A stretch of DNA of 64,000 nucleotides from Shigella phage vB_SdyM_006. Under the pieces are notes generated by a model. It worked only from the letters and a program-made list of their open reading frames with translations. It did no database searches and had not been told where the DNA came from. The stretch is from the sequence record MK295204; one strand, 5' to 3'. Positions 1 through 64,000 of this stretch are shown here, piece after piece (positions within the stretch are counted from its first letter, which is position 1; each line of letters starts with the position of its first letter). A program made the translations under genes and the position numbers.

Positions 1-1562
1 TTTTTATTCCATCAGCTAAAATTATTGCACATTCAAAAGCAATTGGCACATACCCACAATTAGGTGCAGGATGGACTGCCGAAGTTTCAAAAAGTACTTC
101 TGGTGTTGCAGGTTCAATCACTTTAGATTCTATTATTGTTGATTCAGGTATTTTACTAACAGAATCTGATTCTGCAAATAGTATTATTACTTCTGAAGAA
201 TATATGGAACAAATTAAAGCTTATTCATTACCTGCTATTGCAGCCGTATATCCGGGTGAACGAGGTTCTAATATTGAAGTAGAAATAGTCTCTAAAGAAT
301 CTTATGAGAAAAATACGACTATAAATCAATACCCAGATGGTGGCGAAAAACAAACTTCCGGTCCTTTAGTATTCCAATATGGACCTCAAAATGAAGACCA
401 GTATGGTATCATTGTTCGTGTTGACGGAATTATCCAAGAATCTATGATTCTTAGTGTTAAACGTGGCGATAAAGATGTGTATGGTTCTAACATTTTTATG
501 GATGACTATTTCTCTAAAGGTTCTAGTAAATTCATTTATGCTAGTTCAATGAATTGGCCTAAAGGTTTTTCTGGATTTATTAAATTAGGTGGCGGTTTAT
601 CATCAAATAAAACTGTTTCTGCTGGTGATTTAATGCAAGCTTGGGACCATTTTGCTGATCGTGAATCATTACATGTTAATTTGCTGATTGCTGGATCTTG
701 TGCTGGTGAATCTGAAGAAATTGCATCAACTGTCCAAAAACATGTTATTTCTATTGCAGATGAACGTCAAGATTGTTTAGCTTTAATTTCTCCTCCAAGA
801 GAGCTCCTGGTTAACGTTCCTTTGGCCAAAGCTGTTTCTAATATAACATCATGGAGAAAAGGTAGAAGTTCATCAGGCGAAGCCCTGGACAACAATATGA
901 ATGTTAATAGTACATATTTTGAGATTGACGGCAACTATAAATATCAGTATGACAAGTACAATGATGTTAATAGATGGGTTCCATTAGCAGCAGATATTGC
1001 AGGATTATGTGCTAGAACAGATTCAGTTGCACAACCATGGGCTTCACCAGCTGGATATAATCGTGGTCAAATCATGAATTGTATTAAACTTGCTATTGAG
1101 CCAAGACAATCACATCGTGATGAACTATATCAATTAGGAATTAACCCTGTTGCAGGATTTGCAGGTGGTGATGGATTCATTTTATTCGGAGATAAAACTG
1201 GTGCATTAGCTCCAACTCCATTTGACCATATTAACGTTCGTAGACTGTTTAATATGCTTAAGAAAAATATTGGTGATTCCGCTAAATATAAATTATTCGA
1301 AATCAATGATGATTTTACTCGTAAATCGTTCAGAATGGAAGTTTCTCAGTATCTGGCTGGATTAAAATCACTTGGTGCAATGTATGATTTCCGTGTAGTT
1401 TGTGATACAACAAACAATACTCCTGCAGTTATCGATAGAGGAGAATTTGTAGCTTCTATCTATATTAAACCTGCACGTAGTATTAACTATATTACATTGA
1501 ACTTTATCGCTACAAATACTGGCGCTGATTTTGATGAATTAATTGGACCTCAACAACAGTAA
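1..1562 (+). CDS. 18: tail sheath protein, C-terminal ~520 aa (5' end lies outside window)
   Basis: Reading frame is open from position 3 to the stop at 1560-1562 with no upstream stop; sits directly upstream of the tail tube gene as in T4; followed by a hairpin terminator. Confidence 0.8.
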   Translation, partial: FIPSAKIIAHSKAIGTYPQLGAGWTAEVSKSTSGVAGSITLDSIIVDSGILLTESDSANSIITSEEYMEQIKAYSLPAIAAVYPGERGSNIEVEIVSKESYEKNTTINQYPDGGEKQTSGPLVFQYGPQNEDQYGIIVRVDGIIQESMILSVKRGDKDVYGSNIFMDDYFSKGSSKFIYASSMNWPKGFSGFIKLGGGLSSNKTVSAGDLMQAWDHFADRESLHVNLLIAGSCAGESEEIASTVQKHVISIADERQDCLALISPPRELLVNVPLAKAVSNITSWRKGRSSSGEALDNNMNVNSTYFEIDGNYKYQYDKYNDVNRWVPLAADIAGLCARTDSVAQPWASPAGYNRGQIMNCIKLAIEPRQSHRDELYQLGINPVAGFAGGDGFILFGDKTGALAPTPFDHINVRRLFNMLKKNIGDSAKYKLFEINDDFTRKSFRMEVSQYLAGLKSLGAMYDFRVVCDTTNNTPAVIDRGEFVASIYIKPARSINYITLNFIATNTGADFDELIGPQQQ

Positions 1563-1565
1563 TAT

Positions 1566-1584
1566 AAGGCCGAAAGGCCTTTTA
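1566..1584 (+). terminator. hairpin terminator after gene 18
   Basis: AAGGCC-GAAA-GGCCTT stem-loop followed by TTTTAT. Confidence 0.5.
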
Positions 1585-1599
1585 TAAAAGGATTAAATA

Positions 1600-2091
1600 A
1601 TGAATCTTACAGATTTAACACGTGCCTTTGAATCAGGAGATTTCGCTCGTCCAAACTTGTTCGAGGTCGAAATTCCGTTTTTAGGTAATAATTTTAAACT
1701 TAAATGTAAAGCAGCAACTATGCCGCCAAGTGTGGTAGAAAAAATTCCTGTTGGGTACATGAACCGTAAACTAAATATTGCCGGTGACCGTACTTATGAT
1801 GACTGGACAATTACGGTTTATAATGATGATGCACACTCAACTCGTCAAAAAATCCTTGATTGGTCGCATTTAACACATGGCCGTGGTGACGAAATTTCTG
1901 GTGCTTCTCCTGCAGAATATAAGAAAACTGCTTTAATCCGTCAATTCCATCGTAATGGTAAAGATGTTACACACGAAGAGACAGTCCAAGGAATTTGGCC
2001 TACTAACGTTGGTGAAGTTCAATTAGATTGGGACTCAAATAACGAAGTTGAAACATTTGAAGTAACATTCTCTGTTGACTGGACCGAATAA
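1600..2091 (+). CDS. 19: tail tube protein
   Basis: 163 aa, same length as T4 gp19; shared stretches TRAFESGDFARPNLF, EKIPVG-MNRK, LDWDSNNE-TFEV. Confidence 0.93.
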   Translation: MNLTDLTRAFESGDFARPNLFEVEIPFLGNNFKLKCKAATMPPSVVEKIPVGYMNRKLNIAGDRTYDDWTITVYNDDAHSTRQKILDWSHLTHGRGDEISGASPAEYKKTALIRQFHRNGKDVTHEETVQGIWPTNVGEVQLDWDSNNEVETFEVTFSVDWTE

Positions 2092-2095
2092 TAAT

Positions 2096-2109
2096 GGGCC
2101 TACGGGCCC
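2096..2109 (+). terminator. GC hairpin after gene 19
   Basis: GGGCC-TACG-GGCCC followed by TTATTA. Confidence 0.4.
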
Positions 2110-2120
2110 TTATTAATGGA

Positions 2121-2128
2121 TATAAATA
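2121..2128 (+). promoter_or_regulatory. T4-type late promoter TATAAATA upstream of gene 20
   Basis: Exact TATAAATA 21 nt upstream of ATG 2149. Confidence 0.6.
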
Positions 2129-2148
2129 TTAGTAACAATGGAGATATT

Positions 2149-3699
2149 ATGTTTGAAACTTTAAAAATGTTTAGCCCTTGGGCTAAAGAAGACCAATCAA
2201 CGTATAACCAAATAATTAATAATAACAATGATTCTATAACAGCTCCTAAATTTGATGATGGCGCTATAGAATATGAATCTGATTCATCTTCATATAATGT
2301 TTTAATGCAACAATTCTTCGGTTCTAATATAAGTCCAGAAGTTAAAAACACAACAGATTTAATTAAAACCTATCGGGCTTTAGTTAATATACATGAAGTT
2401 GATAATGCTGTTTCTGAAATAGTCAACGATGCTATAGTTTTTGATGACGACGAAGAAGTTGTATCAATAAATTTAGACAATACTTCATTTAGTGATTCTA
2501 TTAAAACTAAAATACAAGAAGAGTTTGATTCTGTTTTAAATATCTTAGATTTTAGACGAAGAGCCCAAGACCATTTTAGAAGATGGTATATAGATTCAAG
2601 GATTTATTTCCATAAAGTAATAGATGTTAATAACCCTAAAAAAGGGATAATGGAACTTAGACGATTAAATCCTTTTAATGTCCAATATGTCAGAGAAATT
2701 ATCACTGAAACAGAAAATAATGTAAAGGTTGTTAAAGGGTATAAAGAATCTTTTATCTATGATACTGGAAATGAAAGTTATACAATTGGCGGTAGAATAT
2801 ACGGTCCTAACACTAAAATATCTATCCCAAAATCTGCTATAGTTTATGCTCACTCTGGTTTAGTTGATGAATGCGGTAAAAATATTATCGGATATTTGCA
2901 TAGAGCTGTTAAACCGGCTAATCAATTAAAACTATTAGAAGATGCTATGGTCATTTATCGTATCACACGTTCTCCGGAACGAAGAGTGTTTTACATAGAT
3001 ACTGGTAACATGCCAAATAAAAAAGCAACACAACACATGAACAATATTATGAATGGGCTTAAAAACCGAGTTGTCTATGATGCAACTACAGGTAAAATTA
3101 AGAACCAACAACATAATATGGCTATGACTGAAGACTACTGGTTACAAAGACGTGACGGTAAAGCAGTTACTGATGTTACTTCTCTTCCTGGTGCAACAGG
3201 AATGAATGAAATAGAAGACGTCAGATGGTTTAATCAAAAATTATATGAAGCACTAAGAATTCCGTTATCTAGAATCCCTAATCCACAAGGTGGTGTTAAT
3301 TTTGGAATGGGCTCAGAAATAACTCGGGATGAGGTAAACTTTTTTAAATTTATCAAAATTCTTAGACATCAATTTGAGGCTATTCTTTCAGACCCACTTA
3401 AATCTAATTTAATCCTTAAAAAGATTATTACAGAAGAAGAATGGAACGAAGAGCGTAATAATATTAAAATCATTTTTAATAATGATTCATATTTTACTGA
3501 ACTTAAAGATGCCGAAATATTAGAACGTAGATTGAATATGCTTCAAATGGTAGAACCGTTTATCGGTAAATATTATTCTAATAGATCTGTTATGAAAGGT
3601 ATTCTTAAAATGACAGATGAACAAATAGAACAAGAATTTAAACAAATAGAACTAGAATCTAAAGATTCTAAATTTAATGATGAGCCCGAGGAATTTTAA
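2149..3699 (+). CDS. 20: portal vertex protein
   Basis: Long collinear similarity to T4 gp20 (e.g. [47 protein letters not shown]); start moved to ATG 2149, which follows a GGAG and a TATAAATA late promoter and matches the T4 N-terminus (FSPWAK). Confidence 0.93.
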
Positions 3700-3927
3700 A
3701 TGGAAGACATAATTGTAGCAATTAAAAATAAAGACCTTGTAGAGGTTAAAAAACTTTTCAGTGAAGCAATGAAAGAGCGAACACTAGGTCTAATCGAAGC
3801 CGAAAAATTAAAAATCTGTCAAAATATTTTTGTCGAAGGCGAAGAATCTGACAAAGACGATTCAGATGACAAAGAAAAAGACGTTAAAGATACTAAAAAA
3901 GATAAAGATGACAAAGATGCCGAATAA
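3700..3927 (+). CDS. 67: prohead core protein (acidic C-terminus)
   Basis: 75 aa, position between gp20 and gp68 as in T4; acidic Asp/Lys-rich tail. Confidence 0.65.
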
Positions 3928-3938
3928 GGAGAATTCTT

Positions 3939-4361
3939 ATGATTATTGTAGAAGATGATTTCGACATCACATTAGAAAACATAGAATCTTTTTCTGAAGA
4001 AGCAAGTAAACAATTCGACCTTATAAAAGCGTTAGAAAAAACCGATATAAATAGAATTATAGAGAACATTGCTTCTAGTGGTGATTTTGGTACTGCGATT
4101 TGTATGGGCTCATTAAACGAAAATATGCCTTTAAACGAGTATATTGTTAAACATGTTTCTTCACGCGGTGAAGTTACAAGAACTAAAGATAGAAAAACTC
4201 GTGAACGAAATGCGTTTAAAACAACTGGTTTAAGTAAATCTAAACGTAGACAAATTGCAAGAAGAGCCGTAAAAACTAAACGCGCTAATCCTTCTATCCA
4301 AACACGTGCTCAAAGAAAACGTAAAAAAGCGATGAAGAGAAGAGAGGCCTTAGGGTTATGA
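3939..4361 (+). CDS. 68: prohead core protein
   Basis: 140 aa vs 141 aa in T4; position between gp67 and gp21; basic C-terminus. Confidence 0.6.
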
Positions 4362-4984
4362 GTGAAATACTTTTAATCGAAGACTGGGGATTACCAGGTG
4401 AAACCTTAAACGGAACACCCTTAATTGAATCTTCAGAATCAGACGGCGCTCTTTATATTGAAGGTATTTTTATGCAGGCTGAAGTCGTTAATAGAAATAA
4501 ACGACTTTATCCTAAAAAAATCCTAGAACAAGCCGTAAGTAAGTACATAAAAGAACAAGTTAATTCTAAACAGGCTTTAGGCGAATTAAACCACCCACCA
4601 AGAGCTTCAGTTGATCCGATGCAAGCAGCGATTTTAATAGAAAAATTGTGGTGGGAAGGCAATAACGTGTATGGGAGAGCTAGAGTCATTGAAGGCGATT
4701 ACGGCCCAGGCGATAAGCTTGCTGCTAATATACGAGCTGGATGGATTCCAGGTGTAAGTTCTCGTGGCCTTGGTTCTTTAAAATCTTCTGGTAAAGGATA
4801 TAACGTTGTTCAAGAAGGTTATAGATTAACAGTAGGTGTAGACGTTGTATGGGGTCCTTCAGCACCAGATGCTATGGTTACTCCAAAAAGAATTCAGGAA
4901 TCTGTAGATATTCCTAAAAATATGGAAAATAGTGCTGACAAGGCATTTTCTTTATTATCACAGCGCTTAAAACAAGCGTTATAA
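4358..4984 (+). CDS. 21: prohead core scaffold protease
   Basis: Strong similarity to T4 gp21 ([55 protein letters not shown]). Confidence 0.92.
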
Positions 4985-5016
4985 ATAATTATGTAATTTA
5001 ACAACAGGACTTAAAA

Positions 5017-5811
5017 ATGCTTAAAGAATTCTTAATTGAAGAAGCACAGAAAATCAATGATGTTTCTGTAGCTCTAGATGGCATTTTCGAATCAGTTGAA
5101 TTGTCTGATGATGTAAAAGCCCAATTCAGCACTGTTTTCGAAAACGCAGTAAAAACTAATGCTATCAAATTAGCAGAAACCCATATCAATGACTTAACTG
5201 AAAAAGCTGATCAAAAAGAACTAGAGATTAAAGAATCTGTTCAAGCTGCTATAGAAACAGAAATGACCGAAAACATTTCTAAATTTATGGACCATGTATC
5301 AGAACAGTGGTTAGAAGAAAATAAATTAGCTGTGACTAATGGTATTAAAGCCGATTTATTTGAATCTATGTTCCAAAGTATTAAAACCGTAGTTATTGAC
5401 CATAATGTTATTCTTCCTGAAGAATCTGTGGATGTAGTCAAAGAAATGGAAGAAGAACTGGAAGAAAGTAAATCTGAAGTTGCTTCATTATTCGATAAAA
5501 CTGTATCTTTGCAAGAAAAAGTAAACACTCTTGAAAAAGAAAAAATTATCAAAGAAGAAACTCAAAATTTGACTGAATCACAAAAAGAAAAAGTTGCTTC
5601 TTTAATTGAAGGACTTGCTTATGGTGATAAGTTCAAAGATAATTTAGAAGCTATTGTTTCTATGGTGTCTAAAACTAATGAAGAAAAAGCACCTATTTCT
5701 GAAGCTATAAATACTACTGATGAGAGCGGTATCAACTATACCCCAGAAAATCCTGTCGTAAAAAACGACCCAATGAGTGTTTATACAGCTGCGGCTAAAA
5801 AAATCAATTAA
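5017..5811 (+). CDS. 22: prohead core scaffold protein
   Basis: 264 aa, acidic coiled-coil rich; N-terminus MLKE-LIEEAQKI and NVILPEESVDVV-EMEEEL match T4 gp22. Confidence 0.85.
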   Translation: MLKEFLIEEAQKINDVSVALDGIFESVELSDDVKAQFSTVFENAVKTNAIKLAETHINDLTEKADQKELEIKESVQAAIETEMTENISKFMDHVSEQWLEENKLAVTNGIKADLFESMFQSIKTVVIDHNVILPEESVDVVKEMEEELEESKSEVASLFDKTVSLQEKVNTLEKEKIIKEETQNLTESQKEKVASLIEGLAYGDKFKDNLEAIVSMVSKTNEEKAPISEAINTTDESGINYTPENPVVKNDPMSVYTAAAKKIN

Positions 5812-5831
5812 TTTAATTTAAAGGTATTAAA

Positions 5832-7382
5832 ATGGAAATCAAAAATAAAGATGCATTAATCGAAAAATGGGGTGGTTTTATGAGCAACCCTGATCTTGGA
5901 GTTATCGAAGGTTCTACCAAACAAGCTATTATGGCTAAAATCTTAGAAAACCAAGAAATGGATATTCAAAAATCTCCAGAATATCGTGACGAAAAAATTG
6001 CTGAAGCTTTTGGTGATTTTTTAACTGAAGCCGAAGTTGGTGGTGACCATGGTTATGACGCTAGCAATATTGCTATGGGTAAAACAAGTGGTGCTGTAAC
6101 TCAAATTGGGCCTGCTGTAATGGGTATGGTTCGTCGTTCATTCCCTAATATGATCGGGTTTGATATCGCTGGTGTTCAGCCAATGAATGGACCAACTGGT
6201 CAGTACTTCTCATTACGTTCTATTTACGGTGAAGATCCACTGGCTAAAGATGCTAAAGAAGCATTCCATCCTATGTTTGCACCAGATGCAATGTACGGTG
6301 GTCGTGGTTCTCACGAAGTATTCGAAAAAATCGAAGCTTCAAAATCATTAACCGAAGGTAAAGTTTACACATTTGAATTTGCCGAAACTGGTACTGCACA
6401 TTTACAAGCTGTAGAAGCTGTTACTATTGCAGGTACAGATGTAGAAGTAGATGTTCTTAAGAATATTGAAGCTGGTAAATTAGTAGAAATCGCAGAAGCA
6501 ATGGCAACAAGTATTGCGGAACTGCAACAAAGCTTTAATAAGTCTAAAGACAATCCATGGGATGAAATGACTTTCCGTATCGACAAACAAGTTGTTGAAG
6601 CGAAATCAAAACAACTTAAAGCAAGTTATTCTATCGAACTGGCACAAGATTTACGTGCAGTACATGGTATGGATGCTGATGCTGAGTTGAGTTCTATCCT
6701 GGCTACAGAAATTCTGTTAGAAATGAACCGTGAATTAGTTAACTGGATTAACTATACTGCTCAACCTGGTAAAACTGGTATGACATTAACCATGGGTTCA
6801 AAAGCAGGTGTATTTGACTTCCAAGACCCAATCGATACACGTGGTGCAAGATGGGCTGGTGAAAGCTTCAAATCTCTGTTATACCAAATCGATAAAGAAG
6901 CTGCAGAAATTGCACGTCAAACTGGTCGTGGTGCTGGTAACTTCTTGATTGCTTCACGTAACGTTGTTAATATCTTAGCTTCTGTTGATGTTAACGTTAC
7001 TCCAGCTGCTCAAGGTTTAGCACGTGGTCTGAATACAGATACAACTAAAGCAGTATTTGCCGGTGTTCTTGGTGGTAAATACAAAGTTTATATTGACCAA
7101 TACGCTCGTCAAGATTACTTCACTGTTGGTTATAAAGGTGCTAACGAAATGGATGCAGGTATCTACTACTGTCCATACGTTGCATTAACACCATTACGTG
7201 GTAGCGATCCTAAGAACTTCCAACCAGTAATGGGCTTCAAAACTCGTTACGGTATTGGTATTAACCCATTTGCTGATTCTCGTTCACAAGCTCCAACAGA
7301 CAGAATCACTTCTGGTATGCCTTCTTTAGATTCAATCGGTAAGAATGCTTACTTCCGCCGTGTGTGGGTTAAAGGTGCATAA
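5832..7382 (+). CDS. 23: major capsid protein
   Basis: 516 aa; near-identical blocks to T4 gp23 (GDHGY, TSGAVTQIGPAVMGMVRR, RGSDPKNFQPVMGFKTRYGIGINPF); strong terminator downstream. Confidence 0.97.
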   Translation: MEIKNKDALIEKWGGFMSNPDLGVIEGSTKQAIMAKILENQEMDIQKSPEYRDEKIAEAFGDFLTEAEVGGDHGYDASNIAMGKTSGAVTQIGPAVMGMVRRSFPNMIGFDIAGVQPMNGPTGQYFSLRSIYGEDPLAKDAKEAFHPMFAPDAMYGGRGSHEVFEKIEASKSLTEGKVYTFEFAETGTAHLQAVEAVTIAGTDVEVDVLKNIEAGKLVEIAEAMATSIAELQQSFNKSKDNPWDEMTFRIDKQVVEAKSKQLKASYSIELAQDLRAVHGMDADAELSSILATEILLEMNRELVNWINYTAQPGKTGMTLTMGSKAGVFDFQDPIDTRGARWAGESFKSLLYQIDKEAAEIARQTGRGAGNFLIASRNVVNILASVDVNVTPAAQGLARGLNTDTTKAVFAGVLGGKYKVYIDQYARQDYFTVGYKGANEMDAGIYYCPYVALTPLRGSDPKNFQPVMGFKTRYGIGINPFADSRSQAPTDRITSGMPSLDSIGKNAYFRRVWVKGA

Positions 7383-7395
7383 TCTTTAAGTTTAA

Positions 7396-7420
7396 AGCCC
7401 GGGAAACCGGGCTATTTTAT
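7396..7420 (+). terminator. terminator after major capsid gene
   Basis: AGCCCGG-GAAA-CCGGGCT followed by ATTTTATT. Confidence 0.7.
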
Positions 7421-7500
7421 TAATATTTTATCGTAAAGTATTAATAAAATATTTTAAACTCTAACAACTAAAAAGATTTATACTTTAAGAGAGAAATAAA

Positions 7501-8751
7501 ATGACCAATAAGATTCAAAAATTATTGCGCGAATCAAGTACAACAGCCAGTTCATCTAATGGACGTCCTGATCTTGTTGGGTTAACACGCGCAACACATG
7601 ATTTAATTTTTACAGATTTAATTGCAATACAGAATACAAATCAGCCAGAAGCGACTCTTTATGGTGTCAAATATTTAAATGACAATAAAGATATGAGTTT
7701 TATGACACCAGCTACATATTCTGGTGCTATAAAATCAAGAGAAAATATCGAAGAACTTGACCCATCTAAATCATATTCTAAAGATGATATGTTTAAATTT
7801 GAAGAAGTGGTTTATAAAGTCGTTAAAGATAATCCATTTACAGATTTGACGTCATTACCAAAAAATGAAGCTTTAGGCCAAGCAATTATAGATGGTTCTA
7901 TTAGATTTATGTCTGAAGCGGCATTAACTGGGCATTTTGAAAAGAAAGACGTAGAAATAGCAGAAGCTTCTGTCAGATTAGATCGTTGGAATATTCCTGT
8001 AAGAACAAGAAAAATTAAAACAGAGCTCACAGTTGAATTTGCTCAAGACTTAAATTCAAACCAGTTTGAAGCAGGTGCCGTAATTGATGACATGTTAGCT
8101 ACTATTTTAGCTGAAGATGTTAATAAAGACGTTATCCAAAAAATTATGACTGTTTCTAGTCGATATAAGGTTAAAGGAATTTCTGATAAAGGAATGTTAG
8201 ATTTAACCAAAACGGATGTTGCTCCTGAACAAGGACGTACTTTATATCGTTATATTTGTGAAATGAATGCGTCTATCGAAAGAAATACAACTTATGATGG
8301 GACATATGTTTTAGCTAGTTCAAGATGTGCTGCTATTTTGTCTGCATCAGGTTGGATGGATATTAATCCTGATTATCCTTTAGCCGCTGGCACACTTAAA
8401 AATGGCTTACCTGTTTATTCTGACCCTTGGTCTCCTGTTGACTATGTAGTTGTAGGAACTAAACAAAACCTTGGTGAGCTAGAACATGTAGGTTCTTTAT
8501 TCTATGCACCTTATATTGATTTTGATGGCGCAGGTGCTTATAAATTAGTTGTCGATCCAGATAGTTTACAACCTAAACTTGCTTTAATGGTCCGATATGG
8601 GTTATCAATTAATCCATATACAGTCATTGAAGTAGACGAAACACCTCAAAAAGAATCTATGTTAGTTCAAGGTGATGATTGGGACAATTTAGTTGGTAAG
8701 TCTAAAATGTCATATATTTTAGGTGTTCAATTACCTAAACTTATAGAATAA
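7501..8751 (+). CDS. 24: capsid vertex protein (gp23 paralogue)
   Basis: 416 aa, directly downstream of gp23; C-terminal pattern RYGLSINPY echoes the gp23 fold. Confidence 0.88.
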   Translation: MTNKIQKLLRESSTTASSSNGRPDLVGLTRATHDLIFTDLIAIQNTNQPEATLYGVKYLNDNKDMSFMTPATYSGAIKSRENIEELDPSKSYSKDDMFKFEEVVYKVVKDNPFTDLTSLPKNEALGQAIIDGSIRFMSEAALTGHFEKKDVEIAEASVRLDRWNIPVRTRKIKTELTVEFAQDLNSNQFEAGAVIDDMLATILAEDVNKDVIQKIMTVSSRYKVKGISDKGMLDLTKTDVAPEQGRTLYRYICEMNASIERNTTYDGTYVLASSRCAAILSASGWMDINPDYPLAAGTLKNGLPVYSDPWSPVDYVVVGTKQNLGELEHVGSLFYAPYIDFDGAGAYKLVVDPDSLQPKLALMVRYGLSINPYTVIEVDETPQKESMLVQGDDWDNLVGKSKMSYILGVQLPKLIE

Positions 8752-8765
8752 TTTATTTAATTTCC

Positions 8766-8806
8766 GGTAATTTATTACCTTTTTTGGGAACTTCGGTTCC
8801 CTTTTT
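8766..8806 (+). terminator. tandem terminators after gene 24
   Basis: GGTAA-TTTA-TTACC + TTTTTT, then GGGAAC-TTCG-GTTCCC + TTTTT. Confidence 0.75.
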
Positions 8807-8807
8807 A

Positions 8808-9371
8808 TTAGAAAAAATCATCTAATGTAAACTCTTTATATCCTATCATTTCTTTGAATTCGCACATCACTATTGGGTTATATAAATTATAAGTCTTTAT
8901 CCCTAAATAACGTGCTAGATAAACAGCTGTTCTTGTCCCTCCAGAAACATTCCCATATTTATCCTCAGGTGCCCAAAATATAACTGAATCAACAGGATTT
9001 TCTAAAGTAGGTGTTAATATTTGCATACAATTTCTACATTGAAGATGTTTAACAGTTTTAGAAACACTGTCTAATTTAGGATAAAATCTTCTTATAATAT
9101 TAGCGGCTTTTTCTTGGATTTCGTCATTAAAGTCTGTAAATATATGAACACCATTCCCAGAATAGTGATTATTGAACCCCTGGTGAGGAATAATAACACA
9201 TTTATTTTCAGATGAGTATTTCTTCATAAACAAATAATCACTCCCAGGCGCTCCTCCTGATGTTCCTAGCACTCCTAAATTAGAAATATATTCTCCACCA
9301 CTTATTAAAATATTAGATAAACGACTTGGTATTTTTCTTGACCCTATTAAAGCTACAGAATTTTTAACCAT
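8808..9371 (-). CDS. SLOG/DprA-like Rossmann-fold protein
   Basis: N-terminal pattern LIGSRKIPS...GTSGGAPGSD and C-terminal GGTRTAVYLARYLGIKTYNL resemble the DprA/LOG/YpsA (SLOG) glycine-rich nucleotide-binding loops; motif-level call only. Confidence 0.45.
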   Translation of the reverse strand: MVKNSVALIGSRKIPSRLSNILISGGEYISNLGVLGTSGGAPGSDYLFMKKYSSENKCVIIPHQGFNNHYSGNGVHIFTDFNDEIQEKAANIIRRFYPKLDSVSKTVKHLQCRNCMQILTPTLENPVDSVIFWAPEDKYGNVSGGTRTAVYLARYLGIKTYNLYNPIVMCEFKEMIGYKEFTLDDFF

Positions 9372-9380
9372 GCTAACCTC

Positions 9381-9400
9381 AAAAAGGACCCGAAGGTCCT
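9381..9400 (-). terminator. hairpin terminator 14 nt upstream of SLOG-like gene start
   Basis: AGGACC-CGAA-GGTCCT with T-run on minus strand. Confidence 0.55.
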
Positions 9401-9405
9401 TTAAT

Positions 9406-9561
9406 TTATTGTAAAGCTAAAATTAAACCCACAATAATAAACCATAACACAAACCCAATCCATAATGGTGATAACACCCATAGCCAAGACCAAGCAATGA
9501 CACCAACTAGTTTTAAAACAATAAACACAATACCTAGTACACCCAAAAATCCAATTTTCAT
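9406..9561 (-). CDS. small hydrophobic protein, 51 aa, likely membrane-embedded
   Basis: My own translation: MKIGFLGVLGIVFIVLKLVGVIAWSWLWVLSPLWIGFVLWFIIVGLILALQ; start 2 nt after upstream gene stop; followed by a hairpin terminator; below the ORF-track length cutoff. Confidence 0.35.
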   Translation of the reverse strand: MKIGFLGVLGIVFIVLKLVGVIAWSWLWVLSPLWIGFVLWFIIVGLILALQ

Positions 9562-9562
9562 A

Positions 9563-9808
9563 TTACCAACCTGTTATTTGTATTATATTAGAATCAAATT
9601 GGGTTCTTTTAACAGTTAACCCTTCGTTTTGTAATTTTGTAATAACTTTCTCTTGGACTCGGTATGAGATTTCACCTAGAGTCCAAGTTAAACTATCATA
9701 CCCATGTTTAGATTTAAGCATTAATCGCTTTGCAATATCATTAAACACCTGTTTAGATTCAAGCTCAACTAAGCTATCTTTAGAATCTTTTAATTTATCA
9801 ATAAACAT
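9563..9808 (-). CDS. hypothetical protein
   Basis: 81 aa ORF tightly packed downstream of rnlB. Confidence 0.4.
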   Translation of the reverse strand: MFIDKLKDSKDSLVELESKQVFNDIAKRLMLKSKHGYDSLTWTLGEISYRVQEKVITKLQNEGLTVKRTQFDSNIIQITGW

Positions 9809-9815
9809 AATAAAC

Positions 9816-10820
9816 CTATTTTGTAATTAAATTGACCCAATCTTTTCGAATGAATTCTTGTATTTCTTTTTGAATAGATTTCTTGATTAATGCTGGGTCA
9901 TCGTAATCAAGAATATCATGCCCGTCTTTTAACATATCTTTTAAAACATCCTGCATCATTAGACCTTGAACTTTGCCAAAATCTTTTGAAGATATTTCGC
10001 CAACATGGCTAATCACATTAGATAAACGTTGTGCAGTGATATATGATGTAGAAAAATTAACCAGTTCTTGGTCGTCATTTGATAATTCTGGTGTAGGTCT
10101 AATTGTTTTTACTTTACCAGTTTCTTTGAACTTAGCATTTTTACATTTAAAAATTACACGGCTTTTATTATTGAACTGTGTTGGAGTAATAGGTTTAAGA
10201 ACATAACCTTCTGCAATATTTTCTGAACCTTCTTTTTGAGGACCAAATACGTGGGCATTTGCAGCCGGAATACCATGTTCTTTTACTATTGCATTAAATT
10301 CTGGGATTAAAGAATCAAATGAACGCTCTAAATTACTTAATTCATCAAAGTCACCAGTTAAAATAACAGGGCAGATTTTAAGATTTGTTTTAGAAGATAA
10401 CATTCTTAAAAATAAAGCATCTACTAAATCACCATTAATTAAAATATCAAATACCCAGAAATCTTTTTCTTCGTAATCTACTTCTCGTTGAATACCAGGG
10501 CCTGCATATTCGCCAAAGACTGTTAAAAGTTCTAAGTCAGGCATTGATTCTTTAACAGTATTAAACATGTCAAGAATGTTTTGTTTATAACGCTTTAAGA
10601 TTAATTCGTATCCAAAAAATGCTTCAGATTCACCAATAAGATTAGTTCGTTTTGCACAAACAACATCTACACCATCACAAATAAAACTAAAATTAGTCCC
10701 ATGTATTTTTTCTTGGGCAATCCAAGGAATACCTGGTGCTGTTTTTCCTTCAAAAAAGGCCTTTTCTACTAATTTAGTGTTATCAATATTTTCAATAGAA
10801 TCATATTTAATAAATTGCAT
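9816..10820 (-). CDS. rnlB: RNA ligase 2
   Basis: 334 aa; nucleotidyltransferase lysine motif KIHGTN, plus blocks GYVLKP and KCKN-KF and GKVQGLMMQDVL matching T4 Rnl2. Confidence 0.9.
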   Translation of the reverse strand: MQFIKYDSIENIDNTKLVEKAFFEGKTAPGIPWIAQEKIHGTNFSFICDGVDVVCAKRTNLIGESEAFFGYELILKRYKQNILDMFNTVKESMPDLELLTVFGEYAGPGIQREVDYEEKDFWVFDILINGDLVDALFLRMLSSKTNLKICPVILTGDFDELSNLERSFDSLIPEFNAIVKEHGIPAANAHVFGPQKEGSENIAEGYVLKPITPTQFNNKSRVIFKCKNAKFKETGKVKTIRPTPELSNDDQELVNFSTSYITAQRLSNVISHVGEISSKDFGKVQGLMMQDVLKDMLKDGHDILDYDDPALIKKSIQKEIQEFIRKDWVNLITK

Positions 10821-11156
10821 TTATACCTCAAACAATCGTATTTTAAGACTAGTTGTATATTTGATTTCTAAATTATAAACTTTACCACTATAAACAACAA
10901 GAATTTTATTTGGGTTTTCTTCACACCACATTATATTATCGTCATTAATAATGTTTAAAAATTCTAGCTCTGAATAACAAGCCCACGAGAATGATTTACT
11001 TAAAAACTCTTTTAAATCAAGCCAATCGGTTTCGTCACAAATAGCAGGACTCATAACAGCAAGTTTGTGGGTATATGTTTCTTTATCACACCAACGAGTA
11101 AAAAACACTTCACGTTTTTCTTCTAAAGGAATAACACCAGCAGTATACCAAGACAT
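10821..11156 (-). CDS. hypothetical protein (paralogue of next gene)
   Basis: C-terminal NKILVVYSGKVYNLEIKYT aligns with NSILVLYIGESTQLEVKFT of 11166..11450. Confidence 0.4.
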   Translation of the reverse strand: MSWYTAGVIPLEEKREVFFTRWCDKETYTHKLAVMSPAICDETDWLDLKEFLSKSFSWACYSELEFLNIINDDNIMWCEENPNKILVVYSGKVYNLEIKYTTSLKIRLFEV

Positions 11157-11165
11157 AATAATTCC

Positions 11166-11450
11166 TTATTTGATTGGGATGATTCTAAATTTGTATTCAC
11201 CGCCACGAGTAAATTTAACTTCTAACTGAGTTGATTCACCAATGTAAAGAACCAAAATTGAATTTTTATTAGAACGTAACCAGTCTTGATATTCTTCAAA
11301 AGACTTGCGTAAAGATGGGATGCTATTTTTATATCGGCCTAAAATAGTCCATGAGAATTCACCACTGCCCATCCATTTAGTGGAACGGTCATATTTTAAA
11401 AGGTTTTCAATATCAATATTTAACCATGTTTTAAAGTTTTCTTTAATCAT
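11166..11450 (-). CDS. hypothetical protein (paralogue of previous gene)
   Basis: 94 aa; shared C-terminal motif with 10821..11156. Confidence 0.4.
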   Translation of the reverse strand: MIKENFKTWLNIDIENLLKYDRSTKWMGSGEFSWTILGRYKNSIPSLRKSFEEYQDWLRSNKNSILVLYIGESTQLEVKFTRGGEYKFRIIPIK

Positions 11451-11650
11451 TTTCTTACCTTCATTCGTTTACGATAAACTACTTTTTCGCGAGTTTTAAA
11501 TTCCTTCTGTTTTTGTTCAACTTCAATATAAACAGAAGCCATTTCTTTAGCTGTTCCACCCATTTTTCTGGCTATATCAACAAAGTGCATACCTTGTTGT
11601 TTAAGAAAGTGGATTTTTATTTTATCATGATTTGTCATTATTTTCTTCAA
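11447..11650 (-). CDS. hypothetical small basic protein
   Basis: 67 aa ORF; 4-nt overlap with downstream gene. Confidence 0.35.
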   Translation of the reverse strand: MKKIMTNHDKIKIHFLKQQGMHFVDIARKMGGTAKEMASVYIEVEQKQKEFKTREKVVYRKRMKVRK

Positions 11651-11831
11651 AATCTTTACAGATATCCAAGAGTTTTTTGTTTAAAGCTTCAACAAATTCT
11701 GTAGCTGAATCAGGGTATTCGTTAAATAAATAACACAAATACTCACTATGTATTTCATGGGCCACTTGAGAAACCATAGTCTTAAGTTCTTTATTCATAT
11801 AATCACCTCTCAATAATGTGTATTCTATCAT
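11625..11831 (-). CDS. hypothetical protein
   Basis: 68 aa ORF; overlaps both neighbours by about 26-29 nt, so the true start may be internal. Confidence 0.3.
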   Translation of the reverse strand: MIEYTLLRGDYMNKELKTMVSQVAHEIHSEYLCYLFNEYPDSATEFVEALNKKLLDICKDFEENNDKS

Positions 11832-12237
11832 CTAAAATATCATTAAGCATAGGACCAATGACATCCCAATTTAAGCCACCATTAGAACACCCTGGTTTAG
11901 GCAGGAGAACTCTTTTAAAATTGTTATTAGATACTATCTCCATTAATTCTAATGCACTCTTACGTATCAGGTCTTTATCAGACTTGTTATACCAATCATG
12001 TTTAGTAGGAAATGATATTAAATTAATGTTATTATATTTCGTAAGAATTCTGCATACATGGCCGTATTGGATTAAGGATTTAGCCATGATTAAGTCTAAA
12101 TTAGGAACCTTCAACGAAAAGAGACGGGCAATTCCGGCTCCCATAACAGCTCTTTTATTTTTCTTGATATTCATGTTTGTTGTAATGCAAATAGCATCAC
12201 AAGGGATATCAAGAATATTTCCAGATACTATTTTCAT
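11803..12237 (-). CDS. macro-domain protein (ADP-ribose binding/hydrolase fold)
   Basis: 144 aa; N-terminal GNILD-x4-DAICITTN and glycine loop AVMGAGIA, C-terminal LLPKPGCSNGGL, resemble macro-domain signature loops. Confidence 0.55.
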   Translation of the reverse strand: MKIVSGNILDIPCDAICITTNMNIKKNKRAVMGAGIARLFSLKVPNLDLIMAKSLIQYGHVCRILTKYNNINLISFPTKHDWYNKSDKDLIRKSALELMEIVSNNNFKRVLLPKPGCSNGGLNWDVIGPMLNDILDDRIHIIER

Positions 12238-12656
12238 AAAGCTTCTTTTAAAACTTCTATAGCATGCTTAATTTCAAAAGGGATACCTTCTGATGGATGC
12301 TGGCGAATGTTATCGTCAATATGACTAAAATCCATGCCAATTACACGGACTTTATATTTTTGCTCACTATCAAATTCTGATATATTAGAACCCCAAGTGT
12401 TTGATGATGTAACTTCTTTAGTCTCAAAATAAGTACATCCACAATGACAATATTCGTGCCAAAAATCACAGTCTTTATCAAATAAAGGGTGGTCTTCGCG
12501 AAGAGTTAAATATACCGCATAACTCCAATCCGGACGACCATCATTAAATAAAGCTTTATAACTAGGTGGTAATCCTGTAAACCATGAAGTAACTTCAATA
12601 GCTTCGCCTTTCTTTTTATCTGCATGAACAGTGTATACATATTTTTGAATAGACAT
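12234..12656 (-). CDS. hypothetical protein with His/Cys cluster
   Basis: 140 aa; contains WHEYCHCGC (HExxH-like plus Cys cluster); start overlaps stop region of downstream macro gene by 4 nt. Confidence 0.45.
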   Translation of the reverse strand: MSIQKYVYTVHADKKKGEAIEVTSWFTGLPPSYKALFNDGRPDWSYAVYLTLREDHPLFDKDCDFWHEYCHCGCTYFETKEVTSSNTWGSNISEFDSEQKYKVRVIGMDFSHIDDNIRQHPSEGIPFEIKHAIEVLKEAL

Positions 12657-12854
12657 TTATTTTACCTCAATAATAGTGAGTTCAGTATCTTCTGTCAAAT
12701 CACAAAAGTCAAAAGCCAATGCAGCAATACCTGGGTATTCTGATTCGTCAATAATACATTCAGTATTATTATTTTTGATGTCTAAGGCTAATTGATAATT
12801 AGACGTAGTAAATCCAAGTTCAAGTTCTTCGCACCATACGGTATACTTTTTCAT
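12657..12854 (-). CDS. small protein, tandem paralogue A
   Basis: 65 aa; aligns along its length with 12855..13049 (VWCEE, GF-T--YQLA, C-terminal IEVK). Confidence 0.45.
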   Translation of the reverse strand: MKKYTVWCEELELGFTTSNYQLALDIKNNNTECIIDESEYPGIAALAFDFCDLTEDTELTIIEVK

Positions 12855-13049
12855 TTATTTTACCTCAATGAGTTCACAATCGTATAAACAACTACACAGT
12901 TCACAAAAAGAATAAGCCGATGCATATGAATCAGTGTCTATCCAAAACCCAAGATTATCAATAGCACCTTTACGAACTTCATAAGCAAGTTGATAATCAA
13001 CTGTTTCAAATCCAATTTTCTTTTCTTCGCACCATACTATATATTTCAT
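12855..13049 (-). CDS. small protein, tandem paralogue B
   Basis: 64 aa; paralogue of 12657..12854. Confidence 0.45.
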   Translation of the reverse strand: MKYIVWCEEKKIGFETVDYQLAYEVRKGAIDNLGFWIDTDSYASAYSFCELCSCLYDCELIEVK

Positions 13050-13894
13050 GAGTATTCCTTGTCATAATAAGAATCTGGAGTAAAAATATTTAACATATTT
13101 GTAGAATTATCAATAGTAATAATATTTTCCTGTTCAACTTCAGGTGTATAATATTTTAAAAACTCTTCTTTAACGTATTTTACTGGATCACTTTTATAAT
13201 CGTCAGTAGAAATATCAAATAATTCAATTGTATACGTATCAAGCCATTTTTCAGAACATGTTAATCGTCCACATAATAATCCATCATAAACGATAGCATA
13301 TTCAATATGGCCCCATTTATATGAGCTATCAGCGTCGTGTCTGATTAGATAAAACTTAATATCAGAATTCTCACAATCATCACTAATATTGTCACGAACA
13401 TCGTATTCATTGAGCTCGGTCAATTCACTTAAAGCATTAATAAACAGGTTTTTATATTGAGGGCCAGTTACTAACTTATCTTCTGTTAGTTCTTTCTCAA
13501 TAAATTCTTTTAAAGTTAAAACTGGCAATTCATACTTAGGAAATAATGCAGTTTCAGTAATAGTGCCGATATTCAATTCGGCCAATTTCTTAATAACAGA
13601 ATCTTCAGCTTTATCAGAATCAGTCCAAATATGAAGAACTTTAAAATTATGATTATTCCAAATTTTTTGTGGGTCAACATCAATCACATCTTGGGTTTTA
13701 GACAAAAACATTAAAAGGTAATCAGAATCATTCCACCCTACTGGGTTTTCGTATTTTTGAATGACTAGATATTGGAAATCAGTCATTAATGCATTATATC
13801 TTTCTTTAGAAGCTAAAGAAGTAGAATCCATAGATGAAGAAAAAGCTTCAATAACACTAGCTGGGTTTTTAATTAACATTTTGAATAGTCCCAT
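13046..13894 (-). CDS. hypothetical protein
   Basis: 282 aa ORF, no recognisable motif. Confidence 0.5.
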   Translation of the reverse strand: MGLFKMLIKNPASVIEAFSSSMDSTSLASKERYNALMTDFQYLVIQKYENPVGWNDSDYLLMFLSKTQDVIDVDPQKIWNNHNFKVLHIWTDSDKAEDSVIKKLAELNIGTITETALFPKYELPVLTLKEFIEKELTEDKLVTGPQYKNLFINALSELTELNEYDVRDNISDDCENSDIKFYLIRHDADSSYKWGHIEYAIVYDGLLCGRLTCSEKWLDTYTIELFDISTDDYKSDPVKYVKEEFLKYYTPEVEQENIITIDNSTNMLNIFTPDSYYDKEYS

Positions 13895-14115
13895 GTGATT
13901 TTAACACGATCATGATATATTACTCTATCATGGCTTTTTGAAACTGTAAATCCTTTTTCTTTAAGAATTTCAATCAACGCATCTTTAATGGCTTCATTTT
14001 CTGGAAGCTTTGCGTAATGCTCTGTACTATCATGCAAAGCCAGTTGGCAAATATCATTTAACACAATAGCTAAATTGTGTTCAACAACAGTATTTTTAAG
14101 ATCAGATAAATTCAT
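13873..14115 (-). CDS. hypothetical protein
   Basis: 80 aa ORF, first gene downstream of a putative minus-strand early promoter. Confidence 0.4.
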   Translation of the reverse strand: MNLSDLKNTVVEHNLAIVLNDICQLALHDSTEHYAKLPENEAIKDALIEILKEKGFTVSKSHDRVIYHDRVKITWDYSKC

Positions 14116-14149
14116 ATTATTCTCACAGTTGCGAATTGATGATGTGTAT

Positions 14150-14177
14150 ACTATATTATAAAATAGTGTTTGTAAAC
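14150..14177 (-). promoter_or_regulatory. putative divergent early promoter (GTTTAC-N16-TATAGT)
   Basis: GTTTAC on minus strand (plus 14172-14177) with TATAGT 16 nt downstream; weaker match. Confidence 0.3.
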
Positions 14178-14200
14178 ATCTAAAATAATTTAAAATAAAT

Positions 14201-14229
14201 GTTTACTTTTGCTGTCATTATGATATTAT
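14201..14229 (+). promoter_or_regulatory. T4-type early promoter (GTTTAC-N17-TATTAT)
   Basis: -35 GTTTAC 14201-14206, 17-nt spacer, -10 TATTAT 14224-14229; part of a conserved cassette. Confidence 0.6.
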
Positions 14230-14271
14230 ATACATATTGAAACGAAACATGAAAAACAAATGGAGTATATT

Positions 14272-14616
14272 ATGAATAAGACACAAATCAATGCAGTTTT
14301 AAAAACTTTAGGTTATGGTAATTTACGTTATTCTAATGGTAAAACATACCGCAGAGGAAACTCTATGGTTAAAGGTTTTCATTTAATTTCTACTGGTGCA
14401 TGTATGGTGACTTCACCAGAAACACAAAAATTTAGTGATCTTGTTAATGAGTTAAAACAACATTTTGAATTACAATCATATTATGACAATTGCATGGCAA
14501 TATTTGTGACAGGAAAATTAAAAATTGTTGTTTGTTTAACAAATTTTAATACATACGGTGGCTTAAACCCAGATTATAAAACATGGTTTGCATCTGTTAA
14601 TATTGAAAAGTTATAA
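14272..14616 (+). CDS. hypothetical protein, lone plus-strand gene in an accessory island
   Basis: Start placed at the second ATG, preceded by GGAGTATAT as in two other copies of the same promoter-leader cassette; own early promoter upstream and bidirectional terminator downstream. Confidence 0.5.
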   Translation: MNKTQINAVLKTLGYGNLRYSNGKTYRRGNSMVKGFHLISTGACMVTSPETQKFSDLVNELKQHFELQSYYDNCMAIFVTGKLKIVVCLTNFNTYGGLNPDYKTWFASVNIEKL

Positions 14617-14620
14617 AACA

Positions 14621-14645
14621 AAAATGGGACCGTAAGGTCCCATTT
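14621..14645. terminator. bidirectional terminator between plus-strand island gene and gene 54
   Basis: TGGGACC-GTAA-GGTCCCA flanked by A-run and T-run. Confidence 0.7.
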
Positions 14646-15560
14646 TCAAATTAATCTTGTTACAGCTCCTATTCCTCCTCCAGCACCACCTAATCTTGTT
14701 AAATTTCTTAATGAAGAGCTTAAAGAGTTTTCTTCTGAAATTGTATCTATGGCACCAATTGCTTTTGATTCTAACCAATCAAGAGCTGCTTGCCTACCGA
14801 CAGAACCTACCTGCATCACCCTGTATGCGAATGTAACATCAAAAACAGCAATAGTATTATTATCTTCATATGAAAGTTCAGGAGCACCTACCGACATAGG
14901 AACACACCCTGTGAACATGGCAACAGTATGTGGAAGACCGTTTCTATTGTGTAAATTAACCTGGATATCGGCTTCAACATCTATAGGTAAAGCACGTAGT
15001 CCTGTGATTGGGTCTTCAACTGAATTCACCCAATCTTGCATAGCTCGATAATTACTTGCTTCTGAATCCATCCTAAACGAAATTATCAACGGGTCATATT
15101 CTCTAGATAGAACTTTTATATTAGGTGAATTATGATTTTTATCCATCTCATAAGATAGTCTGTTTTCTGGTAATTTGACAGAATAAACCATTAACCCAGA
15201 TGTTGGAAATGCCATATTAAAGAAATCTAATAGATAAGTCCCTACTTCAAATTCTCCTAATAATGATTGAACCACACGATTAGACATGGCTCCTAAAAGA
15301 TATTTAGAAACACCAGATTTTCTCACTAGTTTTTGAGTACCAGCAACAACTAGACTTGATACTGCACTAGTTACATCATTTTGAGATATTCCAAGAAAAT
15401 CTGTATCTATAGGTAAATTGTTAAACAAAAAACCACCAAAATTATCTAAAAGCTCATTAGTTTTTGATGATGGGGCTGTGGCAAAAACAACACTAAACAT
15501 GTTTGTTCTTTGGAAGTCAAGATTGACAGCTTGGCTTTTAAATTCTTCTAATGTATACAT
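14646..15560 (-). CDS. 54: baseplate tail-tube junction protein
   Basis: 304 aa; last gene of the 51-27-28-29-48-54 hub series, matching T4 order and length (320 aa). Confidence 0.75.
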   Translation of the reverse strand: MYTLEEFKSQAVNLDFQRTNMFSVVFATAPSSKTNELLDNFGGFLFNNLPIDTDFLGISQNDVTSAVSSLVVAGTQKLVRKSGVSKYLLGAMSNRVVQSLLGEFEVGTYLLDFFNMAFPTSGLMVYSVKLPENRLSYEMDKNHNSPNIKVLSREYDPLIISFRMDSEASNYRAMQDWVNSVEDPITGLRALPIDVEADIQVNLHNRNGLPHTVAMFTGCVPMSVGAPELSYEDNNTIAVFDVTFAYRVMQVGSVGRQAALDWLESKAIGAIDTISEENSLSSSLRNLTRLGGAGGGIGAVTRLI

Positions 15561-16603
15561 TATAACAATCCTTCTGCAAACAAAGTTCCACGATTTAGTG
15601 TTAAAATCTCTCTAAACGTTATTTCAAGAGTAAACGTACTTGGTAAATTTGGGGCCATGGCTAGACCATTAAAATGTCCATTAGGAGATTTGTCAAATCT
15701 TATACTAGAAATCTGGGCTGGTCCAAATATATCAGTTCGGCCATCATAAGAAGATGTTTTACCAAAATTTCGTATAACCCATATTGTTGGGTTACTTACA
15801 ACAAGAACATTAGTTAAAAAACTTGTAATATTTTCCAATATTGTTCCTGAAGTATCAGCACCGTCTGGGGTATTAGGATTTATTAATGTTGTTTTATACC
15901 ATTCATCAATAGCGGCTTTAATTTCTTTAGCAAATTTAGACACACCTGTTTCACCATAAGAGAAATAACTAAATATTTCGTAAATATACAAAATTTGTAT
16001 AAGGTCTTGTGGAGTCCTTGGTGTTAAATGCCAGGTAAAAACTTTAGTTCTATTATCCGCTCCAGCATACATAGATCTAGCTGTAGTATAAATTTGTTCG
16101 CCTTTATCAGCCATAATTCCTTGTGTAATCGAATCTAATGCACCAAAAACAGCCGTTGACGCAACATTACTCAAAGCACCTGTTACGCTACCACCACCTT
16201 TAGTTAATAAAGAATCTCCAACATCATTAAATCTATGAGAAATGTTATCTACGTCAGATTGACTTCTTGGCATTAATATATTAGCAACAGATTCTTGACT
16301 AAAGGTGGTTGTCCCACCTTTTTTAGAAAAATCAATATTAATTGCGTCAACGGCATTTTGTTTTTTTCTAAAGTCTCTTAATGAGCCTGTATCGCGTGCA
16401 TTATAATTATATGCAGTAAATAACAGCCCGTTTTTATATAAGTCATTAAGTCTAAAATCTAAAGCATTATCTGTACCAGAGGCTCGTTCTGCTGGAAACT
16501 GAGCCACTAATGTTTTGGTTTGAGTATTTGTTGGATTAGAAGACCCAGCAGATATTTTTGTTCCTATTTTCTCTACTTCTTCATCCAGAACTTTTATTTT
16601 CAT
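15560..16603 (-). CDS. 48: baseplate tail-tube cap protein
   Basis: 347 aa; position between gp29 and gp54 as in T4 (364 aa). Confidence 0.75.
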   Translation of the reverse strand: MKIKVLDEEVEKIGTKISAGSSNPTNTQTKTLVAQFPAERASGTDNALDFRLNDLYKNGLLFTAYNYNARDTGSLRDFRKKQNAVDAINIDFSKKGGTTTFSQESVANILMPRSQSDVDNISHRFNDVGDSLLTKGGGSVTGALSNVASTAVFGALDSITQGIMADKGEQIYTTARSMYAGADNRTKVFTWHLTPRTPQDLIQILYIYEIFSYFSYGETGVSKFAKEIKAAIDEWYKTTLINPNTPDGADTSGTILENITSFLTNVLVVSNPTIWVIRNFGKTSSYDGRTDIFGPAQISSIRFDKSPNGHFNGLAMAPNLPSTFTLEITFREILTLNRGTLFAEGLL

Positions 16604-18324
16604 TAATTAACCTCTAAAGCTTTATACATGCCAGGAGCAGCATATCCTGTTACAGGATTTTGTTGAATAACAGTCTTATTATTAGCTACATTGTTTTGGA
16701 CATTAGCTGTATTTGTGGTCGTTTGAGATGATGTTTCTGTTGTTTCTATATTATTGATATTTTCTGCACTTGTGTAAGCTTGAGATTCTTTAGGATCTTC
16801 AGGTTTAATAGATGGGATCTGCTCTAATAACAAATCTGATCTATCTAATGCATCTATTCCTAATTTATAATAATCCGAATCGACTTCAACATCTTGGTTA
16901 TCAACAATAGAACTTGCAAGTTCTCTTAATTCGCCAGCTATTTTAGTTAAAGCCTCTGGGTTATTTCTATGAGCTTCAGATAAGGCCATTAATTGATTTA
17001 ATCTAGCTTCAGTTTTTACTTGTTCTTCTATATCGCCCATTTCTGGTGCAGATTCATCTTGCTTTTTAGCTAAAGCAATAGCCCTATCAGCATCTTCTCT
17101 ACTTATAACATTATTTTTTACATAAGTGTTTGCAGCTTCTTCTATAGACCCACCTGTAAATCTTGCTCTAGCTTTTATCATTGATAAATAGCCTTCATCA
17201 TCACTTTTGGCGGTATTTCTAATGTCGTTACCACGAACTTTAGCCATTAACTTAAGTTCATCTTCGTTAGGCATATAACCTGTATTTTTATTATATGCTT
17301 CTATAGTTGCAACTTCTAATTCGTCAGCCCAGTCGTCCTGCCCTATAGCTCGTAATAATGAAGATAACATTTTTCCTAATGCGTACTGTAAGCCTTGTAA
17401 AAGATTTTCTAAAACGTTTACCATACCTTTTACAATGGCTAATGCTAAATTACCAAAATCGCCTTCTTTCCAGAATTTTTTGACATCTTCTAGTGTAGCA
17501 AATATAGAACGCAATATCGGGGCTAGTGGTCCAAGTTTTTCTTCAAAATCGTCAAAGGCTTCATTAAATAATTTACCCCAATATTTAAAATGAATCATTA
17601 TAAGGTCCATAGCTAATACTATAGCCAACATTATTGCTGCCCATTTGGCAGCAAACAACGCCGCTGTTACAGTGTATTTAAACAACATATCAGCTATTCT
17701 GTTTGTCATCCCATAAGCAGATTTGAACCCAGTTTTAACATTTTTATTTAAAGAATTTAAAACTTTAGATAAAGAGTCTTTTTCTTTATTGTCATCTTTA
17801 GGTTCTTTCTTTTTCTTCTCTTCTTCTGGGACCGGTGCTCTATCGACGTCATCTCTTCTAATAACAAGGTCTTTAATAGCAGATTCTAGTTTATTATCTT
17901 CAACCGGAACAGGGAGTTTAGAAAAAGCTTCTTCGGTCTCAGAAACTTCTGGTTCTACAATTTCCTGTTTTTCTGGTTTAAATTTTTCTTTTAACATATT
18001 ACTTAATTTAGATATGTTCGAAGAAAAAGAATTTGATAATTTAGAATTACTTGTTGCTAAGTCTTTTAAGTTATTATTTGTTTCTTGACTAGAATCTATT
18101 AATAACTCAACACCAGCTTGAACATCTTCTACAGAAGAAACAACTTTAGAAGTCCCAGATTCTACGGTTTCTGCAACTAGCTCAATACCATTTGATAAGT
18201 CATCTAAAGAATCAGAAACATTAAGCATAGAGTTAGCAACATTTTCTTGGCCTTTAGATTCTTTAGATATTTTATTTTTTTCTTCTATTACTTTATTTCT
18301 TCTAAACGAATCAGGTGTTTTCAT
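16603..18324 (-). CDS. 29: baseplate hub / tail length determinator
   Basis: 573 aa vs 590 in T4; position after gp28; low-complexity Ser/Asn-rich segments and a central hydrophobic stretch. Confidence 0.75.
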   Translation of the reverse strand: MKTPDSFRRNKVIEEKNKISKESKGQENVANSMLNVSDSLDDLSNGIELVAETVESGTSKVVSSVEDVQAGVELLIDSSQETNNNLKDLATSNSKLSNSFSSNISKLSNMLKEKFKPEKQEIVEPEVSETEEAFSKLPVPVEDNKLESAIKDLVIRRDDVDRAPVPEEEKKKKEPKDDNKEKDSLSKVLNSLNKNVKTGFKSAYGMTNRIADMLFKYTVTAALFAAKWAAIMLAIVLAMDLIMIHFKYWGKLFNEAFDDFEEKLGPLAPILRSIFATLEDVKKFWKEGDFGNLALAIVKGMVNVLENLLQGLQYALGKMLSSLLRAIGQDDWADELEVATIEAYNKNTGYMPNEDELKLMAKVRGNDIRNTAKSDDEGYLSMIKARARFTGGSIEEAANTYVKNNVISREDADRAIALAKKQDESAPEMGDIEEQVKTEARLNQLMALSEAHRNNPEALTKIAGELRELASSIVDNQDVEVDSDYYKLGIDALDRSDLLLEQIPSIKPEDPKESQAYTSAENINNIETTETSSQTTTNTANVQNNVANNKTVIQQNPVTGYAAPGMYKALEVN

Positions 18325-18829
18325 TTTGGAATAATCCTAATATGTCGTCGCCATAAACAACTTTGTCTTCAAGGTTTATAGCAATACTTTTTCCAAGTTC
18401 ATCAGCCCATTTATACACAAAAGCTGGCATACTACCAAAATCAACTTTTTCTAAACATAATGTTTCTAAAAGTTCTTTAGCTGAAGTGAATCTTTCTCCT
18501 GGTAATATGTCTCTAAATTTATATTCTTTTCCTTGATAAGTAAATTTAGGTGTTGGTAATAGATAAACATCATTTATTGAGTAAGTTTTATCTTTATATA
18601 CGAATGTGTCTGTACATTTACCATTAAATTCGGCTAAATGAAGCAAGACTAAATGAGCTTCTTTAAATGACAAATTTTTATCTACAGAATCAAGAACTAT
18701 TTTTAAAGTATCTTCTGGAGATTTAGCTTCTTTGAATTTGTCATAATAATTAAGTCCGAGTTTAGGAATTGTTAATTCTTTTCCATTTATATTAATCTTC
18801 TTCAGTGGAAGAATTATCTTTAATTTCAT
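18311..18829 (-). CDS. 28: baseplate hub distal subunit
   Basis: 172 aa vs 177 in T4; position between gp27 and gp29. Confidence 0.65.
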   Translation of the reverse strand: MKLKIILPLKKININGKELTIPKLGLNYYDKFKEAKSPEDTLKIVLDSVDKNLSFKEAHLVLLHLAEFNGKCTDTFVYKDKTYSINDVYLLPTPKFTYQGKEYKFRDILPGERFTSAKELLETLCLEKVDFGSMPAFVYKWADELGKSIAINLEDKVVYGDDILGLFQNENT

Positions 18830-19937
18830 TTTTTACCTTAATATGATCTACTGGTTTAAGAATTTTACTATTACTGAACATGTAAATATGTGTAAAACTC
18901 TGATTATTAGACATTTCATGTATAACAGAATCTACATAAAAAGTACTTAAGAACTGATTCTTAGGGTCATAGAATTCTAATTTATTTCCAGGCGTTATAT
19001 CAAAATCCCCATAAGTTGTACATTTTGCATAGGAATCATATTGAGCCATTGTATTTAATTTAGTCGCTTCTTCATACCCATTTCTAAATAACTGATCTGA
19101 ATACCCGCCATTTCTCGAAACTAAAATAGAATTTTCGCCATTTCCATTCACTATCCTAGTACAAGTTTTATCAATCATACTAAAAGAATATATAGTCGAG
19201 TTTTCGTATGGGTTTCTATTATGAGAATTTGTTTTTGTTATCCATTCAAAATCATATGCAAGTGGATATTCAAGTTGATCTGCAAATTGTCCAACCATTA
19301 ACGGTTCTCCGACTACCATTTCCTTAACTTTTGAATTAATGATTTGTTGGAAATCTGTGACGTGGATCCCATTAAAATCATCCCAAACCAAAGCAAACAT
19401 ATCAGATGCAACAGAAATACCAGTATCTCTAACATAGTCCATATATTCCTTAATTCCAAGAACCCATGGAACTAAAGGAACGTGAATATTCGTGCCAGTG
19501 ATCGTAGGTTTCAATAAAGGGGTGTCGGTATATAAAACATTTATCATTTCTTCTATAGTCTCTGTGGCGTTCTTGAAGAACACTCGACTAAATTTAAGAT
19601 TTTTATTTTTATACGGTGGAATCAATTGCATTGTAATAATGTTATCGCCTTTTTGATCAACTGATACAGAAGAATATTTTACGGCATAAATTCTATTTTT
19701 AGTTATTGATGTATTTGCATTACCTACAGAAATTTGGATTATTTGGTCTCCATCTAATTTAGTATGCATATTTTTATGATCGTAAATTTGTAACATCCCT
19801 TCGTTGGTCCCGTATAAATCATCTCTAATTGTCAACGAAGTAAAAGTTCCTGCTAATTCTATAAATCGGTTTTCTAACCAAGCATCATAACTTTGGTATA
19901 ATTTTATCGATATATTAGGATAACCCACCTTTTGCAT
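18792..19937 (-). CDS. 27: baseplate hub protein
   Basis: 381 aa vs 391 in T4; position after gp51. Confidence 0.8.
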   Translation of the reverse strand: MQKVGYPNISIKLYQSYDAWLENRFIELAGTFTSLTIRDDLYGTNEGMLQIYDHKNMHTKLDGDQIIQISVGNANTSITKNRIYAVKYSSVSVDQKGDNIITMQLIPPYKNKNLKFSRVFFKNATETIEEMINVLYTDTPLLKPTITGTNIHVPLVPWVLGIKEYMDYVRDTGISVASDMFALVWDDFNGIHVTDFQQIINSKVKEMVVGEPLMVGQFADQLEYPLAYDFEWITKTNSHNRNPYENSTIYSFSMIDKTCTRIVNGNGENSILVSRNGGYSDQLFRNGYEEATKLNTMAQYDSYAKCTTYGDFDITPGNKLEFYDPKNQFLSTFYVDSVIHEMSNNQSFTHIYMFSNSKILKPVDHIKVKNEIKDNSSTEED

Positions 19938-20688
19938 GTTTTTTGTCCTTTAAATCTTTTTCTATTAATGCTAATGTGATTGTCCTGTTCATTGGGGTCA
20001 TTTTCTCTATATCGTTTAGAGAATAGCCTTGTTTAACCATGATATGATTAATTTTATAAAATGCTATAATTTCCTCTTCAGACAAAATTATTTTAAACAG
20101 GTCTAAAATGTTTCTATATACCATTTCGTGAGTATCACAACAACTAAATTTAACAGGGATATAAATTGGATATATCTCTTTTATTATTTGTTCAAAATCA
20201 TCTAGAGAAATAACAGACATAACAAGATTTTTATTCTCTTGGTCTAAATCTTCCCATATATAAGAACCATTATTGTCTTCAATTTTATATATACAGCTGT
20301 CAAATAATTTTTTTATATCAGTTGTCATTATATCTGTAAAATCAAAATGAATTTTTATTCCTGAAGTTTCTAGAACAGGTCTTTTAAGTCTTTTCAATTC
20401 TAAGTTTAAAAAGGTCTTCTTTTCTTTACCACATTTAGGGCATTTAAAACGTATAGGAAGAACAGATTTACCAATAGATGAAGTAAACCAAATTATAAAT
20501 GCATAAGCTCTATATATTTTTGGCATATAAGGAAATGACTCTTCTAATAATTCATCTAGTATTTGTTCTGCTTCTTCTTGATTTTTTTCTATTTCACTCC
20601 GTACAAATAATAATTGTAAATAATCATCATTAGTAAACTGACGAATTCTGTATGTTTTTTCTGGTGTGACTATTCTTATTATGTTCAT
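19915..20688 (-). CDS. 51: baseplate hub assembly protein
   Basis: 257 aa vs 249 in T4; divergently arranged from gp26 with a shared late-promoter region; contains CPKCG and CCDTHE motifs. Confidence 0.65.
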   Translation of the reverse strand: MNIIRIVTPEKTYRIRQFTNDDYLQLLFVRSEIEKNQEEAEQILDELLEESFPYMPKIYRAYAFIIWFTSSIGKSVLPIRFKCPKCGKEKKTFLNLELKRLKRPVLETSGIKIHFDFTDIMTTDIKKLFDSCIYKIEDNNGSYIWEDLDQENKNLVMSVISLDDFEQIIKEIYPIYIPVKFSCCDTHEMVYRNILDLFKIILSEEEIIAFYKINHIMVKQGYSLNDIEKMTPMNRTITLALIEKDLKDKKHAKGGLS

Positions 20689-20704
20689 AGTGTCTCCTCT
20701 TATT

Positions 20705-20712
20705 TATTTATA
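20705..20712 (-). promoter_or_regulatory. late promoter TATAAATA for gene 51 (divergent, overlapping)
   Basis: Exact octamer on minus strand 17 nt upstream of ATG 20688; overlaps the plus-strand octamer by 4 bp. Confidence 0.5.
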
Positions 20713-20716
20713 AATA
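20709..20716 (+). promoter_or_regulatory. late promoter TATAAATA for gene 26
   Basis: Exact octamer 18 nt upstream of ATG 20734. Confidence 0.6.
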
Positions 20717-20733
20717 GATAAAAAGGAGACACT

Positions 20734-21318
20734 ATGTTTGAAATAACATGTAACGACATAACATACAACGCTAGATATTTCACTCTAGACGAATACGAGG
20801 ACGTTCTTAATAAAATAACTGATAATAATATTAAAGACGCCATTAGTGGGCTCTTAATTGATTGTATAGACTCCTACGATACAAACTTGCCTAAACACTA
20901 TGCAGAATGTATTTTTCTTAAATTATGGGCTCACAGTTTAGGTGGAGTAACTAAAGAACTAAATGATATTTTTGTTAATTTTAATTATATAGAAACACCT
21001 AAAGAAAAAGGATTTATTTACAAATTAGATGGATTGAGTCTCAAAATGAGATATCCAAAATTATTTGAAGACTCTGATAAATTAGAAATGGTCATAAATT
21101 GTATTGACTCAGTATTATTAGAAGACCAAACAGAAATTAAAGCTTCAGAGCTTTCTTCAGATGATTTAAACGTTTTATATTCATACTTGACGAAAGACGT
21201 AATTTTTTCGTTAAGAGACGAATTACTTAGACCTAAACCGTATATCGCTTTTCCTGTTGATGACGAAATTAAAACAATAGAAGGGTTTAAAAATTTATTA
21301 GAGGTGATAGATGAGTAA
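20734..21318 (+). CDS. 26: baseplate hub subunit
   Basis: 194 aa vs 208 in T4; immediately upstream of gp25; TATAAATA late promoter 18 nt upstream. Confidence 0.7.
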   Translation: MFEITCNDITYNARYFTLDEYEDVLNKITDNNIKDAISGLLIDCIDSYDTNLPKHYAECIFLKLWAHSLGGVTKELNDIFVNFNYIETPKEKGFIYKLDGLSLKMRYPKLFEDSDKLEMVINCIDSVLLEDQTEIKASELSSDDLNVLYSYLTKDVIFSLRDELLRPKPYIAFPVDDEIKTIEGFKNLLEVIDE

Positions 21319-21697
21319 AATGAATGTTTTATATTCTGACTTAGACCCTAAAATGGAAAAAGGCTGGGATAAAGACCTGCATAAAGTCGTAGGAGATAGG
21401 GCTGTCAAAAATTCTATTCTAGGAATAATTAGTACTAGGAAAGGGTCTAGACCCTTTGACCCAGAATTTGGGTGTAATATAACAGACCAATTATTCGAAA
21501 ATATGAGTCCATTAATAGAAGACACTATAGAGCGATCTATAGTTTCGGCTATTAAAAATTATGAGCCAAGAGTACAAAGATTAAAAGTTTCTGTTACTGC
21601 ATTGTATGATTCAAATTCTATAGTTGTAGATATTATTTTTTCTATTGTAGATAATCCAGACACATTAGAACAGATAAAAGTTCAATTATCAAAATAG
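21311..21697 (+). CDS. 25: baseplate wedge protein (lysozyme-like fold)
   Basis: 128 aa; blocks LYSD-DP-M, TRKGSRPFDPEFGC and NYEPR--L-V match T4 gp25. Confidence 0.9.
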   Translation: MSKMNVLYSDLDPKMEKGWDKDLHKVVGDRAVKNSILGIISTRKGSRPFDPEFGCNITDQLFENMSPLIEDTIERSIVSAIKNYEPRVQRLKVSVTALYDSNSIVVDIIFSIVDNPDTLEQIKVQLSK

Positions 21698-21936
21698 TTT
21701 ACTATAGTTATTAATTTATTACTTAATAGTTATATATAATATATAAAGAACTTAATAAAATAATAAAAATTCTGGAGCTGCGCTCCAGATTTCTTTAGAA
21801 ATAGTAACATATAGTTATTAATTTATTACTTAATAGTTATATAGAATATACTATACTTTTAATAAATTAATTTACTAGAGTTACTATTAATAGGCTATTA
21901 TAATAAAATGGTTATAATGAATCATTTGGAGGAACT
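21698..21936. repeat. composite AT-rich intergenic repeat element, copy A (gp25/uvsY)
   Basis: Contains two copies of ATAGTTATTAATTTATTACTTAATAGTTATATA plus a stem-loop; near-identical modules at 58498..58703 in swapped order. Confidence 0.8.
21772..21788 (+). terminator. stem-loop inside composite repeat, downstream of gene 25
   Basis: CTGGAGC-TGC-GCTCCAG. Confidence 0.4.
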
Positions 21937-22347
21937 ATGAATTTAGAAGAATTACAAACAATGTTATCAGAAGATTTAAGAATTGATCCATTAAAACTTC
22001 AATATGAAGCTGCAAATAATCCAACATTATATGGAAAATGGTTAAAAATTTATTCTGATATAAAGAAAGGAATTATTTCTTATGAAGCTAATAAGAAAAA
22101 ACTTTTAAAACAAAGATTAGACCATTATACTGGACGTGGTGATGAAGTGTGTATGGACTTATATGAAAAATCAGAACTTAAAACTGTTATTGCAGCTGAC
22201 CCAGAAATTTTGAAAACACAAACATCTGTGGAATATAGAACATTATTATTGGATTTTGCATCAAAAGCTTTAGATGCTATTAAAGCCCGTGGATTTAGTA
22301 TTAAGCACATTCTAGAATGTAGACAATTTGAGGCAGGAACAAAATGA
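21937..22347 (+). CDS. uvsY: recombination mediator protein UvsY
   Basis: 136 aa; LQYEAANN, YTGRGDE, YEKSE-KTV, LLDF-S-ALDAIK-RGF-IKHI match T4 UvsY. Confidence 0.9.
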   Translation: MNLEELQTMLSEDLRIDPLKLQYEAANNPTLYGKWLKIYSDIKKGIISYEANKKKLLKQRLDHYTGRGDEVCMDLYEKSELKTVIAADPEILKTQTSVEYRTLLLDFASKALDAIKARGFSIKHILECRQFEAGTK

Positions 22348-22715
22348 CAAGCATTGATGTATTGAATCAACAGATTGATTTAGCTTCTTCAATTGAAGGA
22401 ATTACTGACAAAACTCCTGTAATAAAATCAATGAAACACTATTTAAGAGATATAAATAATATTAAGCCAATGGCTGAAGGTATACTTAAAAGTAATAAAT
22501 TACCTGATTATACATTATCTCAAATCATTGAAGAACTAAAAGGATGGGCTATGGACCATATTTGTGTAGTTTGTAAAAAGCCTATTGATGAGAGTTTAGT
22601 TATCTATAACGATAATAATGAACCTGTTCATCCGGGGCCTTGTTATAATTTTGCTAAAGAACAACCTGTAACAGAATCAGGTCATTCTTTAAATGAAGTA
22701 GAATTATTAATGTAA
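22344..22715 (+). CDS. hypothetical protein downstream of uvsY (UvsY.-2 position)
   Basis: 123 aa; overlaps uvsY stop by 4 nt. Confidence 0.5.
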   Translation: MTSIDVLNQQIDLASSIEGITDKTPVIKSMKHYLRDINNIKPMAEGILKSNKLPDYTLSQIIEELKGWAMDHICVVCKKPIDESLVIYNDNNEPVHPGPCYNFAKEQPVTESGHSLNEVELLM

Positions 22716-22720
22716 AAAAT

Positions 22721-22746
22721 AAAAGACGAGGGTTACTCGTCTTTTT
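22721..22746. terminator. bidirectional terminator between uvsY.-2 and uvsW.1
   Basis: AAAAGACGAG-GGTTA-CTCGTCTTTTT. Confidence 0.65.
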
Positions 22747-22954
22747 CTGTTTCTAAATCTTCTAATTCTAATCTCTTGCCTTCTAAGGCATCTCTTATAG
22801 AGATATCATCAGTATCTTTAATTTCTAATTCTTTTATACGTTTAGAATAATATTTTTCTAATTCGTCTAAACCAGCCAATGTTTGACATTCTCTTATTTT
22901 GTTCATAAAAGTTTCGACACTAGCTTCGATTAAAATATCTTTAAATTTTAACAT
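22733..22954 (-). CDS. small acidic protein downstream of uvsW (UvsW.1 position)
   Basis: 73 aa; overlaps uvsW 3' end by 7 nt. Confidence 0.5.
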   Translation of the reverse strand: MLKFKDILIEASVETFMNKIRECQTLAGLDELEKYYSKRIKELEIKDTDDISIRDALEGKRLELEDLETEKDE

Positions 22955-24453
22955 AATTTTACCTCTCTCATAGAATAATCAAATTGTTCACTTGCATACC
23001 TTTCTATACGTTCTAAAGCGTGTTTTAATGCATAATTTAAATGTACATATTTCTTTTTAGAATTTTTAGATTTAGGTTTTACACCCATGTCATCTACAAT
23101 GTCCCAAAGAACACCTTCAGCTTTAGAACCATGTAATCTAAGAACACGTCCAATAGATTGTAATACGGTTACTTTTGATTTAATTGGGTGTGCAAATATA
23201 ACATGGTGTAAATTTTTTATAGATACACCAGCACTGAAAACACCATAAGAAGCGACTACAACCATCCCTGAGCGTTTTTCTGCTAAGGCCTTTATAATAT
23301 CTCTATCTTTGTCTTTAACTTCTCCTGCGATAAAGAAGACGTTTTCTTCGCCATATATAGCCTTACATGCCTCGTATAGATCTTTACCATGGGCTATTCT
23401 ATCAAACATAACAAACACATTTTCATTTTTAGATGCTAATTTACATGCAAGTTTAGCTATCCATTCATTACGCTGTTTAGCTTTAATAATGATTTTAATT
23501 TCATCTTGATACGAAAATCCTTTAACTTTTTCTGTAAACGCATCCGGGTATCTTAAAAACAAAGTATTAATTTTAAGTTTAGACACTTGTCCTGCTTCCA
23601 TTAGTTCAGCCGTGGACACTGGTTTGTATATATCTCCAAATAATCCGATATATTGCATTACATTAGCTTTGCCATCTTTAACGGTTCCTGTTAGCCCGAA
23701 TTTAAATTTACAGTTGTTTAATCCGTTAATAATAGTACTAATACTTTTACCAGTCGCTAAATGACACTCATCATTCATTAACATTCCAAATTGACTAAAC
23801 CATTCTTTTGGTTGCTTAATAGCTGTCTGCCAGGTTGATACGTAAACCAAAGCATCAGAATCTTTAGCTGTACCGCCTTTTATTCCTAATAACATTTCTT
23901 TAGAAAATAGTCTATAGTCGACTAAGTCATCAATCATTTGTTTAACAAGAATAGTTGTTGGAACTAAAATTAAAACTTTACCTTGAAAGTTTTCTATATA
24001 ATAACGTGCTAAGAGCGCCTGGATCAACGATTTACCAGCTGATGTAGGTAAATTCAATAAAGCTCTATTTTGTGTTAAGCCTTTAACTACAGAATCTTTT
24101 TGATACCAATGAGGCGTTATCTTAGATGACCCAGAATATATTTCTTTAGAATCTATCCAATCAGAAACTTCTTTTTCAGTAATATCGCCATTATCATATA
24201 TTTTAGGATCCGTTTCTACAGTATAGTCCATATTAGAAGCAAACTTTTTAACATAGTTCACAAGCCCGTATGGTAATAAGCCGTCATACCCTAAAATTCT
24301 AATCTTGCCGTCCCATTGACCATATTTAAATTTTGGATTAAATTGGTACCCAGGAGTTTCGAAAGAGAAATAATCTCTTAATTCAAAGAACACAGAATCT
24401 TCACACTCGATTTTTACACTACTATAATCGTAAAACTTTAATTTAATATCCAT
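22948..24453 (-). CDS. uvsW: UvsW DNA helicase (SF2)
   Basis: Long identity runs with T4 UvsW (PTSAGKSLIQALLARYY, WFSQFGM-MNDECHLATGKSIS, KKKYVHLNY-LKH); start set at ATG 24453 (MDIKLKF), which lies downstream of a minus-strand TATAAATA. Confidence 0.92.
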   Translation of the reverse strand: MDIKLKFYDYSSVKIECEDSVFFELRDYFSFETPGYQFNPKFKYGQWDGKIRILGYDGLLPYGLVNYVKKFASNMDYTVETDPKIYDNGDITEKEVSDWIDSKEIYSGSSKITPHWYQKDSVVKGLTQNRALLNLPTSAGKSLIQALLARYYIENFQGKVLILVPTTILVKQMIDDLVDYRLFSKEMLLGIKGGTAKDSDALVYVSTWQTAIKQPKEWFSQFGMLMNDECHLATGKSISTIINGLNNCKFKFGLTGTVKDGKANVMQYIGLFGDIYKPVSTAELMEAGQVSKLKINTLFLRYPDAFTEKVKGFSYQDEIKIIIKAKQRNEWIAKLACKLASKNENVFVMFDRIAHGKDLYEACKAIYGEENVFFIAGEVKDKDRDIIKALAEKRSGMVVVASYGVFSAGVSIKNLHHVIFAHPIKSKVTVLQSIGRVLRLHGSKAEGVLWDIVDDMGVKPKSKNSKKKYVHLNYALKHALERIERYASEQFDYSMREVKLC

Positions 24454-24467
24454 TACTTTCACCTTGT

Positions 24468-24475
24468 TATAAATA
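24468..24475 (+). promoter_or_regulatory. late promoter TATAAATA for inh-like/hoc-like genes
   Basis: Exact octamer 33 nt upstream of ATG 24509. Confidence 0.6.
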
Positions 24476-24481
24476 CATATA

Positions 24482-24489
24482 TATTTATA
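24482..24489 (-). promoter_or_regulatory. late promoter TATAAATA for uvsW
   Basis: Exact octamer on minus strand 28 nt upstream of ATG 24453. Confidence 0.6.
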
Positions 24490-24508
24490 CAAAGCCTAAG
24501 AGGACATT

Positions 24509-25222
24509 ATGAAAATTGATCAACAATATATTGATTCTTTAACTGAAGAATATACTTCAGGCGAAATTGATAGAAAAACAGCTAAACAAAAATTAACAGA
24601 TTATGCTAAAGAATCTTTTAATTTTGATTTAAACAAACAAAAAAGTTTTGAGAATATGATTGTTCAGCTTAAAGAAATGATCGATAATTATGTAGAACCC
24701 GAATTAGAAGAACAAGATGGAATTTCTATTAAAGATCTAATTACCGCAGCTGACCAATTAGATGGTAAAAGTGTTTTTAATGATGCCAATGAAGAAGCAT
24801 TAGAATTACTTTCAGATGTTTCTTATGATGGAATTAAACCAGATTTGGTAATTAAAACACCCCAACCACAAATTACTAAAGAAGAAATTATTGATAAACC
24901 AGAAAAATCTTTAATAAGTAAGAATTTAGAAGTTAAAGAAGAAATTAAATCCCAAGAATATATGCCGGAATCGGCAAAATATGTTCTTCCTGATGGGTTC
25001 TCTCCAACTATTACATTAATTGGTAAAACTCCTGGATATTATACTCTTCCATGGTGGATTTATCAATGGATTTTAGAAAATGAAGATTGGAAAGATAGGC
25101 CAGAAGAATGCCCCGAGTATTCAGCTATTAATATTTTAAAATCATTGATTTACTTTATTAATAGAGATGGACAGGTCAAAATTAGAGAAACAAGAAATTC
25201 AAGATTTTATACCCTAAAATAA
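24509..25222 (+). CDS. hypothetical late protein (position of T4 inh)
   Basis: 237 aa; TATAAATA late promoter 33 nt upstream; assignment to Inh is positional only. Confidence 0.35.
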   Translation: MKIDQQYIDSLTEEYTSGEIDRKTAKQKLTDYAKESFNFDLNKQKSFENMIVQLKEMIDNYVEPELEEQDGISIKDLITAADQLDGKSVFNDANEEALELLSDVSYDGIKPDLVIKTPQPQITKEEIIDKPEKSLISKNLEVKEEIKSQEYMPESAKYVLPDGFSPTITLIGKTPGYYTLPWWIYQWILENEDWKDRPEECPEYSAINILKSLIYFINRDGQVKIRETRNSRFYTLK

Positions 25223-25231
25223 GGATTATAT

Positions 25232-26056
25232 ATGAGTATAGTACTAAAATTAACACCAGAGAACCCTAAAATTACTATAGGAGAATCTCAAGAATTCACC
25301 ATGACTACAGAGAATCAAACAGATGAGACTCTAAAATATGAATGGTATATTAATGAAGACATATATGAAGCCACAAATAAAAATATGACATATACACCTG
25401 ATAAATCAGGTGAATTTATTATAAAATGTAAAGTATCTTCTTTAGGATTAGAAGGGGAAACCGTTTTAGGCGAAGAATCCACCACTTTAACTGTAAATCT
25501 TAAAACTATAACCGATTTGACGACAAATATTACAGGCCCAAAAGAAGCAGAATATGGCGAAGAATTTGAACTTGTTGTAAATGCTGAAACTACAGCAGAA
25601 TCTCCTAAATATACATATAAATGGTCTAGTGGTGAAACTACAAAAAAAATAAAGGTAATTGAATCTGAAGAAGGTGAAAAAACTTTTACATGTACAGTAA
25701 CATGTAAATCAACTAATTATGAACCCGCTACTTCAACATCAGAACATAAAGTTTCTATATCAAAACCCGTAGTTCCTGAACCAGATCCGTCTTGTGAATC
25801 ATGTAGATATATTCATCCTTTAGACCATAGAGAATCAGCATATTTATGGGTAGGATACTGGGTACTAGAAGAAATAGAAAAAGCCGTGGAAGAAGGAATT
25901 GATTGGAAGAAGCCAGATGATACTGATCTAAAATATAAATGTGATTTGAAGACCCTCGCATTTATGTTAGAAAAATACCCTAATGTAGATGTACAAGAAT
26001 CAAGAAATGGATATATCTTATCTAAAGACGATATTGAAAATGGGGTTATTTACTAA
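25232..26056 (+). CDS. Ig-like domain protein, possible Hoc-like capsid decoration
   Basis: 274 aa; two roughly 90 aa repeats with Ig-like beta-strand patterns plus a C-terminal domain; position next to the inh-like gene. Confidence 0.4.
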   Translation: MSIVLKLTPENPKITIGESQEFTMTTENQTDETLKYEWYINEDIYEATNKNMTYTPDKSGEFIIKCKVSSLGLEGETVLGEESTTLTVNLKTITDLTTNITGPKEAEYGEEFELVVNAETTAESPKYTYKWSSGETTKKIKVIESEEGEKTFTCTVTCKSTNYEPATSTSEHKVSISKPVVPEPDPSCESCRYIHPLDHRESAYLWVGYWVLEEIEKAVEEGIDWKKPDDTDLKYKCDLKTLAFMLEKYPNVDVQESRNGYILSKDDIENGVIY

Positions 26057-26060
26057 ACAA

Positions 26061-26090
26061 AAAAGGGACCAATTGGTCCCTTTTTATTTT
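26061..26090. terminator. bidirectional terminator after hoc-like gene
   Basis: A-run, GGGACC-AATT-GGTCCC, T-run. Confidence 0.7.
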
Positions 26091-26359
26091 TATTTTCTAA
26101 AGATCTTACCAAATTTGCTAATCACAAAATTCTCACCAACTTTAATATCGATACGAATAGAAACATGTCCTATTGTATCAGTATTCAACATATCACTTAA
26201 AGACATTGAAGAATGTCTTTCGAAATCTTCAACAATATTAAACCCATCATTATCACAATGAGTGTCAATAAATTCTTTAAGCTTTACTGAGCTTCCTTCA
26301 GATAAAATAGGGTCATTATAGAAACGACAAGATGATTCAAATAATTTTAAAGTAACCAT
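26090..26359 (-). CDS. hypothetical protein downstream of alt
   Basis: Start set at ATG preceded by AAGGAG (MVTLKLFE...); about 89 aa. Confidence 0.4.
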   Translation of the reverse strand: MVTLKLFESSCRFYNDPILSEGSSVKLKEFIDTHCDNDGFNIVEDFERHSSMSLSDMLNTDTIGHVSIRIDIKVGENFVISKFGKIFRK

Positions 26360-26419
26360 GATATTCTCCTTTGTTGTTGATGTAAGTATAGTAACACTAC
26401 ACAAAGGAGATGTAAACAA

Positions 26420-28483
26420 TTAAATAATAAATTTTTCTGGGACAAAAGTAAGATCAACAGCTGTTGATAATAATTCTAGCCCTTTTTGACTAATTTTACC
26501 AGTATTTTCTTTTAAGAATTCTTTAAACCCAATTTTTTCGATTTTTCCTTCAGATAAAAACTTATTTCCGTCAATAAGTTCGCTTTCATCTAGTAATTCT
26601 GGATCCACTACAGATGTTTCTACTAATATTGGTCTATTAAATTCTATATCACGAGCGTTTTCATAACCGTGGATAGAATGAATCTTAAGAGCTAAACCTC
26701 TAGGTAAAATCACCTCGCATTCACTAGAGTATTTTGACATATTACCAGGAATAATAACATTGACTTTATGTGCACCTTTAATAGTTATACCCATAGAAAT
26801 GTTAATATCTGTTTTCTTAGTTGCTTTCTTACCATTAACGGCTACACCAATATTTTTTGGTGTCATAACTGTTGATATAACATCATCGAATGTTTCGGAT
26901 TCAAAAGTTACTGTAGTCGCGTTAGGTTTAATATTATCAAGAACATCATTTCGTTCCCCAAAAATAATTGGAGCTAATGAAGTCGAAATATAATTAGGAA
27001 AATATAATGTTTTATTTTTAGCAGCTTTTTCTACGTCGGCATAAGGTAATTTTTGTGCTCTATATAAAATAGTTCCTTTTTCTAACTTGGTTCCTTTTTT
27101 GAAGGCCCCATCTAAGACAGGAATTTTGTTTTCATACACAGATTTTAAACTTTTATCTTTACCAAGCAAAAAGTCGTTCATTTCTTCATATCCACGTAAA
27201 GCATAATCTGTGATAACTTTTCGCTCTTCTTCTGTTAAATCCATTTCTGTTTCGGTTCTAAATAACTCTTCTAAAGGAGTATAGAAAACATTTCTGTTTA
27301 AAGCAGAGATACAGCCTCTTAAAGCTCTAGTCTTAGCCACATTATCGTCAGGTCCATATGTTTCTAAATCTTCGGCTATTTTTTTGTAAACATCCATAGC
27401 ATTATTAGAAGTTTTGAGCGCATTGTTAATTATCAATATATACGGTTTTGCTAATTTATATTTTTCTTCACTAGATAAATGATAAAAATTTTCAACACCA
27501 TACCCAGATATGCGTTCTAAAGAATCTAATAAAAATCTAGCTTCTAGATCTGATTCTTCTTCACTCACGGCCGAATTTATTTTATCTAAAAACACAGATT
27601 TAGATTCATCAATTTTATTAAGGACATTTTTATGAACTAATGCAATTTTTGTAGAATCACTTTGGACAATAGGAGGATTATCTTGTAGTTCAATATATTT
27701 TCTTCTTCCTTCTTCAGAATAATTTTCTAAGTCTTCTGGTTTAGAAACACCATACATTGCTGATAATAATTCACGTCTAGAAACTTTAGTTTTTGAAATG
27801 ACAGATCGTTCACTTCTTGTGTTTTCTTGTGCTGCAATACTTCCTGCAATGGCTTCTAATTTAGACACTTGCTTGCCAGTTTTGTCATTGATATACACAT
27901 CACCTACTTTAGAATCGACTTTAGTATATAAGTCAGAATCAATACCAGGAATCCCAGCGATGTCTTCTAAAGGTCTGTTTTTACGATATATTAAAACATA
28001 AGCATGTTTACCTGTAAATTGATACAAATCTTCTAAGACAACAAATTTACCACCAGTACGTTGCATAGCCAGACGTTTGATTATTCTTTGTAATGTCTTT
28101 TCTTGGCCTTTCATTTTTTTAGCAGGGAATCTAAATAAAACTGCGTCCATTTTAAGTTTTTTAACTTGTTCGTATACAGTGTCAAAAATAGTATTCAATG
28201 CCCCAATAGGGTCTGAGCCTAAACCATTTCTTAATTCTGCTGCATTACCATTTTTAGACAAACTCATCAAAAACACTTGAACAAATTTATCACCTTGCTT
28301 TACTGCTTTTAATGCATCGCCTTTAGATAAATAAGACACCATTCTAACTAAAAGATTGTCATTTCCAGGAACACTGACATTCCATAATTGAGGGACCTTA
28401 GCCCTTTTATTAAGATTAATAGCTTTATATTGAGCTATTTCTGAATCAAAAACCTCATTTAAATTAATTTCATTTAATTCCAT
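26420..28483 (-). CDS. alt: Alt-like ADP-ribosyltransferase (packaged, R-S-ExE class)
   Basis: 687 aa vs 682 in T4; ART triad in order: LYRAQ (Arg), ISTSL (Ser-Thr-Ser), ECEVILPRG (Glu-x-Glu); TATAAATA late promoter upstream. Confidence 0.8.
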   Translation of the reverse strand: MELNEINLNEVFDSEIAQYKAINLNKRAKVPQLWNVSVPGNDNLLVRMVSYLSKGDALKAVKQGDKFVQVFLMSLSKNGNAAELRNGLGSDPIGALNTIFDTVYEQVKKLKMDAVLFRFPAKKMKGQEKTLQRIIKRLAMQRTGGKFVVLEDLYQFTGKHAYVLIYRKNRPLEDIAGIPGIDSDLYTKVDSKVGDVYINDKTGKQVSKLEAIAGSIAAQENTRSERSVISKTKVSRRELLSAMYGVSKPEDLENYSEEGRRKYIELQDNPPIVQSDSTKIALVHKNVLNKIDESKSVFLDKINSAVSEEESDLEARFLLDSLERISGYGVENFYHLSSEEKYKLAKPYILIINNALKTSNNAMDVYKKIAEDLETYGPDDNVAKTRALRGCISALNRNVFYTPLEELFRTETEMDLTEEERKVITDYALRGYEEMNDFLLGKDKSLKSVYENKIPVLDGAFKKGTKLEKGTILYRAQKLPYADVEKAAKNKTLYFPNYISTSLAPIIFGERNDVLDNIKPNATTVTFESETFDDVISTVMTPKNIGVAVNGKKATKKTDINISMGITIKGAHKVNVIIPGNMSKYSSECEVILPRGLALKIHSIHGYENARDIEFNRPILVETSVVDPELLDESELIDGNKFLSEGKIEKIGFKEFLKENTGKISQKGLELLSTAVDLTFVPEKFII

Positions 28484-28513
28484 TTTATCACCTTTATAAT
28501 AAGAATATATTAC

Positions 28514-28521
28514 TATTTATA
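28514..28521 (-). promoter_or_regulatory. late promoter TATAAATA for alt
   Basis: Exact octamer on minus strand 30 nt upstream of alt ATG 28483. Confidence 0.6.
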
Positions 28522-28527
28522 CCAAAA

Positions 28528-28550
28528 AGGAGACCGAAGTCTCCTTGTTT
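28528..28550 (-). terminator. hairpin terminator (AGGAGAC-CGAA-GTCTCCT family)
   Basis: 7-bp stem, CGAA loop, T-run on minus strand; between cassette gene and alt late promoter. Confidence 0.6.
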
Positions 28551-28563
28551 TTATATTATTTAT

Positions 28564-28773
28564 TTATTCACCAATTTCTTCTAAGAAATTCTCATAATCA
28601 GTTGGGAATCTTTTCCAAAACTTTTTAATTTTTTGTTCTTTATTCTTGCATTCTGCCAATGAAATCATTAAACCGTTATCAGAATCAGATTCAACTCGTG
28701 TTAATGTTAAACCTAATTCAGAAAGTGCTGTTAAGTGATTTTGTGCCAATACATATAAATATAAATCAAACAT
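28564..28773 (-). CDS. hypothetical early protein (cassette-driven)
   Basis: Start placed at ATG after GGAGTATATT within the conserved early promoter-leader cassette; 69 aa. Confidence 0.45.
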   Translation of the reverse strand: MFDLYLYVLAQNHLTALSELGLTLTRVESDSDNGLMISLAECKNKEQKIKKFWKRFPTDYENFLEEIGE

Positions 28774-28813
28774 AATATACTCCGTTGTTTCCGTGTGTTG
28801 TTTCAATATGTAT

Positions 28814-28842
28814 ATAATAACATGTCTACAGCAAAAGTAAAC
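28814..28842 (-). promoter_or_regulatory. early promoter (GTTTAC-N17-TATTAT), cassette copy
   Basis: Minus-strand GTTTAC (plus 28837-28842), 17-nt spacer, TATTAT (plus 28814-28819). Confidence 0.6.
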
Positions 28843-28861
28843 ATGTTATTGTGGCTTTTTA

Positions 28862-29098
28862 TTAAATAATTCTAGCTATCAATGCAGAAGTATTAATACT
28901 AACAGTAAATTCCATTGGCGTTTCATCTTCTTCAGAACTAATTACCATTGAATGGATTTCGGTAACACCAGATACGGATAAAACTCTATCTTCAATAATA
29001 GTTATATGTGAAGAATATTCAAAAGGACCATATGGGTCTCCATCTAATCTAGATGTATCTTTAAGCATTTTTAACAATTCAGCACTTGATAATTTCAT
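28862..29098 (-). CDS. hypothetical early protein (cassette-driven)
   Basis: Start placed at ATG after GGAGTATATA in the second copy of the cassette; 78 aa. Confidence 0.45.
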   Translation of the reverse strand: MKLSSAELLKMLKDTSRLDGDPYGPFEYSSHITIIEDRVLSVSGVTEIHSMVISSEEDETPMEFTVSINTSALIARII

Positions 29099-29135
29099 TA
29101 TATACTCCATTTTCGTATGTTGTTTCAATATGTAT

Positions 29136-29164
29136 ATAATAACATGTCTACAGCAAAAGTAAAC
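29136..29164 (-). promoter_or_regulatory. early promoter (GTTTAC-N17-TATTAT), cassette copy
   Basis: Minus-strand GTTTAC (plus 29159-29164), 17-nt spacer, TATTAT (plus 29136-29141); directly follows a terminator hairpin. Confidence 0.6.
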
Positions 29165-29185
29165 AAAAAAGAGCCTTTCGGCTCT
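29165..29185 (-). terminator. hairpin terminator upstream of cassette promoter
   Basis: GAGCC-TTTC-GGCTC followed on minus strand by TTTTTT then GTTTAC. Confidence 0.6.
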
Positions 29186-29387
29186 AAATAATTTTTGATA
29201 AATCATCTTGTATTGCTAAGATTTTATGAAAATCTGATTCTCTTATAGGACAAGACTTATCTAACTTAAATGATATTAAAGAATTCATAAAGATAGATTC
29301 TATTTGTTCTTCTAAATCATCTATTAAAATATTCTTCTGGTGATTGTCCAAAGATTTCATAAAAGTCATTTGCCTCTTGTTTATCAA
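29184..29387 (-). CDS. hypothetical small ORF overlapping ligase 3' end
   Basis: 67 aa ORF; overlaps the ligase gene by at least 44 nt in another frame, so doubtful. Confidence 0.2.
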   Translation of the reverse strand: MINKRQMTFMKSLDNHQKNILIDDLEEQIESIFMNSLISFKLDKSCPIRESDFHKILAIQDDLSKII

Positions 29388-30789
29388 GACGTCTCATTTT
29401 AACACGTGGTAAAAATAAACTATATGTTTCTCGTCCATCAACTTTTTGAGCTGCATTACATACACCCGAGATAATCATACCGACAAGTTTACCTTTCTTA
29501 TGAAGATCCCATAATAAACGACGGTCTAATTCATGACGTTTATCGAGTGGAATCCAGATTTTTTCTTTTGAACCTTTTACCTTTTCGTAATCTTTATCCT
29601 TAAAACCAGAACCACAGTCAACTAAAATAGTCCCATCTCTAGACCTTAAATTGACACCACCTAATTTTTCAGGGTCTTTAGAATGTGGATACGCACCAAT
29701 AATTTCTAAATCAAAATCTTTTTCTTCTTTAAATTTTACTTGGTCACAAGTACGTCCATCAGACCAAACACCAAGTTTATTTTTTAGAATAATACCTTCT
29801 AACTTCATATCAACATATTTTCTGTAAATAACTTGGGCTTCTTCTAAAGTCTTAACTTCTTCTGATGGAATTAATTCTAAACGTCCTGCTTTTTTAGTAA
29901 TTAATTCTAAATTTTTTAACCTTTCTTTGTAAGGTTTATTAATTTCTGAATTATCAGTCTGTGTACCTTGTGTAACTTCATAGTTAATTAGATCCCAGAC
30001 CTGGAATTTAACACAATCTGCTTCGGTTTTTGAAATGGTTCCTTGGATTGATTTATTTGCAATACCGTTACCTTCTTCTCTAGAAGCAACAATATTTTCT
30101 TCTTCGTCTTCATCAAAGAATAAATCTAGACCTTGTTTTGTTGATTTAGGAAAATAAACTAGTTCACCATCAAGAACAACGTTTCCTAATCCTTCAGTGA
30201 TAGATACAATTTCTTCTTTTAGCAAATCTAGACCAAGATATTCGCTACCAGAACGAGAATATAAATTAACTTCCCCGTCTACAACTTCGGCAAAACATCT
30301 AGCACCATCTGCTTTAAGCTGAGCTAATGCTGGGAATTTAATTTTAGATACATTAGCTTTACTAAAAGGCGCTGCTAAAAACTGCGGCTGCTTTGGTAAT
30401 AAATTTTCCCATACTTTGTTTGGAATACTTCTTCCTACACCACATTCCAAGTCACGTTTGACAATGCGTTTAATTAATGCTGCATCTTTAGGGCATAAAC
30501 TTTCTAATACATCTTTTAAAGCAGCAATTGCAGCATGTCCTGTTAAAACCCGTTCACCTAAAACATTTTCTAAAAAATCTAAAGCGTCACGAAGTGTTTT
30601 AGATTCGGTTTTAGGTTCATATTCTGGAATCTTTTTAATATGGAATTTGACTCTTTGAGAATATGTTAATCTAAACACATCTTTTACTAATAAATTGTTT
30701 TTATATTTTAAAAGAATATTTTCTTTTTCTTTTAATGAATCCGTAGAAGCTAGTTCTACAATAATATCGTATACCATACCTTTTTCCAT
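29317..30789 (-). CDS. 30: ATP-dependent DNA ligase
   Basis: 490 aa vs 487 in T4; adenylation motif FPALAQLKADGARCFAEV, plus RDLECG and GLEGIILKN blocks. Confidence 0.93.
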   Translation of the reverse strand: MEKGMVYDIIVELASTDSLKEKENILLKYKNNLLVKDVFRLTYSQRVKFHIKKIPEYEPKTESKTLRDALDFLENVLGERVLTGHAAIAALKDVLESLCPKDAALIKRIVKRDLECGVGRSIPNKVWENLLPKQPQFLAAPFSKANVSKIKFPALAQLKADGARCFAEVVDGEVNLYSRSGSEYLGLDLLKEEIVSITEGLGNVVLDGELVYFPKSTKQGLDLFFDEDEEENIVASREEGNGIANKSIQGTISKTEADCVKFQVWDLINYEVTQGTQTDNSEINKPYKERLKNLELITKKAGRLELIPSEEVKTLEEAQVIYRKYVDMKLEGIILKNKLGVWSDGRTCDQVKFKEEKDFDLEIIGAYPHSKDPEKLGGVNLRSRDGTILVDCGSGFKDKDYEKVKGSKEKIWIPLDKRHELDRRLLWDLHKKGKLVGMIISGVCNAAQKVDGRETYSLFLPRVKMRRLDKQEANDFYEIFGQSPEEYFNR

Positions 30790-30798
30790 TTATAGTCC

Positions 30799-31434
30799 TT
30801 ATTTTATACTATTTAATGATTCTTCTAAGTCTGGTAAAATGGATTCAAAATCATACCAGTCTTTAACATTGATAATAGGACAATCTGGCAAATCACGTTG
30901 TCCACGTGGCATATGAATCAAAGGTAGTCTCGAAATAACTTTATGACAATCTTCAAGATTATGAGCCAAATCATCAACAAAACATAAAAGATTTTTAGTG
31001 TGTTTAACTTTAACATCTAAATAATGAGGAGTTTTAGATTCACCATAATTCACAAGTAAAATATCACTAAATGCATTAGGAAATAAAGAATTCAAATTAT
31101 ATAACCGATTAAACAATGCCTGGTTAGTAGTTCCTAAAGCTGTGATAGCAACAAATTCATACTTATGTTTAAGCCTATTAATGACTTCAATGGCATCAGT
31201 ATATCCAGTTAGATACTTAATATATTTTGAGTTATTGTATTCCGTCATTAATTTTAAGCCAAGTTCTTCATTACAACGGAACATTTCGCCTGGCGACATA
31301 AAAACATTTTCTGTGATAACTCTTAAAATATTTGATGTATCAATACCATAATCTTGTGCAAAATAAGGAAGTCCAGATGCCCACTGGACTAAAATGCCAT
31401 CAACGTCAGTTAAAATAACAGGTTTTACTTGCAT
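30799..31434 (-). CDS. HAD-superfamily phosphatase, nucleotidase-like
   Basis: N-terminal HAD motif I VILTDVDGILV; 211 aa. Confidence 0.55.
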   Translation of the reverse strand: MQVKPVILTDVDGILVQWASGLPYFAQDYGIDTSNILRVITENVFMSPGEMFRCNEELGLKLMTEYNNSKYIKYLTGYTDAIEVINRLKHKYEFVAITALGTTNQALFNRLYNLNSLFPNAFSDILLVNYGESKTPHYLDVKVKHTKNLLCFVDDLAHNLEDCHKVISRLPLIHMPRGQRDLPDCPIINVKDWYDFESILPDLEESLNSIK

Positions 31435-31877
31435 TATGCATCCTCATATTTAATTGCCATAAGAGCCTTTTTAGTGAATTCGTAGATGTCAATATTTTTA
31501 ACACCTTGGCTTAAAATAGATTCCACTGTTTTATCAAGAACTGGCTTAATAAAAGGTCCTTGAAGATTCATTGTTCCAGTTCTATCTTTAAATGCGATAA
31601 CGAATTTACGATCGACCCAATTATTTTTGGGTTCAAGATTTTCTATTTTTTCAAAATAACCATGTTCATCAACGTCAATAATAAACGCTACTGTAAAATC
31701 GTCTTCGGTTAAAGTTTCGTCACCACATTTAAGTTTTTTGACATGTCCACTTTCGTCAAGTTCAATAACTTTAAATGGGCTATTTGAGATAGCATTAGCA
31801 ATACGTTCATTAGAATAATTTTCATCAACAAATCCGTCAATGTCAATTAATTTATACCAACCATTTAATTCAAACAT
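31434..31877 (-). CDS. hypothetical protein (paralogue of next gene)
   Basis: 147 aa; shares Y-x-LI, YS-x-E-I and NPFKV-x-L motifs with 31885..32337. Confidence 0.45.
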   Translation of the reverse strand: MFELNGWYKLIDIDGFVDENYSNERIANAISNSPFKVIELDESGHVKKLKCGDETLTEDDFTVAFIIDVDEHGYFEKIENLEPKNNWVDRKFVIAFKDRTGTMNLQGPFIKPVLDKTVESILSQGVKNIDIYEFTKKALMAIKYEDA

Positions 31878-31884
31878 AGTATTC

Positions 31885-32337
31885 TCACTTAAAAGTAATA
31901 GATTGGGTGATTTCAGCAGTTTTATCTAAAGTATACATTTCAACTTTACCAGTAGGATTTTTTGTTAAAAATGCTTCGATACTTTTATGTGCTGATTCTT
32001 CATCTAGAGGAACTGAAGAAGTTTCTACACCGTTTAAAATTTGGACTAAAACTACACGGGCTGACGGGACTACAACTTCATTAAAATACTCCACTTCATA
32101 TTTAGAAATCACCACTGTTAATTGAGAGTCAAAATCAGAAGGTGTGTATTCTTTTCCGTTAATTGAAATTAAAACAACATCACGATTGCCAGGCCCAAGA
32201 GCTAAAACTTTAAAAGGATTTTTCCCAATAAGGTTATAAATTTTTTCATTATATGCCGAGTACTCTTTAAACTCGTGTTCATTGATAAGTTGATAAGATT
32301 TACCGATTTCAAATTCAAAAGCTGTTTTAGTTTTCAT
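31885..32337 (-). CDS. hypothetical protein (paralogue of previous gene)
   Basis: 150 aa; paralogue of 31434..31877. Confidence 0.45.
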   Translation of the reverse strand: MKTKTAFEFEIGKSYQLINEHEFKEYSAYNEKIYNLIGKNPFKVLALGPGNRDVVLISINGKEYTPSDFDSQLTVVISKYEVEYFNEVVVPSARVVLVQILNGVETSSVPLDEESAHKSIEAFLTKNPTGKVEMYTLDKTAEITQSITFK

Positions 32338-32338
32338 A

Positions 32339-32659
32339 TTAGGACCTTATTTTTAAGATTGTTTTCATTGCAGCAACTAATGGTTTTTTATCCTCAACCC
32401 AGTCATCACAACATAAATTTTCATTATCGAAATTATTGTATCTAGAACCTAGACAATGTAAACCGATAAATGTATCATTTGATGTTTTTGTTACACTGAT
32501 ATCATGGTCTAACATTAAGACCCAAGCTTGATTAATATTATTACATGGATCAAATTTTAAGCCATTAATATAAACAAATAACTTAAACCCTTGGTTTTCT
32601 ACTGTGTATTCATACCCAAGACTTTTAGCTAGTTCAATATTAATATCAAGTTCAGTCAT
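32339..32659 (-). CDS. hypothetical protein
   Basis: 106 aa ORF with FDPCNN motif; 4-nt overlap with upstream NADAR-like gene. Confidence 0.45.
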   Translation of the reverse strand: MTELDINIELAKSLGYEYTVENQGFKLFVYINGLKFDPCNNINQAWVLMLDHDISVTKTSNDTFIGLHCLGSRYNNFDNENLCCDDWVEDKKPLVAAMKTILKIRS

Positions 32660-33093
32660 AACCGTCTCCTTAAAGATGTCAATATACCACAGAATTCTTG
32701 GTTTGTTAATATAGTTTCGAACTTATTTTCGCATCCTATAGTATGAACTAATGTTTTATCGCCTGTTGCTCTCAGAGCATCTCTGAATGATTTATTCTGA
32801 TTAAACATATGAATATATGCTCTGACTAGTAAACGTTTGTAGGCTTCACTGTGACGATTAATAGGGCATCCATTATACCACATAGTGTCATTTTTCATTT
32901 TAGGACCAGCTAATTTGGCCTTTAATCCATGCAGTTTAAACACTTCAGATTGTTCTTTAGGGTCTTTAATTTTTAATCCTTGTAAAAATCCTTCTATACT
33001 GCCAAAGAGCTGATTGTCCATTTTAAAAGGATGCTCAGCAAAATTACTTAAAGCACATGAAGGCCAAGGGCCTCTAGAATGAATATCAATCAT
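32656..33093 (-). CDS. NADAR-like (YbiA-type) putative ADP-ribose glycohydrolase
   Basis: 145 aa; LSNFAEHPFKMDNQLFGSIEGFLQGLKI aligns with the YbiA core FSNFA-x-PI-x-DG-x3-TSEHYFQAQKF. Confidence 0.55.
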   Translation of the reverse strand: MIDIHSRGPWPSCALSNFAEHPFKMDNQLFGSIEGFLQGLKIKDPKEQSEVFKLHGLKAKLAGPKMKNDTMWYNGCPINRHSEAYKRLLVRAYIHMFNQNKSFRDALRATGDKTLVHTIGCENKFETILTNQEFCGILTSLRRRL

Positions 33094-33107
33094 ATATCCT
33101 CTAAACC

Positions 33108-33130
33108 AAAAAAGGAGACCGGAGTCTCCT
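33108..33130 (-). terminator. hairpin terminator 20 nt upstream of NADAR-like gene start
   Basis: AGGAGAC-CGGA-GTCTCCT with T-run on minus strand. Confidence 0.55.
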
Positions 33131-33137
33131 TAATCAT

Positions 33138-33374
33138 TTATAGTGTCACCAAATCCAAGATACGCTCTATTTGGTCAATAATTGCTTTGCCAGAGTCATT
33201 ATCGTAAACAAACTTTGTTAATGCTATATTTCTTATAGTAGTTGTTTTTGCTAATTCTTTAAGATCGTTATTAAAGAAATAAAGTGCGTCGGCTTCATTG
33301 TCGAAATACTTATTATAAACCTTTTTTTCTTTAACAATTCTGTATACTAAATTATATTGAGTTGATGTTGACAT
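33138..33374 (-). CDS. hypothetical early protein
   Basis: 78 aa; early promoter upstream, hairpin terminator downstream. Confidence 0.45.
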   Translation of the reverse strand: MSTSTQYNLVYRIVKEKKVYNKYFDNEADALYFFNNDLKELAKTTTIRNIALTKFVYDNDSGKAIIDQIERILDLVTL

Positions 33375-33402
33375 TTTAGACCTCCGTTATTAATTGTGAT
33401 CT

Positions 33403-33432
33403 ATAATATCCTTTTTTAAAAGAGAAGTAAAC
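33403..33432 (-). promoter_or_regulatory. early promoter (GTTTAC-N18-TATTAT)
   Basis: Minus-strand GTTTAC (plus 33427-33432) and TATTAT (plus 33403-33408) upstream of gene 33138..33374. Confidence 0.45.
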
Positions 33433-33450
33433 ACTTATTTTCAATAAAAC

Positions 33451-33474
33451 CAAAAAAGGAGACCGAAGTCTCCT
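33451..33474 (-). terminator. hairpin terminator (AGGAGAC-CGAA-GTCTCCT family)
   Basis: Same stem as 28528 copy; T-run on minus strand. Confidence 0.6.
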
Positions 33475-33479
33475 TAAAT

Positions 33480-33614
33480 TTATTTCTTGTTTCCTAAATT
33501 AGCTAAAAACTTAGCTCGCCCATTTTCTTGTCGTTTAACAAATCCAACCAGTTTGTCTAGGTCTTGGTTAATACGTTTATTTGTTTTTCGTTTGTAACCT
33601 TTACGTGCGGACAT
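33480..33614 (-). CDS. small basic protein, 44 aa
   Basis: My own translation: MSARKGYKRKTNKRINQDLDKLVGFVKRQENGRAKFLANLGNKK; below ORF-track cutoff. Confidence 0.3.
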   Translation of the reverse strand: MSARKGYKRKTNKRINQDLDKLVGFVKRQENGRAKFLANLGNKK

Positions 33615-33623
33615 AGTAATTCC

Positions 33624-33869
33624 TTATTTCAATGTAACAATATAATGACGAACAGCTTTACGTGCATTAGAACTTAAATGCTTAGCATATTTTAAATTAT
33701 CATTTTCGATAAGCTCTTGGTGAAGATTTTTTTGTTCTGGATTTAAGTGTTTAAAACCTTCAAGAACTTTAAGTGCTTCAGCCAGAACATCGATTGATGC
33801 ACCATAGTTTTCATGGCCATTTTGGAAAGAATTACGTTGGATATCTAAAATTGTTTTTACAAAAGTCAT
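33624..33869 (-). CDS. hypothetical protein
   Basis: 81 aa ORF upstream of gene 31 region. Confidence 0.4.
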   Translation of the reverse strand: MTFVKTILDIQRNSFQNGHENYGASIDVLAEALKVLEGFKHLNPEQKNLHQELIENDNLKYAKHLSSNARKAVRHYIVTLK

Positions 33870-33900
33870 AGATGCCTCAAAAATGCGAGGTTAATATTTA

Positions 33901-33917
33901 GTGGTCATAATGACCAC
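33901..33917. promoter_or_regulatory. 17-bp perfect palindrome GTGGTCAT-A-ATGACCAC
   Basis: Exact palindrome in the intergenic region downstream of gene 31; no adjacent T-run. Confidence 0.3.
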
Positions 33918-33942
33918 CGGTTTAGAACACATGTTCATATAG

Positions 33943-34260
33943 TTATTTATACACTGCTGCAATAGATTTATAATGAGCAGTAATAAATTTTATTGGGAAT
34001 TCACTAGCTTTTTTATCATTAAAAACAGTTTCTGGATGAGGAACATTACGCATGTTACCTGTAGGTAAAGGGACCTTATCACCGATCTCAAAATAACCTT
34101 GAGGAACACAATCACCAATGGCATAAATTTCACCATATTGTGGTAATTCACCTTGTTGACGAACACCAATAACAATACCTGAAGCCGAAACTTCTTCGGT
34201 CCCAGCTGATTCTGCTTTTGCTGCTATAATAACGCTTTCACCTAATGCTTTAATATCCAT
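33943..34260 (-). CDS. 31: head assembly co-chaperonin (GroES-like)
   Basis: 105 aa vs 111 in T4; GNMRNVPHP and FITAHYKSIAAVYK align with T4 gp31 (IRNVPHP, FVTCHYKAIPCLYK). Confidence 0.85.
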   Translation of the reverse strand: MDIKALGESVIIAAKAESAGTEEVSASGIVIGVRQQGELPQYGEIYAIGDCVPQGYFEIGDKVPLPTGNMRNVPHPETVFNDKKASEFPIKFITAHYKSIAAVYK

Positions 34261-34589
34261 TAAACCAACCTTAAAATGTCTTCATACTTCATAGAATTAA
34301 CAGAAATAATTGATTCTGTTGTAATAGAACGCCATGCATTAATCTCTGTATCAAATACTCGGATATATGATGGTGTTTTTGTTTCTTTTTCTGTTAAAGG
34401 TTTAGAACTATCTTGTTTAGGATGATGTTCTTCAGGAATAATATCATAATCTAGTGTACAGCGAATAACTCTAATAGAACCATCTTTTTTAGTAAAAACA
34501 ATTTCATTTTTACCATTATGTAGTAAGGTTTTAATTAAAGCAGTTAATTTAGCTTTTCTTTCTTCTGTAAGTTTCATTTTACACCACAA
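34260..34589 (-). CDS. conserved hypothetical protein
   Basis: 109 aa ORF between cd and gene 31. Confidence 0.45.
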   Translation of the reverse strand: MWCKMKLTEERKAKLTALIKTLLHNGKNEIVFTKKDGSIRVIRCTLDYDIIPEEHHPKQDSSKPLTEKETKTPSYIRVFDTEINAWRSITTESIISVNSMKYEDILRLV

Positions 34590-35125
34590 TAGTTAGTTAT
34601 AGTAGACCAATCAATATGATTGAGATTAGAACGCTCATATTTAATAACTTCAATTCCAGAATCTAATAAAATCTGGTCCCATCCAGGAACATTGCGATCA
34701 TATGTTTCTGCATAAACAAGTTTTTTAATACCAGATTGAGCAATCGCTTTAGCACAATCAGGACATGGCGATAATGTTACATACATTGTTCCGCCATCAA
34801 TAGAAATACCATTACGAGCAGCAAAAATAATTGCATTTAATTCTGCATGGATTTCATGTTTAGAAGACCATGCATTATGTTGCTCACGGAATTCCATATT
34901 TAATCCTGTAATAGTTTTAGGACGAGGACCTGGAACAATAATAGGTTTAGTCCAACCTTTTTCTGCTGCATGGTCGCAGCAATTGACGCCACCAGTAGGA
35001 GAACCATTATAACCAGTAGAAATGATTCTTCCACCTTTTTCAATAACAGCACCAACTTTCCAAGAAACACATTTAGATTCTTGAGAAATGATATAAGCAA
35101 GTTGGAGATATGTCGAAGCTTTCAT
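34574..35125 (-). CDS. cd: dCMP deaminase
   Basis: 183 aa; N-terminus MKASTYLQLAYIISQESKC-SWKVGAVIEK-GRIISTGYNGSP nearly identical to T4 Cd; zinc motifs HAELNAI and PCPDCAKAI. Confidence 0.93.
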   Translation of the reverse strand: MKASTYLQLAYIISQESKCVSWKVGAVIEKGGRIISTGYNGSPTGGVNCCDHAAEKGWTKPIIVPGPRPKTITGLNMEFREQHNAWSSKHEIHAELNAIIFAARNGISIDGGTMYVTLSPCPDCAKAIAQSGIKKLVYAETYDRNVPGWDQILLDSGIEVIKYERSNLNHIDWSTITNYCGVK

Positions 35126-35411
35126 TAGAACGATCCTCTATGTATTCTAAACATTTAGACGGAGTTTGAACCTGTACATCATAAGTATGGCTCTCATAAT
35201 TGAATTCTGCTTTAACAACATATTTTAAAGCATGTTCTGGGTCCATTAATTGAATTAATGTATGGATTGTTGATTTCAAATTTAATTGAAGTTTCCAATC
35301 GCATATCTCAAATAAATTATTTTTATGCCATTGTTCAATATACAAACGAAGAAACTCATCCAAATTTTCTGGAGATGCATGATTTAATTCTTTTACAACT
35401 TTAATACTCAT
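35073..35411 (-). CDS. hypothetical protein
   Basis: 112 aa ORF; 52-nt overlap with cd start in another frame. Confidence 0.35.
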   Translation of the reverse strand: MSIKVVKELNHASPENLDEFLRLYIEQWHKNNLFEICDWKLQLNLKSTIHTLIQLMDPEHALKYVVKAEFNYESHTYDVQVQTPSKCLEYIEDRSNESFDISPTCLYHFSRI

Positions 35412-35413
35412 TA

Positions 35414-35752
35414 TTATTCCTTAAGCATATACATATAAACTAAATAGGTTGTGTTTCTAGTTTTTACAATAGCTACTCTATCATCTAACATTTTAAAGCT
35501 CTTTACAGTAGATGTACTAACATAAGTTTCATCTTTAAATCGATTAGAAATATCACTGTAAATAAGTCCAGAAATACCAAATCTGGCTTCTAAATTAACT
35601 TCAAGAATATGCTCTAATTTATCAGACATTCGATGTCCGATAACAGCTAGAATAGCATCGCATGCACAAGCATTTCGAATAGAAGATAATTCAGATTCTT
35701 GGTTTTGCCCTATTTTATCTTCAATTGCGTTAATCAATTTTTCTGTTTTCAT
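35414..35752 (-). CDS. hypothetical protein
   Basis: 112 aa ORF immediately downstream of the DAHP synthase gene. Confidence 0.45.
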   Translation of the reverse strand: MKTEKLINAIEDKIGQNQESELSSIRNACACDAILAVIGHRMSDKLEHILEVNLEARFGISGLIYSDISNRFKDETYVSTSTVKSFKMLDDRVAIVKTRNTTYLVYMYMLKE

Positions 35753-36723
35753 TATAAGTCCACAATTAATTGTGCAGTGTCAAAGATATCAATACAAGGA
35801 TCTGTAATTGATACACCCCATAAAAGATTATCGGAAATCTTTTGATTACCTTCTATTAAATTACTTTCAATCATAAGCCCAAAAGTATTTTTAGCTTTAA
35901 TTGCTTCTTTAGCTACATTAATTTGGTTTTTAAAATTACCTTCACAATTAGCGTGTGAGCAGTCAACCATAACTGGAATCTCTAAAGACTCAATATATTC
36001 TTTAGAATAATTAGTTTTATATTCTTTACCGATTTTACCACCACGTAAAATAATATGCGTATTTAGATTTCCACTTGCATAGATTTTACTAATCACGCCA
36101 TCCATATTAATACCTAAATACGAATGTGGAAAAGCTGAACTCTTCATAGCATCTAATGCTACTTGAATATCACCTGATGTTGAATTTTTAAATCCAACGG
36201 CCATAGGCAGCCCAGAAGCTATTTCACGATGAGTCTGTGATTCTGTTGTTCTAGCGCCGATAGCAGTCCAACTAAAAATACCAGATAGATACTTAATAGT
36301 AAATGGGTCTAAGACCTCTGTCGCCAAAGGAAGCCCAAGATTCAATAGTTCTATGCATAAGTGACGAGCAATTCTTAACCCTTCATCCATGTTAAACGAA
36401 CCATTTAATTCAGGGTCATTAACAAGTCCTTTCCAACCTACGGTTGTACGTGGCTTTTCAAAATAGACCCGCATTACTAAAAGACATTTATCACCAATAT
36501 GGTTTTGTAATCTTTTTAAATACTGCCCGTAAATGACCGCTTGTGCTGGGTCATGAATAGAACAAGGCCCAACAACGATCAGTTTTTTAGAACTCACGCC
36601 AGAAATAATATCTTTAACTTCTTGGCGATGATTTTCCACTTGTTGCTTTAATTCATCAGAAATTGGCAACTCATCATGTAGCTCTTGTGGTGTGCTAATA
36701 GTTTTAACGTGCATGGATATCAT
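35752..36723 (-). CDS. 3-deoxy-D-arabino-heptulosonate 7-phosphate (DAHP) synthase, class I (AroG-like)
   Basis: 323 aa; collinear with E. coli AroG: VVGPCSIHD, MRVYFEKPRTTVGWKGL, GARTTESQTHRE-ASGL, HIILRGG, DCSHAN, ESNLIEGNQ, SITDPCI; all four AroG metal ligands (Cys, His, Glu, Asp) conserved. Confidence 0.88.
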   Translation of the reverse strand: MISMHVKTISTPQELHDELPISDELKQQVENHRQEVKDIISGVSSKKLIVVGPCSIHDPAQAVIYGQYLKRLQNHIGDKCLLVMRVYFEKPRTTVGWKGLVNDPELNGSFNMDEGLRIARHLCIELLNLGLPLATEVLDPFTIKYLSGIFSWTAIGARTTESQTHREIASGLPMAVGFKNSTSGDIQVALDAMKSSAFPHSYLGINMDGVISKIYASGNLNTHIILRGGKIGKEYKTNYSKEYIESLEIPVMVDCSHANCEGNFKNQINVAKEAIKAKNTFGLMIESNLIEGNQKISDNLLWGVSITDPCIDIFDTAQLIVDL

Positions 36724-36964
36724 ATTCCTCTGAATGGATTAAATGAGTATCATCTTCGATTTTTAACCATAACGTTAATTTAAAAATACCTAAACGACAA
36801 CTGATATCCCATTCAACATCTGATTTAAATAGTGTTTTGAAAATACGATTGACCTGATAAACAATAGCTTCATCAGTAGAAGCATAATCAGAACACATGG
36901 AAATTACGCCTTGAGCCATATCTGATATTGATAATTGCTTAGGAACTTTGTATACATTACACAT
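36704..36964 (-). CDS. hypothetical protein
   Basis: Start set at internal ATG preceded by GGAGA (MCNVYK...), about 86 aa. Confidence 0.35.
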   Translation of the reverse strand: MCNVYKVPKQLSISDMAQGVISMCSDYASTDEAIVYQVNRIFKTLFKSDVEWDISCRLGIFKLTLWLKIEDDTHLIHSEEYDIHAR

Positions 36965-37163
36965 AAAGAATTCTCCAAGTATATCCACCTTCTGGATATT
37001 CACCAATAATAAAATATTGAATACCTTTTGGCGATTCAACTGTTACTAAAACTTCATTAATAAACCCAGAATTAATAGTATTGTGTGAGTTTAAAGTTAC
37101 AGTTGAATCAACTATTTTTTCTGAGAGAGCTTTTGCAAACTCTCTAACTTTATTTTTAAACAT
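36957..37163 (-). CDS. hypothetical protein
   Basis: 68 aa ORF. Confidence 0.35.
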   Translation of the reverse strand: MFKNKVREFAKALSEKIVDSTVTLNSHNTINSGFINEVLVTVESPKGIQYFIIGEYPEGGYTWRILYV

Positions 37164-37168
37164 TATAA

Positions 37169-37360
37169 TTAACCTAAGTTTAAAACAACTTTTTTAATTT
37201 CGCAATCAGGGCCGAAACGAGTATCTATTGCATCTTTAGCTTCTTTGAATGATTTGTACAAACACAAATGTTCTTCTCGTTTTCGTGTAAAGATTCCTTG
37301 CGAAATAGAAATACCTTGAATCATAAAAGTATTTTTACGAAAAATTGCAAATAATTCCAT
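37169..37360 (-). CDS. hypothetical protein
   Basis: 63 aa ORF abutting pnk stop. Confidence 0.35.
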   Translation of the reverse strand: MELFAIFRKNTFMIQGISISQGIFTRKREEHLCLYKSFKEAKDAIDTRFGPDCEIKKVVLNLG

Positions 37361-38358
37361 TAAAAGTCACCTCTATTAACTTGCCAGCACTCAAGTCCAA
37401 GAACTCGCCACATATCAACTACTTGTTGACGGTCATCTAAAACATAAAGAACATTATACCTATTTGCAATGTGTTTGTAAAACAATTCTTTCTTAACAAT
37501 AGAATCTTTTCTATGATCTTTATGACTACGCATAATAAGCTTAGAATATTTTACGCCGTGTTTGTTAAGCCATTTTTCGGTCCCAATACGATGCTCTTTT
37601 TCTTCACCTTCTTCGCGTCCAGATGTTAATAATATCTCAACACCTAAATCATGCATCATATTAATATGATTAATAACATTTTGACGAGGTGTATCTTTCC
37701 ATAATTTATACAGGTCATGTGGGCTACGATGATTGTTGTCAGCAATAGTTCCATCAATATCAACAATAATAGCTTTAGGCAAATCTAAAGTCTTAGACCA
37801 ATCAGGAACACCATGCAAGTAATGTTGCATTTTTTCATAAAACGAATAAATTACTGCTGGAGGAACTGCTGATTCTCCACGGTACAAGTTTCGTTTATAT
37901 AGTGTTTCTAAGTCTTCATCAAAATAAACCCAATCAAGCTGGTATTTAAAGGTTTTAGCAATATCTTTCCATTTATCTCGTGTTTTTGGATTTAAGTTTG
38001 TGTCTGACACAATAACAATGCGATGACCAGATTTATTAAGCCATTCAACTGCGAGCAATTGCTGTTTATCTGTAACTTCTCGCTCACGTTGTTTTGATGG
38101 CTTATATTCATTACGCTTGCAATTAAATAGTTCACAGCGTAAATCATCACGATTAACATTTAGAACAATACCTGGATTAGCAGATACCATTTCTTCAGCC
38201 CAAGTAGATTTACCAGAACCTGGTGCACCAACTGTCATAATAATTTGTTTTACAAATTCTTCTTTTGGTTTTGGAATATCATAACCCATGTACTTAAGAA
38301 CCTGTTCATTTTCAATATTAACCCAAGTAATATCATCACTTTGCATTGGTACAAACAT
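37360..38358 (-). CDS. pseT: polynucleotide 5'-kinase / 3'-phosphatase
   Basis: 332 aa; P-loop GAPGSGKST, HAD motif IIVDIDGTIA, C-terminal VDMWRVLGLECWQV-RGDF matching T4 Pnk. Confidence 0.93.
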   Translation of the reverse strand: MFVPMQSDDITWVNIENEQVLKYMGYDIPKPKEEFVKQIIMTVGAPGSGKSTWAEEMVSANPGIVLNVNRDDLRCELFNCKRNEYKPSKQREREVTDKQQLLAVEWLNKSGHRIVIVSDTNLNPKTRDKWKDIAKTFKYQLDWVYFDEDLETLYKRNLYRGESAVPPAVIYSFYEKMQHYLHGVPDWSKTLDLPKAIIVDIDGTIADNNHRSPHDLYKLWKDTPRQNVINHINMMHDLGVEILLTSGREEGEEKEHRIGTEKWLNKHGVKYSKLIMRSHKDHRKDSIVKKELFYKHIANRYNVLYVLDDRQQVVDMWRVLGLECWQVNRGDF

Positions 38359-38533
38359 AATAATCCTTATTCTTTAATCAAAGAATTCATAAATTCGATA
38401 AAAGCTTCACGTGCATCATTGAGTTGCTCAGCCGTTTTATTATATTCGTCGTAATCAGTCACATGTCTAAGAGATGTTCCTAATTGTTCGAATTGGCTAA
38501 ACAACCCATATAAAATATGAAACTCTAGAGGAG

Positions 38534-39247
38534 TCATTTTAATTCCTGCTCAATTTTGTCAATGATTGCATAAATTTCATGTTTAACTGGAGTAACGGTT
38601 TTACCTGATTTTTTAAACAACTTAGAAGCTTCTTCAGGATTTGTTTTATACAATTTTTTAGCTTCTTCTTTGATGATAGTGGCTTCTTCAACTGCAGACA
38701 TAAGTTCTTTAAGCTTTTTACGAAGATCTTCGATATCATTATTACATGGAACAAAATCTTTTTCTAAAATCATAAAACGATGCCATTGAGTAACAGAAAT
38801 TGGGTCAGTTAATTTAAAATCTGATATTTCTGTTTTACCAGGAATAATGATATCATTATCAGTCTCAGCAACTTTGACTACAACATGAGTCACTTTGTCA
38901 TCTTCAATAGTTGGAATAAACCGAGGTCTTAAATCAGGATTTGCCTTTTTAGTAGAATGCAAAGAAGCAAATCGTTTAAACCGAGTATCTGTAATACTAT
39001 GGACAAACGAAGCATCATTAAGCATATATACGTTCTGGTCATCTTCAAGAATGTGCACATCACCTGGGAGATGTAACATATATCCTGACGATGAAGCAGG
39101 GCTAGAATTGAAACCTGGTAAATGATTAACTTCAGAATAATCGATCTTAAAAAGACCATCAGATCTTCGTGTTGCATTGACAGTAATAGGGAACACAATA
39201 CCTGCCATGCTTGCAAAACCATTATGGCTTGTTAATTTAATTTTCAT
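38534..39247 (-). CDS. hypothetical protein (shares N-terminal motif with next gene)
   Basis: 237 aa; N-terminal F-x-S-x2-GI-x-FPI-x-V-x-AT motif shared with 39250..39471. Confidence 0.5.
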   Translation of the reverse strand: MKIKLTSHNGFASMAGIVFPITVNATRRSDGLFKIDYSEVNHLPGFNSSPASSSGYMLHLPGDVHILEDDQNVYMLNDASFVHSITDTRFKRFASLHSTKKANPDLRPRFIPTIEDDKVTHVVVKVAETDNDIIIPGKTEISDFKLTDPISVTQWHRFMILEKDFVPCNNDIEDLRKKLKELMSAVEEATIIKEEAKKLYKTNPEEASKLFKKSGKTVTPVKHEIYAIIDKIEQELK

Positions 39248-39249
39248 AA

Positions 39250-39471
39250 TTATTCCTCTATAACTGAAAACTCACGTGGTGTAAAATAATAAGAATCTGT
39301 TGATGCGGATTTGTCAAATCCTTTTAATTTAATGAACTGAGATTGGGCAACGTTGATACAAGCGCTGTTATCACAATCAGGTGTAGCATAGACTTCAATA
39401 GGAAACTGAATACCTTCTAAAGAAGTAAACCTGCCATCACATAATATTTTTACTTTTATCATAATTTTCAC
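39250..39471 (-). CDS. hypothetical protein (paralogous N-terminal motif)
   Basis: 73 aa. Confidence 0.4.
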   Translation of the reverse strand: MKIMIKVKILCDGRFTSLEGIQFPIEVYATPDCDNSACINVAQSQFIKLKGFDKSASTDSYYFTPREFSVIEE

Positions 39472-39745
39472 ACTTAGGTTCGTTTAAGTCAACACGGTAA
39501 TAACATACCATAGTTTTCATTTGTTGTAAATATCTTTTTACATCTTCAAGCCAAATTCTTAAATCTTGAGAGTCTTTATAAGATAAAGCAACTTGTGGGC
39601 CGTCTTTATTAATGACTTTCCATTTTACATCTAATGGCTGAACAGGAGCTGGCCATTGTGGATGGATTTTAGGCACTTCCTGTGGTGCAGGAACAACGCT
39701 ATTGCACCCGGTTAATAACATAATAGGAATTATCAGATGTTTCAT
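39437..39745 (-). CDS. o-spanin (outer-membrane lipoprotein)
   Basis: Signal peptide ending in lipobox LLTGC, proline-rich N-terminal region; overlaps i-spanin gene by 4 nt. Confidence 0.7.
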   Translation of the reverse strand: MKHLIIPIMLLTGCNSVVPAPQEVPKIHPQWPAPVQPLDVKWKVINKDGPQVALSYKDSQDLRIWLEDVKRYLQQMKTMVCYYRVDLNEPKCENYDKSKNIM

Positions 39746-40101
39746 TTCGTTTCCTCTACAACACTATCAGTGAACTTTTTAAACGAATTATTAATAAGTT
39801 TAGACACTAGTCCAGGTTTAGATTCAACGATATGTTCACGAGCTGCATCTTTTTTTAGTTTATAAGTTATGCTATTGGTTTCCGTCTGAATAGAACTAAA
39901 CTTATCGTTTAAAGCGTTGTATTGCTTTATTTGATTATTAAGTTTTTCTTTATAATCATCAAATTCTGTATTAAGCTTTTGTAGTGCTTTTTCTGTTTGA
40001 TCTAGTTTTGTTGCATTTTCTGTGTATAAATGGAATAATACCCCATTACTCAAAATAAGAACAAGACCAATAACTAAATAAATTTTTGTGTTCATTGACA
40101 C
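39742..40101 (-). CDS. i-spanin (inner-membrane, coiled-coil)
   Basis: N-terminal hydrophobic helix IYLVIGLVLILSNGVLFHL followed by coiled-coil-like periplasmic region; translationally coupled to o-spanin. Confidence 0.7.
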   Translation of the reverse strand: MSMNTKIYLVIGLVLILSNGVLFHLYTENATKLDQTEKALQKLNTEFDDYKEKLNNQIKQYNALNDKFSSIQTETNSITYKLKKDAAREHIVESKPGLVSKLINNSFKKFTDSVVEETK

Positions 40102-40592
40102 ACCTTAAAAATTGTGTTAATGATGTCGTCAGAAGATAATCCTCTGAATAGAATATGATTTCTTGATGTTGAAGAACTACAGGAAAAAGAAGGGATTAAA
40201 GAAGCCATATCATCGTATGTTAGTTCTTTATGCATAATACCAAGTTGGTGTTTTTCATAAATCGGGTCAACGATAATATAGCATTTATGGCCATTGATAT
40301 GAACATTAGGCTGTGAAATATTAATAAAGACCTCTGCATCAGTGTTAGCTAAATAACTTTCTAAAAATGACTTCATTTCTTGAACAGCTTCAGGTAATTT
40401 TTCGCGTCGTTCTTCAGAAACACGATTATTATATTCTTTTTGTTTGAGTGATTTAGATTTATTACGACCTAAAGCTGCTCTTAAATCAGACAAATAGCCT
40501 ACGCGTTTAGAGCCTTTCCAAACAGATAACCCATCATGACGGTCTCCAAAAGAAGCCACTACCATATCATTTGTAATTAGTTGTAAATCCAT
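40092..40592 (-). CDS. hypothetical protein (position and size of T4 alc)
   Basis: 166 aa vs 167 aa for T4 Alc; positional inference only. Confidence 0.4.
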   Translation of the reverse strand: MDLQLITNDMVVASFGDRHDGLSVWKGSKRVGYLSDLRAALGRNKSKSLKQKEYNNRVSEERREKLPEAVQEMKSFLESYLANTDAEVFINISQPNVHINGHKCYIIVDPIYEKHQLGIMHKELTYDDMASLIPSFSCSSSTSRNHILFRGLSSDDIINTIFKVCQ

Positions 40593-40649
40593 GTTAACCT
40601 CTCATTTTCAAATTTGTCTTACTATATTATAAAAATGAGAGGTTGTAAA

Positions 40650-41768
40650 CTACTTTTTATATACTTCTGGGATAAAAAATGTGTAGTATTTAACAAATAG
40701 ATCGTTTAAACATGATAATAATACGTCATAGTCAAATCCATTATACATTTTCATATAGGCAGAAAACACTTGTGGCACGCCTGCTTTATTGAATTCTGTC
40801 TGACCATTGATTGCGTAGTCTTTTCGATCTTTTCCAAGATTTGCTTCATAAACCATTTTAACAGATTCAACTTGGTCATGAATAGCTTGAGTATAGACTT
40901 CTTCAAAGGCTTTAATTTTTTCTAAAGATTCTTGGTCATTTGCAAATAATGATTTCAAATCGTCAGAGGTTCCTTCTACAATTGCTTTAAAAAGGTCTTC
41001 ATTTGAAGTAATAGAATCTTTTGTTCTGTGTAAAGAAACATAAGCATAACTTTTTACTTTAAATTTAGTCCCATCAGACATCTGAGCAACAACGCCTTCA
41101 ATACCTTGTGATTCATAAACACGCTCTACCCAACCTTCTTCAGGTTCGTATCTAGTAACCAAAATTGGTCTTAATTCTTTAATTGCTTTTAAAGAGTCAT
41201 AATCAATATATTCGCCGGTTTCATTATGACGAGCATTTAACAAGATTAAAGCTGGCTCAGAGTATTTAAGAACAATACGATTTGTTGGTGCAACATATTC
41301 AAAATTAAAAGTGTACTCAGGGTTATCTTTAATCACTTTCCTAACTTCAGAATACATTTCACTATTGATTAGTTTACATGCCTCTAGAGCCTGTTCTGAG
41401 CTAATAGAACCTTTAGATTTTAGATAAACGAACCCGTCAACAAGATAAGAACTAATTAATGAGCCGTCAGCTTTATCCATGAGATATTCTACTTTAGAAA
41501 GATCTAAATCCATTGTCATAGGATTTTCGTTTAAATTAAAAAACTTTTCCATAGGTCTAGAAAGAACTTTGACTGGATTATTATCTTTATCAAGTTCAAA
41601 CATAATACCACGACATTCTAAAGCATCTGGCAATAACCAATCTGAATATGAAGCATAATTATAATTAAAAATCCTTCCTTTTTTATCTATACTCAAATTT
41701 ACGTCATTATAGAAAAACTTTGTTCTATCATACTCGCATAAAGCCATCAAATTGTCAAATAGTTTCAT
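40650..41768 (-). CDS. rnlA: RNA ligase 1
   Basis: 372 aa vs 374 in T4; nucleotidyltransferase motif KADG (KxDG) and position upstream of denA. Confidence 0.8.
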   Translation of the reverse strand: MKLFDNLMALCEYDRTKFFYNDVNLSIDKKGRIFNYNYASYSDWLLPDALECRGIMFELDKDNNPVKVLSRPMEKFFNLNENPMTMDLDLSKVEYLMDKADGSLISSYLVDGFVYLKSKGSISSEQALEACKLINSEMYSEVRKVIKDNPEYTFNFEYVAPTNRIVLKYSEPALILLNARHNETGEYIDYDSLKAIKELRPILVTRYEPEEGWVERVYESQGIEGVVAQMSDGTKFKVKSYAYVSLHRTKDSITSNEDLFKAIVEGTSDDLKSLFANDQESLEKIKAFEEVYTQAIHDQVESVKMVYEANLGKDRKDYAINGQTEFNKAGVPQVFSAYMKMYNGFDYDVLLSCLNDLFVKYYTFFIPEVYKK

Positions 41769-42175
41769 TCTTTTTCCTTATGTTGTGTATTCCAATCAGG
41801 GTTAAACATTTTAATAAAAATTGGCTCTTCAAGGTCCATAGTACTTATTTCCATTTGCCCTAAATCATTTTTAGCCACTAAGTCAAAACACTGACGATAA
41901 TAAAATATTACAGATTTACCTTGATTTAAAGAATCATAGATATTTTTAGATTTAGTGGAATCTGAAGTCCAAGTTTGCCTGTTCATGGAAGTTCTGTAAT
42001 AATTTATCCTCTTTCTAAGATTTTTAGTTTTACCAATGTAAACTAATTGTCCATCAACTTCTATAGCGTATATTACATTTCTTTTTGTTTTAAGCTCTTT
42101 TGGAATAGGTGATATTTCATTATTGTCTAAATTGAGCTCTAAATATTTTACAAATCCGAATTGTTTAAATGACAT
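41765..42175 (-). CDS. denA: endonuclease II (GIY-YIG family)
   Basis: 136 aa, same length as T4 DenA; GIY-YIG core VIYAIEVDGQLVYIGKTKNLRKRINYYR. Confidence 0.85.
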   Translation of the reverse strand: MSFKQFGFVKYLELNLDNNEISPIPKELKTKRNVIYAIEVDGQLVYIGKTKNLRKRINYYRTSMNRQTWTSDSTKSKNIYDSLNQGKSVIFYYRQCFDLVAKNDLGQMEISTMDLEEPIFIKMFNPDWNTQHKEKE

Positions 42176-42182
42176 AAAAATA

Positions 42183-42198
42183 AAGGGCCGAAGCCCTT
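42183..42198 (-). terminator. hairpin terminator between nrdB and denA
   Basis: AAGGGC-CGAA-GCCCTT, T-run on minus strand. Confidence 0.55.
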
Positions 42199-42202
42199 CT
42201 CC

Positions 42203-43375
42203 TTATAAGTATTTCTTAAATCCATCTAAAACTTCTGGATTAATATCTTCATCAATTTGAGAAATTAAATAAGAATCGATTTCAACTTCTTGAGGTGCTG
42301 ATTGAACACCTTCAGAATTTAGATATTTAGACATCCAGACTAAAGGATTTTTAAGACCTTTATATGGACTATTTAATCCAGCATGACGCATTCGGATATC
42401 AGTAATATAGTCTACATAGCCTTTAAGATTTGTATGGTTTAAACCTGAGACAGTCCCAAATTTAAACAGATCATCTACCCAATCTTTTTCTTGTTGATTT
42501 ACTTCTAAGAATAATGTAGTAGCTTCTTCTTCAAGTTCATCTGCGATTTTTTTCCAGTGTTCGCCTTCTTTACCAGATTGCCATTGACGAATCATATATT
42601 GAGTGCCTTTAAGATGTAATTGTTCATCACGGGCAATCAACTTCATGATTTTGGTATTGCCTTCAAGAACACCTTTGTTTTCGAAGAAATTAAATGTACA
42701 CGCAAAAGATACATAAAACCGAATAGCTTCTAAAGCATTAATGGCATGCATACATAGATATAGTTTACGCATGGCATCATCTAAATCTTTTTCATATCGA
42801 TTCCAAGCGCCAATTAATTGGAATCCTGTTGGGTCTCGTTGTTCTTCTTCCTCAATAATGTCTTTAATATTTTCGTATTCTCTGATAGCCTTAATTAAAG
42901 AATCATAATATTTTGTGATTGATTCTGCACGAGCCATAATAGCATCATCAAGAACAATTTCGTCAAATTCTTTTGATGGGTCTTCATAAAGATTACGCAT
43001 AATATGAGTATAAGACCTAGAATGAATTGTTTCGCTAAATGACCATGTTTGAATCCATGTTTCTAATGAGACATCAGAACAAATAGACAATAAAGCTTCT
43101 GATGGACCACGTCCTTGAATAGAATCAAGAAGTGTTTGATATTTTAAGTTATTAGTAAAAATTCTTTTTTCGTGTTCAAGTAATTTGTCGTACTGTGATT
43201 TGTCTGTCATTAAATTAACTTCTTCTGGCCGCCAAAAAAAGCTTAAAGCTTTTTCAGTCAAATCTTCAAAGACTCGATGTTTTACTGTTTCGTAACGTGC
43301 AATACCTGTTGATTCACCAAAGAACATTGGCTGAGACATGATGTCGATTTGTTCTTTATTAAAAATAGTTGCCAT
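42203..43375 (-). CDS. nrdB: ribonucleotide reductase small subunit (class Ia), uninterrupted
   Basis: 390 aa vs 388 in T4; contiguous ORF, so no intron. Confidence 0.9.
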   Translation of the reverse strand: MATIFNKEQIDIMSQPMFFGESTGIARYETVKHRVFEDLTEKALSFFWRPEEVNLMTDKSQYDKLLEHEKRIFTNNLKYQTLLDSIQGRGPSEALLSICSDVSLETWIQTWSFSETIHSRSYTHIMRNLYEDPSKEFDEIVLDDAIMARAESITKYYDSLIKAIREYENIKDIIEEEEQRDPTGFQLIGAWNRYEKDLDDAMRKLYLCMHAINALEAIRFYVSFACTFNFFENKGVLEGNTKIMKLIARDEQLHLKGTQYMIRQWQSGKEGEHWKKIADELEEEATTLFLEVNQQEKDWVDDLFKFGTVSGLNHTNLKGYVDYITDIRMRHAGLNSPYKGLKNPLVWMSKYLNSEGVQSAPQEVEIDSYLISQIDEDINPEVLDGFKKYL

Positions 43376-43476
43376 TTTAATCCTTAATTTTTCTTTTTAC
43401 AAGGGTCCCATCTTTTACTGCTTTGTCATAAGCAATTTTAATTAATCGTAGACGTTCCACTTTAGAATTTCTAATT

Positions 43477-43510
43477 TTGTTAAAATCTATCTCGGACGAA
43501 TCCGAGATAG
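43477..43510 (-). terminator. terminator after nrdA
   Basis: 10-bp stem CTATCTCGGA-CGAA-TCCGAGATAG then T-run on minus strand. Confidence 0.65.
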
Positions 43511-43515
43511 TTGTA

Positions 43516-45756
43516 TTATAACTTACAGCTTTCGCAATCTGACTGTCCTTGATCTTCATCTTGATTATTACCATCATTAGTATTATGATAATACATAGTT
43601 TTTCCACCTAATGACCAGAAGTATAACATATCATCCATGATTACGCTCATTGGTACCTTAGATTTTTCATAAATACTTGGAGTGTAATAAGTATTAACAG
43701 AAATACTTTGGTCTACAAACTTCTGCATAATAGCAGCTTGAGTTAAATAACCTTTCATTCCGCGTTTACTTAGGTCCCAGGCATAATCATAAAGATCTTC
43801 ATTAAACTCAATATTAGGAACAACTTGATTAAACGACCCGTCTTTAGAAGCTTTAGCTGTTACAGATTTTCTTGGTGGTTCAATACCATTTGTGCTATTA
43901 GAAACTTGAGAAGACGATTCACACGGCATTAATGCAGATAAAGTACTGTTTCTGATACCATATTTCTTAAGGTCTTTTCTTAAAGATTCCCAATCACAAA
44001 CATATTCCGGTTTAACAATTTTATCTAAATTTTTATTATACCAATCAATAGGTAATAAGCCTTGAGAATACTTAGTTTCGTGATAAAGTTCGCATGGACC
44101 TTTTTCTTTAGCTAAATCAACAGAAGCTCTGATTAATGCATATTGTAGTCGTTCAAATAACTCATGAGTAAACTGTTGTGCATTATCATAATTTAAGAAC
44201 TGAGAAGCTAACGCCGCTGCATAGTTAGTTACACCCATTCCTAATGCTCTACGTTTTTTAGCAATTAAAGCTTTTTCAACAGGATAATCTTGATAATCTA
44301 ATAAAGCATCTAATGCTCGGACACCGACACGTGCAATTTTATTAATTTGTTCTTGGTCTTGATAATCAAAAGAATCTAGAACAAATGCACTTAATGTACA
44401 TAAAGCTATTTCGCCATCAGGTTTGCCTACATCACTTGTTGGCAATGTAATTTCAGCACATAAATTACTTAATCTGATAGGTGATGTTCTTCTGATAAAA
44501 GAACCTTGTCTATTAACATTATCGACAAAGAACGGATAAATTCTTGCAGTGTTAGCTCGTTCAGTTAATAGAATAGAAAATACTTCTGAAGCCTTAATTC
44601 GTTTTTTACGAATATTAGGGTCTTTTTCTGCTGCTTCATATAAATTACGGAATTTCTCTTCATCAGAAAAATATGAATCATACATTCCTTGGACTTCATG
44701 TGGGCTGAACAGAGTAATATAATCGTTATTAATTAAACGTTCAATCATAAGGTTATTAATTTGAATTCCATAGTCAAGATGTCGAATACGGTTTTCTTCA
44801 ATGCCTTTATTATTTTTTAGAACAAGCAATTTTTCTAATTCAAGATGCCAAATTGGATAATATAATGTAGCAGACCCACCACGAATACCACCTTGAGAAC
44901 AACTTTTTACAGAAGCCAAATGAGTTTTCCAGAAAGGAATAACGCCAGTGTGTCTTACTTCGCCTGAACCAATTTTAGAACCTTCAGCACGATACATACC
45001 AGCATTAATGCCAATCCCAGCTCGTTTAGAAATATATTTGATAATTGAACGGTTTGTTTCATTAATAGAATCTAATGAGTCACCACTATCAATAACAACA
45101 CAAGAGCTAAATTGACGAGTAGGTGTTCGTACACCAGCTAAAATAGGTGTAGGTAATGATAATTGTTTATCCGAGACTACGTCATAGAATTCAATGACCT
45201 GGTTTAATCGATTATTAGTTTCTTCTTGGAATAAGCACATCCCAATTAGCATAAATGCATATTGAGGAGTCTCGTAAATAATTCCAGTCGAACGGTCTTT
45301 AACTAAGTATTTACTTATTAATTGCATTGTCCCTGCATAAGTAAATTTAAAATCTTTATCATGATTGATATGATTTTCTAATTCTTCAATTTCTTGTGCT
45401 GTATATTTACTTAAAATCTCAGAATCATATAATCCCAGGTTTACATTACGAGAAATTAATTCAATAAATGGAATAGGATTAGATTGTCCATATACTTTTT
45501 TACGTAATGCAATATGCTCTAAATTAGAAGCCACATACTGATAATCTGGGGTTTCTTTTGAAATATTAGAAGCAGCAACTTTAATAATTGTTCGTTGAAT
45601 CTGCTCTGTGGTCATATTATCTGTAAACATTGGTCTAGAGATTTCCATTACTTCATATGGGTCCACTGATGTATTTCTGCATGCAATCTCTAGTACATTA
45701 ATAATTTTAGATTCGTCAAAATCTTGAGTTACACCTGATGATTTAATTACTTTCAT
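43516..45756 (-). CDS. nrdA: ribonucleotide reductase large subunit (class Ia)
   Basis: 746 aa; catalytic blocks NLCAEI, SNLC, C-terminal CESCKL redox pair; 10-bp-stem terminator directly after stop. Confidence 0.95.
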   Translation of the reverse strand: MKVIKSSGVTQDFDESKIINVLEIACRNTSVDPYEVMEISRPMFTDNMTTEQIQRTIIKVAASNISKETPDYQYVASNLEHIALRKKVYGQSNPIPFIELISRNVNLGLYDSEILSKYTAQEIEELENHINHDKDFKFTYAGTMQLISKYLVKDRSTGIIYETPQYAFMLIGMCLFQEETNNRLNQVIEFYDVVSDKQLSLPTPILAGVRTPTRQFSSCVVIDSGDSLDSINETNRSIIKYISKRAGIGINAGMYRAEGSKIGSGEVRHTGVIPFWKTHLASVKSCSQGGIRGGSATLYYPIWHLELEKLLVLKNNKGIEENRIRHLDYGIQINNLMIERLINNDYITLFSPHEVQGMYDSYFSDEEKFRNLYEAAEKDPNIRKKRIKASEVFSILLTERANTARIYPFFVDNVNRQGSFIRRTSPIRLSNLCAEITLPTSDVGKPDGEIALCTLSAFVLDSFDYQDQEQINKIARVGVRALDALLDYQDYPVEKALIAKKRRALGMGVTNYAAALASQFLNYDNAQQFTHELFERLQYALIRASVDLAKEKGPCELYHETKYSQGLLPIDWYNKNLDKIVKPEYVCDWESLRKDLKKYGIRNSTLSALMPCESSSQVSNSTNGIEPPRKSVTAKASKDGSFNQVVPNIEFNEDLYDYAWDLSKRGMKGYLTQAAIMQKFVDQSISVNTYYTPSIYEKSKVPMSVIMDDMLYFWSLGGKTMYYHNTNDGNNQDEDQGQSDCESCKL

Positions 45757-45767
45757 TTTATTCCTTT

Positions 45768-46379
45768 CTAGATATAATATTGATCTATTTTTCTAATATG
45801 GCTTTTAATAAACGAACTTAATATGGATGACAATTTTATAGAATTTTCTACATTGTAACACCCCATAATCTTTTTATCACAAGATGCTAAAGAAAACATA
45901 TAAACAGGTTCTTTGTTTTCATCATTTAAATAATTAACAATAGATACAGCAGAAGAAAAATGGTTATTGTTTTTATCATCTGTTAAAAAATCTTTGATAC
46001 ATATTTCTGTCTTAGATTCTGCATGGTATTTCCAACTATCTAGATATTTCACAAGTTTATTAAGCTTAGTTTTATAATGGGATAAAATTTTATCTGCACA
46101 TATTTTATTAGGGGTTTTACCGTATGAATAAAAACTTGGTGTGTGTAAAATAATATGTCTAGTCCCGAAATTAAATCCTATAGATGCCACTAAATTTATA
46201 GGTCTATTTTTATTTCTTATCTTTTTGTATTCTAAAGAAACAGATTCTGATAAAACAATCCATTCGGATTCGTTAATTTCATAAAAAGCATTATTTGATA
46301 TTTCTGTGGAAATATCAGTTTTATTAATATACATAAAAGTCTCACAAATATATTTTATCATTAAACAGTTTATTAACAA
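45768..46379 (-). CDS. hypothetical protein
   Basis: 203 aa ORF between nrdA and td; no nuclease motifs recognised. Confidence 0.5.
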   Translation of the reverse strand: MLINCLMIKYICETFMYINKTDISTEISNNAFYEINESEWIVLSESVSLEYKKIRNKNRPINLVASIGFNFGTRHIILHTPSFYSYGKTPNKICADKILSHYKTKLNKLVKYLDSWKYHAESKTEICIKDFLTDDKNNNHFSSAVSIVNYLNDENKEPVYMFSLASCDKKIMGCYNVENSIKLSSILSSFIKSHIRKIDQYYI

Positions 46380-46626
46380 CTTCGGCTATTATATCACCAT
46401 GGCATGGCTTAGGATAACATGTGCAACCAAGTCTAGAGCCTCTTAAAACTTCAAGATGATGTTTATTTATTTCGCCAGTTTTTATTTTATTAAGAAAATA
46501 TGGGATAAACCTTTTGATGTTTTCTTCTCTAGTTCCATCTTTAAAAGGATTACCCCACATTGTCCCTCTTTGAATATTAATATCAAAGTCAGAGTTATAT
46601 TTATTAACGACTCTACAATGTTTCAT
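46342..46626 (-). CDS. small Cys/His protein, possibly DUF4326-like
   Basis: 94 aa; motifs WGNPF and LGCTCYPKPCHGD; family assignment from memory, not verified. Confidence 0.45.
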   Translation of the reverse strand: MKHCRVVNKYNSDFDINIQRGTMWGNPFKDGTREENIKRFIPYFLNKIKTGEINKHHLEVLRGSRLGCTCYPKPCHGDIIAEVVNKLFNDKIYL

Positions 46627-46787
46627 TAACTATACATTAAAGGAAGAATTACAACAAACAATAATAGCATAATTAATAATAATTCCATTATATCTCCTTA
46701 AACCAAGGTTGGGTTTCTTCATACAAAAATCCGGCCATTAAACAAATAACAGGAAACCAAATAATAAAAGCTATTAAATATTCCATG

Positions 46788-47135
46788 TTAGTCCTTTGGC
46801 TTCATGAATTCTAATAAAGCTTCTTTAAGTTCGCTAATATTAAGCCAGGCATTAAATTCTGATTTATATTCTCTAAAGTCTATAATATATTCTAAAGGAA
46901 CAATAGAACCCAATTTTAGTTCATGTGTATAATCAAACAGTAACGTTGAACCAGAATAACAACTAATTTTTAAATTTTCGTATTCGTTATAATTAAATTC
47001 AATTGTCTTATCAAATGGGTCTACATCATACAATAATTCGCATTTATACAATTCGGAACAAAGGGATTCTACAGAATCCCAAATTCCTAAAGTGTGCTCA
47101 TAATCATCATAGACCGCTTGGACTAAAAAATTCAT
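46788..47135 (-). CDS. hypothetical protein
   Basis: 115 aa ORF. Confidence 0.45.
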   Translation of the reverse strand: MNFLVQAVYDDYEHTLGIWDSVESLCSELYKCELLYDVDPFDKTIEFNYNEYENLKISCYSGSTLLFDYTHELKLGSIVPLEYIIDFREYKSEFNAWLNISELKEALLEFMKPKD

Positions 47136-47143
47136 AATATTTC

Positions 47144-47995
47144 CTATACACTGAAAGGGTATTTAATAGCAGGGTGATATTGATAATCTTGTACTTCAAA
47201 ATCATCTACAGTGACCCAGGTTTCAATATCTTCTAATGATCTGATATTATCATTAATAATAAGTTTAGGTGCATTAAACGGCGTCCTAGACACATGCTCT
47301 GGGACTAAAGATAATTGGTCTTCATAGATATGGGCATTTGTTATCTTATGAAACACTTTACCAGGTTTATTTGCTGTAATCTGGGCCATTAAATGTAAAA
47401 GCACATAACACTGAATCATATTAAAATTTAAACCTAATGGGACATCACATGATCTTTGGTATGAAGTTAAATATAAAGTCCCATTAACGAGAGAAAAATT
47501 ATGGGTATGCATACAAGGACGTAAACAACCTAAGTCAAATTCTCCTGGATTCCAGAACGTTAGGATTTCTCCACGATCATCAGTTCCTTCACTTAAATTA
47601 TCATAGATTTTTCTGAGTTGGTCAATAGTGCTATTAGGTCCTTGCCATTGTCGTCCTTGAACACCATAAACACGGCCCATATCGTCTTCACCTTTGCGAT
47701 GAGGGTTATTTAGCCATGCTTGATTTTCATTAGCGTTTGCATTCCATGTATTACAACCAATTTCACGAAATTGCGCTGCATTGTCGTAACCACGAAGATA
47801 TCCTAACAGTTCAGCAATAGCAGCTTTATAAAAGCTTTTACGAGTTGTATCAATTGGGAATTCAGAATATTCTAGGTCGGCATTAATAATAACACGACAA
47901 AATTTTCCAGTTCGTTTATTATATACGTCTTGGCCTTCATTATAAATCTTTTTTAATAATTGTTGATACTGATTCTTTTCTAAGATCTTTTCCAT
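47144..47995 (-). CDS. td: thymidylate synthase, uninterrupted
   Basis: 283 aa; active-site region [11 protein letters not shown] and C-terminal [10 protein letters not shown]; single contiguous ORF. Confidence 0.95.
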
Positions 47996-48285
47996 TTATT
48001 ATCACTCACGTACACCAATTGTTTAAAAGATAGTTTAAGCTGTTCTATAGATACTTTAGAATCCGCTGTAACGAATTCTAATTCACCCATTCCTAGCATT
48101 TTACCATCAACCCAAAGTTCAATACATGTCATGTCCCACCAATTTTTTCTAGAATTCAAGAAATCTCTAACTTGTTCTAAGTTAGAGAAAACTCCTGCGT
48201 TTCTAGAGGATTCACACATATTATGGTCAACAACAATAAGTATCTTCGACATTTTTATCCACCAAAACAAAATAAATTTGCTCAC
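47980..48285 (-). CDS. hypothetical protein
   Basis: 101 aa ORF overlapping td start by 16 nt. Confidence 0.4.
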
Positions 48286-48634
48286 CTTGTTTAATAAAAT
48301 ATCCGTAGATTTTTACTTCAGTATCTTTAACTTTAACATACCCTTCAGAAACGGCTTTTGTTATGTCAAATAGTGTAGTACGAATATAAACCAAGCCATC
48401 TTTAGTTCTAATAGATGTACATGATGAATTTATATTTGAGCCAAGTTCTTTTATATCACAAGAAATCTCATAAATACCATGGTGTAATTCTCGTTCTTGA
48501 CAATTTCTATAATTAGATTTAAAAGTTTTTAAAGAAATAGAATCTAAAAAGAATGTTCTTGAAGGAGGCGCTTTAACTAATTTCCATGAGCACATTGGTT
48601 GTACAAACTTTTTATACAATTTAATTTCAGCCAT
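48227..48634 (-). CDS. hypothetical protein, tandem paralogue A
   Basis: 135 aa; shares W-x-LV-x-AP, FF-x-D, HG(I/V)YE and SEG motifs with 48627..49028. Confidence 0.45.
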   Translation of the reverse strand: MAEIKLYKKFVQPMCSWKLVKAPPSRTFFLDSISLKTFKSNYRNCQERELHHGIYEISCDIKELGSNINSSCTSIRTKDGLVYIRTTLFDITKAVSEGYVKVKDTEVKIYGYFIKQGEQIYFVLVDKNVEDTYCC

Positions 48635-49028
48635 TATTCAAGTCCTCATTTATTAAAGGATAAAGACAAATAATACGGCCATTTTTTCTAAAGATACCTT
48701 TAACTGTAATTAAGTTATTTTCAATTTTAGTATGTCCTTCAGAAATAGATTTAAAAAGACGACATAAACATGTGTCCATTTTAACAGCTCGTTTATCTGT
48801 GATATCTGAATTTGTCAAATATAAATCGTGTCCATTACCGCCATATTCTCTATCAATTTTATAATTTTTTAATTCGTAGACACCATGCGGCATAACATCA
48901 ACATGTTCTTTTCGTATTAAAGATTTATACCCATCGATAGTAAGGTCTTTAAAGAATAAGAAATGTTCTTTAGGTGCTTCTACAAGAACCCAATTATTTT
49001 GTTCTTCAAATCTGTGAATTAGTTGCAT
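48627..49028 (-). CDS. hypothetical protein, tandem paralogue B
   Basis: 133 aa; paralogue of 48227..48634. Confidence 0.45.
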   Translation of the reverse strand: MQLIHRFEEQNNWVLVEAPKEHFLFFKDLTIDGYKSLIRKEHVDVMPHGVYELKNYKIDREYGGNGHDLYLTNSDITDKRAVKMDTCLCRLFKSISEGHTKIENNLITVKGIFRKNGRIICLYPLINEDLNNG

Positions 49029-49648
49029 ACTCGTTCCAGTATAGTTTCTTCGATATAATTTTTAATATCGATATCGTTAAAATAATCAGTAACATATAAA
49101 TGAGATTCTACTAACTTAAATTTAGCGTATCCACTCAAATATTGCCCAATAGATTTATCTAAAAATGTATCTGCAGGATTTGTATCTGCATGTAAAACAG
49201 AAGTCCAAATAATCCTATCACAAAATTCAAATGAAGCTTCGATTAAACGTTTACCACCTATAATAGAAACTAAGTTCTTAGGGTTCTTGTTGTTAAATGT
49301 TGGAGCAACTTCGGCTTCTTTACAGATTTGTTCTAATTCATAAGGACCCCATGGTCCTACTATTTCTTTATCAGCAGGTTTTCCGTCTAATGAAAGTAGT
49401 TCACCTCTAGGGTCATCAACAAGAACAATAGAAATTCGGTCTTTCAATTTAGGCATAGACATAAATGTTTTAGGGCCCATGATAACATACGAATCAATTT
49501 GAGACGTAACAGGAACCATTCTAGGAGCTATAGTTCTTGATCTGAAGTTATCCATATCTTTTTTAATACGTGGCCAAGGAAGGGTTCCTTTGAATCCTAT
49601 TCCGTATCCTTTCTGGTCGTATTGAGTTGCAAAAACGGTCTGAATCAT
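49019..49648 (-). CDS. frd: dihydrofolate reductase
   Basis: 209 aa; DHFR N-terminal signature GTLPWPRIKKDMDNFRSRT and glycine pair IIGGKRL; position upstream of td. Confidence 0.8.
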   Translation of the reverse strand: MIQTVFATQYDQKGYGIGFKGTLPWPRIKKDMDNFRSRTIAPRMVPVTSQIDSYVIMGPKTFMSMPKLKDRISIVLVDDPRGELLSLDGKPADKEIVGPWGPYELEQICKEAEVAPTFNNKNPKNLVSIIGGKRLIEASFEFCDRIIWTSVLHADTNPADTFLDKSIGQYLSGYAKFKLVESHLYVTDYFNDIDIKNYIEETILERVCN

Positions 49649-49682
49649 AGAATCTCCAAAGGGACTTTCGTCCTTTAATTTA

Positions 49683-50033
49683 TTAAGCTAGCCAAAAATC
49701 TTTATTCGTACCAAAAATATTAATTGTGACCTTATCAGCAGTCTCATCATATTTTTTATTAACTAAAACTAGGTCATCAATCTTGTGACATACACGAAGT
49801 TTCTTATAAAAATAATTTAATATTTCATAAAGTTCTTTTGTTTCTTCACGCGGTTCGTTAGACATACAATAACAACGAATAGCAGATAAATCATATCCAA
49901 ATTCTTCTGGGCCCATAAGTTTTGCATTAATTTCTGCAGGGTCAACATCTTTATAACAACACATAGGGTAGACAGTCCCATCCATGTCACGAAATTTGAA
50001 GCCGTAATCTGCCAGTGTTTTTAAAGTTTTCAT
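49683..50033 (-). CDS. hypothetical protein
   Basis: 116 aa ORF. Confidence 0.45.
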   Translation of the reverse strand: MKTLKTLADYGFKFRDMDGTVYPMCCYKDVDPAEINAKLMGPEEFGYDLSAIRCYCMSNEPREETKELYEILNYFYKKLRVCHKIDDLVLVNKKYDETADKVTINIFGTNKDFWLA

Positions 50034-50040
50034 ATTGTTC

Positions 50041-50544
50041 TCACATTTTTACCAAAGTTTCTTTTAAAAATTCATATGCACTGATGAAGTCTTTTTCTTC
50101 AGTATATCCAAGTTCAGGTATTTCAATAGAAGGGTCTTTAAATCTAGCTTCAAGAGTTTTTATCATTTTCTTGACACCTTTTTTATCTAAAAATACCGCT
50201 TTACCTGGTGTATATAAATTCGCAGAATACACTTTATGCTTAGTGGGCCCATCTACAATCTTACCTTCATCTAAAGGTTCTAAAAACTGTATTGTAAATT
50301 GAGTAAACAAATAAGGTGTAATAACCCATGGAACAAATACACCATCAACACAGAGTCGATAACAAGATTGATTAATTCGTTTAAGCCCAAATTCAACATC
50401 CCATTTACTAAAATCATTATTTGTAATATAATTAGCAATTTGAGTATTTTGAACTCCATTTTTAGCATTAATGAATTTATTAAAATCTTCTTTAGATTTA
50501 AATTTGTACCGACATACGTTTTTAAGGTTTTTAGGCTGTTTCAT
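50041..50544 (-). CDS. hypothetical early protein
   Basis: 167 aa; preceded by GTTTAC-N17-TATTAT early promoter and SD GAGG. Confidence 0.5.
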   Translation of the reverse strand: MKQPKNLKNVCRYKFKSKEDFNKFINAKNGVQNTQIANYITNNDFSKWDVEFGLKRINQSCYRLCVDGVFVPWVITPYLFTQFTIQFLEPLDEGKIVDGPTKHKVYSANLYTPGKAVFLDKKGVKKMIKTLEARFKDPSIEIPELGYTEEKDFISAYEFLKETLVKM

Positions 50545-50572
50545 AATCTACCTCATTTGTTTTGATGTGTCC

Positions 50573-50601
50573 ATAATATCACGCTAAAAATCTTTGTAAA
50601 C
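50573..50601 (-). promoter_or_regulatory. early promoter (AAATAAATGTTTAC-N17-TATTAT)
   Basis: Minus-strand GTTTAC (plus 50596-50601), 17-nt spacer, TATTAT (plus 50573-50578); follows the gene 32 terminator. Confidence 0.55.
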
Positions 50602-50620
50602 ATTTATTTTCTATAAAACC

Positions 50621-50643
50621 AAAAAAGGAACCCGAAGGTTCCT
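50621..50643 (-). terminator. terminator after gene 32 (AGGAACC-CGAA-GGTTCCT)
   Basis: Hairpin then T-run on minus strand, directly followed by an early promoter. Confidence 0.65.
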
Positions 50644-50655
50644 TTTATTAAGAAA

Positions 50656-51552
50656 TTAGATGAGTTCGTTTAAAATATCATCAACTGACTGGTCAGTCAT
50701 TGAGCTTTCACCCAAATCAACTGGTTCGTTAAATGAAGACATTTGACTAGAAAAATCATCTTGAGCAGATAAATTATCTAATTCGGCATCAATATCAGCA
50801 GAAGCATTTGATGCAGAACCTGCAACCATTCCAACACCCATAACTTGTTTAAACTTAGTTTCTAACTCAGCATAAGGTTTAAACTGGTCTTTAGCAACGA
50901 TAGCTTGTAAATCTACACATTGATCAATAATTGATTTTTGAACAGCTTCATCATCAATATTAGGAATTTCTGATTGTGCATAGAACTTACAGTCATCATA
51001 ATTAGGGAAATTACTTACTTTTTTAACTTTAAGAGCAAAGTTAGCACCTTCAAAAGGACAGAAAATATTTACTGGTGTCTCACCCATTTCGATATCAACG
51101 TTTGCCATAGAATCAATCTTATCCATGATTTTTTGACCGAAACGATATTTAAATACTTTACCTTCATTTTCAGGAGCACTTGGGTCTTTAACAACTAAAA
51201 TATTAGCCCAATAAGAATGTTTACGTTTAATCAGTTTATATTCTTCTGGATTAGTATTGTATGAGTCTTTTTCTGTTAAATATTTACACACTGGGCATGA
51301 ATCATAATCGCCGTGTGTAGAACTACAATTATTGATATACCATTTACCATTTTTCTTAAAACCATGATTTGTTAGTTTAACAAATGGAGTAGCATTATCA
51401 TCTTTAGCTGGTAAAAAACGAATTACTGCGTTACCATTACCTGCGGCATCAGTTTTTAATTTCCATTCGTTTTTATCTTCGTTTTGAAAACCACCACCTT
51501 TTAAGCCAGCTAATTGTTCTTGAAGTTCTGTTACTGATTTACGTTTAAACAT
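50656..51552 (-). CDS. 32: single-stranded DNA-binding protein
   Basis: 298 aa vs 301 in T4; zinc ligands in [15 protein letters not shown], acidic C-terminal tail. Confidence 0.93.
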
Positions 51553-51593
51553 ACTTTTACCTTTATATTATTTACAGTTTTACTTTATTTACT

Positions 51594-52247
51594 TTAATAT
51601 TTACATGCATTGATTGTTTCAACAAAAACTTTCTTTGCCGTTTCACTATCTATTTCTAGAAGTTTTTTATATGAACTTAATTTAGTTGAATATGTAGACC
51701 AAACTAAGTCAGTCGAACATTGGTCATGTTTATTTATAATACCTAAAAACGAATCAAGTAAAATAAAAGTTTCATAACCAATGATATTAGATTGGAGAAG
51801 TTTGAATATATAAGATGTTTGTGTTTTAGTATTATATTCAAATATATCTTTAAGCGAACTTACATTTATCTTTTTAGAGAAGTAATAAATGTTTTTAAGG
51901 TCTTCTTTATAAACATCAGAAAGACCTTGTAATTTACCAATATATTCTCTATAAAATACCAAGGCGTCGGCGTCGGATATTTCACCTATCCAAGCATCTT
52001 GGTTAGCTACTAAATTAGAAATAAAAATATAAACAAGTTCATTAAGTTTATATTTATCAGAAAGTTTTTCAAAAAAATATTTATCACGACGTTTATTATA
52101 AGCCGCATCCGATATACGCATTGTCCAGTTATACTTAATTACATCGTATTTACCGTTCATATGATTTTTTAACATCAAATATAATTGGTACACACTTTTA
52201 CCGGTAATATATCTATTTGAATTATGTGGAATACGGACTTTAATCAT
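51594..52247 (-). CDS. 59: helicase loader
   Basis: 217 aa, same length as T4 gp59; long identity runs (GKSVYQLYLM-K-HMNGKYDVIKYNW, FISNLVANQDAWIG-ISDADALVFYREYIG, FKLLQSNII). Confidence 0.95.
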   Translation of the reverse strand: MIKVRIPHNSNRYITGKSVYQLYLMLKNHMNGKYDVIKYNWTMRISDAAYNKRRDKYFFEKLSDKYKLNELVYIFISNLVANQDAWIGEISDADALVFYREYIGKLQGLSDVYKEDLKNIYYFSKKINVSSLKDIFEYNTKTQTSYIFKLLQSNIIGYETFILLDSFLGIINKHDQCSTDLVWSTYSTKLSSYKKLLEIDSETAKKVFVETINACKY

Positions 52248-52251
52248 AATA

Positions 52252-52521
52252 TTAAAATAAGAAATCTAATGTATTCATTGTAAAAGATTTACGAACAGAT
52301 GGACGAAGCTCGTTGTTTTCTAAAGCTTCTTTAGTAATTTTATCAACTATAGCACCTGGTAAATACTTATTACATAAATTGTATGGAATAGAATTTTCTT
52401 CTAACCAATTTGTAGAAGCTTCTAAATAAGAAGCTCCTTCTTTAACTTTTTGTTCAATTAAAGCTCCAACTAATGTTGGGTCTTCTATATCAATATTATT
52501 GGTTTGGGAACAAAGAGTCAT
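52252..52521 (-). CDS. 33: late transcription accessory protein (gp33 position)
   Basis: 89 aa; position between gene 59 and dsbA as in T4; positional call. Confidence 0.5.
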   Translation of the reverse strand: MTLCSQTNNIDIEDPTLVGALIEQKVKEGASYLEASTNWLEENSIPYNLCNKYLPGAIVDKITKEALENNELRPSVRKSFTMNTLDFLF

Positions 52522-52765
52522 ATAAATCTAATGCCTCGTCAGTTTCTGCTTCGAATCGTTCACGAGTTTGTTTATGGTAAATTGCAAATACACGATTCCA
52601 CATTTTAGAATCAACACCTAATTCGTCTTTGGCTTGGTTTTTAATGTCTTTAATTTTTTCGGCGTATCCTTCCATAATAGTTTTTTGGTCAGATGCATCT
52701 TTAATCATTGCTGCTAATTTTTCACCATGGACTGCTTCATCAAATTCAATTTTTTCTTTAGACAT
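52496..52765 (-). CDS. dsbA: dsDNA-binding protein (DsbA position)
   Basis: 89 aa, same length as T4 DsbA; positional call. Confidence 0.5.
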   Translation of the reverse strand: MSKEKIEFDEAVHGEKLAAMIKDASDQKTIMEGYAEKIKDIKNQAKDELGVDSKMWNRVFAIYHKQTRERFEAETDEALDLYDSLFPNQ

Positions 52766-52773
52766 AATTACCT

Positions 52774-53691
52774 CTAAAACATGTTAATATCTTTAGTTAA
52801 TTTAACTAAACCGGATTTTATAAAATATGGATAAATTTTACTTCTTCCAGGAACTTTAAAATTATCAAACTCATCAATAATTTTTGTTTTAATATCTTCT
52901 GGAATACAAGTCATATCTATCATAATCTTGTTTTCATTAAAGCGTTTAAGTTCTTCTTCAGAAAGATGTTTTTCTGGACCATCGTCTAAACAATCTTGAA
53001 TTAACTTAGACGAAATACTTGGTGCACGTTCACCTTCTAAACGAGTAAACCAGTAGTCTGAACGGCATTTTACACCAGCTACAGCATCTTTTCTATCACC
53101 TTTAAGAAGTTTAGTCATTAAAAACTCTGGGATAGGTTCTTTTGATTTAACCATCTTTTTAAGTTGTGGTGCCCATTGTTCAACATTATTATGTATATGC
53201 AATTGTTTATAGTCACCATCTGAAGAAATAATCATTATTTTTCTGTCTAAACATTCTCTAAGAGTAAGAACGCCGATAATATCATCAGCTTCAACTCGTG
53301 GAATGTCAATAGAATAATAAGGCATATTATCTTTAAATTCGGCTTTAATTATTTCCATTGCTGAAAAATAACCTTCCCAATCAAAAGAAGTATTATCTTC
53401 ACGGGCGGCTGCACGTGTTTTCTTGTAATAATACCCGTAGTCTCGACGCCAATAGCCGTTATTAGCATTATCAAAAGCTAGCACTGTAATTGGATATTTG
53501 TCATTAAATTTTTTAAGATTGTACCTGATACTGTTTAAGATAATATGGCGTAACATCCCGATTTTAATAGGAACATTTTGGAATTCTTGTAAGGCTGAAG
53601 CTAATGCAATTTGAGACATATCAAAAAACTTAATTCCAGGTTTTTCGTCTTCTTCGTCTTCAAAAAATGCGCTTAAATTAACTTGATTCAT
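52774..53691 (-). CDS. rnh: RNase H (5'-3' exonuclease, FEN family)
   Basis: Blocks FDMSQIAL, HLILNS, GYWRRD-xYYYKK-R, WDWEGYF, ISSDGD-KQLH, SDYWFTRLEGER match T4 RNase H; start set at internal ATG 53691 (MNQ...). Confidence 0.9.
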   Translation of the reverse strand: MNQVNLSAFFEDEEDEKPGIKFFDMSQIALASALQEFQNVPIKIGMLRHIILNSIRYNLKKFNDKYPITVLAFDNANNGYWRRDYGYYYKKTRAAAREDNTSFDWEGYFSAMEIIKAEFKDNMPYYSIDIPRVEADDIIGVLTLRECLDRKIMIISSDGDYKQLHIHNNVEQWAPQLKKMVKSKEPIPEFLMTKLLKGDRKDAVAGVKCRSDYWFTRLEGERAPSISSKLIQDCLDDGPEKHLSEEELKRFNENKIMIDMTCIPEDIKTKIIDEFDNFKVPGRSKIYPYFIKSGLVKLTKDINMF

Positions 53692-53729
53692 AAATCCTCT
53701 AATAAATATAGTAAAGAAAGGAGCCATAT

Positions 53730-56700
53730 ATGACTTTAAATAAATCACTTAAAGCAACGTACGGACTTGATGCCTCTAATGAAAAAGTTATAAATGTCGG
53801 ATTAGCTGACAAAAATACTTTAACAGATGGCGTTAATGTCGAATTTTTAATTCAAGAAAACACAATCCAAGCATACGACAAAAATCGTGGATATGAAAAA
53901 GGCTTTGCTGTTATATTTGAAAATAGAATTTATGTTTCAAATCAAAAAATAGAATCTCCAGCTGGAGATTTTGAGCCTCATAAATGGTTTTCTTTACGTG
54001 TAGACCCTAAATGGGACACGGTATTTGAAACCGTAGCATCAGGTCAAATTATAACATCAGGACAGTTTATTGCAGCTAATACGTCAATAAACGATTTATA
54101 TTTTAAATTGCCTAGAAAACCACAACCAGGTGATACAATTTGTATCAAAGAGGTCTCTGGTAATTCAGGCTATAAGTTCCTTAAAATAGGTAAAACCGAT
54201 AATAATATTTTATGGAACGGAACTAATGTTGAAGAATTATATCTAACACGTCCGTATTCGCAAACTTATTTTATATTTTCTGGGAACGTTTGGAATGTAT
54301 TTCAAATAGAGCACGAAGATATTGGTAGAATAATATCTACTTCACCATTAAAGCAACAAGTTTCTTCTGGAGAGAGATTATATAGATTATCCAATACTGG
54401 TCCTATCAATATCATGTTACCTAAATATGCTATGCATGGTGATGTTATTGAGATGTTTGATATTGATGGATTAACTTCAATAAATCACTTAACTCTTTAC
54501 ACGTCTGAAGGGTCTGGGCATGCTATAGGAACTTTAGGACAATCTAAATTAGAAATAAGAACTATTGGTAACGGGCGATTAGTATTTGATAGTTCTAATA
54601 ATCTATGGAGATTATGGGACGGCGATATAAGAACTCGTTTAAAAACTATCAAAGAAGATCGTAAACTATTACCTAATGAACAGGTTCTTGTCTATGGGAT
54701 GAATAATACAGTTAAAGAAACCGTCACTCTAACGTTACCTAGAAATATTGCTGTCGGTGACACAGTTGAGATTTCTTTAGGTTATATGAGAAAAGGCCAG
54801 ACAGTTATCATAAAGACTGAGGGCGATGATATTATTGGGACTGATAAAACATTATTACAATTCCCTAAACGATCTCAGTATCCGCCTGAAATGACCTGGG
54901 TTGAAGTAAAAGAACTTGTGTTTAATGGTACTGATGATTATTTACCTTATTTAAAATTTGCGTATGTAGAAACATTATCTGATTTAGGGTGGGCAGTTCA
55001 ACATTATCGTCCTAATGTTGAGCGTGTAGATTTTAAAAATCCAGAAAGAATCGGATTGATAGCATTAGCTACTCAAGATCAAGCAAACAAAGATCATGAA
55101 AACAACCCAGAAAAAGAATTGGCTGTAACACCATTTACTTTGGCAAATAGAGTTGCTACAGAAGAACGACGTGGTATTGCTAAAACAGCAAAAACTTCTA
55201 TGGTCAATCAAAACTCAAATGGAAAATTTGAAGATGACACAATTGTCACACCTAAAAAATTAAACGAACGAACAGCTACAGAAGAACGACGTGGCCTAGC
55301 CGAAATTGCTACTCAAGAAGAAACAAATACAGGTAAAGATGATACGACTATTGTTTCTCCATTAAAACTCGAGAACAGGAAAGCCTCAGAAACTTTATCT
55401 GGTATTGCTAAAATAGTCCCATCTAAAGGAACGCCAGGAACACAGCGTGATAAACAAGGAACTGGTGTTTATAATTACACGGATAATAAGACTATTGTTT
55501 CTCCTTCAGCTATACATGAGCTTTTAAGTACAGAAAATTCTCATGGTGTTGTTTATTTAGCTTCTGAAACTGAAGTTATTGAAGCACCAGATATGGACCC
55601 TAAATTTCCTGTTGCTGTAACTCCGGTTCAATTACATAAGAAAACTGCTACAGAAGATAGAATAGGTTTCTCTCAAATCGCTACACAAGAAGAAACTGAT
55701 GAAGGAACTGATAATTTTAAATTTATAACACCTAAAAAATTAAATGATCGAAGATCAACAGAAACTTTAGAAGGTATCTCAAGATACGCTACTTATGAAG
55801 AGTTTAAAAAAGGTGATTCAAATTTAATATCCGAGCCTAATAAAATAAAACAGTTTTTACAAGAAGCAAGAATAAAAGTTGTTCCTGAATCTGGAATAGT
55901 TTTTACTGGTAATATTTGGGACACATGTAATTTTGATATCAAACCTTCAACTGAAGTTGATAGAGGGACATTAAAATTATCAACTCAAGGCCAAGCTAAT
56001 ACTGGTGAAGATGATACAACAGCAATTACACCTAAAAAATTACATAATAAAAAATCAACTGAATTGGTTGAAGGTATAATCCAACTTTCTAATTACGCTG
56101 AAACAATAGCAGGTGATGTTAATAATAAAGCAATATCTCCTCAGAATTTTGTTTTAGCTGTTCAAACAGAAAATAATGGATTAGAAGCCTCTACTTCTTT
56201 ACGTGGATTTGTTAGACTGTTAGATGGTGCTAGTATTTGGCAAGGAACAGATGAATCTGGTAGTGACCCGGATAATGAAGACTTTTTGCATAATGGATAT
56301 GCAGTATCTCCACGAGAATTAAATAAAGCTTTAAGTCATTATCTTCCTATCAAAGGAAAAGCAGTTAACTCTACTTTATTTGATGACTTAAAAACTTCTG
56401 ATTTTATTAGAAGAAACATAGACCAAGAAATTGATGGGGATATGACTTTTAATAACCCAGTTATTCTTAAAGATACATTAGTTTCTACAAGTTCTGGTAA
56501 ATTTGAATCACTAGAAAGTAAAACGGTTTCTGTCGGTGACGGTACTAAAGGTTCAATAAACTTTTTGTCTGCTACACCATGGAAAATTGATGTACAAGAT
56601 GATTTCAAAATTAACAATGTAAAAATTGATAAAGATGAAGTTATCCATTCTAAAGGATTAGAAACAATTTCTCATGTTGACACTTCAGAATATAGATTAA

Positions 56701-57386
56701 ATGGTAAAACATTTATTTCTGGACAAGGTACTATCAATGTAGGTGATGCTGAATCTCAAATTAGATTCCAATCCAAAAATCCTAATGATGTTAGAATTTC
56801 TGGCTCTACAATTATTGTTAATACCAATTTAGAAGAAAAAGGTAATAAGCACTTTATTAATCGTAAACAAGATACCGTTGACGGAGATATTGAATTTACT
56901 AAACCAGTTAAAATCAATATCCAAGAAAATATGGTTGAAGTTTCCGAAGGTATATTTGTTGCCAAAATAACTTCTAAACAAGAATATGAGAAATATCCAG
57001 GTATTGCAGTTCCTAAAATAGACCAAGAAACACAAAAAGTTATTGATTATACTTATGTTAAAGGACCTGGTACACTTACTCAATATGGTGATACTAAATC
57101 TTATACATACAGAATCTGGGCTCCACAAGCTTTAGGTCAAGAAGATAATCATAACAACTATTCATTATGGATGCAGGTTTATAATCCAGTTAAAGGAGAA
57201 TTTGATGCATGGGGTAGAATATACACATCTCAAAATCCACCAACTGCTGCTGAAATAGGAGCTGTGTCTTCATCTGGTTCTACTTTCGAAACACTTAAAG
57301 TTAATCAATGGTTACAAGTTGGACCTGTAAGAATGGTTCCAGACCCAGTAACTAAAACTGTAAGGTATATATGGATCGATGAGTAA
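53730..57386 (+). CDS. 34: long tail fibre proximal subunit
   Basis: 1218 aa; internal repeats of the form ATEERRG-x-A...DDTT-x-TPKKL; first gene of the 34-35-36-37 series. Confidence 0.85.
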   Translation: MTLNKSLKATYGLDASNEKVINVGLADKNTLTDGVNVEFLIQENTIQAYDKNRGYEKGFAVIFENRIYVSNQKIESPAGDFEPHKWFSLRVDPKWDTVFETVASGQIITSGQFIAANTSINDLYFKLPRKPQPGDTICIKEVSGNSGYKFLKIGKTDNNILWNGTNVEELYLTRPYSQTYFIFSGNVWNVFQIEHEDIGRIISTSPLKQQVSSGERLYRLSNTGPINIMLPKYAMHGDVIEMFDIDGLTSINHLTLYTSEGSGHAIGTLGQSKLEIRTIGNGRLVFDSSNNLWRLWDGDIRTRLKTIKEDRKLLPNEQVLVYGMNNTVKETVTLTLPRNIAVGDTVEISLGYMRKGQTVIIKTEGDDIIGTDKTLLQFPKRSQYPPEMTWVEVKELVFNGTDDYLPYLKFAYVETLSDLGWAVQHYRPNVERVDFKNPERIGLIALATQDQANKDHENNPEKELAVTPFTLANRVATEERRGIAKTAKTSMVNQNSNGKFEDDTIVTPKKLNERTATEERRGLAEIATQEETNTGKDDTTIVSPLKLENRKASETLSGIAKIVPSKGTPGTQRDKQGTGVYNYTDNKTIVSPSAIHELLSTENSHGVVYLASETEVIEAPDMDPKFPVAVTPVQLHKKTATEDRIGFSQIATQEETDEGTDNFKFITPKKLNDRRSTETLEGISRYATYEEFKKGDSNLISEPNKIKQFLQEARIKVVPESGIVFTGNIWDTCNFDIKPSTEVDRGTLKLSTQGQANTGEDDTTAITPKKLHNKKSTELVEGIIQLSNYAETIAGDVNNKAISPQNFVLAVQTENNGLEASTSLRGFVRLLDGASIWQGTDESGSDPDNEDFLHNGYAVSPRELNKALSHYLPIKGKAVNSTLFDDLKTSDFIRRNIDQEIDGDMTFNNPVILKDTLVSTSSGKFESLESKTVSVGDGTKGSINFLSATPWKIDVQDDFKINNVKIDKDEVIHSKGLETISHVDTSEYRLNGKTFISGQGTINVGDAESQIRFQSKNPNDVRISGSTIIVNTNLEEKGNKHFINRKQDTVDGDIEFTKPVKINIQENMVEVSEGIFVAKITSKQEYEKYPGIAVPKIDQETQKVIDYTYVKGPGTLTQYGDTKSYTYRIWAPQALGQEDNHNNYSLWMQVYNPVKGEFDAWGRIYTSQNPPTAAEIGAVSSSGSTFETLKVNQWLQVGPVRMVPDPVTKTVRYIWIDE

Positions 57387-58497
57387 TATAATGGTTGAAT
57401 TCGGCCAAGATTATGTAGGTGCTCAAACGTTTGCAGAGAACAATGCACTTACATATAAGTTAACTATTAAGGCTAGTAATAAAAACACACAGGGTGAATC
57501 CTGTGTGTTAATTAACGATAATCAAATAACAACTGAATGCGATACTGGTATTAATGTTTGGGTCATTAATAATATAGGTAAACTTGATAATACTATGTGT
57601 TTTGATGTATCAACAGAATCTGGTATAACAGCATTTATAACATTTTTGAAAGAACAAACTTCTGGAATAATTTGTTTAGCTTCATCTAACGAATTAGATT
57701 CAACTCAAGTCTTAGCTGATTATATGAAATCTATAGGTTCTGCTTCATGGAATAATTTTATGATTTCTAAAATCAAAACAGTGTCTTATGCAGCAGTCTA
57801 TCGTCCAGAATTAAAATCCATTGTTCTGGAATCTATACAATATTCTGATGGAATTAAAGAAGATGAATTACTTGAGTTAGAAACCATTTTTGATTCTAAT
57901 AATTCTATAGGAATAACAGGATTTCCTGGTTCAATCGTATATGATTATAAAGAATACACGTCAATTGAACAAGATTATAAAAAATGGCCTACTAATCTTT
58001 TAAATAACAAGCTTTCTGATTATGGTCTTAAACCTGGCGATTGGGTTTCTTTGAGTGCTTCTATATTTGGAGATAAAGAATTAAAAGATGACGGTGGATG
58101 GACTAGAATAGATTGTAGATGGGTATTTGGTAATGCATGGAAACAATCATTTTATTTAGAAAGTACATTGAAAGGGAATTATCCTGTTCAGTCTATGGTT
58201 AATCCTGGTATCTGGGAATCTAAAACAGTTTATTCTCAAATACCAGAAGGTGTAGATGGATTTGTTATAATAGCTTCAAGATATAATTCAGACTTAGGCC
58301 ATTCTGCTGTAAAAAATGTTGCATTCGGAAGAGCTGCAGAACCTATAATAGAAAAATCTGATAGACAAATAGGTATAAATGGTATTAGAAATTCTTTTGT
58401 AAAAGAGGAAGAACAAAAAGTAGGATCGTTATTAAGTTTGTTAAATCTTAAAGACAAATCCGACACAGTTTCTTCTATAAACTTTAAAGAAATATAG
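57379..58497 (+). CDS. 35: long tail fibre hinge protein
   Basis: 372 aa, same length as T4 gp35; overlaps gp34 stop by 8 nt. Confidence 0.75.
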   Translation: MSNIMVEFGQDYVGAQTFAENNALTYKLTIKASNKNTQGESCVLINDNQITTECDTGINVWVINNIGKLDNTMCFDVSTESGITAFITFLKEQTSGIICLASSNELDSTQVLADYMKSIGSASWNNFMISKIKTVSYAAVYRPELKSIVLESIQYSDGIKEDELLELETIFDSNNSIGITGFPGSIVYDYKEYTSIEQDYKKWPTNLLNNKLSDYGLKPGDWVSLSASIFGDKELKDDGGWTRIDCRWVFGNAWKQSFYLESTLKGNYPVQSMVNPGIWESKTVYSQIPEGVDGFVIIASRYNSDLGHSAVKNVAFGRAAEPIIEKSDRQIGINGIRNSFVKEEEQKVGSLLSLLNLKDKSDTVSSINFKEI

Positions 58498-58634
58498 TAA
58501 CATATAGTTATTAATTTATTACTTAATAGTTATATAGAATATACTAGACTTTTAATAAATTAATTTACTAGAGTTACTAATTTATTACTTAATAGTTATA
58601 TATAATATAAAGAACTTAATAAAAATAATAAATT

Positions 58635-58658
58635 CTGGGAGCTTTGCTCCCAGTTTTC
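58635..58658 (+). terminator. stem-loop inside composite repeat, downstream of gene 35
   Basis: CTGGGAGC-TTT-GCTCCCAG followed by TTTTC. Confidence 0.5.
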
Positions 58659-58675
58659 TTTAGAAAATGCTCTTT

Positions 58676-58683
58676 TATAAATA
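58676..58683 (+). promoter_or_regulatory. late promoter TATAAATA for gene 36
   Basis: Exact octamer 20 nt upstream of ATG 58704. Confidence 0.6.
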
Positions 58684-58703
58684 GTATAAAGAAAGGAGAT
58701 TAT

Positions 58704-59168
58704 ATGGCAGATCTTAAAAGAGGAAGTACTGCTGGAGGAGAATTAATCCTTACACAAGGTAATTTTCCATTAATTCCAGTAGGAAATTCCTTATATTTTA
58801 ATAAGCATAAAGTCTATACCGAACACGATAAGCCTACAGCAGAAGAAGTTGATTCTGTTTCGGCATCTAAAGGTGGAGAATTTAAAGAAAGAGTAATTTT
58901 TAAAGAATTACAGGTAGGGAAACAAGACCCTTTAATTATTAAAGACCATTCTATAGCTGGGACTGAAATAATTCTTAAACAATTAGAAATTAAAAACTTA
59001 GAAAAATCATTACTAGTTCTTAATCCTGATAATCCAGAATTACTTCAAGTTCAATCAATGAAAACAGATAGATTGGTTTTAGACACAATATCAACTCAAC
59101 CTAATCATGCAGTTAGATATGACCAAGTGGTTCTTGTTGGAGATATTATAGATTTTGGAGAATTCTAA
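58704..59168 (+). CDS. 36: long tail fibre distal small subunit
   Basis: Start at ATG 58704 (MADLKRGSTAGGELILTQGNFPL), matching the T4 gp36 N-terminus; AAGGAG SD and TATAAATA late promoter upstream. Confidence 0.85.
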   Translation: MADLKRGSTAGGELILTQGNFPLIPVGNSLYFNKHKVYTEHDKPTAEEVDSVSASKGGEFKERVIFKELQVGKQDPLIIKDHSIAGTEIILKQLEIKNLEKSLLVLNPDNPELLQVQSMKTDRLVLDTISTQPNHAVRYDQVVLVGDIIDFGEF

Positions 59169-61261
59169 TGGCAAAAATTCCAAGAATACAATTTAAAAGA
59201 ACTAAAACACCAGGAACAAAGCCTTCAAAAGATATTTTAGCTGAAGGTGAATTAGCAATTAACTTAGCTGATAGAACTCTTTTTACAAAATCCGGAGATG
59301 ATATTATTGATCTTGGCTTTGCTAAAGGCGGCACAGTTAATGGAGATATTAATCAAGAAGCTGGAAATTTTACAACCAATGGGTCAATGACTGCTAAAAC
59401 ATACATTGATATAAAAAATAGCTTAAATGACAAAAAAATATTTAGGCTTTCTTATGAAGGAGATCGTGGCGCTTTATTGTCTGTTAATGAAGGCGACAAT
59501 AAATGGAAAACTATACTTGTTCCATTAGACGAAGATGGGACTAAAACTATAGCTACTCGTGAACACGTAGGAAAAATGGTTTCTACTAATGATGGAGAAA
59601 CCAAATTAAGGGCTCCAAACCAGACTAACTTATTGATTGCAAAAGACAATAAAGAACTTGTTTGGTACGATGGATCCACTAATAATAGAATGGTTAATTT
59701 TGGTGCAGGTGGTTTAGATTTAGCCCACAAAGGTAGTGATATTGTCGGAGTTAGTTTATACAAAAAAGATGGCAATCAGGTTCGAATAGAAACCCATGCC
59801 CATTCATCGGCCCTTATGTTAGCTTTTGCATATAAAGATTCTGCAGGAAATAATTCATATGTAATCAATATGCCAAAAGAAAATGGTATATTAGCTACAC
59901 AAGGATGGACAGATGCCAAATACTATAAAAGGAATGACAGCCCATCGTTCAAAGAATACGTTAATGTTTTTCATAATACCACAGGGTCTTATACTCAATT
60001 AGGATATGGTAATGCAGGTGCTACATGGTCAGTTAACACAGGCGGCAATTGGTATATATTAAAACATCCCCTAGCTAATGGTACAGTTGCTTCTCAAGAA
60101 TGGAGTCAAGCTACGCATTACAATAAATCAGAATCTGATAATAGATATGTTAAAATTGGTATAGGTGGTGGTTACCCACTACATAATTATAATGCAGGTG
60201 GCCATGGCTATTCTACTTGGAATGAAAAAGGTGTACGTCAAGCTTATATAGGATTCGCAAATGATGGTTCTACAGAATTTACCATTAGTAACGAAAAAGG
60301 ATCTAATAGTACTATTAACCTTAAAGCGGGTAATGTTTTAGTTAATGGTGTAACTATCGCCTCTCAAAACTGGGTAATTTCTAATTTTTATAAAAAAACA
60401 GAAACATATAATAAATCTGAAATTGATGGCAAAGTTAATGGACGATTAACACAGGCCCAAGGTGATGCTAGATATTATACTAAAACCGATTCTGACGGTC
60501 GTTACTTACGAATGAATATCACCAACAAAACTAGTATGCCGGTATTCTATAGAACAGCAAACTATGGAGATGATGCAAACCAACGTGATTTAAATTACGC
60601 AGGATTTTATAGAACTAACGGATTAAACAGCTTACCGAGTCTCATAATTCATGTTCCTCATAGTAGTGGGCTAGCTCATGGAAGAGGTATAGGATTTGAC
60701 TACGGTTCAGCCGGATATGGGATTTATACTTATGCATATGATGCGAATGGAAAATATCAAGGTCAAAAATCTATCGCATTGAGCGAGTATCACTATTCAA
60801 AAACTGTATCAGATGATAGATATTACCAGAAGTCTCAAACATATTCTAGAGCAGAAGTTGATTCTAGAGTAAACGGAAGATTAACTCAAGCCACGGCGGA
60901 TGGAAGATACGCGTATAAAGGTGGTGCTAATGCTCAAAACTTTGGTGCTAACATAGTTGATGCTGCTGACGTTAATATTCGTTCAGATTTAACTGTAAAA
61001 TCAAATTTAGTTAAAATAAATAATGCTATACAAACTGTTAAAACATTAACAGGGTATACATATGATTTAAAATTAAACGATAATACATATAAACAATCTG
61101 CAGGTATAATAGCACAAGATGTACAAAAAGTTCTACCAGCATTAGTTACAGAGGACTCTTTAGGATTATTATCTGTTAATTATAATGGTTTAACTGCAGT
61201 TCTTGTTAATGCTATAAATGAATTATCTGAAAGATTAGAAAGATTAGAACGAGGTGTATAA
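59168..61261 (+). CDS. 37: long tail fibre distal subunit with C-terminal intramolecular chaperone domain
   Basis: 697 aa; N-terminus MAKIPRIQFKRTKT-GT-PS; D-x-RY fibre repeats; C-terminal ~92 aa with SDLTVK Ser-Lys dyad and GIIAQDVQKVLPALV...AINELSERLERLE typical of peptidase S74 chaperone domains. Confidence 0.85.
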   Translation: MAKIPRIQFKRTKTPGTKPSKDILAEGELAINLADRTLFTKSGDDIIDLGFAKGGTVNGDINQEAGNFTTNGSMTAKTYIDIKNSLNDKKIFRLSYEGDRGALLSVNEGDNKWKTILVPLDEDGTKTIATREHVGKMVSTNDGETKLRAPNQTNLLIAKDNKELVWYDGSTNNRMVNFGAGGLDLAHKGSDIVGVSLYKKDGNQVRIETHAHSSALMLAFAYKDSAGNNSYVINMPKENGILATQGWTDAKYYKRNDSPSFKEYVNVFHNTTGSYTQLGYGNAGATWSVNTGGNWYILKHPLANGTVASQEWSQATHYNKSESDNRYVKIGIGGGYPLHNYNAGGHGYSTWNEKGVRQAYIGFANDGSTEFTISNEKGSNSTINLKAGNVLVNGVTIASQNWVISNFYKKTETYNKSEIDGKVNGRLTQAQGDARYYTKTDSDGRYLRMNITNKTSMPVFYRTANYGDDANQRDLNYAGFYRTNGLNSLPSLIIHVPHSSGLAHGRGIGFDYGSAGYGIYTYAYDANGKYQGQKSIALSEYHYSKTVSDDRYYQKSQTYSRAEVDSRVNGRLTQATADGRYAYKGGANAQNFGANIVDAADVNIRSDLTVKSNLVKINNAIQTVKTLTGYTYDLKLNDNTYKQSAGIIAQDVQKVLPALVTEDSLGLLSVNYNGLTAVLVNAINELSERLERLERGV

Positions 61262-61854
61262 TGGCAGTAACAGGACCACGAGTCGGTAGTTCTGCTAAAG
61301 CAGAAACCGGCCTAGCTAGTATGAAGGCCGCCGGCGCTAAATTAGGTTTAAGTGTCCCTTTTAAAATGTCACAAATGATTGGTAAAAGTGTAGCAGTTAA
61401 ATGTATTATGGGTTCAGCACAGAAGCCAGTGTTTAATCAACAAATCTATTTTGTCTATGCATCAAAAGGGGTACTACAAAGTCCGAGAATACCAAGTACA
61501 TTGAACATTGGTGATATACCTGAATCTAACCCGCCATTGAACACTACTTATAAAATTGAAGATGTGGAAGTTATCTCTATATACCGTTCTGATGATGTGG
61601 CTAAAACTAAAAATGAATATGGTTTTGGTATTCAAACAAAAGATTATAAACAACCGTGTAATGAGATAGAAGTTGAAATTAAAGGATATAAAGCTAAATT
61701 GAAATTAGTGTGGCGTGTTGGGGGTTATGCAAAGCCAACATTTTATGTAAGCACTCGTGATGTTGGTAATAACAACTGGCAAGACGTTAGAGATGTTTAT
61801 GATTTCTTACAAGCTGGCAAAGAATACGAATTTATTATTAAAAAGGTGAGTTAA
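61261..61854 (+). CDS. hypothetical protein in the gp38 slot (possible fibre tip or assembly factor)
   Basis: 197 aa; start overlaps gp37 stop (TAATG); lies between gene 37 and holin t where T4 has gp38; no glycine-rich adhesin motifs. Confidence 0.4.
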   Translation: MAVTGPRVGSSAKAETGLASMKAAGAKLGLSVPFKMSQMIGKSVAVKCIMGSAQKPVFNQQIYFVYASKGVLQSPRIPSTLNIGDIPESNPPLNTTYKIEDVEVISIYRSDDVAKTKNEYGFGIQTKDYKQPCNEIEVEIKGYKAKLKLVWRVGGYAKPTFYVSTRDVGNNNWQDVRDVYDFLQAGKEYEFIIKKVS

Positions 61855-61895
61855 CAATATTTTGCGCATAATTTAATTAGTTTAAGAGAACAACT

Positions 61896-62519
61896 ATGGA
61901 TAAAGGCTTTTTTCTAAGCCTGCTTGATACATTGTTTAAAGACGCCGATGGAAAATTAATCCTTTGGCGTCTTCTTTCTATAGGAGTACTTGGGATTGGA
62001 TGTTTTTTATATGTCGCTAGAAATGAATTTTTGGAATTATATAAAAACACTAGATATGAGGCTTATCAACAAGTTCAAAAACAAGAAAGAGAACTTAAAT
62101 TTGAAAAAGCTGTTGTAGACCAATTGCAAATAGTCCATGTATCATCTGAAGCAGAGTTCAGTGGAATAACTGAATTTAGACCTGTAGGATTAAATTATTT
62201 TTTTGATTTAATTGCTTATGAAGGGAAACTTCCTGAGGAATTAAACTCAAAAAATTTAGGAGGCTGGCCTGTAGATAAAACTGCAGAAGAATATATCAAT
62301 CATATGAATGGACATTATTATACATCAACAGAACATTTTAGATTACCAACAAGGACTAAAATAGAAAATAAATGGTTGTTTTCTTGTCCTTATTATAATT
62401 TAAATAATAATTATGCCGGGAGTATATTTATGATGTGGCCTGAAAAACCTGAGATAAATGAAGATAGACTTAATATTATATGTTCTCAGGCTTCCAGGAC
62501 CATAGGTAGGACTAAATAA
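61896..62519 (+). CDS. t: holin (T-type)
   Basis: 207 aa; N-terminal TMD and blocks LQIVH-SSEA-FS, FRP--LNYF-D-IAYEGKLP, CPY-NL-N-YAG-I-M-W match T4 holin T. Confidence 0.9.
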   Translation: MDKGFFLSLLDTLFKDADGKLILWRLLSIGVLGIGCFLYVARNEFLELYKNTRYEAYQQVQKQERELKFEKAVVDQLQIVHVSSEAEFSGITEFRPVGLNYFFDLIAYEGKLPEELNSKNLGGWPVDKTAEEYINHMNGHYYTSTEHFRLPTRTKIENKWLFSCPYYNLNNNYAGSIFMMWPEKPEINEDRLNIICSQASRTIGRTK

Positions 62520-62521
62520 AA

Positions 62522-62917
62522 TTACGAATATAATCTATCATATTGTTGTTTATGTTGTGACTGAAAGGATTCTACACAACATTTACAATATGGAAATAAC
62601 TTGTCTTCAGAATTATTCGATTCTGAAAATGAACTAATCATTAATTGTTTACCACATCCTTTACAAACTTTTGTTGATTTAACAAATGTGTCTGGGCATG
62701 GCTCTACTAATAATTTTGATAAAACCGATTTACCTAATGTAACCACTACTAAATCCGATTGTAAATAATTGTTTTTACAATCACCCCAATCAACATAAAT
62801 AGTACGTCGCCCTCTATCTTTAACTACACCAATTTTATTAATAGGGTTTTGTTTATCGCCTATATAGTATTTTGATGACGGACTAATATAAACTAAATCG
62901 CCAGTTTTAATGTGCAT
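62522..62917 (-). CDS. hypothetical protein with C-terminal zinc-ribbon-like Cys cluster
   Basis: 131 aa; CKGCGKQ ... YCKCC. Confidence 0.45.
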   Translation of the reverse strand: MHIKTGDLVYISPSSKYYIGDKQNPINKIGVVKDRGRRTIYVDWGDCKNNYLQSDLVVVTLGKSVLSKLLVEPCPDTFVKSTKVCKGCGKQLMISSFSESNNSEDKLFPYCKCCVESFQSQHKQQYDRLYS

Positions 62918-62919
62918 AA

Positions 62920-63174
62920 TTAATCCTTATGATGTTTGCTTGTAGCGGTTTTAATAATTGTGTTGTTATTAACAAAATCTTCAGCTTCTTGTTCAGAAAC
63001 AATTTTGATAACTAATGTGTCTTCGCCATTTTCTAAACGTTCTTCTAAAGGGCATATCGAATCCACATAATCTTTAATAGATTTGATATAATTATTGTCT
63101 GTTACTACTCGCTGAGTCCCAGAAGCAAACATATCCACTTTACCATTTCTTTTATAAGATGCAATAGAATACAT
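62920..63174 (-). CDS. hypothetical protein
   Basis: 84 aa ORF. Confidence 0.4.
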   Translation of the reverse strand: MYSIASYKRNGKVDMFASGTQRVVTDNNYIKSIKDYVDSICPLEERLENGEDTLVIKIVSEQEAEDFVNNNTIIKTATSKHHKD

Positions 63175-63533
63175 TATAAGTGACCTTCTTCTTGATTTAA
63201 GTTAATTTTATATTCAAATACGTGAGCGTAATAACCGTTATGAATATTAACAAGTTCTAAATAATACCCACCTGTGATTTCAAAACAGATACTATTAAAA
63301 TAATTAGAATTGTCATCGCCAATAGAAAAGTCTGTTAGCCCAATAAAGCAAACATCTTCCGGAAGATCTTCAAATTCAACTGAGGTAAAGCCATCATCAG
63401 ATTTTTGATAAAATTTATAATACGCTGATTCACAACAGTGTTGAGAAGACACATCGTATCCAACAAAATTATCATTTTGATCAATAAAATTTGTTGTAGT
63501 AGACCACTCTTTTACACATTTCTTTTTAATCAT
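63174..63533 (-). CDS. hypothetical protein
   Basis: 119 aa ORF. Confidence 0.4.
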   Translation of the reverse strand: MIKKKCVKEWSTTTNFIDQNDNFVGYDVSSQHCCESAYYKFYQKSDDGFTSVEFEDLPEDVCFIGLTDFSIGDDNSNYFNSICFEITGGYYLELVNIHNGYYAHVFEYKINLNQEEGHL

Positions 63534-63877
63534 TTTTTAAGTTCCAATTCTTCTTTAGAAAACCAACGAATCATACCGTATTTGTCAACACACGCATAAG
63601 ATAAACTATCACTATCATCAATCTCGTGAACAGTAAGTTCTTCGCCAATAGAAACATCAGATTCACAACCTACTAGATTCTTAGTAAATACAACCTTATC
63701 ACCAACAGAGAATCCTTCATATAGATTCCAGTCTTCTAGTTTAAATTTACCTTTTAGTCCAGGACTTAATTCAATTTCTAAAGGATAATCACCACCTGAA
63801 ACACCTACAAGAGTTCCTTTAATATTACCATTTATGACAGTAGCACCAATATTGATACCATTACCAACTTTAAACAT
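63530..63877 (-). CDS. hypothetical protein
   Basis: 115 aa ORF, glycine-rich N-terminus. Confidence 0.45.
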   Translation of the reverse strand: MFKVGNGINIGATVINGNIKGTLVGVSGGDYPLEIELSPGLKGKFKLEDWNLYEGFSVGDKVVFTKNLVGCESDVSIGEELTVHEIDDSDSLSYACVDKYGMIRWFSKEELELKK

Positions 63878-64000
63878 ATTAACCTCTATTTAAATGCATT
63901 TCAATAATAGAATAAGTCGATTTATGGCCCATATTAAATTCTTCAATTAATTGTTTTTTCTCGTCTTCAGTTAATGACTTAATTAAAGACTTTAAGTTAC
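63870..64000 (-). CDS. hypothetical protein, C-terminal fragment (5' end outside window)
   Basis: Open minus-strand frame entering from the window end and stopping at 63870-63872 (...LTEDEKKQLIEEFNMGHKSTYSIIEMHLNRG). Confidence 0.3.

What the first reader, a model, noticed from the sequence alone, without database searches (positions are those of the whole stretch)
33480..33614. Unannotated 44-aa highly basic ORF
MSARKGYKRKTNKRINQDLDKLVGFVKRQENGRAKFLANLGNKK is Lys/Arg-rich, sits between an early promoter-terminator pair and the next gene, and is below the ORF-track cutoff. It could be a nucleic-acid-binding peptide.
Basis: seen in the sequence. Interest (0 to 1): 0.3.

Follow-up and report, generated by a model that had tools for sequence, protein, structure and literature searches.

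The report
Short T4 gp30.9-family basic peptide gene
The 44-codon reading frame is a real, conserved gene of a T4-like Proteus phage and a short version of the uncharacterised T4 early gene 30.9; relatives already annotate it as a hypothetical protein, so the finding is ordinary, and nucleic-acid binding remains plausible but untested.

Summary
The ORF exists as described, on the minus strand (33614 down to 33480). It has an ATG start, an AAGGAA ribosome-binding site overlapping the stop codon of the upstream rIII homolog, and a UUCG-loop intrinsic terminator 4 nt after its own stop.

The window is a Bragavirus, a T4-like Proteus phage. The same 44-aa CDS is annotated as "hypothetical protein" in phiP4-3, SJ_PmiM, Pm5461 and PM2. 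Against Pm5461 it differs at 11 of 132 nucleotides with no amino-acid change, so the frame is under strong purifying selection.

It is a sequence and positional homolog of T4 gp30.9 (phrog_1427 and phrog_25450). All 29 family members collected share R-x-[GAS]-[YF]-K-R-x-x-N-x-R-[IV], a following helix and a net charge of +9 to +23. The Proteus form lacks the 9-21-residue basic (mostly Lys/Ala-rich) N-tail of the other members and lies 9 nt behind rIII (244 nt in T4).

The family appears restricted to T4-like phages, with no Pfam, NCBIfam or PDB relative. T4 30.9 is transcribed early and is dispensable in the lab.

AlphaFold2 gives an extended basic arm plus one helix. Nucleic-acid binding is plausible, and distant members carry K/A/P-rich basic tails, but nothing here tests it. 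Interest is low.

The parts
33480..33614 (-). 44-aa CDS (MSARKGYKRKTNKRINQDLDKLVGFVKRQENGRAKFLANLGNKK). It is a short-form ortholog of T4 gp30.9.
   Evidence: The ORF is listed. It hits phrog_25450 at E 1.2e-33 and phrog_1427 at E 1.5e-7. The same CDS is annotated in relatives. Against Pm5461 there are 11 silent and 0 replacement differences. BLASTP against T4 gp30.9 gives E 2e-7.
33620..33625 (-). Shine-Dalgarno-like AAGGAA, 5 nt before the ATG. It overlaps the TAA stop of the rIII homolog (33626..33624).
   Evidence: Read directly from the sequence. The site is conserved in phiP4-3 and Pm5461.
33567..33605 (-). Codons 4-16, encoding the family-defining basic arm RKGYKRKTNKRIN. R4, K8, R9, N12 and R14 are invariant. 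G6 and Y7 are nearly invariant.
   Evidence: Alignments A2 and A3. A motif scan found it in 29 of 29 members.
33450..33475 (-). Intrinsic terminator AAGGAGAC-UUCG-GUCUCCUU followed by a U run. The stem starts 4 nt after the ORF stop codon.
   Evidence: Terminator scan and RNA fold. The sequence is identical in phiP4-3 and Pm5461. T4 has the equivalent UUCG terminator directly after gene 30.9.
33403..33431 (-). Early-type promoter-like site TTTACT-17-TATTAT. It would drive the next gene (the 78-aa ORF), not the 44-aa ORF.
   Evidence: Promoter scan. T4 has a comparable site after its 30.9 terminator. Terminator-plus-early-promoter composites in T4-like phages are described as PeSLs in PMC2839356 and PMC4122927 (titles and abstracts).
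33624..33869 (-). rIII homolog (81 aa, lysis-inhibition accessory protein). This is the upstream cistron, separated from the 44-aa ORF by a 9-nt spacer.
   Evidence: It hits phrog_1457 at E 1e-37 and is annotated as rIII in relatives.
33944..33951 (-). TATAAATA (by my own knowledge the T4 late-promoter consensus), overlapping the last codons of the gp31 homolog and upstream of rIII plus the 44-aa ORF.
   Evidence: Motif search. The motif count in the window is not above chance. The same site is annotated as a promoter in Pm5461.

Best explanation
The ORF is a functional gene and the Bragavirus ortholog of T4 early gene 30.9.

Shown here:
- It is the last cistron of the transcription unit that carries the gp31 and rIII homologs.
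- Its ribosome-binding site overlaps the rIII stop codon.
- An intrinsic terminator closes the unit 4 nt after the ORF.

Inferred, not shown: translation coupled to rIII.

The product is a 5.1-kDa peptide with a net charge of +11. It consists of an extended N-terminal arm (residues 1-16) carrying the invariant family motif R-x-G-Y-K-R-x-x-N-x-R-I, followed by one helix (residues 17-42).

Inferred mechanism: the arm recognises one specific, highly conserved polyanionic target in the infected cell. The target is most likely nucleic acid. My order of preference is structured RNA or the ribosome (about 0.3), DNA (about 0.25) and an acidic protein surface (about 0.2). The variable Lys/Ala/Pro-rich tails of other family members would add non-specific electrostatic affinity. 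The Proteus form has lost the N-terminal tail and keeps only the core.

The role is an accessory host-takeover or counter-defence function, not one essential for growth.

Confidence by part: that it is a real gene and a gp30.9 homolog, about 0.95. That it binds nucleic acid, about 0.55. The stated confidence refers to the whole statement.
For: Real gene:
- The frame is conserved with 11 silent and 0 replacement differences against Pm5461.
- Relatives annotate the CDS.
- A ribosome-binding site is present.
- Diverged 41-aa short forms (80% and 50% identical in alignment A3) sit in the same place, 7-8 nt after rIII, on metagenome contigs.

gp30.9 homology:
- It hits phrog_1427 at E 1.5e-7. phrog_1427 is the family assigned to T4 30.9 in the supplement of PMC11879866.
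- BLASTP against T4 gp30.9 gives E 2e-7.
- The motif is present in 29 of 29 family members.
- The position after gp31 and rIII is conserved in T4, JS98, Aes508, AKM_NP4, myPSH1140, X20, Thanatos-2 and SW69-9.
- T4 shows the same layout of 30.9, UUCG terminator and early promoter.

Mechanism:
- Net charge is +9 to +23 across the family.
- AlphaFold2 gives an extended arm plus a single helix at pLDDT 82.
- K/A/P-rich basic C-tails occur in P0016, P0021, P0023 and P0026.
- The helix is polar (mean hydrophobicity -0.41, hydrophobic moment 0.25), which argues against a membrane role.

Accessory role: T4 30.9 transcripts are classed early (PMC9697503 Table S2). Knock-down of T4 30.9 is scored "Not Fit" (PMC11879866 supplement).
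Against: - No binding evidence of any kind exists.
- No relative was found in Pfam, NCBIfam or the PDB, by single sequence or by profile.
- No cellular homolog was found among 1.84 billion representative proteins. The mechanism therefore rests on composition and predicted shape alone.
- T4 gp30.9 protein was not detected in the one proteome checked. By inference, tryptic peptides from so K/R-rich a protein would be very short.
- The strict invariance of the motif would fit a protein target as well as a nucleic-acid one.
- The early-expression and dispensability data are from T4, not from this phage.
Confidence: 0.55

Rival explanations
1. The peptide binds an acidic protein surface, not nucleic acid. 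It would act as a small modulator or inhibitor of a host or phage protein, for example a defence component, a part of the transcription or translation machinery, or a partner of rIII. The invariant arm would be a linear docking motif.
For: Twelve residues with five invariant positions are kept from Shewanella, Aeromonas and Stenotrophomonas phages to coliphages. That is more typical of a specific docking motif than of non-specific charge. The gene is accessory and, in T4, early. It is tightly juxtaposed to rIII in the Bragavirus clade. PMC9409239 reports that T4 RIII binds ribosomal protein S1.
Against: No partner is indicated by any result. Aeromonas and Shewanella phages keep 30.9 but lack rIII at this locus, so rIII cannot be the universal partner. 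The K/A/P-rich basic tails in distant members point to nucleic acid.
Confidence: 0.2
2. The ORF is a decaying remnant: a 5'-truncated pseudogene of 30.9 that remains open by chance.
For: It lacks the 9-21-residue N-terminal tail found in the other 23 family members. It is the shortest type in the family.
Against: There are 11 silent and 0 replacement differences against Pm5461. The short form, with the full invariant motif, a ribosome-binding site and the same position, is kept in lineages only 50% identical (P0013). All other frames are closed.
Confidence: 0.03
3. The conserved element is an RNA, such as an sRNA or the 3' UTR of rIII ending at the terminator. On this view the ORF is incidental.
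For: The region ends in a strong terminator hairpin. Rfam gives weak matches here: PhrS at 26.4 bits against a gathering score of 37, and BSR0709.
Against: Both Rfam matches are below their gathering scores. BSR0709 covers only the terminator hairpin, and the PhrS match includes it. Of the 11 differences from Pm5461, 8 fall at third codon positions and the other 3 are first-position changes in Leu codons, so none alters the protein. Homology to T4 gp30.9 is detectable at the protein level where the DNA has diverged.
Confidence: 0.02
4. It is a cationic amphipathic, membrane-active peptide that works with rIII in controlling lysis timing at the inner face of the membrane.
For: It is adjacent to rIII and probably translated together with it. 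It is cationic and helical.
Against: Mean helix hydrophobicity is -0.41 and the hydrophobic moment is only 0.25. The invariant part is the non-helical arm, not the helix. Phages without rIII at this locus keep the gene.
Confidence: 0.05

Closest known systems
Bacteriophage T4 gp30.9 (NP_049823, UniProt P17310; PHROG phrog_1427). It is an uncharacterised 58-aa early protein.
   Same: The two share the motif (T4 SKRAGYKRGSNSRINQ against this ORF's SARKGYKRKTNKRINQ), followed by a helix and a basic C-end. Both lie after gp31 and rIII. Both are followed directly by a UUCG-loop terminator and an early promoter.
   Different: The Proteus protein lacks T4's 19-residue Lys/Ala-rich stretch ahead of the motif. 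It starts 9 nt after rIII instead of 244 nt. The helix and C-end have diverged: identity is 55% over 22 residues, and nothing aligns beyond that in BLASTP.
phrog_25450: 44-aa hypothetical proteins of Proteus Bragavirus phages (YP_009195620.1 of Pm5461, YP_010093596.1 of phiP4-3).
   Same: The product is 100% identical to those of Pm5461 and PM2. Identity is 97.7% to SJ_PmiM and 93.2% to phiP4-3.
   Different: There is no difference of substance. PHROGs keeps this short family separate from phrog_1427; the link between the two is made here.
Arginine-rich-motif peptides and small basic ribosome-binding proteins, for example lambda N, RMF and bS21. This is an analogy recalled from memory, not a tested relationship.
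   Same: They are short and strongly basic. They have an extended or induced-fit arm plus a helix, and they act by gripping RNA.
   Different: No sequence or profile similarity to any of them was found in the searches of all representative proteins or of the PDB. No RNA target is known for this family.
PeSL promoter-terminator composites of T4-like phages (PMC2839356, PMC4122927).
   Same: The terminator hairpin plus early-type promoter immediately downstream of the ORF has this layout. The hairpin recurs three times in the window.
   Different: This describes the flanking regulatory element, not the ORF. I did not compare the sequence with the published PeSL consensus.

Membership tests
T4 gp30.9 family (phrog_1427 / phrog_25450) | Significant match to the family profile. 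| tested here: met
   The ORF hits phrog_25450 at E 1.2e-33 over its full length and phrog_1427 at E 1.5e-7 over residues 2-30. T4 30.9 is listed as phrog_1427 in the supplement of PMC11879866.
T4 gp30.9 family (phrog_1427 / phrog_25450) | Core motif R-x-[GAS]-[YF]-K-R-x-x-N-x-R-[IV] followed by a helix. | tested here: met
   The motif RKGYKRKTNKRI is at residues 4-15. It is present in 29 of 29 members. AlphaFold2 predicts a helix at residues 17-42.
T4 gp30.9 family (phrog_1427 / phrog_25450) | Position downstream of gp31 (and of rIII where present), with a terminator and early promoter after the gene. | tested here: met
   The window layout is shown. The same position was found in eight other phages. 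The T4 terminator and promoter are shown.
T4 gp30.9 family (phrog_1427 / phrog_25450) | Basic N-terminal extension (mostly Lys/Ala-rich) of 9-21 residues before the motif. | tested here: not met
   Only 3 residues precede the motif. The same holds for the five other short-form members. This feature is typical of the long form but is not universal, so the ORF is a short variant of the family.
T4 gp30.9 family (phrog_1427 / phrog_25450) | Early expression during infection. | not testable with these tools
   T4 30.9 transcripts are classed early, and the protein was not detected (PMC9697503 Table S2). No expression data exist for this phage.
Ribbon-helix-helix DNA-binding proteins (Arc / MetJ / CopG) | An N-terminal beta-strand followed by two helices separated by a turn, with a match to RHH profiles. 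| tested here: not met
   No RHH family appears in Pfam, even at E up to 10. AlphaFold2 gives one continuous helix at 17-42 and no strand.
bZIP-like architecture (basic region plus dimerising helix); an analogy only | Confident homodimer through the helix. | tested here: inconclusive
   A tandem construct of two copies joined by a linker, run with a matching alignment, gave pLDDT 51 and pTM 0.25. This gives no support, but the test is weak.
Known RNA families (Rfam 15) | A match at or above the family gathering score. | tested here: not met
   The only hits were PhrS at 26.4 bits (gathering score 37) and BSR0709 at 16.7 bits (gathering score 382). BSR0709 covers only the terminator hairpin; the PhrS match includes it.

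The most novel reading that the evidence does not exclude
The gp30.9 family could be a phage-specific peptide that binds the ribosome or RNA through its invariant R-x-G-Y-K-R-x-x-N-x-R-I arm. In the Bragavirus clade, where it lies 9 nt behind rIII, it could form a two-gene module with rIII for reprogramming host translation or mRNA decay. T4 RIII is reported to bind ribosomal protein S1.
Probability: 0.1. Interest if true: 0.55.

Novelty: already known. Interest (0 to 1): 0.15.

Why it matters
The finding matters little as it stands. The gene is already an annotated hypothetical protein in four sequenced relatives, and it belongs to a family known, though uncharacterised, since the T4 genome was annotated.

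Two modest points are added here. First, the 44-aa Proteus family (phrog_25450) is a short form of T4 gp30.9 (phrog_1427). Second, comparing the two forms defines a minimal core: a 12-residue invariant basic arm plus one helix.

That core gives a small synthetic handle (41-44 aa) for anyone who wants to find what gp30.9 binds. gp30.9 homologs were matched in about a thousand of the 50,697 phage records searched, and the function is still unknown.

Tried and rejected
- Pfam, NCBIfam and the PDB (single sequence and profile) gave no meaningful hit. The PDB matches at E of about 0.6 are haemagglutinin helices and are chance.
- The word-indexed protein search found only three near-identical proteins.
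- The exhaustive profile search found 26 hits, of which about 23 are true family members. All of these are small basic proteins; those whose genomic origin I checked come from T4-like phages. P0019 (plant-type repeat protein), P0027 and P0028 are repeat or chance hits. P0006, P0007 and P0008 are over-extended or chimeric gene calls of T4 30.9.
- The ribbon-helix-helix idea was rejected.
- The homodimer or bZIP-like idea received no support.
- A readthrough fusion with rIII was considered, because the two ORFs are in the same frame in the window. It was rejected because phiP4-3 has an 8-nt spacer instead of 9 nt.
- The sRNA reading was rejected.
- The membrane-peptide reading is disfavoured.
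- Literature searches for gp30.9 found no functional study. The only dedicated paper, Driukas and Nivinskas 2003 in Biologija on expression of rIII and 30.9, is cited in PMC9409239 but is not held in the library.
- I did not run a fold search. The model is a single helix, which cannot discriminate between folds.

Full report
**What is there.** It has 14 Lys+Arg and 3 Asp+Glu in 44 residues, a pI of 11.2 and a mass of 5.1 kDa. An AAGGAA ribosome-binding site at 33625-33620 lies 5 nt before the ATG and overlaps the TAA stop of the upstream gene. Four nucleotides after the ORF's own stop begins a hairpin, AAGGAGAC-UUCG-GUCUCCUU, followed by a U run (33475..33456). A promoter-like TTTACT-17-TATTAT follows at 33431..33403, and then a 78-aa ORF. 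The ORF is the last cistron of the preceding unit.

**Where the window comes from.** The region is 97.8% identical to Proteus phages SJ_PmiM and phiP4-3 and about 87.6% identical to Pm5461 and PM2. All are T4-like phages of the genus Bragavirus, family Straboviridae. On the minus strand the gene order is:
- dCMP deaminase
- a 109-aa ORF
- the gp31 co-chaperonin homolog
- the rIII homolog (33869..33624, phrog_1457 at E 1e-37)
- the 44-aa ORF
- the terminator

**Is it a gene?** A 44-codon ORF alone is not evidence, since 43 ORFs of at least 25 aa overlap this 4 kb. The comparative evidence is strong.
- The same 135-nt CDS is annotated as "hypothetical protein" in phiP4-3 (KNT81_gp059) and Pm5461 (AVT59_gp173). 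It is also annotated in SJ_PmiM and PM2.
- Against Pm5461 the ORF differs at 11 of 132 positions without any amino-acid change.
- Against phiP4-3 there are 10 differences and three conservative replacements (A3E, D18E, D20N).
- The other five frames contain stops in all three phages.
- With about 22% of sites synonymous, 11 silent changes out of 11 is far from neutral expectation.
- Two more diverged short forms, P0003 (41 aa, 80% identical in alignment A3) and P0013 (41 aa, 50% identical), sit 7-8 nt after an rIII gene on metagenome contigs with the same gene order.

**What family.**
- The protein matches phrog_25450 over its full length (E 1.2e-33) and phrog_1427 over residues 2-30 (E 1.5e-7).
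- tblastn shows that the N-terminal half matches a small gene in about a thousand T4-like phage records, annotated in JS98, RB69 and others as gp30.9.
- T4 gp30.9 has the sequence MAKQAKAKKAVEKKVGDSKRAGYKRGSNSRINQTVEKIMRRARAVLRDDASRFGKQKA. It aligns with the ORF at E 2e-7.
- T4 30.9 is listed as phrog_1427 in the supplement of PMC11879866.
- In T4, JS98, Aes508, AKM_NP4, myPSH1140, X20, Thanatos-2 and SW69-9 the homolog lies directly after gp31, or after rIII where rIII is present.
- In T4 the gene is likewise followed at once by a UUCG-loop terminator and an early-type promoter before gene 30.8.

Sequence, position and flanking signals all agree that the ORF is the Bragavirus ortholog of T4 30.9.

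**Anatomy of the family.** A profile built from 12 members was scored against 1.84 billion representative proteins. It found only 26 hits at E up to 0.001. About 23 are true members, and all of these are 41-113 aa and basic. The rest are repeat proteins or mis-called and chimeric ORFs. No cellular homolog appeared. Pfam, NCBIfam and PDB searches, by sequence and by profile, were empty or at chance level.

All 29 sequences aligned carry R-x-[GAS]-[YF]-K-R-x-x-N-x-R-[IV]. R4, K8, R9, N12 and R14 (numbering of this ORF) are invariant, and G6, Y7 and L22 are nearly so. Net charge ranges from +9 to +23. Twenty-three members carry a basic N-terminal tail of 9-21 residues, mostly Lys/Ala-rich. Several distant members add long Lys/Ala/Pro-rich C-tails, such as KAPTKPRAPRKPKANKVTKAV in Thanatos-2. 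The six Bragavirus-type members have only 2-3 residues before the motif. The short form thus defines the minimal conserved core.

**Predicted shape.** AlphaFold2, given the 29-sequence alignment, predicts residues 1-16 without regular secondary structure and one helix over residues 17-42. Mean pLDDT is 82, rising to about 95 over residues 21-30 in the helix. Three follow-up checks bear on alternative shapes.
- A tandem two-copy construct gave pLDDT 51 and pTM 0.25, so there is no support for a confident homodimer. This test is weak.
- The helix is polar, with mean hydrophobicity -0.41 and hydrophobic moment 0.25, which argues against a membrane-surface helix.
- A ribbon-helix-helix reading was considered because of the length and a possible turn at E-N-G. 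It was rejected because AlphaFold2 gives no strand and one continuous helix, and no RHH profile matches.

**Expression and importance, from T4.**
- In the time-resolved T4 omics study, 30.9 transcripts are classed as early and the protein was not detected (PMC9697503, Table S2). By inference, tryptic digestion of so K/R-rich a protein gives peptides too short to identify.
- In the CRISPRi-ART screen, knock-down of T4 30.9 is scored "Not Fit" (score 0.04, p 0.26; supplement of PMC11879866). The gene is therefore dispensable on a laboratory host.
- The one paper devoted to the gene (Driukas and Nivinskas 2003, on expression of rIII and 30.9) is cited in PMC9409239 but could not be read.
- In this window a TATAAATA motif lies upstream of rIII, overlapping the last codons of gp31 (33951..33944). 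By my own knowledge this is the T4 late-promoter consensus. The same site is annotated as a promoter in Pm5461. The rIII-ORF pair may therefore also be expressed late. This is an inference, and the motif count in the window is not above chance.

**How it most likely works.** Shown: it is a conserved, selected, very basic peptide with an invariant 12-residue arm and one helix; it appears restricted to T4-like phages; its T4 homolog is transcribed early and is dispensable in the lab. Inferred: the arm grips one specific, widely conserved polyanionic target, and the variable basic tails of the longer homologs add non-specific affinity.

My estimate that the target is nucleic acid is about 0.55, with RNA or the ribosome slightly ahead of DNA. 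An acidic protein surface is the main rival at about 0.2. Pseudogene, sRNA and membrane-peptide readings are each unlikely, for the reasons given under the rival explanations.

**Comparison with what is known, and verdict.** The ORF is a member, in short form, of the T4 gp30.9 family. The identical protein is already an annotated CDS in public genomes. What this analysis adds is the link between phrog_25450 and phrog_1427 and the definition of the minimal core. "Unannotated" is an artefact of its length cut-off. "Nucleic-acid-binding" remains a reasonable but untested guess. Interest is low (0.15), and the novelty category is "already known", meaning a known gene family whose function is unknown.

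Noticed in passing
window 28527-28546, 33112-33131, 33456-33475: The terminator hairpin AAGGAGAC-NNNN-GTCTCCTT occurs three times in the window, against 0 expected by chance. The copies at 33103-33133 and 33447-33477 are 97% identical over 31 nt and bracket the 78-aa ORF (33138..33374, minus strand, phrog_21205) together with its own early-type promoter. This looks like a PeSL-type promoter-terminator cassette as described for T4-like phages (PMC2839356, PMC4122927). Three metagenome contigs (L011-L013) end about 35 nt after the short 30.9 gene, roughly where the hairpin lies in the window. That would fit assembly breaks at a repeated element, but I did not read the contig ends.
   Followed up: partly
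window 28788-28843 and 29110-29165: A 56-nt direct repeat, 96% identical. On the minus strand it reads GTTTAC-17-TATTAT followed by a short leader. It appears to be a duplicated early-promoter-like unit in front of small ORFs that lie between the DNA ligase homolog and the 687-aa ORF at 26420..28483, which I took to be Alt-like but did not check.
   Followed up: no
window 33615-33626: In the window the rIII stop codon and the 44-aa ORF start are in the same frame, separated by three sense codons (GGA ATT ACT). Stop-codon readthrough would therefore fuse the two proteins. phiP4-3 has an 8-nt spacer instead of 9 nt, so the frame relation is not conserved and is probably coincidental.
   Followed up: yes
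window 33944-33951 (minus strand): TATAAATA overlaps the last codons (Tyr-Lys-stop) of the gp31 homolog, upstream of rIII. By my own knowledge it is an exact T4 late-promoter consensus. It is followed by two small hairpins (GGTGGTCA-TTA-TGACCAC and CCTC-GCATTTTT-GAGG) before the rIII start. The same site is annotated as a promoter in Pm5461.
   Followed up: partly
L003 (T4 NC_000866) 6542-6785, minus strand: T4 has a 244-nt spacer between rIII and 30.9, and JS98 has 352 nt, where the Proteus phages have 9 nt. By eye the T4 spacer looks comparatively G+C-rich. It has no Rfam match and contains an in-frame upstream ORF that some metagenome gene callers fuse to 30.9 (P0006). Its nature was not examined.
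   Followed up: partly
window 35752-36723 (minus strand): A 323-aa ORF corresponds to the gene annotated as phospho-2-dehydro-3-deoxyheptonate aldolase (DAHP synthase, PF00793) in phiP4-3, Pm5461 and related contigs. It is a shikimate-pathway enzyme carried in the early region of these Proteus phages, and T4 has no such gene among those annotated around cd in the stretch I examined.
   Followed up: no

Follow-up and report, generated by a model that had tools for sequence, protein, structure and literature searches.

To our knowledge, structured cis-acting RNAs in phage T4 are few. Stem-loops that stabilize a bacterial message from its 5' terminus, the ompA type, were reportedly described by Emory, Bouvet and Belasco in 1992. 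Inhibitory stem-loops are located at the translation initiation regions of the T4 genes e, soc, 49, and I-TevI (PMC3014915). The same 2010 review of T4 RNA structure does not list rIII among its cases, and it stated that no T4 riboswitch or trans-acting regulatory RNA had been functionally characterized, expressing the hope that related genomes would supply candidates (PMC3014915). In a different kind of system, a functional standby site can be formed by a single-stranded region together with a 5' stem-loop, in an S1-dependent manner (PMC6690012). The T4 rIII gene is expressed from early, middle, and late promoters (PMC9409239), the late promoter having been reported in two studies (PMC2962797, PMC9409239), and its product RIII is detectable from 5 min after infection (PMC9409239, PMC2962797) and binds the RNA-binding domains of ribosomal protein S1 (PMC9409239). 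A proximal early promoter is also mentioned for T4 rIII (PMC9409239), and it was not located in our analysis. Here, we examined a 17-bp palindrome in the spacer between gene 31 and rIII of a T4-like phage and favor, with modest conviction, an overall explanation in which it is the DNA image of an RNA stem-loop, termed H2, that has a role in the late rIII leader.

The window, that is, the whole 64,000-nt stretch of DNA analyzed, belongs to a T4-like phage of Proteus, in the genus Bragavirus, and the region of interest is 97% identical to the corresponding regions of phiP4-3 and SJ_PmiM and 87% identical to those of PM2 and Pm5461. All local genes are on the minus strand, in the order dCMP deaminase (ORF at 34574-35125), a 31.1-like ORF, gene 31 (33943..34260), rIII (33624..33869), a 44-aa ORF taken from the ORF list (33480-33614), and a terminator. 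Gene 31, the upstream neighbor of the palindrome, encodes gp31, the GroES-like head-assembly co-chaperonin; in phiP4-3 and Pm5461, the gene at the homologous place carries the annotation head assembly cochaperone, and the product aligns with T4 gp31. The downstream gene rIII encodes the lysis-inhibition accessory protein (81 aa), which is 64-96% identical to RIII of T4 and relatives and is annotated as rIII in the relatives. The terminator scan placed an intrinsic terminator at 33456-33475 on the minus strand (AAGGAGAC-UUCG-GUCUCCUU followed by UUUUUU), which closes the unit after rIII and the 44-aa ORF, approximately 400 nt beyond the palindrome. The spacer between gene 31 and rIII is 73 nt long, contains the palindrome, and reads GUG UAU AAA UAA CUAUAUGAACAUGUGUUCUAAACCGGUGGUCAUUAUGACCACUAAAUAUUAACCUCGCAUUUUUGAGGCAUCUAUG on the coding strand.

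The palindrome occupies positions 33901-33917 (plus strand, GTGGTCATAATGACCAC) and consists of two perfectly matching 8-nt arms around a 1-nt center. On the minus strand, 25 nt separate it from the preceding gene 31 stop codon (33943-33945), and the rIII ATG (33869-33867) follows 31 nt after it. Neither strand continues into a T-run, the plus strand running on as CGGTTTAGAAC and the minus strand as TAAATATTAACC. An earlier reading made from the sequence alone had described the element in these terms, as an exact palindrome with a single-base center, downstream of gene 31 and with no adjacent T-run, and each of these points was confirmed. Further copies, which the same reading had proposed looking for, were absent: with up to 3 mismatches allowed, the 64-kb window contained GTGGTCATAATGACCAC only once, the other match being the same site on its reverse strand. 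The exact 17-mer was found in 5 IMG/VR contigs, all with unrelated surroundings that lack gp31 and rIII, a number at chance level, and a degenerate pattern with 14 specified bases returned at least 120 matches and was uninformative.

Taken by itself, the palindrome is only mildly unusual, and its real support comes from the comparison with relatives. When arms of 8 bp or more and a center of 0-1 nt were required, the window held 14 perfect palindromes, compared with 5.2 +/- 2.2 for first-order Markov simulations, so that such palindromes are not uncommon. Palindromes with 4 or more G/C in each arm are rare, with 4 observed and 0.13 expected at the 32% GC of the window, and the other three of this subset have A-run/T-run flanks and are terminator-like. 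In shuffles of the palindrome-bearing leader alone, an equally good helix arose at the same position in 4.5% of cases, which is weakly significant. These figures bear on the possibility that the palindrome is functionless in itself, either as an inverted repeat that arose by chance in AT-rich sequence or as filler serving only to maintain folding of the spacer. This would be consistent with the roughly five perfect 8-bp-arm palindromes expected in 64 kb, with a single-sequence helix that beats only 95% of shuffles, and with the observation that in silico disruption of H2 alters nothing else in the fold, but it sits poorly with the expectation of 0.13 palindromes per window for one with 4 or more G/C in each arm.

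On the coding strand, the palindrome falls within a structured leader. A T4-type late promoter box, TATAAATA (33944..33951, minus strand), was read from the sequence and overlaps the gene 31 stop codon; its counterpart in Pm5461 is annotated as a promoter, and the box is present at every locus where rIII follows gene 31. In T4, roughly one helical turn separates the late promoter box from the transcription start that follows it (PMC2988020), and the late transcript is predicted by this rule to start near 33938. The predicted 72-nt late leader folded into exactly three hairpins, with a z score of -2.8 relative to shuffles. The first, H1 (GAAC-AUGU-GUUC; 33925..33936, minus strand; -1.4 kcal/mol in the RNA fold, weak by itself), begins at about +3 of the predicted late transcript. 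The second, H2 (GGUGGUCA-UUA-UGACCACU; 33900..33918, minus strand), covers the palindrome and, at a predicted -10.0 kcal/mol, is the most stable of the three. The central three bases of the palindrome are unable to pair as RNA, and a G·U pair forms between the bases that flank the palindrome, G (33918) and U (33900); H2 thus has 8 bp and a 3-nt loop, with one basal G·U and 7 Watson-Crick pairs, including 4 G-C pairs. H2 is followed by a 9-nt linker made only of A and U (AAAUAUUAA; 33891..33899, minus strand), predicted to be unpaired with a probability of 0.98, which separates it from H3 (CCUCG-CAUUUU-UGAGG; 33875..33890, minus strand; -4.0 kcal/mol in the RNA fold). The 3' arm of H3 is the rIII Shine-Dalgarno sequence (SD) GAGG (33875-33878), and the AUG comes 5 nt after H3; in the model, H3 pairs the SD more than 99% of the time (unpaired probability <0.01).

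This arrangement is particular to rIII within the window. A pattern search found the rIII leader to be the only CCTC..GAGG..ATG arrangement there, and among the 15 TATAAATA sites in the window, the rIII leader was by far the most structured (-13.4 versus a mean of -4.2 kcal/mol). An H2-like structure as a general feature of late leaders was rejected, the other 14 TATAAATA sites having short, unstructured leaders. In silico mutation of either H2 arm left H3 and the accessibility of the linker unaltered; therefore, a role of H2 as a pure folding insulator is not supported. When checked by hand, no conserved complementarity was seen between an H2 arm and the SD or anti-SD of H3 that would allow riboswitch-like pairing, and Rfam gave no family match in the spacer of the window or of T4 at E values up to 5. 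A mini-ORF, ATGACCACTAAATATTAA (MTTKY*, 33908-33891), shares its sequence with parts of H2 and the linker; phiP4-3 and SJ_PmiM have it, Pm5461 and PM2 lack it, and it is not conserved elsewhere, and it was judged to be due to chance.

Loci for comparison were gathered from IMG/VR, through RIII and gp31 protein patterns, and from GenBank phage records. The resulting 65 loci contain 39 distinct leaders and represent more than ten genera, among them Bragavirus, Gualtarvirus, Tequatrovirus (T4), Tegunavirus, Winklervirus, Karamvirus, Roskildevirus, Kagamiyamavirus, and Mosugukvirus. All 39 leaders shared the same layout, with TATAAATA at or just past the gene 31 stop codon, followed by a hairpin, H2, an A/U linker, and an H3 that holds the SD. 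In every one of the 39, the predicted late transcript opens with a hairpin that begins at +1 to +4 and has differing arm sequences; in Gualtarvirus, this 5'-terminal hairpin is H2 itself, starting at +4. The minimum-energy fold contained exactly three separate helices in 34 of the 39 leaders. Across the set, the linker measures 8-10 nt and is 94% A/U, and the end of H2 is the start of the linker in each leader. H3 has the form CCUC..GAGG in 33 leaders and UCUC..GAGA in the 6 of a T-even subgroup, in which both sides have changed.

The sequence of H2, by comparison, differs widely among these leaders. More than 20 different arm sequences were found: the 5' and 3' arms are GGUGGUC and GACCACU in the window, GGUAGUC and GACUACC in T4, GGUGGAC and GUCCACC in leader L018, GGCGAG and CUCGCC in L028, GGAAGGCG and CGCCUUCC in L181, and GGUAUGGAUAAC and GUUAUCCAUACC in L183. 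The loop has 3 nt in the window, the lower end of its range, and reaches 46 nt in the T-even phages; there, it encloses a conserved inner domain that combines invariant unpaired stretches with covarying helices of its own. Even within Bragavirus, four loop variants (UUA, AUU, UUCAU, and AAUUA) occur in five genomes. The site reads GTGGTCttcatGACCAC in phiP4-3 and SJ_PmiM and GTGGTCaattaGACCAC in Pm5461, where perfect symmetry is lost and the stem is kept (GGUGGUC-UUCAU-GACCACU in the first two and GGUGGUC-AAUUA-GACCACU in the third), indicating that the exact 17-bp palindrome is particular to one isolate. Proteus phage PM2 carries a perfect 17-bp palindrome of different sequence in this position, GTGGTCAATTTGACCAC, which as RNA forms GGUGGUCA-AUU-UGACCACU. 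The earlier reading would have been refuted, by its own account, by a sequence both unique and not conserved in relatives; the sequence is indeed unique, but the structure is conserved.

Covariation was quantified in an alignment of 31 distinct sequences that comprised the 7 outer nt of each arm and the flanks, with loops replaced by a placeholder, and a smaller version of this alignment held 20 sequences. The H2 cells were paired in 96.8% of cases, compared with 69% after partner shuffling and 33-48% when the partner column was slid by 1-3 positions, values that come from alignments built on the best helix near a fixed anchor and thus leaning towards structure. In the same 31 sequences, double changes were found in 6 of the 7 H2 pairs (57 cells), and the covariation score of H2 was 0.81 versus 0.27, a score reached by none of 500 shuffles. 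An alignment that was not fitted to structure (MAFFT with RNAalifold, 8 native leaders) gave H2 as its sole consensus helix. MAFFT placed the short-loop members out of structural register, and a covariance model was dropped in favor of the pattern search for the H3 arrangement. Sequence by sequence, the H2 helix was weakly better than shuffles, with a median of 0.065. The helix cells contained 14 G·U and no A·C, an asymmetry inflated by a helix finder that took G·T but not A·C, and the basal pair was G-C in 25 sequences and G·U in 6. The presence of G·U without A·C indicates that the pairing works on the coding strand only and hence in RNA.

Judging from these patterns of substitution, H2 is very probably a selected RNA structure of the sense strand, and selection appears to act on its pairing and on its position, about 29 nt before the AUG, rather than on the arm sequence or its symmetry. 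Accident or mere filler becomes very improbable in this light: compensating changes keep the helix in place in 31 distinct sequences from more than ten genera, and the spacing to H3 and the AUG stays constant while loops gain or lose up to 46 nt. The same observations bear on a site acting at the DNA level, either a symmetric operator for a dimeric protein or a cruciform. The perfect 8+1+8 symmetry in the window and the presence of another perfect 17-bp palindrome at this place in PM2 would fit such a site, but the symmetry is broken in phiP4-3, SJ_PmiM, and Pm5461, the half-sites covary instead of being conserved (more than 20 arm sequences), their spacing extends from 3 to 46 nt, and G·U pairs occur on one strand only. 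Moreover, the palindrome overlaps no promoter, as it starts 26 nt after the TATAAATA box, and the window scan called no sigma-70-like promoter on the coding strand of the spacer. There is a single copy in the window, and the five exact IMG/VR copies are found in unrelated contexts. We regard a DNA-level site as extremely improbable. Accordingly, of the two functions suggested by the sequence-only reading, the dimeric protein-binding site is contradicted by the lost symmetry, the covarying arms, the 3-46 nt spacing, and the single copy in the window, and the RNA processing hairpin is sound as an RNA hairpin, for which a role in processing is conceivable.

The geometry of the 39 leaders points to the gene to which H2 belongs. 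H2 starts 17-74 nt past the promoter box, a variable position, and its 3' edge is always separated from H3 by 8-10 nt and from the rIII AUG by 25-31 nt (mostly 28-30). In Klebsiella phage KP15, an unrelated ORF begins 10 nt past gene 31 (hhalign probability to rIII, 4%), and neither the TATAAATA box nor the hairpins were found past gene 31. The fixed spacing between H2 and the AUG, together with KP15, suggests that H2 is tied to the start of rIII rather than to the end of gene 31, a connection we consider likely, with the KP15 contrast representing a single lineage.

A service to gene 31 was weighed against this connection. H2 could act as a 3' protective stem-loop for gene 31 mRNA after endonuclease cleavage in the linker, or as a leaky terminator or attenuator that limits the read-through of early and middle transcripts into rIII. 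It lies within the 3' untranslated region of every gene 31 transcript, it is stable (-10 kcal/mol), and it is followed by a 9-nt A/U single strand between two stems. An A/U single strand flanked by stems is a context that RNase E prefers, and several relatives have U-rich linkers (GAGUUUUAA in T4, AAAUUUUUAA in PetCM34, and UAAUUUUUA in EcS1). However, the distance from the stop codon to H2 varies widely while that from H2 to the rIII AUG is fixed, and gene 31 of KP15 has no such hairpin. As for termination, the tail of H2 in the window is UAAAUAUU, with no U-tract, whereas the genuine terminators of this phage are GC-rich UUCG hairpins followed by U6, one of which is located 400 nt downstream. 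The terminator scan called neither the palindrome nor its T4 counterpart, and the sequence-only reading was therefore right to call the palindrome a poor terminator, given the missing U-tract, the lack of a call, and the canonical terminator at 33456-33475. In T4, RIII is made from 5 min after infection (PMC9409239), so that read-through is not blocked. Overall, a service to gene 31 seems unlikely to us.

As an element of the rIII leader, H2 would structurally delimit the rIII ribosome-binding region on its 5' side. In combination with the A/U linker, it could provide a landing or standby site for the 30S subunit and protein S1, directly beside the SD closed by its hairpin. This role in translation is proposed tentatively on the basis of the layout, and it does not exclude a role in stability, which is put forward with similar reserve. 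In the latter, the tightly packed hairpins would leave little naked RNA for RNase E or 3' exonucleases, and H1 may act as the 5'-terminal protective hairpin, a function that H2 could assume in Gualtarvirus. In the window, H2 starts approximately 20 nt from the predicted 5' end and thus cannot be the 5'-terminal protective hairpin there. The late promoter is upstream of all three hairpins, and read-through transcripts would therefore carry the same hairpins as late transcripts.

Two more elaborate readings of the leader involve a protein partner. In the first, H2, the linker, and H3 would form a translational operator bound by a protein, in the manner of T4 gp43 or RegA, with RIII as a possible ligand through S1. 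The arrangement is similar to that of the gp43 operator (PMC3014915), the T-even H2 contains a conserved inner domain of 46 nt, and RIII binds the RNA-binding domains of S1 (PMC9409239). Nevertheless, the loop varies within Bragavirus, with 4 variants among 5 genomes, and has a length of only 3 nt in some cases, and the stem sequence is not conserved across genera, leaving no conserved surface for sequence-specific recognition. RNA-binding activity of RIII itself is not reported. An operator of this type is therefore, in our view, distinctly unlikely. In the second, the three-hairpin leader would be a dedicated cis-regulatory RNA of the T4-like phages, in which H2 and the A/U linker use S1 to bring 30S subunits to the closed SD. 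Because RIII binds the S1 RNA-binding domains, it might exert feedback on the translation of its own message and contribute to the timing of lysis inhibition, and the conserved 46-nt domain inside the T-even H2 might add a further input. We consider this scheme speculative and improbable as a whole.

The preferred explanation, a selected stem-loop in the rIII leader, has several implications. Since rIII is a classical lysis-inhibition gene, its leader offers a direct handle on how rIII expression is set, and the combination of covariation with a fixed start-codon geometry provides a concrete element for compensating-mutation tests. More generally, perfect palindromes in phage spacers should first be considered as possible RNA stems of the transcribed strand and compared among close relatives; here, the symmetry was incidental. 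The literature searched contained no description of the spacer between gene 31 and rIII, and earlier sequence papers on T4 rIII might mention the stem-loop.

Comparison with the described systems places the leader among familiar types of RNA structure. Like the Rho-independent terminators of the same phage, H2 is a short, G/C-containing, intergenic stem-loop on the transcribed strand. It differs from them in that its tail, UAAAUAUUAACC, has no U-tract, in its location inside the unit between the late promoter and rIII, and in a stem that varies among relatives, whereas the phage re-uses identical terminator hairpins. The stabilizing stem-loops of the ompA type are matched by the hairpin within 1-4 nt of the predicted start in 39 of 39 rIII leaders, but in the window and most genera the hairpin in the 5'-terminal place is H1, and H2 lies approximately 20 nt or more further in. 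The gp43 operator shares with H2 a hairpin that is located tens of nucleotides upstream of the AUG and followed by a single strand running into the ribosome-binding site; its loop, however, is conserved and recognized by protein, while that of H2 differs among near-identical phages. Standby sites such as those of tisB +42 mRNA and the MS2 coat gene (PMC6690012, PMC5934652) combine a structured ribosome-binding site, as in H3, with a single-stranded, A/U-rich neighbor, as in the linker. In tisB, a 5' stem-loop is required for binding of 30S and S1, and H2 holds that position, a resemblance in layout only. The tisB standby site is approximately 100 nt from its ribosome-binding site, whereas the candidate site in rIII is adjacent, and H3 is weak (-4 kcal/mol) relative to the tisB structure. 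The T4 genes e, soc, 49, and I-TevI belong to the same phage group and show a local helix that hides the SD, as H3 does, in an arrangement conserved in relatives, and in these genes, as in the rIII leader, a TATAAATA late promoter is found just upstream. In those four genes, the late promoter is inside the 5' strand of the helix and late transcripts escape the structure, whereas the rIII promoter is upstream of H1-H3; H2 itself contacts neither the SD nor the AUG, and the enclosure of the SD in a helix is provided by H3. Set beside these systems, H2 and its neighbors form a cis-acting mRNA leader structure that is apparently undescribed and ordinary in kind.

The focal 17-bp palindrome, which forms the second of the three successive RNA hairpins (H1, H2 and H3) of the rIII leader, is one of four G/C-balanced perfect palindromes with a centre of 0-1 nt observed in the window, against an expected number of 0.13. 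The three others, at 21440-21457, 26060-26085 and 53953-53970, look like bidirectional terminators, because each carries an A-run on one flank and a T-run on the opposite flank. Three intrinsic terminators, identical to one another in stem and T-run, lie on the minus strand at 33112-33131, 33456-33475 and 28527-28546; their common hairpin consists of AAGGAGAC and GUCUCCUUUUUU enclosing UUCG or UCCG, and the sequences flanking the three copies bear no relation to one another. One terminator hairpin appears to have been re-used by the phage at several gene boundaries. Elsewhere in the window, the minus strand carries a 323-aa ORF (35752-36723) whose annotation in relatives is phospho-2-dehydro-3-deoxyheptonate aldolase (DAHP synthase), a shikimate-pathway enzyme aboard a T4-like phage.

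The related Proteus phage PM2 (locus L210) has a perfect 17-bp palindrome of its own at the homologous site, in the spacer that lies between 895 and 968; its sequence, GTGGTCAATTTGACCAC, differs from that of the window in the innermost pair. With a 3-nt A/U loop, complementary end bases are likely to arise by chance. A mini-ORF, ATGACCACTAAATATTAA (MTTKY*; 33891-33908, minus strand), has its start codon in the H2 loop and runs up to the base immediately preceding H3, the hairpin that holds the rIII Shine-Dalgarno sequence. As a candidate for a real element it was rejected: among the four Bragavirus relatives whose spacers were compared, it was found in phiP4-3 and SJ_PmiM and is missing in Pm5461 and PM2, and it is therefore probably a chance occurrence.

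Downstream of gene 31 in Klebsiella phage KP15 (locus L208, 3281-3896), an 83-aa ORF, KP15_69A, begins 10 nt after gp31 and is followed by two tRNA genes. Compared with rIII, KP15_69A showed no detectable similarity (hhalign probability, 4%) except for a short KYAK stretch; it matches rIII in size and position.

In T-even phages, the H2 stem surrounds a conserved 46-nt inner domain (T4, L003, ~5065-5125, minus strand; also L018, L021, L025 and L028), which has helices of its own, with compensating changes in 7 of 18 predicted pairs, and the invariant unpaired stretches CUACAA and GAACGUG. In the RB69-like and Gaprivervirus leaders (L025-L027 and L038), the rIII frame stays open through the entire leader, from an ATG located where the late transcript is predicted to begin (MDWLPDQLV...), so that a naive ORF call lengthens RIII by ~47 residues. 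Comparison of T4 positions 5035-5181 with the homologous spacers of L018-L028, L032, L034, L036, L011 and L012 revealed short structured insert modules, located in the H1 loop in some phages and in the H2 loop in others. Module CGGAnnnTAGTTAACCG occupies the H1 loop of T4, L019 and L025 and the H2 loop of CHI14, EcS1 and FBB1, while GACCATTAACAGGAT occurs in H1 of EcS1 and in H2 of Muldoon and PS2. Such modules seem to shift from one hairpin loop to another.

What the first reader, a model, noticed from the sequence alone, without database searches (positions are those of the whole stretch)
35752..36723. Class I DAHP synthase encoded inside a T4-type early gene cluster
A full-length AroG-like DAHP synthase sits between dCMP deaminase and Pnk, where T4 carries only small cd.x ORFs. 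The match to AroG is collinear along the protein, and the four metal ligands (Cys in GPCSIHD, His in DCSHAN, Glu in ESNLIEGNQ, Asp in ITDPCI) are all present, so it looks catalytically intact. The first committed step of the shikimate pathway is not an expected function for a lytic myovirus; it could boost aromatic precursor supply or feed a shikimate-derived product. No other shikimate-pathway gene is visible in this window.
Basis: partly seen in the sequence, partly recalled or inferred. Interest (0 to 1): 0.65.

Follow-up and report, generated by a model that had tools for sequence, protein, structure and literature searches.

The report
Phage DAHP synthase, likely prephenate supplier
The gene is a real, intact first enzyme of the shikimate (aromatic) pathway that is already annotated in about 200 T4-like phages; comparative genomics suggests it lacks normal feedback control and supplies prephenate to a phage iron-sulfur hydroxylase that could make the 5-hydroxycytosine of the phage's sugar-coated DNA without oxygen.

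Summary
Window 35752-36714 (minus strand, 320 aa) encodes a type I-alpha DAHP synthase with every catalytic residue intact, under strong purifying selection.

It is not a new discovery. The window is about 98.8% identical to Proteus Bragavirus phages, where the gene is already annotated. 212 phage records carry a homologue, and it matches PHROG 5045.

Three points appear to be new:
- **Lost feedback site.** The phage clade lacks the N-terminal regulatory segment. It also carries fixed substitutions at classic feedback-resistance positions (AroG P150, Q151, D155, S180, F209).
- **Matching distribution.** Among T4-like phages the gene tracks a U32-family Fe-S protein encoded in the arabinosyl-5-hydroxycytosine DNA-modification cluster. 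In three genera a chorismate mutase gene sits next to that U32 gene. Acinetobacter (strict aerobe) phages with the same DNA modification lack all three genes.
- **Independent adjacency.** In unrelated uncultivated phages, a regulatory-domain-less type I-beta DAHP synthase lies directly after the same U32 subfamily.

Cellular U32 enzymes (RlhA, TrhP, UbiU/V) perform O2-independent hydroxylations that consume prephenate.

Best explanation (inferred, untested): a deregulated DAHP synthase feeds prephenate to the U32 enzyme for O2-independent 5-hydroxycytosine synthesis.

The parts
35752..36714 (-). DAHP synthase CDS (type I-alpha, phage clade), 320 aa plus stop
   Evidence: Pfam 6e-67; TIGR00034 390 bits; AF2 pLDDT 93.6; Foldseek TM 0.91-0.94 to solved DAHPS I-alpha structures. 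dN/dS 0.11 against the Pm5461 homologue.
36715..36723 (-). Three extra codons (MIS) if the first in-frame ATG were used; probably not translated
   Evidence: GAGGAA lies only 1 nt from this ATG. SJ_PmiM annotation and cluster representative P0001 start at MHVKT.
36725..36730 (-). Shine-Dalgarno GAGGAA, 10 nt upstream of the ATG at 36714
   Evidence: Read directly from the sequence.
36704..37039 (-). Upstream small ORF (phrog_36851, unknown function) whose stop overlaps the DAHPS start, suggesting translational coupling. The annotated homologue in SJ_PmiM is 261 nt (window about 36704-36964).
35414..35752 (-). Downstream small ORF (phrog_25745, unknown function). Its ATG overlaps the DAHPS stop (TAATG).
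35073..35411 (-). Small ORF (phrog_27608, unknown function) between the DAHPS block and cd
34574..35125 (-). dCMP deaminase (cd), conserved downstream flank of the locus
   Evidence: The order pseT - small ORFs - DAHPS - (0-2 ORFs) - cd is also found in Mosigvirus JS09, Winklervirus CBH8 and Marfavirus Potts1.
37360..38358 (-). Polynucleotide kinase/3'-phosphatase (pseT), conserved upstream flank
37453..37481 (-). Best sigma-70-like promoter match on the coding strand (TTTACA-17-TATAAT, 11/12), about 740 nt upstream of the DAHPS start; candidate only
   Evidence: Promoter-like sites in the region are not enriched over shuffles (28 found against 33.6 expected).

Best explanation
The gene encodes a catalytically competent, metal-dependent type I-alpha DAHP synthase (PEP + erythrose-4-phosphate -> DAHP). 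It is expressed within the phage's early nucleotide-metabolism gene block.

The phage clade has lost the canonical aromatic-amino-acid allosteric site. The enzyme should therefore commit carbon to the shikimate pathway whatever the Phe/Tyr/Trp levels. This overrides the host's main control point; the host's own downstream enzymes would then make chorismate.

I propose that the main purpose is prephenate rather than amino acids. A phage chorismate mutase, encoded in the same lineage next to a U32-family Fe-S protein in the DNA-modification cluster, or host PheA/TyrA, converts chorismate to prephenate. The U32 enzyme then uses prephenate as a stoichiometric oxygen donor to make 5-hydroxycytosine without O2. 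This would run in parallel with the known O2/flavin-dependent thymidylate-synthase-like 5-hydroxy-dCMP synthase. The 5-hydroxycytosine is subsequently arabinosylated.

**Shown here:** enzyme identity, fold, catalytic residues, purifying selection, phage-specific clade, altered allosteric residues, co-distribution, and gene adjacency.

**Inferred:** feedback insensitivity, the flow to prephenate, the U32 substrate, and the anaerobic role.
For: **Identity and integrity.**
- Family, structure and fold matches.
- All 14 catalytic or substrate-binding positions are invariant.
- dN/dS is 0.11 and 0.04.

**Deregulation.**
- In 25 phage-clade sequences against 98 nearest cellular homologues plus E. 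coli AroG and AroF, AroG P150 becomes I, Q151 becomes K, D155 becomes G, S180 becomes P and F209 becomes Y. These changes are fixed in the phage clade (24-25 of 25). All five positions are invariant in the cellular set.
- The N-terminus is 8-12 residues long before the AroG P19 column, against 17-24 in cellular enzymes, which removes the AroG D6/D7 region.
- PMC9529685 documents P150L and S180F as feedback-resistant, and Q151 and S180 as contacts to the inhibitor main chain.

**Link to U32 and prephenate.**
- (a) Record counts by host genus, DAHPS / U32: Escherichia 125/137, Klebsiella 25/26, Shigella 11/13, Proteus 7/7, Serratia 6/7, Enterobacter 4/4, Providencia 3/3, Edwardsiella 3/3.
- (b) RB69 ORF050 and phiP4-3 gp179 are Peptidase_U32 above Pfam's gathering score. 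Nine Cys are invariant across 122 family members.
- (c) A CM_2 chorismate mutase gene lies between the U32 gene and the TS-like hydroxylase gene in Bragavirus phiP4-3, Winklervirus LC53 and Marfavirus PWKp16.
- (d) Acinetobacter phage Maestro has every other cluster gene but no U32 and no CM. The 'Acinetobacter' DAHPS hits that were examined are host-like aroF genes in multi-contig records.
- (e) Independent lineages: in uncultivated PolB- and DnaE-type phage contigs, a U32 gene of the same subfamily is directly followed by a 248-260 aa type I-beta DAHPS lacking its regulatory domain, usually with overlapping stop and start. This holds in 4 of 5 contexts examined. In L097 the pair sits inside an araGT1-like - API - AfhE-like - U32 - DAHPS cluster.
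- (f) Aeromonas phage HJ05 has a DAHPS 3 kb from a CmoA-like gene; CmoA also consumes prephenate.

**Literature.**
- RlhA (U32) makes 5-hydroxycytidine and needs prephenate and Fe-S clusters (PMC5727448).
- TrhP is prephenate-dependent and O2-independent, and is paired with O2-dependent TrhO (PMC6599085).
- Prephenate is the O donor for UbiU/V and is consumed to phenylpyruvate (PMC10990095).
- The phage 5hodCMP synthase uses O2 and flavin (PMC13326640).
Against: - No experiment supports any step beyond homology.
- In T4-like phages the DAHPS gene is about 100 kb from the U32 cluster. The co-distribution there is phylogenetically confounded, amounting to a few independent contrasts.
- The link is not obligatory. 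RB69 lacks the gene at the cd-pseT locus. About 12 Escherichia, 6 Yersinia (Tegunavirus) and the Shewanella Thanatos records have U32 without DAHPS.
- Mosigviruses have no recognisable chorismate mutase at the corresponding position.
- The TS-like enzyme alone makes 5hodC in aerobic E. coli (PMC13326640).
- That paper guesses 'sugar or heterocycle reductase' for RB69 gp50.
- Five of six other U32 contexts sampled starting from the U32 side had no DAHPS within 8 kb.
- Feedback insensitivity is inferred from residues only. The conserved new residues could bind a different effector.
- Two key papers (He et al. 2026 Nat Chem Biol; Mahler et al. 2025 Cell Host Microbe) could not be read.
Confidence: 0.5

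Rival explanations
1. Generic auxiliary metabolic gene. The deregulated DAHP synthase simply raises aromatic amino-acid supply (or folate/quinone precursors) for phage protein and nucleotide synthesis, with no specific link to DNA modification.
For: DAHPS is the flux-controlling, feedback-inhibited step of the pathway (PMC9529685), so a single deregulated gene would suffice. The gene sits among nucleotide-metabolism genes (cd, nrdAB, td, frd) that depend on folate. The gene is dispensable in RB69.
Against: It does not explain why, among T4-like phages, the gene is confined to lineages carrying the U32 gene and is absent from other T4-like coliphages. All Escherichia hits were ~58-59% identical, and those checked also carry the RB69-type cluster genes. 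It does not explain the U32-DAHPS operon in unrelated phages. It does not explain the phage chorismate mutase, which diverts chorismate specifically to prephenate.
Confidence: 0.25
2. Prephenate or chorismate supply for a different consumer, for example tRNA/rRNA hydroxylation or carboxy-SAM-type chemistry, or another small molecule, rather than cytosine C5 hydroxylation of phage DNA.
For: Aeromonas phage HJ05 pairs DAHPS with a CmoA-like gene. A giant-virus contig carries DAHPS, CM_2 and an Elp3-like radical-SAM enzyme. The substrate of the phage U32 protein is unknown.
Against: In the T4-like phages and in L097, L100 and L101, the U32 gene sits inside the cytosine hydroxylation/arabinosylation cluster next to the first arabinosyltransferase homologue. 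RlhA provides a precedent for C5 hydroxylation of cytosine.
Confidence: 0.12
3. Erythrose-4-phosphate sink. Irreversible DAHP formation pulls the non-oxidative pentose-phosphate pathway toward pentose phosphates (ribulose-5-P) needed for nucleotides and UDP-arabinose.
For: The arabinose pathway starts from ribulose-5-P (PMC13326640). DAHPS-positive T4-like phages all carry the arabinosylation cluster.
Against: Acinetobacter phages make arabinosyl-5hoC without DAHPS. DAHPS tracks U32 rather than API or Aat. The route wastes two PEP equivalents per pentose. It does not explain the chorismate mutase.
Confidence: 0.06
4. Altered substrate specificity. The enzyme condenses PEP with arabinose-5-phosphate or another sugar phosphate (KDO8P-synthase-like) to make a different acid sugar.
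For: DAHPS and KDO8PS are homologous. The phage makes arabinose-5-P through its own isomerase. One I-beta relative (L104) lies in a KDO-like glycan cluster.
Against: The DAHPS-type KPRT motif and all E4P/PEP contact residues are retained. NCBIfam scores DAHPS equivalogs far above any KDO8PS model. Consuming arabinose-5-P would compete with arabinosylation.
Confidence: 0.04

Closest known systems
E. coli AroF (Tyr-sensitive) and AroG (Phe-sensitive) type I-alpha DAHP synthases (PDB 6agm, 1kfl, 1qr7)
   Same: Same fold (TM 0.91-0.94), 46-48% identity, identical metal ligands and PEP/E4P-binding residues. The beta6a/6b hairpin is retained.
   Different: About 30 residues shorter. The N-terminal segment that contributes D6/D7 to the inhibitor site is absent. 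P150, Q151, D155, S180 and F209 are replaced by I, K, G, P and Y. It scores below the NCBIfam AroG and AroH equivalog cutoffs (326 against 568; 345 against 463).
Engineered or selected feedback-resistant AroG/AroF variants (P150L, S180F, D146N, Q151 substitutions)
   Same: The phage clade naturally carries non-wild-type residues at P150, Q151 and S180. These are the positions whose mutation abolishes inhibition (PMC9529685).
   Different: The phage residues (I, K, P) are not the laboratory substitutions. They are fixed together with an N-terminal truncation, and resistance has not been measured.
PHROG 5045 / annotated 'phospho-2-dehydro-3-deoxyheptonate aldolase' of Mosigvirus, Marfavirus, Winklervirus and Bragavirus phages
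   Same: The window's protein is a member (E 3e-158). It is 99.7% identical to the phiP4-3 protein, sits at the same cd-pseT locus, and forms a monophyletic clade.
   Different: None at the sequence level. What is added here is the regulatory-site analysis and the link to U32 and chorismate mutase.
U32-family prephenate-dependent hydroxylases RlhA (ho5C2501), TrhP (ho5U34) and UbiU/UbiV, with the dual O2-dependent/O2-independent logic of TrhO/TrhP
   Same: The proposed consumer of the pathway is a U32-domain protein with invariant Cys clusters. It is encoded beside an O2-dependent enzyme that makes the same product type, a C5-hydroxylated pyrimidine.
   Different: The phage U32 is a separate subfamily. 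Its best NCBIfam hit is UbiU at only 15-18 bits, and it has no PDB sequence hit. Its substrate would be a deoxynucleotide or DNA. Activity is untested. The PNAS paper describes U32 proteins as almost exclusively bacterial or archaeal.
Regulatory-domain-less ('unadorned') type I-beta DAHP synthases
   Same: The U32-linked DAHPS of uncultivated phages (P0241-P0256, 239-267 aa) consist of the catalytic barrel only. Their nearest cellular relatives (335-340 aa) carry the PF18152 regulatory domain. This parallels the loss of regulation inferred for the window's I-alpha enzyme.
   Different: A different DAHPS subtype from the window's gene. It is relevant only as an independent, convergent association.

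Membership tests
Type I-alpha DAHP synthase (AroF/G/H family; Pfam PF00793, TIGR00034) | Profile score above the curated cutoff over the full length | tested here: met
   PF00793: 225.7 bits (cutoff 25.5). TIGR00034: 389.6 bits (cutoff 173.2). PRK12755: 405 bits (cutoff 343).
Type I-alpha DAHP synthase | (beta/alpha)8 barrel fold superimposable on solved DAHPS structures | tested here: met
   AF2 pLDDT 93.6, pTM 0.92. All top 50 Foldseek PDB hits are DAHPS I-alpha, with TM 0.91-0.94 and rmsd 1.7-2.4.
Type I-alpha DAHP synthase | Metal ligands Cys-His-Glu-Asp (AroG C61, H268, E302, D326) | tested here: met
   All four are present, and invariant in 25 phage and 98 cellular sequences.
Type I-alpha DAHP synthase | PEP/E4P-binding residues including the KPRT motif (R92, K97, P98, R99, T100, G163-R165, K186, R234) | tested here: met
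   All are conserved. The motif is KPRT rather than the KDO8PS-type motif.
Type I-alpha DAHP synthase | N-terminal extension plus allosteric inhibitor site (AroG D6/D7, P150, Q151, S180, F209 and others) | tested here: not met
   The N-terminus is 9-13 residues shorter. P150I, Q151K, D155G, S180P and F209Y are fixed in the phage clade. The beta6a/6b hairpin itself is retained in the model.
Type I-alpha DAHP synthase | Catalysis of PEP + E4P -> DAHP; complementation of an aroF aroG aroH mutant | not testable with these tools
   Requires an enzyme assay or genetics.
Isozyme equivalogs AroG / AroH (NCBIfam NF006723, NF009396) | Score above the equivalog cutoff | tested here: not met
   AroG model: 326 bits against 568. 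AroH model: 345.5 bits against 463. The tree places the phage clade beside AroF-type enzymes.
Phage DAHPS family (PHROG 5045) | Profile match and shared genomic position in T4-like phages | tested here: met
   E 3e-158 over 4-322. The cd-pseT locus is conserved in four genera. Monophyly is supported 100/100.
Proposed partner: U32-family Fe-S hydroxylase (encoded outside the window, in close relatives) | Peptidase_U32 domain and conserved cysteines for Fe-S binding | tested here: met
Proposed partner: U32-family Fe-S hydroxylase | Prephenate-dependent, O2-independent hydroxylation activity | not testable with these tools
   Known genetically only for RlhA, TrhP and UbiU/V. No data exist for the phage subfamily.
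AroQ (type II) chorismate mutase (encoded outside the window, in close relatives) | CM_2 profile above the gathering score | tested here: met
   phiP4-3 gp176: 43.4 bits. LC53: 44.6 bits. PWKp16: 39.5 bits (cutoff 27). Not met for RB69 ORF049.

The most novel reading that the evidence does not exclude
Many phages of facultatively anaerobic hosts run a virus-encoded supply line for an oxygen-free version of their DNA hypermodification. The line runs from a deregulated DAHP synthase through the host shikimate enzymes, then a phage or host chorismate mutase, to prephenate, and finally to a phage U32 Fe-S hydroxylase. Each of the ~53,000 cytosines per genome would cost one prephenate. This would be the first viral use of prephenate as an oxygen donor, the first DNA-directed U32 hydroxylase, and an AMG whose purpose is cofactor supply for epigenetic armour rather than biomass.
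Probability: 0.45. Interest if true: 0.85.

Novelty: new variant of a known kind. Interest (0 to 1): 0.5.

Why it matters
The gene itself is ordinary and already annotated, so its existence is not news.

What matters is the proposed reason for it. If the link holds, it gives a function to a widespread phage gene previously listed as 'function unknown'. It also assigns a role to the unexplained, extremely conserved U32 gene in the arabosyl-5-hydroxycytosine cluster: the U32 protein is 83-86% identical across genera whose DNA polymerases are 65-70% identical. It would explain how gut phages can hypermodify all their cytosines where the known O2-dependent hydroxylase cannot work.

It would extend prephenate-dependent hydroxylation from RNA and quinones to DNA and to viruses.

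It makes concrete predictions: anaerobic phenotypes of DAHPS, CM and U32 phage mutants; 18O-shikimate labelling of phage DNA; and dependence on host aro genes.

In practice this bears on phage-therapy candidates (Mosigvirus, Marfavirus, Bragavirus), whose resistance to restriction and CRISPR depends on this modification. It also offers a naturally feedback-insensitive DAHPS scaffold for metabolic engineering.

Tried and rejected
- **DAHPS as part of the arabinose branch.** Rejected. The distributions of API (RB69 gp55) and Aat (RB69 ORF003c) include 55-57 Acinetobacter phage records that lack DAHPS. Marfavirus has DAHPS but no API.
- **Recent capture from the host.** Rejected. The phage clade is monophyletic (100/100). 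The nearest cellular sequences are Pasteurellaceae AroF-like enzymes at 49-53% identity. GC3 (0.23) matches the neighbouring phage genes.
- **Strict DAHPS-CM co-occurrence within Mosigvirus.** Not found. JS09 (DAHPS+) and RB69 (DAHPS-) both carry the ORF049-type small gene with no CM_2 signal.
- **Acinetobacter DAHPS hits as a counter-example.** They turned out to be host-like aroF genes at the ends of contigs in 'MD-2021a' multi-contig records. Only 2 of the 4 records were displayed.
- **Searching ±10 kb around 80 IMG/VR DAHPS loci for U32, CM or TS-like genes.** Mostly uninformative. Many loci are giant-virus MAGs or prophage flanks with aroF-tyrA operons.
- **Promoter and terminator scans.** No enrichment over shuffles.
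- **Literature searches for a tested function of phage DAHPS, or for any phage U32/prephenate link.** Nothing found.
- **Bootstrap with Biopython's BLOSUM distance.** First attempt timed out. It was redone with Kimura distances.
- **Whole-genome absence of DAHPS in RB69.** Not verified. Only the syntenic locus and 57 kb of the genome were examined.
Full report
**1. Observation.**

The ORF at 35752..36723 (minus strand) is real. Reading the DNA places a GAGGAA Shine-Dalgarno at 36730-36725. It lies 1 nt from the first ATG and 10 nt from the second ATG at 36714. The likely product therefore starts MHVKT and is 320 aa long, as annotated in the near-identical phage SJ_PmiM. The stop overlaps the next ORF's ATG (TAATG). 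The upstream ORF's stop overlaps the DAHPS start. The gene is thus embedded in a translationally coupled run of early genes between pseT (37360-38358) and cd (34574-35125).

Family assignment is unambiguous:
- Pfam DAHP_synth_1, E 6e-67.
- TIGR00034 aroFGH, 390 bits against a cutoff of 173; PRK12755, 405 bits against 343.
- E. coli AroF structure 6agm, E 8e-93.
- An AlphaFold2 model with pLDDT 93.6. All of its top 50 PDB neighbours are type I-alpha DAHP synthases, with TM 0.91-0.94.

dN/dS against the Proteus phage Pm5461 orthologue is 0.11.

**2. It is already known as a gene.**

The 3.9-kb region is 98.8% and 98.5% identical to Proteus phages SJ_PmiM and phiP4-3 (genus Bragavirus). There the gene is annotated as phospho-2-dehydro-3-deoxyheptonate aldolase. 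tblastn finds a homologue in 212 phage records, mostly Escherichia/Shigella Mosigvirus, Klebsiella Marfavirus, and Serratia, Enterobacter, Providencia, Edwardsiella and Proteus phages. It matches PHROG 5045 at E 3e-158. Olsen et al. 2020 list a DAHP synthase in Mosigvirus among AMGs of unknown function. I found no paper testing its function.

The locus (pseT - small ORFs - DAHPS - 0 to 2 ORFs - cd) is the same in Mosigvirus JS09, Winklervirus CBH8 and Marfavirus Potts1. RB69 has only cd.2-cd.4 at that position.

**3. A phage-specific clade, not a recent host capture.**

Phage proteins are 319-343 aa long. The nearest cellular proteins (Pasteurellaceae, AroF-like) are 350-359 aa long and 49-53% identical. 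Sixteen phage-clade sequences are monophyletic in 100 of 100 NJ bootstraps, sister to AroF-type enzymes. GC3 (0.23) resembles that of cd (0.16) and pseT (0.21).

**4. The allosteric site is gone or remade.**

I aligned 25 phage-clade sequences with 98 cellular homologues and E. coli AroG, AroF and AroH. The results:
- Every catalytic position is invariant in both groups.
- AroG P150, Q151, D155, S180 and F209 are invariant in all 98 cellular sequences and in AroG and AroF.
- In 24-25 of the 25 phage sequences these positions are I, K, G, P and Y.
- The phage N-terminus is 9-13 residues shorter, which removes the segment containing AroG D6/D7.

According to PMC9529685, P150L and S180F give feedback resistance. 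Q151/Q152 and S180/S181 bind the main chain of the inhibitor. D155 forms a stabilising salt bridge. That the N-terminal residues of the neighbouring subunit complete the inhibitor site, and that N-terminal changes in AroF (N8K, delta-I11) desensitise it, is my own recollection of the DAHPS literature.

Inference: the phage enzyme is insensitive to Phe, Tyr and Trp. The replacement residues are themselves conserved, so a new effector cannot be excluded.

**5. Why would a phage want that? First lead and its rejection.**

Many DAHPS-positive phages are those known to carry arabinosylated 5-hydroxycytosine (Thomas 2018, PMC6024577; PMC13326640). phiP4-3 has the full RB69-type cluster between gp43 and uvsX. 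It comprises an arabinose-5-P isomerase, AfhE-like and AfhF-like genes, a TS-like 5hodCMP synthase and the first arabinosyltransferase.

DAHPS does not track the arabinose genes, however. API and Aat occur in 55-57 Acinetobacter phage records that lack DAHPS, and Marfavirus lacks API.

**6. The gene it does track.**

RB69 ORF050, a 389-aa protein in that cluster, is a Peptidase_U32 family member. Its record counts by host genus almost coincide with those of DAHPS:

| Host genus | U32 | DAHPS |
|---|---|---|
| Escherichia | 137 | 125 |
| Klebsiella | 26 | 25 |
| Shigella | 13 | 11 |
| Proteus | 7 | 7 |
| Serratia | 7 | 6 |
| Enterobacter | 4 | 4 |
| Providencia | 3 | 3 |
| Edwardsiella | 3 | 3 |

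No Acinetobacter group appears in the U32 tally.

Acinetobacter phage Maestro is stated in PMC13326640 to contain arabinosyl-5hodC. It has homologues of every RB69 cluster gene except U32 and the small gene next to it. The 'Acinetobacter' DAHPS hits that I could see are bacterial-type aroF genes at contig ends of a multi-contig record.

Between the U32 gene and the TS-like gene lies a small gene that is a type II chorismate mutase above Pfam's gathering score. This holds in Bragavirus phiP4-3, Winklervirus LC53 and Marfavirus PWKp16. It does not hold in RB69 or JS09.

The U32 protein is 83-86% identical across genera whose DNA polymerases are 65-70% identical. It has nine invariant cysteines in 122 homologues.

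**7. Independent lineages.**

The phage U32 subfamily has many metagenomic relatives at about 50-58% identity. They sit in phage DNA-metabolism or glycosylation neighbourhoods containing dCMP deaminase, dUTPase/DCD, UDG-like genes, glycosyltransferases, UDP-galactopyranose mutase, and DnaE or PolB.

In an 80-kb DnaE-type phage contig (L097) the gene order is araGT1-like, API, AfhE-like, U32, DAHP synthase, epimerase. This DAHPS is of the other subtype, I-beta (PRK08673 E 3e-70; KDO8PS models only 3e-17). It consists of the catalytic barrel alone.

It belongs to a clade of 239-267-aa proteins. Their nearest cellular relatives are 335-340 aa long and carry the PF18152 regulatory domain. In four of the five contexts of this clade that I examined, the U32 gene lies immediately upstream, usually overlapping. 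These contexts sit on both PolB/T4-portal and DnaE backbones. The fifth context is a KDO-like glycan cluster.

Two different DAHPS subtypes, both stripped of their regulatory elements, are therefore associated with the same phage U32 subfamily.

A further phage, Aeromonas HJ05, has a DAHPS 3 kb from a CmoA-like gene (TIGR00740, E 7e-35, below cutoff). CmoA also consumes prephenate (PMC6599085).

**8. What U32 proteins do.**

- RlhA (U32) is required for 5-hydroxycytidine 2501 in 23S rRNA, together with Fe-S biogenesis and prephenate synthesis (PMC5727448).
- TrhP (U32) makes ho5U34 in a prephenate-dependent, O2-independent way. TrhO does the same using O2 (PMC6599085).
- Prephenate is the oxygen donor for UbiU/UbiV. 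The proposed mechanism consumes it to phenylpyruvate and CO2 (PMC10990095).
- The phage TS-like 5hodCMP synthase is flavin- and O2-dependent (PMC13326640, citing He et al.).
- PMC13326640 lists RB69 gp50 only as a structural match to 5d88, with the guess 'sugar or heterocycle reductase'. It never mentions prephenate, chorismate or U32.
- The Thanatos paper did not test its U32 gene.

**9. Proposed mechanism.**

The deregulated DAHPS opens the pathway's control valve. Host AroB-AroC make chorismate. Phage CM, or host PheA/TyrA, makes prephenate. The U32 enzyme uses it to hydroxylate cytosine C5 when O2 is unavailable. Arabinosylation follows.

This accounts for several features:
- Only the first, flux-controlling enzyme is carried.
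- Its feedback site is lost. In amino-acid-rich, anoxic habitats host DAHPS is inhibited.
- A mutase that commits chorismate to prephenate accompanies it.
- Phages of the strict aerobe Acinetobacter lack all three genes.

On scale, the window's GC of 0.317 implies about 52,600 cytosines per 166-kb genome. With a burst of about 100, that is roughly 5 million prephenate molecules per cell. By my own estimate from standard E. coli composition, this is near a tenth of a cell's aromatic amino-acid content.

None of these steps beyond enzyme identity has been tested. I put about 0.9 on DAHPS activity, about 0.7 on loss of aromatic feedback, and about 0.5 on the prephenate/U32 purpose.

**10. Weak points.**

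- The T4-like co-distribution is largely inherited and gives few independent contrasts.
- U32-positive phages without DAHPS exist: RB69 at least at the syntenic locus, Yersinia Tegunavirus, and Thanatos.
- Mosigvirus lacks a recognisable CM.
- Most U32 contexts sampled from the U32 side lack a nearby DAHPS.
- Two directly relevant papers were not readable.

**11. Verdict.**

As biology, the remodelled allosteric site and the recurrent association with U32 and chorismate mutase give a specific, testable and apparently unreported function.

Noticed in passing
L097 4939-10804; L103 5913-8659; two JGI 3300075153 contigs: A conserved U32 -> DAHPS (type I-beta, barrel only) gene pair, usually with overlapping stop and start. 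It occurs in uncultivated phages with either PolB or DnaE replication modules, next to UDG-like, epimerase, dCMP deaminase, API and nucleotidyltransferase genes.
   Followed up: partly
L015 (Aeromonas phage HJ05) 2645-3382, 6257-7420, 7554-7904: A 79-kb non-T4 phage carries a DAHPS 3 kb from a CmoA-like (carboxy-SAM synthase, prephenate-using) gene, directly followed by an Acb2/Tad1-type anti-defence sponge. All three are annotated 'hypothetical'.
   Followed up: partly
L091 (IMG/VR 71.6-kb contig) 9899-10954, 18738-18977, 7755-9833, 10947-12338: A giant-virus contig (NCLDV major capsid protein) encodes a DAHPS, a small CM_2 chorismate mutase (E 3e-18) and an Elp3-like radical-SAM/GNAT protein. 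Many other IMG/VR DAHPS hits are giant-virus MAGs.
   Followed up: no
L002 26492-27661 (RB69 ORF050); L010 12458-13624; L011 19638-20795: The phage U32 protein is 83-86% identical between Escherichia, Klebsiella and Proteus phages whose DNA polymerases are only 65-70% identical. This is unusually strong constraint for a gene with no assigned function.
   Followed up: partly
L009 5743-8129 (RB69 cd-pseT locus); L002 26256-26495: RB69, the type phage for arabinosyl-5-hydroxycytosine, has no DAHPS at the syntenic locus. Its small gene between the U32 and TS-like genes gives no chorismate-mutase signal. The rest of the RB69 genome was not checked.
   Followed up: partly
L098 7447-9939; L099 7504-9826: In two DnaE-type phage or megaphage contigs (466 kb and 60 kb), dCMP deaminase is followed by U32 and then a conserved ~250-aa protein (58% identical between the contigs) with no family match.
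   Followed up: no
One search hits H4/H5 (Proteus phage PM2, MF001355): In Proteus phage PM2 a homing endonuclease is annotated within the cd-DAHPS-pseT region, which is absent from the window. The region is a hot spot of insertions.
   Followed up: no
P0001: The protein cluster 100% identical to the window's DAHPS carries the NCBI name 'Shigella phage vB_SdyM_006', although all close DNA relatives are Proteus phages. This may be a host label or naming inconsistency.
   Followed up: no
window 36957-37163 and 37169-37360: Small early ORFs upstream of the DAHPS match DUF7320/phrog_1504 and phrog_24304, with no known function. No tRNA genes are present anywhere in the 64-kb window.
   Followed up: no

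Follow-up and report, generated by a model that had tools for sequence, protein, structure and literature searches.

Two adjacent genes between the o-spanin gene and pseT of Shigella phage vB_SdyM_006 share a predicted SH3-like barrel domain, standalone in one and fused in the other

Between the o-spanin gene and pseT of Shigella phage vB_SdyM_006 there are two adjacent genes, here called A and B, whose products begin with the same motif, F-x-S-x2-G-I-x-F-P-I-x-V-x-A-T. What the two proteins have in common, how they came to have it and what it might do are the questions raised by this locus. An earlier note on this DNA held that the proteins share about 25 residues and then diverge, and suggested either a truncated duplicate or a shared targeting or interaction module. 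We analysed both genes within a stretch of 64,000 nucleotides of the phage genome (sequence record MK295204; 'the window' below), the numbering of which is used throughout. The phage belongs to the genus Bragavirus of T4-like Proteus and Shigella phages, and its region from 37.3 to 40.7 kb is 99.4% identical to Proteus phage phiP4-3. The gene order is also T4-like, running rnlA, alc, i-spanin, o-spanin, B, A, a 56-residue ORF and pseT, with every gene on the minus strand:

41768-40650, minus strand: rnlA
40592-40092, minus strand: alc
40101-39742, minus strand: i-spanin gene
39437-39745, minus strand: o-spanin gene (pseT.2 homologue), directly 5' of B; matches phrog_812, 'Rz-like spanin', with E = 3.4e-38
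39250-39471, minus strand: gene B, a 73-residue ORF from GTG 39471, or 70 residues from ATG 39462
39253-39259, minus strand: AGAGGAA, Shine-Dalgarno-like sequence of gene A, read from the sequence
38534-39247, minus strand: gene A, a 237-residue fusion of an N-terminal module and a clade-specific C-terminal part, from the ORF list; phrog_20482
39035-39247, minus strand: codons 1-71 of A, the N-terminal module copy homologous to B, delimited by BLASTP and the family HMM
38534-39034, minus strand: codons 72-237 of A and the stop codon, with a β-rich middle (about 72-165) and a long α-helical hairpin (about 170-236)
38367-38537, minus strand: 56-residue ORF, the last gene before pseT; phrog_26851, E = 8.5e-32; annotated in phiP4-3
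37360-38358, minus strand: pseT

The coordinates first reported for the two ORFs (38534-39247 and 39250-39471) are correct. Their description as upstream of the spanins has to be reversed: because all of the genes here run on the minus strand, transcription passes the spanin genes first, and A and B lie on their 3' (downstream) side, after the o-spanin gene and before pseT. In T4 the same slot, from the o-spanin gene to the polynucleotide kinase gene (pseT.2-pseT), is occupied by pseT.1, which encodes a protein of 75 residues. PseT.1 was considered as a homologue and rejected, as BLASTP gave no alignment at E ≤ 100 to B or to the 56-residue ORF, and one to A with an E value of only 33. The 56-residue ORF is conserved; it overlaps the stop codon of A by 4 nt, ends 9 nt ahead of pseT and sits in the slot nearest pseT, like pseT.1 of T4.

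BLASTP aligns residues 5-73 of B with residues 1-69 of A (22 identities in 71 positions, 31%; E = 1e-8). The Smith-Waterman score of the two proteins is 79, while 5000 shuffles gave a mean of 26 (standard deviation 4.4) and a maximum of 58; none reached the observed score, for which the Gumbel P value is about 9e-8. The motif common to the two N-termini is thus real and far above chance, and it stands up to the shuffled controls against which the earlier note had proposed to judge it. The second half of the alignment taken alone (A31-72 against B34-70) has a score of 34, which was reached in six of the 5000 shuffles. As this half is also significant, the shared unit is not 25 residues long but about 70, which is B in its entirety; the supposed divergence after the motif is not borne out, since the similarity spans all of B and residues 1-69 of A. 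The motif is matched literally in A and in B and nowhere else in a six-frame translation of the window. Likewise, HMM scans and hhalign on 212 small ORFs revealed no third copy of the module in the window or in the whole of the 167,849 bp genome of phiP4-3. A and B are homologous through an autonomously folding domain of about 68 residues.

A word-indexed homologue search with B alone returned B itself only, and an exhaustive profile search was needed to find its relatives. A profile built from the eight available copies was run exhaustively against 1.84 billion representatives with a cut-off of E ≤ 1e-3, and 216 cluster representatives were found, most of which are 65-75 residues in length. 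About ten of these have two tandem copies, several have the module followed by helical or coiled-coil tails, and a single protein of 531 residues has several copies; altogether, some 10-15% of the family representatives are fusions. An alignment of 85 members gives the consensus MKVKLLNDGGY....V.FPV.V.A.........V...EL...G...........F...E.EV, in which P21 is invariant and at least 90% of the sequences share F20, V24, G48, F60 and E66; all of these residues are present in B. The conserved core F-P-[VI]-x-[VI]-x-A and the C-terminal F...E-x-E-V strand are found here, with A reading F-P-I-T-V-N-A in the core. The family is acidic, with a mean net charge of -6.8, a median pI of 4.4 and a negative net charge in 95% of members.

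Every one of the 85 members hits phrog_13367, and for many there are further hits to phrog_15322, 7345, 9595 and 5009; each of these families is annotated as 'unknown function'. B matches phrog_13367 over its full length (profile positions 1-74; E = 1.9e-6), and the 85-member family HMM recognizes B with E ≃ 1e-20 and residues 1-66 of A with E ≃ 1e-11. The module copies in B and A resemble PHROG 13367 in length (about 65-75 residues) and in the core F-P-[VI]-x-[VI]-x-A. They differ from it in the turn, which is LLNDGG[YF] in the family and degenerate here (LCDGRF in B and TSHNGF in A), and A differs further in carrying the domain as an N-terminal fusion, for which it is filed apart as phrog_20482. 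B has the size of the standalone proteins (70 residues from the ATG), whereas A, as a fusion, does not. These profile matches make B a full-length family member that stands alone; the family, a large and acidic one of phage and prophage proteins, comprises PHROG 13367 and its sister PHROGs. At 100% identity, protein B corresponds to gp212 of vB_SdyM_006, which the genome paper listed among the proteins without similarity to known ones (PMC7925395); the present analysis assigns it to a family that spans more than 200 sequence clusters and has a confidently predicted fold.

Searches of named families were negative. Pfam, including its SH3, KOW and Tudor models, had no match for B or for any of its 85 relatives, and nothing passed the threshold when A, B and the 56-residue ORF were compared with Pfam, NCBIfam and PADLOC. 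Sequence searches of the PDB with A and with the family profile gave no meaningful match, and the literature on these PHROG numbers and on Bragavirus yielded nothing about the A and B genes. Very few records were obtained by tblastn with single members against isolated phages because the family is too divergent.

The structure of B was predicted with AlphaFold2 from the 85-sequence alignment, and the model is a five-stranded SH3-like β-barrel with a pLDDT of 94.2 and a pTM of 0.80. The shared module thus has a confident structure prediction, and the word module in the earlier note proves apt: the domain is real, and it folds and evolves independently. The model of A is of moderate confidence (pLDDT 70.6, from nine sequences), and the strand pattern of its module matches that of B. 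Over 45-56 residues, the predicted barrel of B superposes at 2.2-3.1 Å on SH3, KOW, Tudor and retroviral integrase C-terminal domains and on PsaE. A Foldseek search of predicted viral structures gave TM scores of 0.77-0.89 to uncharacterized proteins of about 70 residues from many T4-like phages, among them Klebsiella ZCKP1, Citrobacter Merlin, RB49, Sf20, Makalu_003 and Cronobacter CS01. From these models, the domain shared by A and B is predicted to be a five-stranded SH3-like small β-barrel. One viral protein of 73 residues (BFVD entry A0A7U0G9C3) superposes on B with a TM score of 0.86 and 26% identity, and its accession is near that of the B orthologue A0A7U0GA42. Either it comes from another phage, or it is itself a copy too divergent for the HMMs; the profiles found no third copy in phiP4-3.

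Gene A is accounted for by its relatives in a sister genus. The whole length of A aligns with phrog_20482 (E = 3.7e-122), and in tblastn searches full-length homologues of A were found in Bragavirus only, with those of Pm5461 and PM2 at 44% identity. In Gualtarvirus, a genus of Morganella and Providencia phages, only residues 74-233 of A were matched by tblastn (E = 7e-18), and phrog_4482 matches residues 72-229 (E = 8.9e-7). The Gualtarvirus protein has 159-165 residues (for example gp167 of Morganella phage MP1; phrog_4482) and is homologous to residues 72-237 of A with 32-36% identity. In the Morganella and Providencia phages it has 163-165 residues; it occupies the same slot between the o-spanin gene and pseT and has the same helical C-terminus, but it is without the N-terminal barrel and starts exactly at the junction (M-EYYVNDAS, compared with ...N-VYMLNDAS in A). 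The barrel of these phages is a separate gene beyond pseT; it lies just past pseT, encodes 73-81 residues and is recognized by the family HMM with E ≃ 2e-13. A profile of the C-terminal part retrieved 11 clusters, all from this phage group and all unnamed, with lengths of either 159-164 or 232-241 residues. A is thus a fusion of the barrel domain to a clade-specific C-terminal part, which consists of a β region followed by a long helical hairpin, and phrog_20482 reads, from its matches, as the module plus a PHROG 4482-like part.

Standalone and more divergent modules are located past pseT in Gualtarvirus and in one Pm5461-like metagenomic contig (L011:5091-5336, L004:4035-4256 and L006:4682-4927); no module gene is present just past pseT in the window or in phiP4-3. 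The neighbourhood of pseT looks like a hot spot for the module family. A SegD-like homing endonuclease gene is inserted beside pseT in PM2, PSTRCR_127 and MP1 (L003:727-1443, L005:4092-4808 and L006:3939-4655); neither the window nor phiP4-3 has this gene.

The module also varies among the closest relatives. From rnlA to pseT, the window and the metagenomic relative L010 have 97-100% identity except in codons 1-72 of A, where the value drops to 57-73%; the borders of the divergent segment are sharp and coincide with the start codon of A and with the domain junction. The module of A has a dS of 0.73 and a dN of 0.26 to this relative, while the flanks have dS ≤ 0.10 and dN ≤ 0.01. As the synonymous sites have diverged too, the difference reflects an exchange of the module for a divergent allele and not a local acceleration. 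B differs from its counterpart in the same relative by a dN of 0.024 and a dS of 0.124 (dN/dS of about 0.2) and is under purifying selection. The phiP4-3 subclade alone has B, which is missing from Pm5461 and PM2.

Tandem copies occur elsewhere. Among 17 loci of other phages, found with the LLNDGG subset of the family alignment, four hold between two and six adjacent copies; three of them (L029, L024 and L030) have two to four copies each. Single copies are found in a lambdoid nin region and in clusters of small ORFs between packaging genes (terminase and portal). The domain therefore behaves as a mobile evolutionary cassette, and side-by-side paralogues, such as A and B here, are a habit of the module family. 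The fusion and fission seen here amount to modular evolution of an ordinary kind, in one of the hyperplastic parts of a T4-like genome. The most extreme tandem amplification of the family that we observed is at L032:2947-4339 (IMG/VR UViG_3300046534_001085), with six modules in five consecutive ORFs, the last of which has a helical tail; the array directly follows a gene for a DNA polymerase-like protein of 739 residues.

The two genes are tightly packed. The ATG at 39462, which gives B 70 residues, is the annotated choice in phiP4-3 and for gp212 of vB_SdyM_006, and it is likely to be the real start rather than the GTG at 39471. Depending on the start, the 5' end of B overlaps the o-spanin gene by 26-35 nt in a different reading frame (39437-39471); in Pm5461 and PM2, which are without B, it is A that overlaps the o-spanin gene, by 11 nt. 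The stop codon of B is separated from the start codon of A by 2 nt, and the AGAGGAA of A is formed by the last codons of B (ATA-GAG-GAA), 5 nt ahead of the ATG of A. The same Shine-Dalgarno arrangement is seen in the metagenomic relative L010. Because the putative ribosome-binding site of A lies within the last codons of B, the two genes are probably co-transcribed and co-translated as part of the minus-strand rnlA-alc-spanin-pseT cluster. No late-promoter TATAAATA is close to the A and B genes, and no sigma-70-like promoter or terminator specific to them was found nearby, the signal counts being not above the shuffled expectation. Gene order, the analogy with T4 and the lack of a nearby late-promoter TATAAATA suggest that A and B are probably expressed early or in the middle of infection.

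The explanation that we favour, with a probability of about 0.7, is that A and B share a mobile barrel domain, standalone in B and fused in A, that would serve as a protein-binding module; an interaction module is our best guess for the function of the shared domain. The acidity of the family suggests that the barrel would bind protein rather than nucleic acid. In the cytoplasm of the infected cell, its target may be a protein of the host or the phage that differs from strain to strain. B would then be a free binder, and in A a binder of this kind would be tethered to a helical and probably oligomerising partner domain, with the paralogous copies carrying different specificities or pairing with one another. 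From the charge, the fold class and the evolutionary pattern we infer that the domain may bind a protein, that A and B may form heteromers and that they may have a role in an arms race. The variation in presence and absence, the swapping of alleles and the arrays are compatible with a target that varies between hosts.

A narrower proposal is that the family consists of diversifying inhibitors of host defence or of host-takeover targets, with A and B as two specificities side by side. The proteins are small and acidic and have an accessory position in an early region; their presence differs among close relatives, one allele replacement has sharp borders, and other phages have tandem arrays of diverged paralogues, all of which speaks for such a role. 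However, the same evolutionary pattern would suit accessory genes of any kind located in hyperplastic parts of T4-like genomes, and neither PADLOC, which covers defence systems and not anti-defence proteins, nor any named family linked A or B to known defence or anti-defence proteins. We consider this role possible but rather unlikely. Similarly tentative is a more elaborate version, in which the module would define a superfamily of acidic SH3-like phage proteins, so far undescribed, whose members diversify through tandem arrays, the exchange of cassettes and fusion because they bind variable targets in the host, for example those of defence or takeover, with B and the barrel of A as a matched pair. 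The two barrels would in that case heterodimerise or bind the same target, and A would add an oligomerising helical effector arm.

The module might instead be a nucleic-acid-binding small barrel of the KOW, OapB or integrase C-terminal domain kind, perhaps working with the RNA-repair proteins RnlA and PseT encoded on either side. This is improbable given a median pI of 4.4 and a net negative charge in 95% of members, and the family has no link to RNA-repair genes elsewhere.

Adjacent genes in the same orientation with an N-terminal region in common could suggest that B is a truncated or decaying copy of A, the 5' fragment left by a local tandem duplication. B nevertheless extends across the complete family domain, as far as the conserved C-terminus of the family, E-F-x-V-I-E-E. 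In pairwise comparisons it scores higher with a protein of Pseudomonas phage 15b (106) and with a Pantoea prophage-type protein (85) than with the module of A (79). The two module copies are only about 50% identical as DNA, bar one short block, which speaks against a recent duplication. The purifying selection on B (dN/dS of about 0.2) and its confident predicted fold are not those of a decaying fragment. As B is a full domain nearer to members from other phages, is absent from Pm5461 and PM2 and has so low a DNA identity to A, we reject a recent truncated duplicate as very improbable. The targeting signal (secretion, membrane or lipoprotein) that the shared N-terminus might have provided to proteins tied to the adjoining spanin and lysis genes, the o-spanin 3' end even being overlapped by B, is the least credible reading of all: neither protein has a hydrophobic segment (19-residue Kyte-Doolittle maxima of 1.06 for A and 0.58 for B, with the i-spanin as a control reaching 2.22), strands 1-2 of the predicted barrel are built from the motif, family members reside in contexts as unrelated as the lambdoid nin region, replication modules and the terminase-portal interval, the Gualtarvirus module is beyond pseT and not beside the spanins, and T4 has an unrelated gene, pseT.1, in this slot.

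With the shared protein-binding barrel as the preferred reading, we suggest annotating B as 'small SH3-like barrel domain protein' and A as 'barrel plus helical-hairpin fusion', the larger protein being a domain fusion whose parts are separate genes in the sister genus. PHROG 13367 and PHROG 20482 were already catalogued; the family assignment, the fold and the picture of fusion and fission are added here. No new mechanism is revealed, and the locus offers a natural experiment on a common phage domain, which can be compared fused and split, with and without an extra copy and with swapped alleles. Further along the window, at 35752-36723 on the minus strand, there is an auxiliary metabolic gene for a DAHP synthase (phospho-2-dehydro-3-deoxyheptonate aldolase) of 323 residues, which is also annotated in phiP4-3, Pm5461 and Gualtarvirus phages; the corresponding position in T4 is that of the cd.x ORFs.
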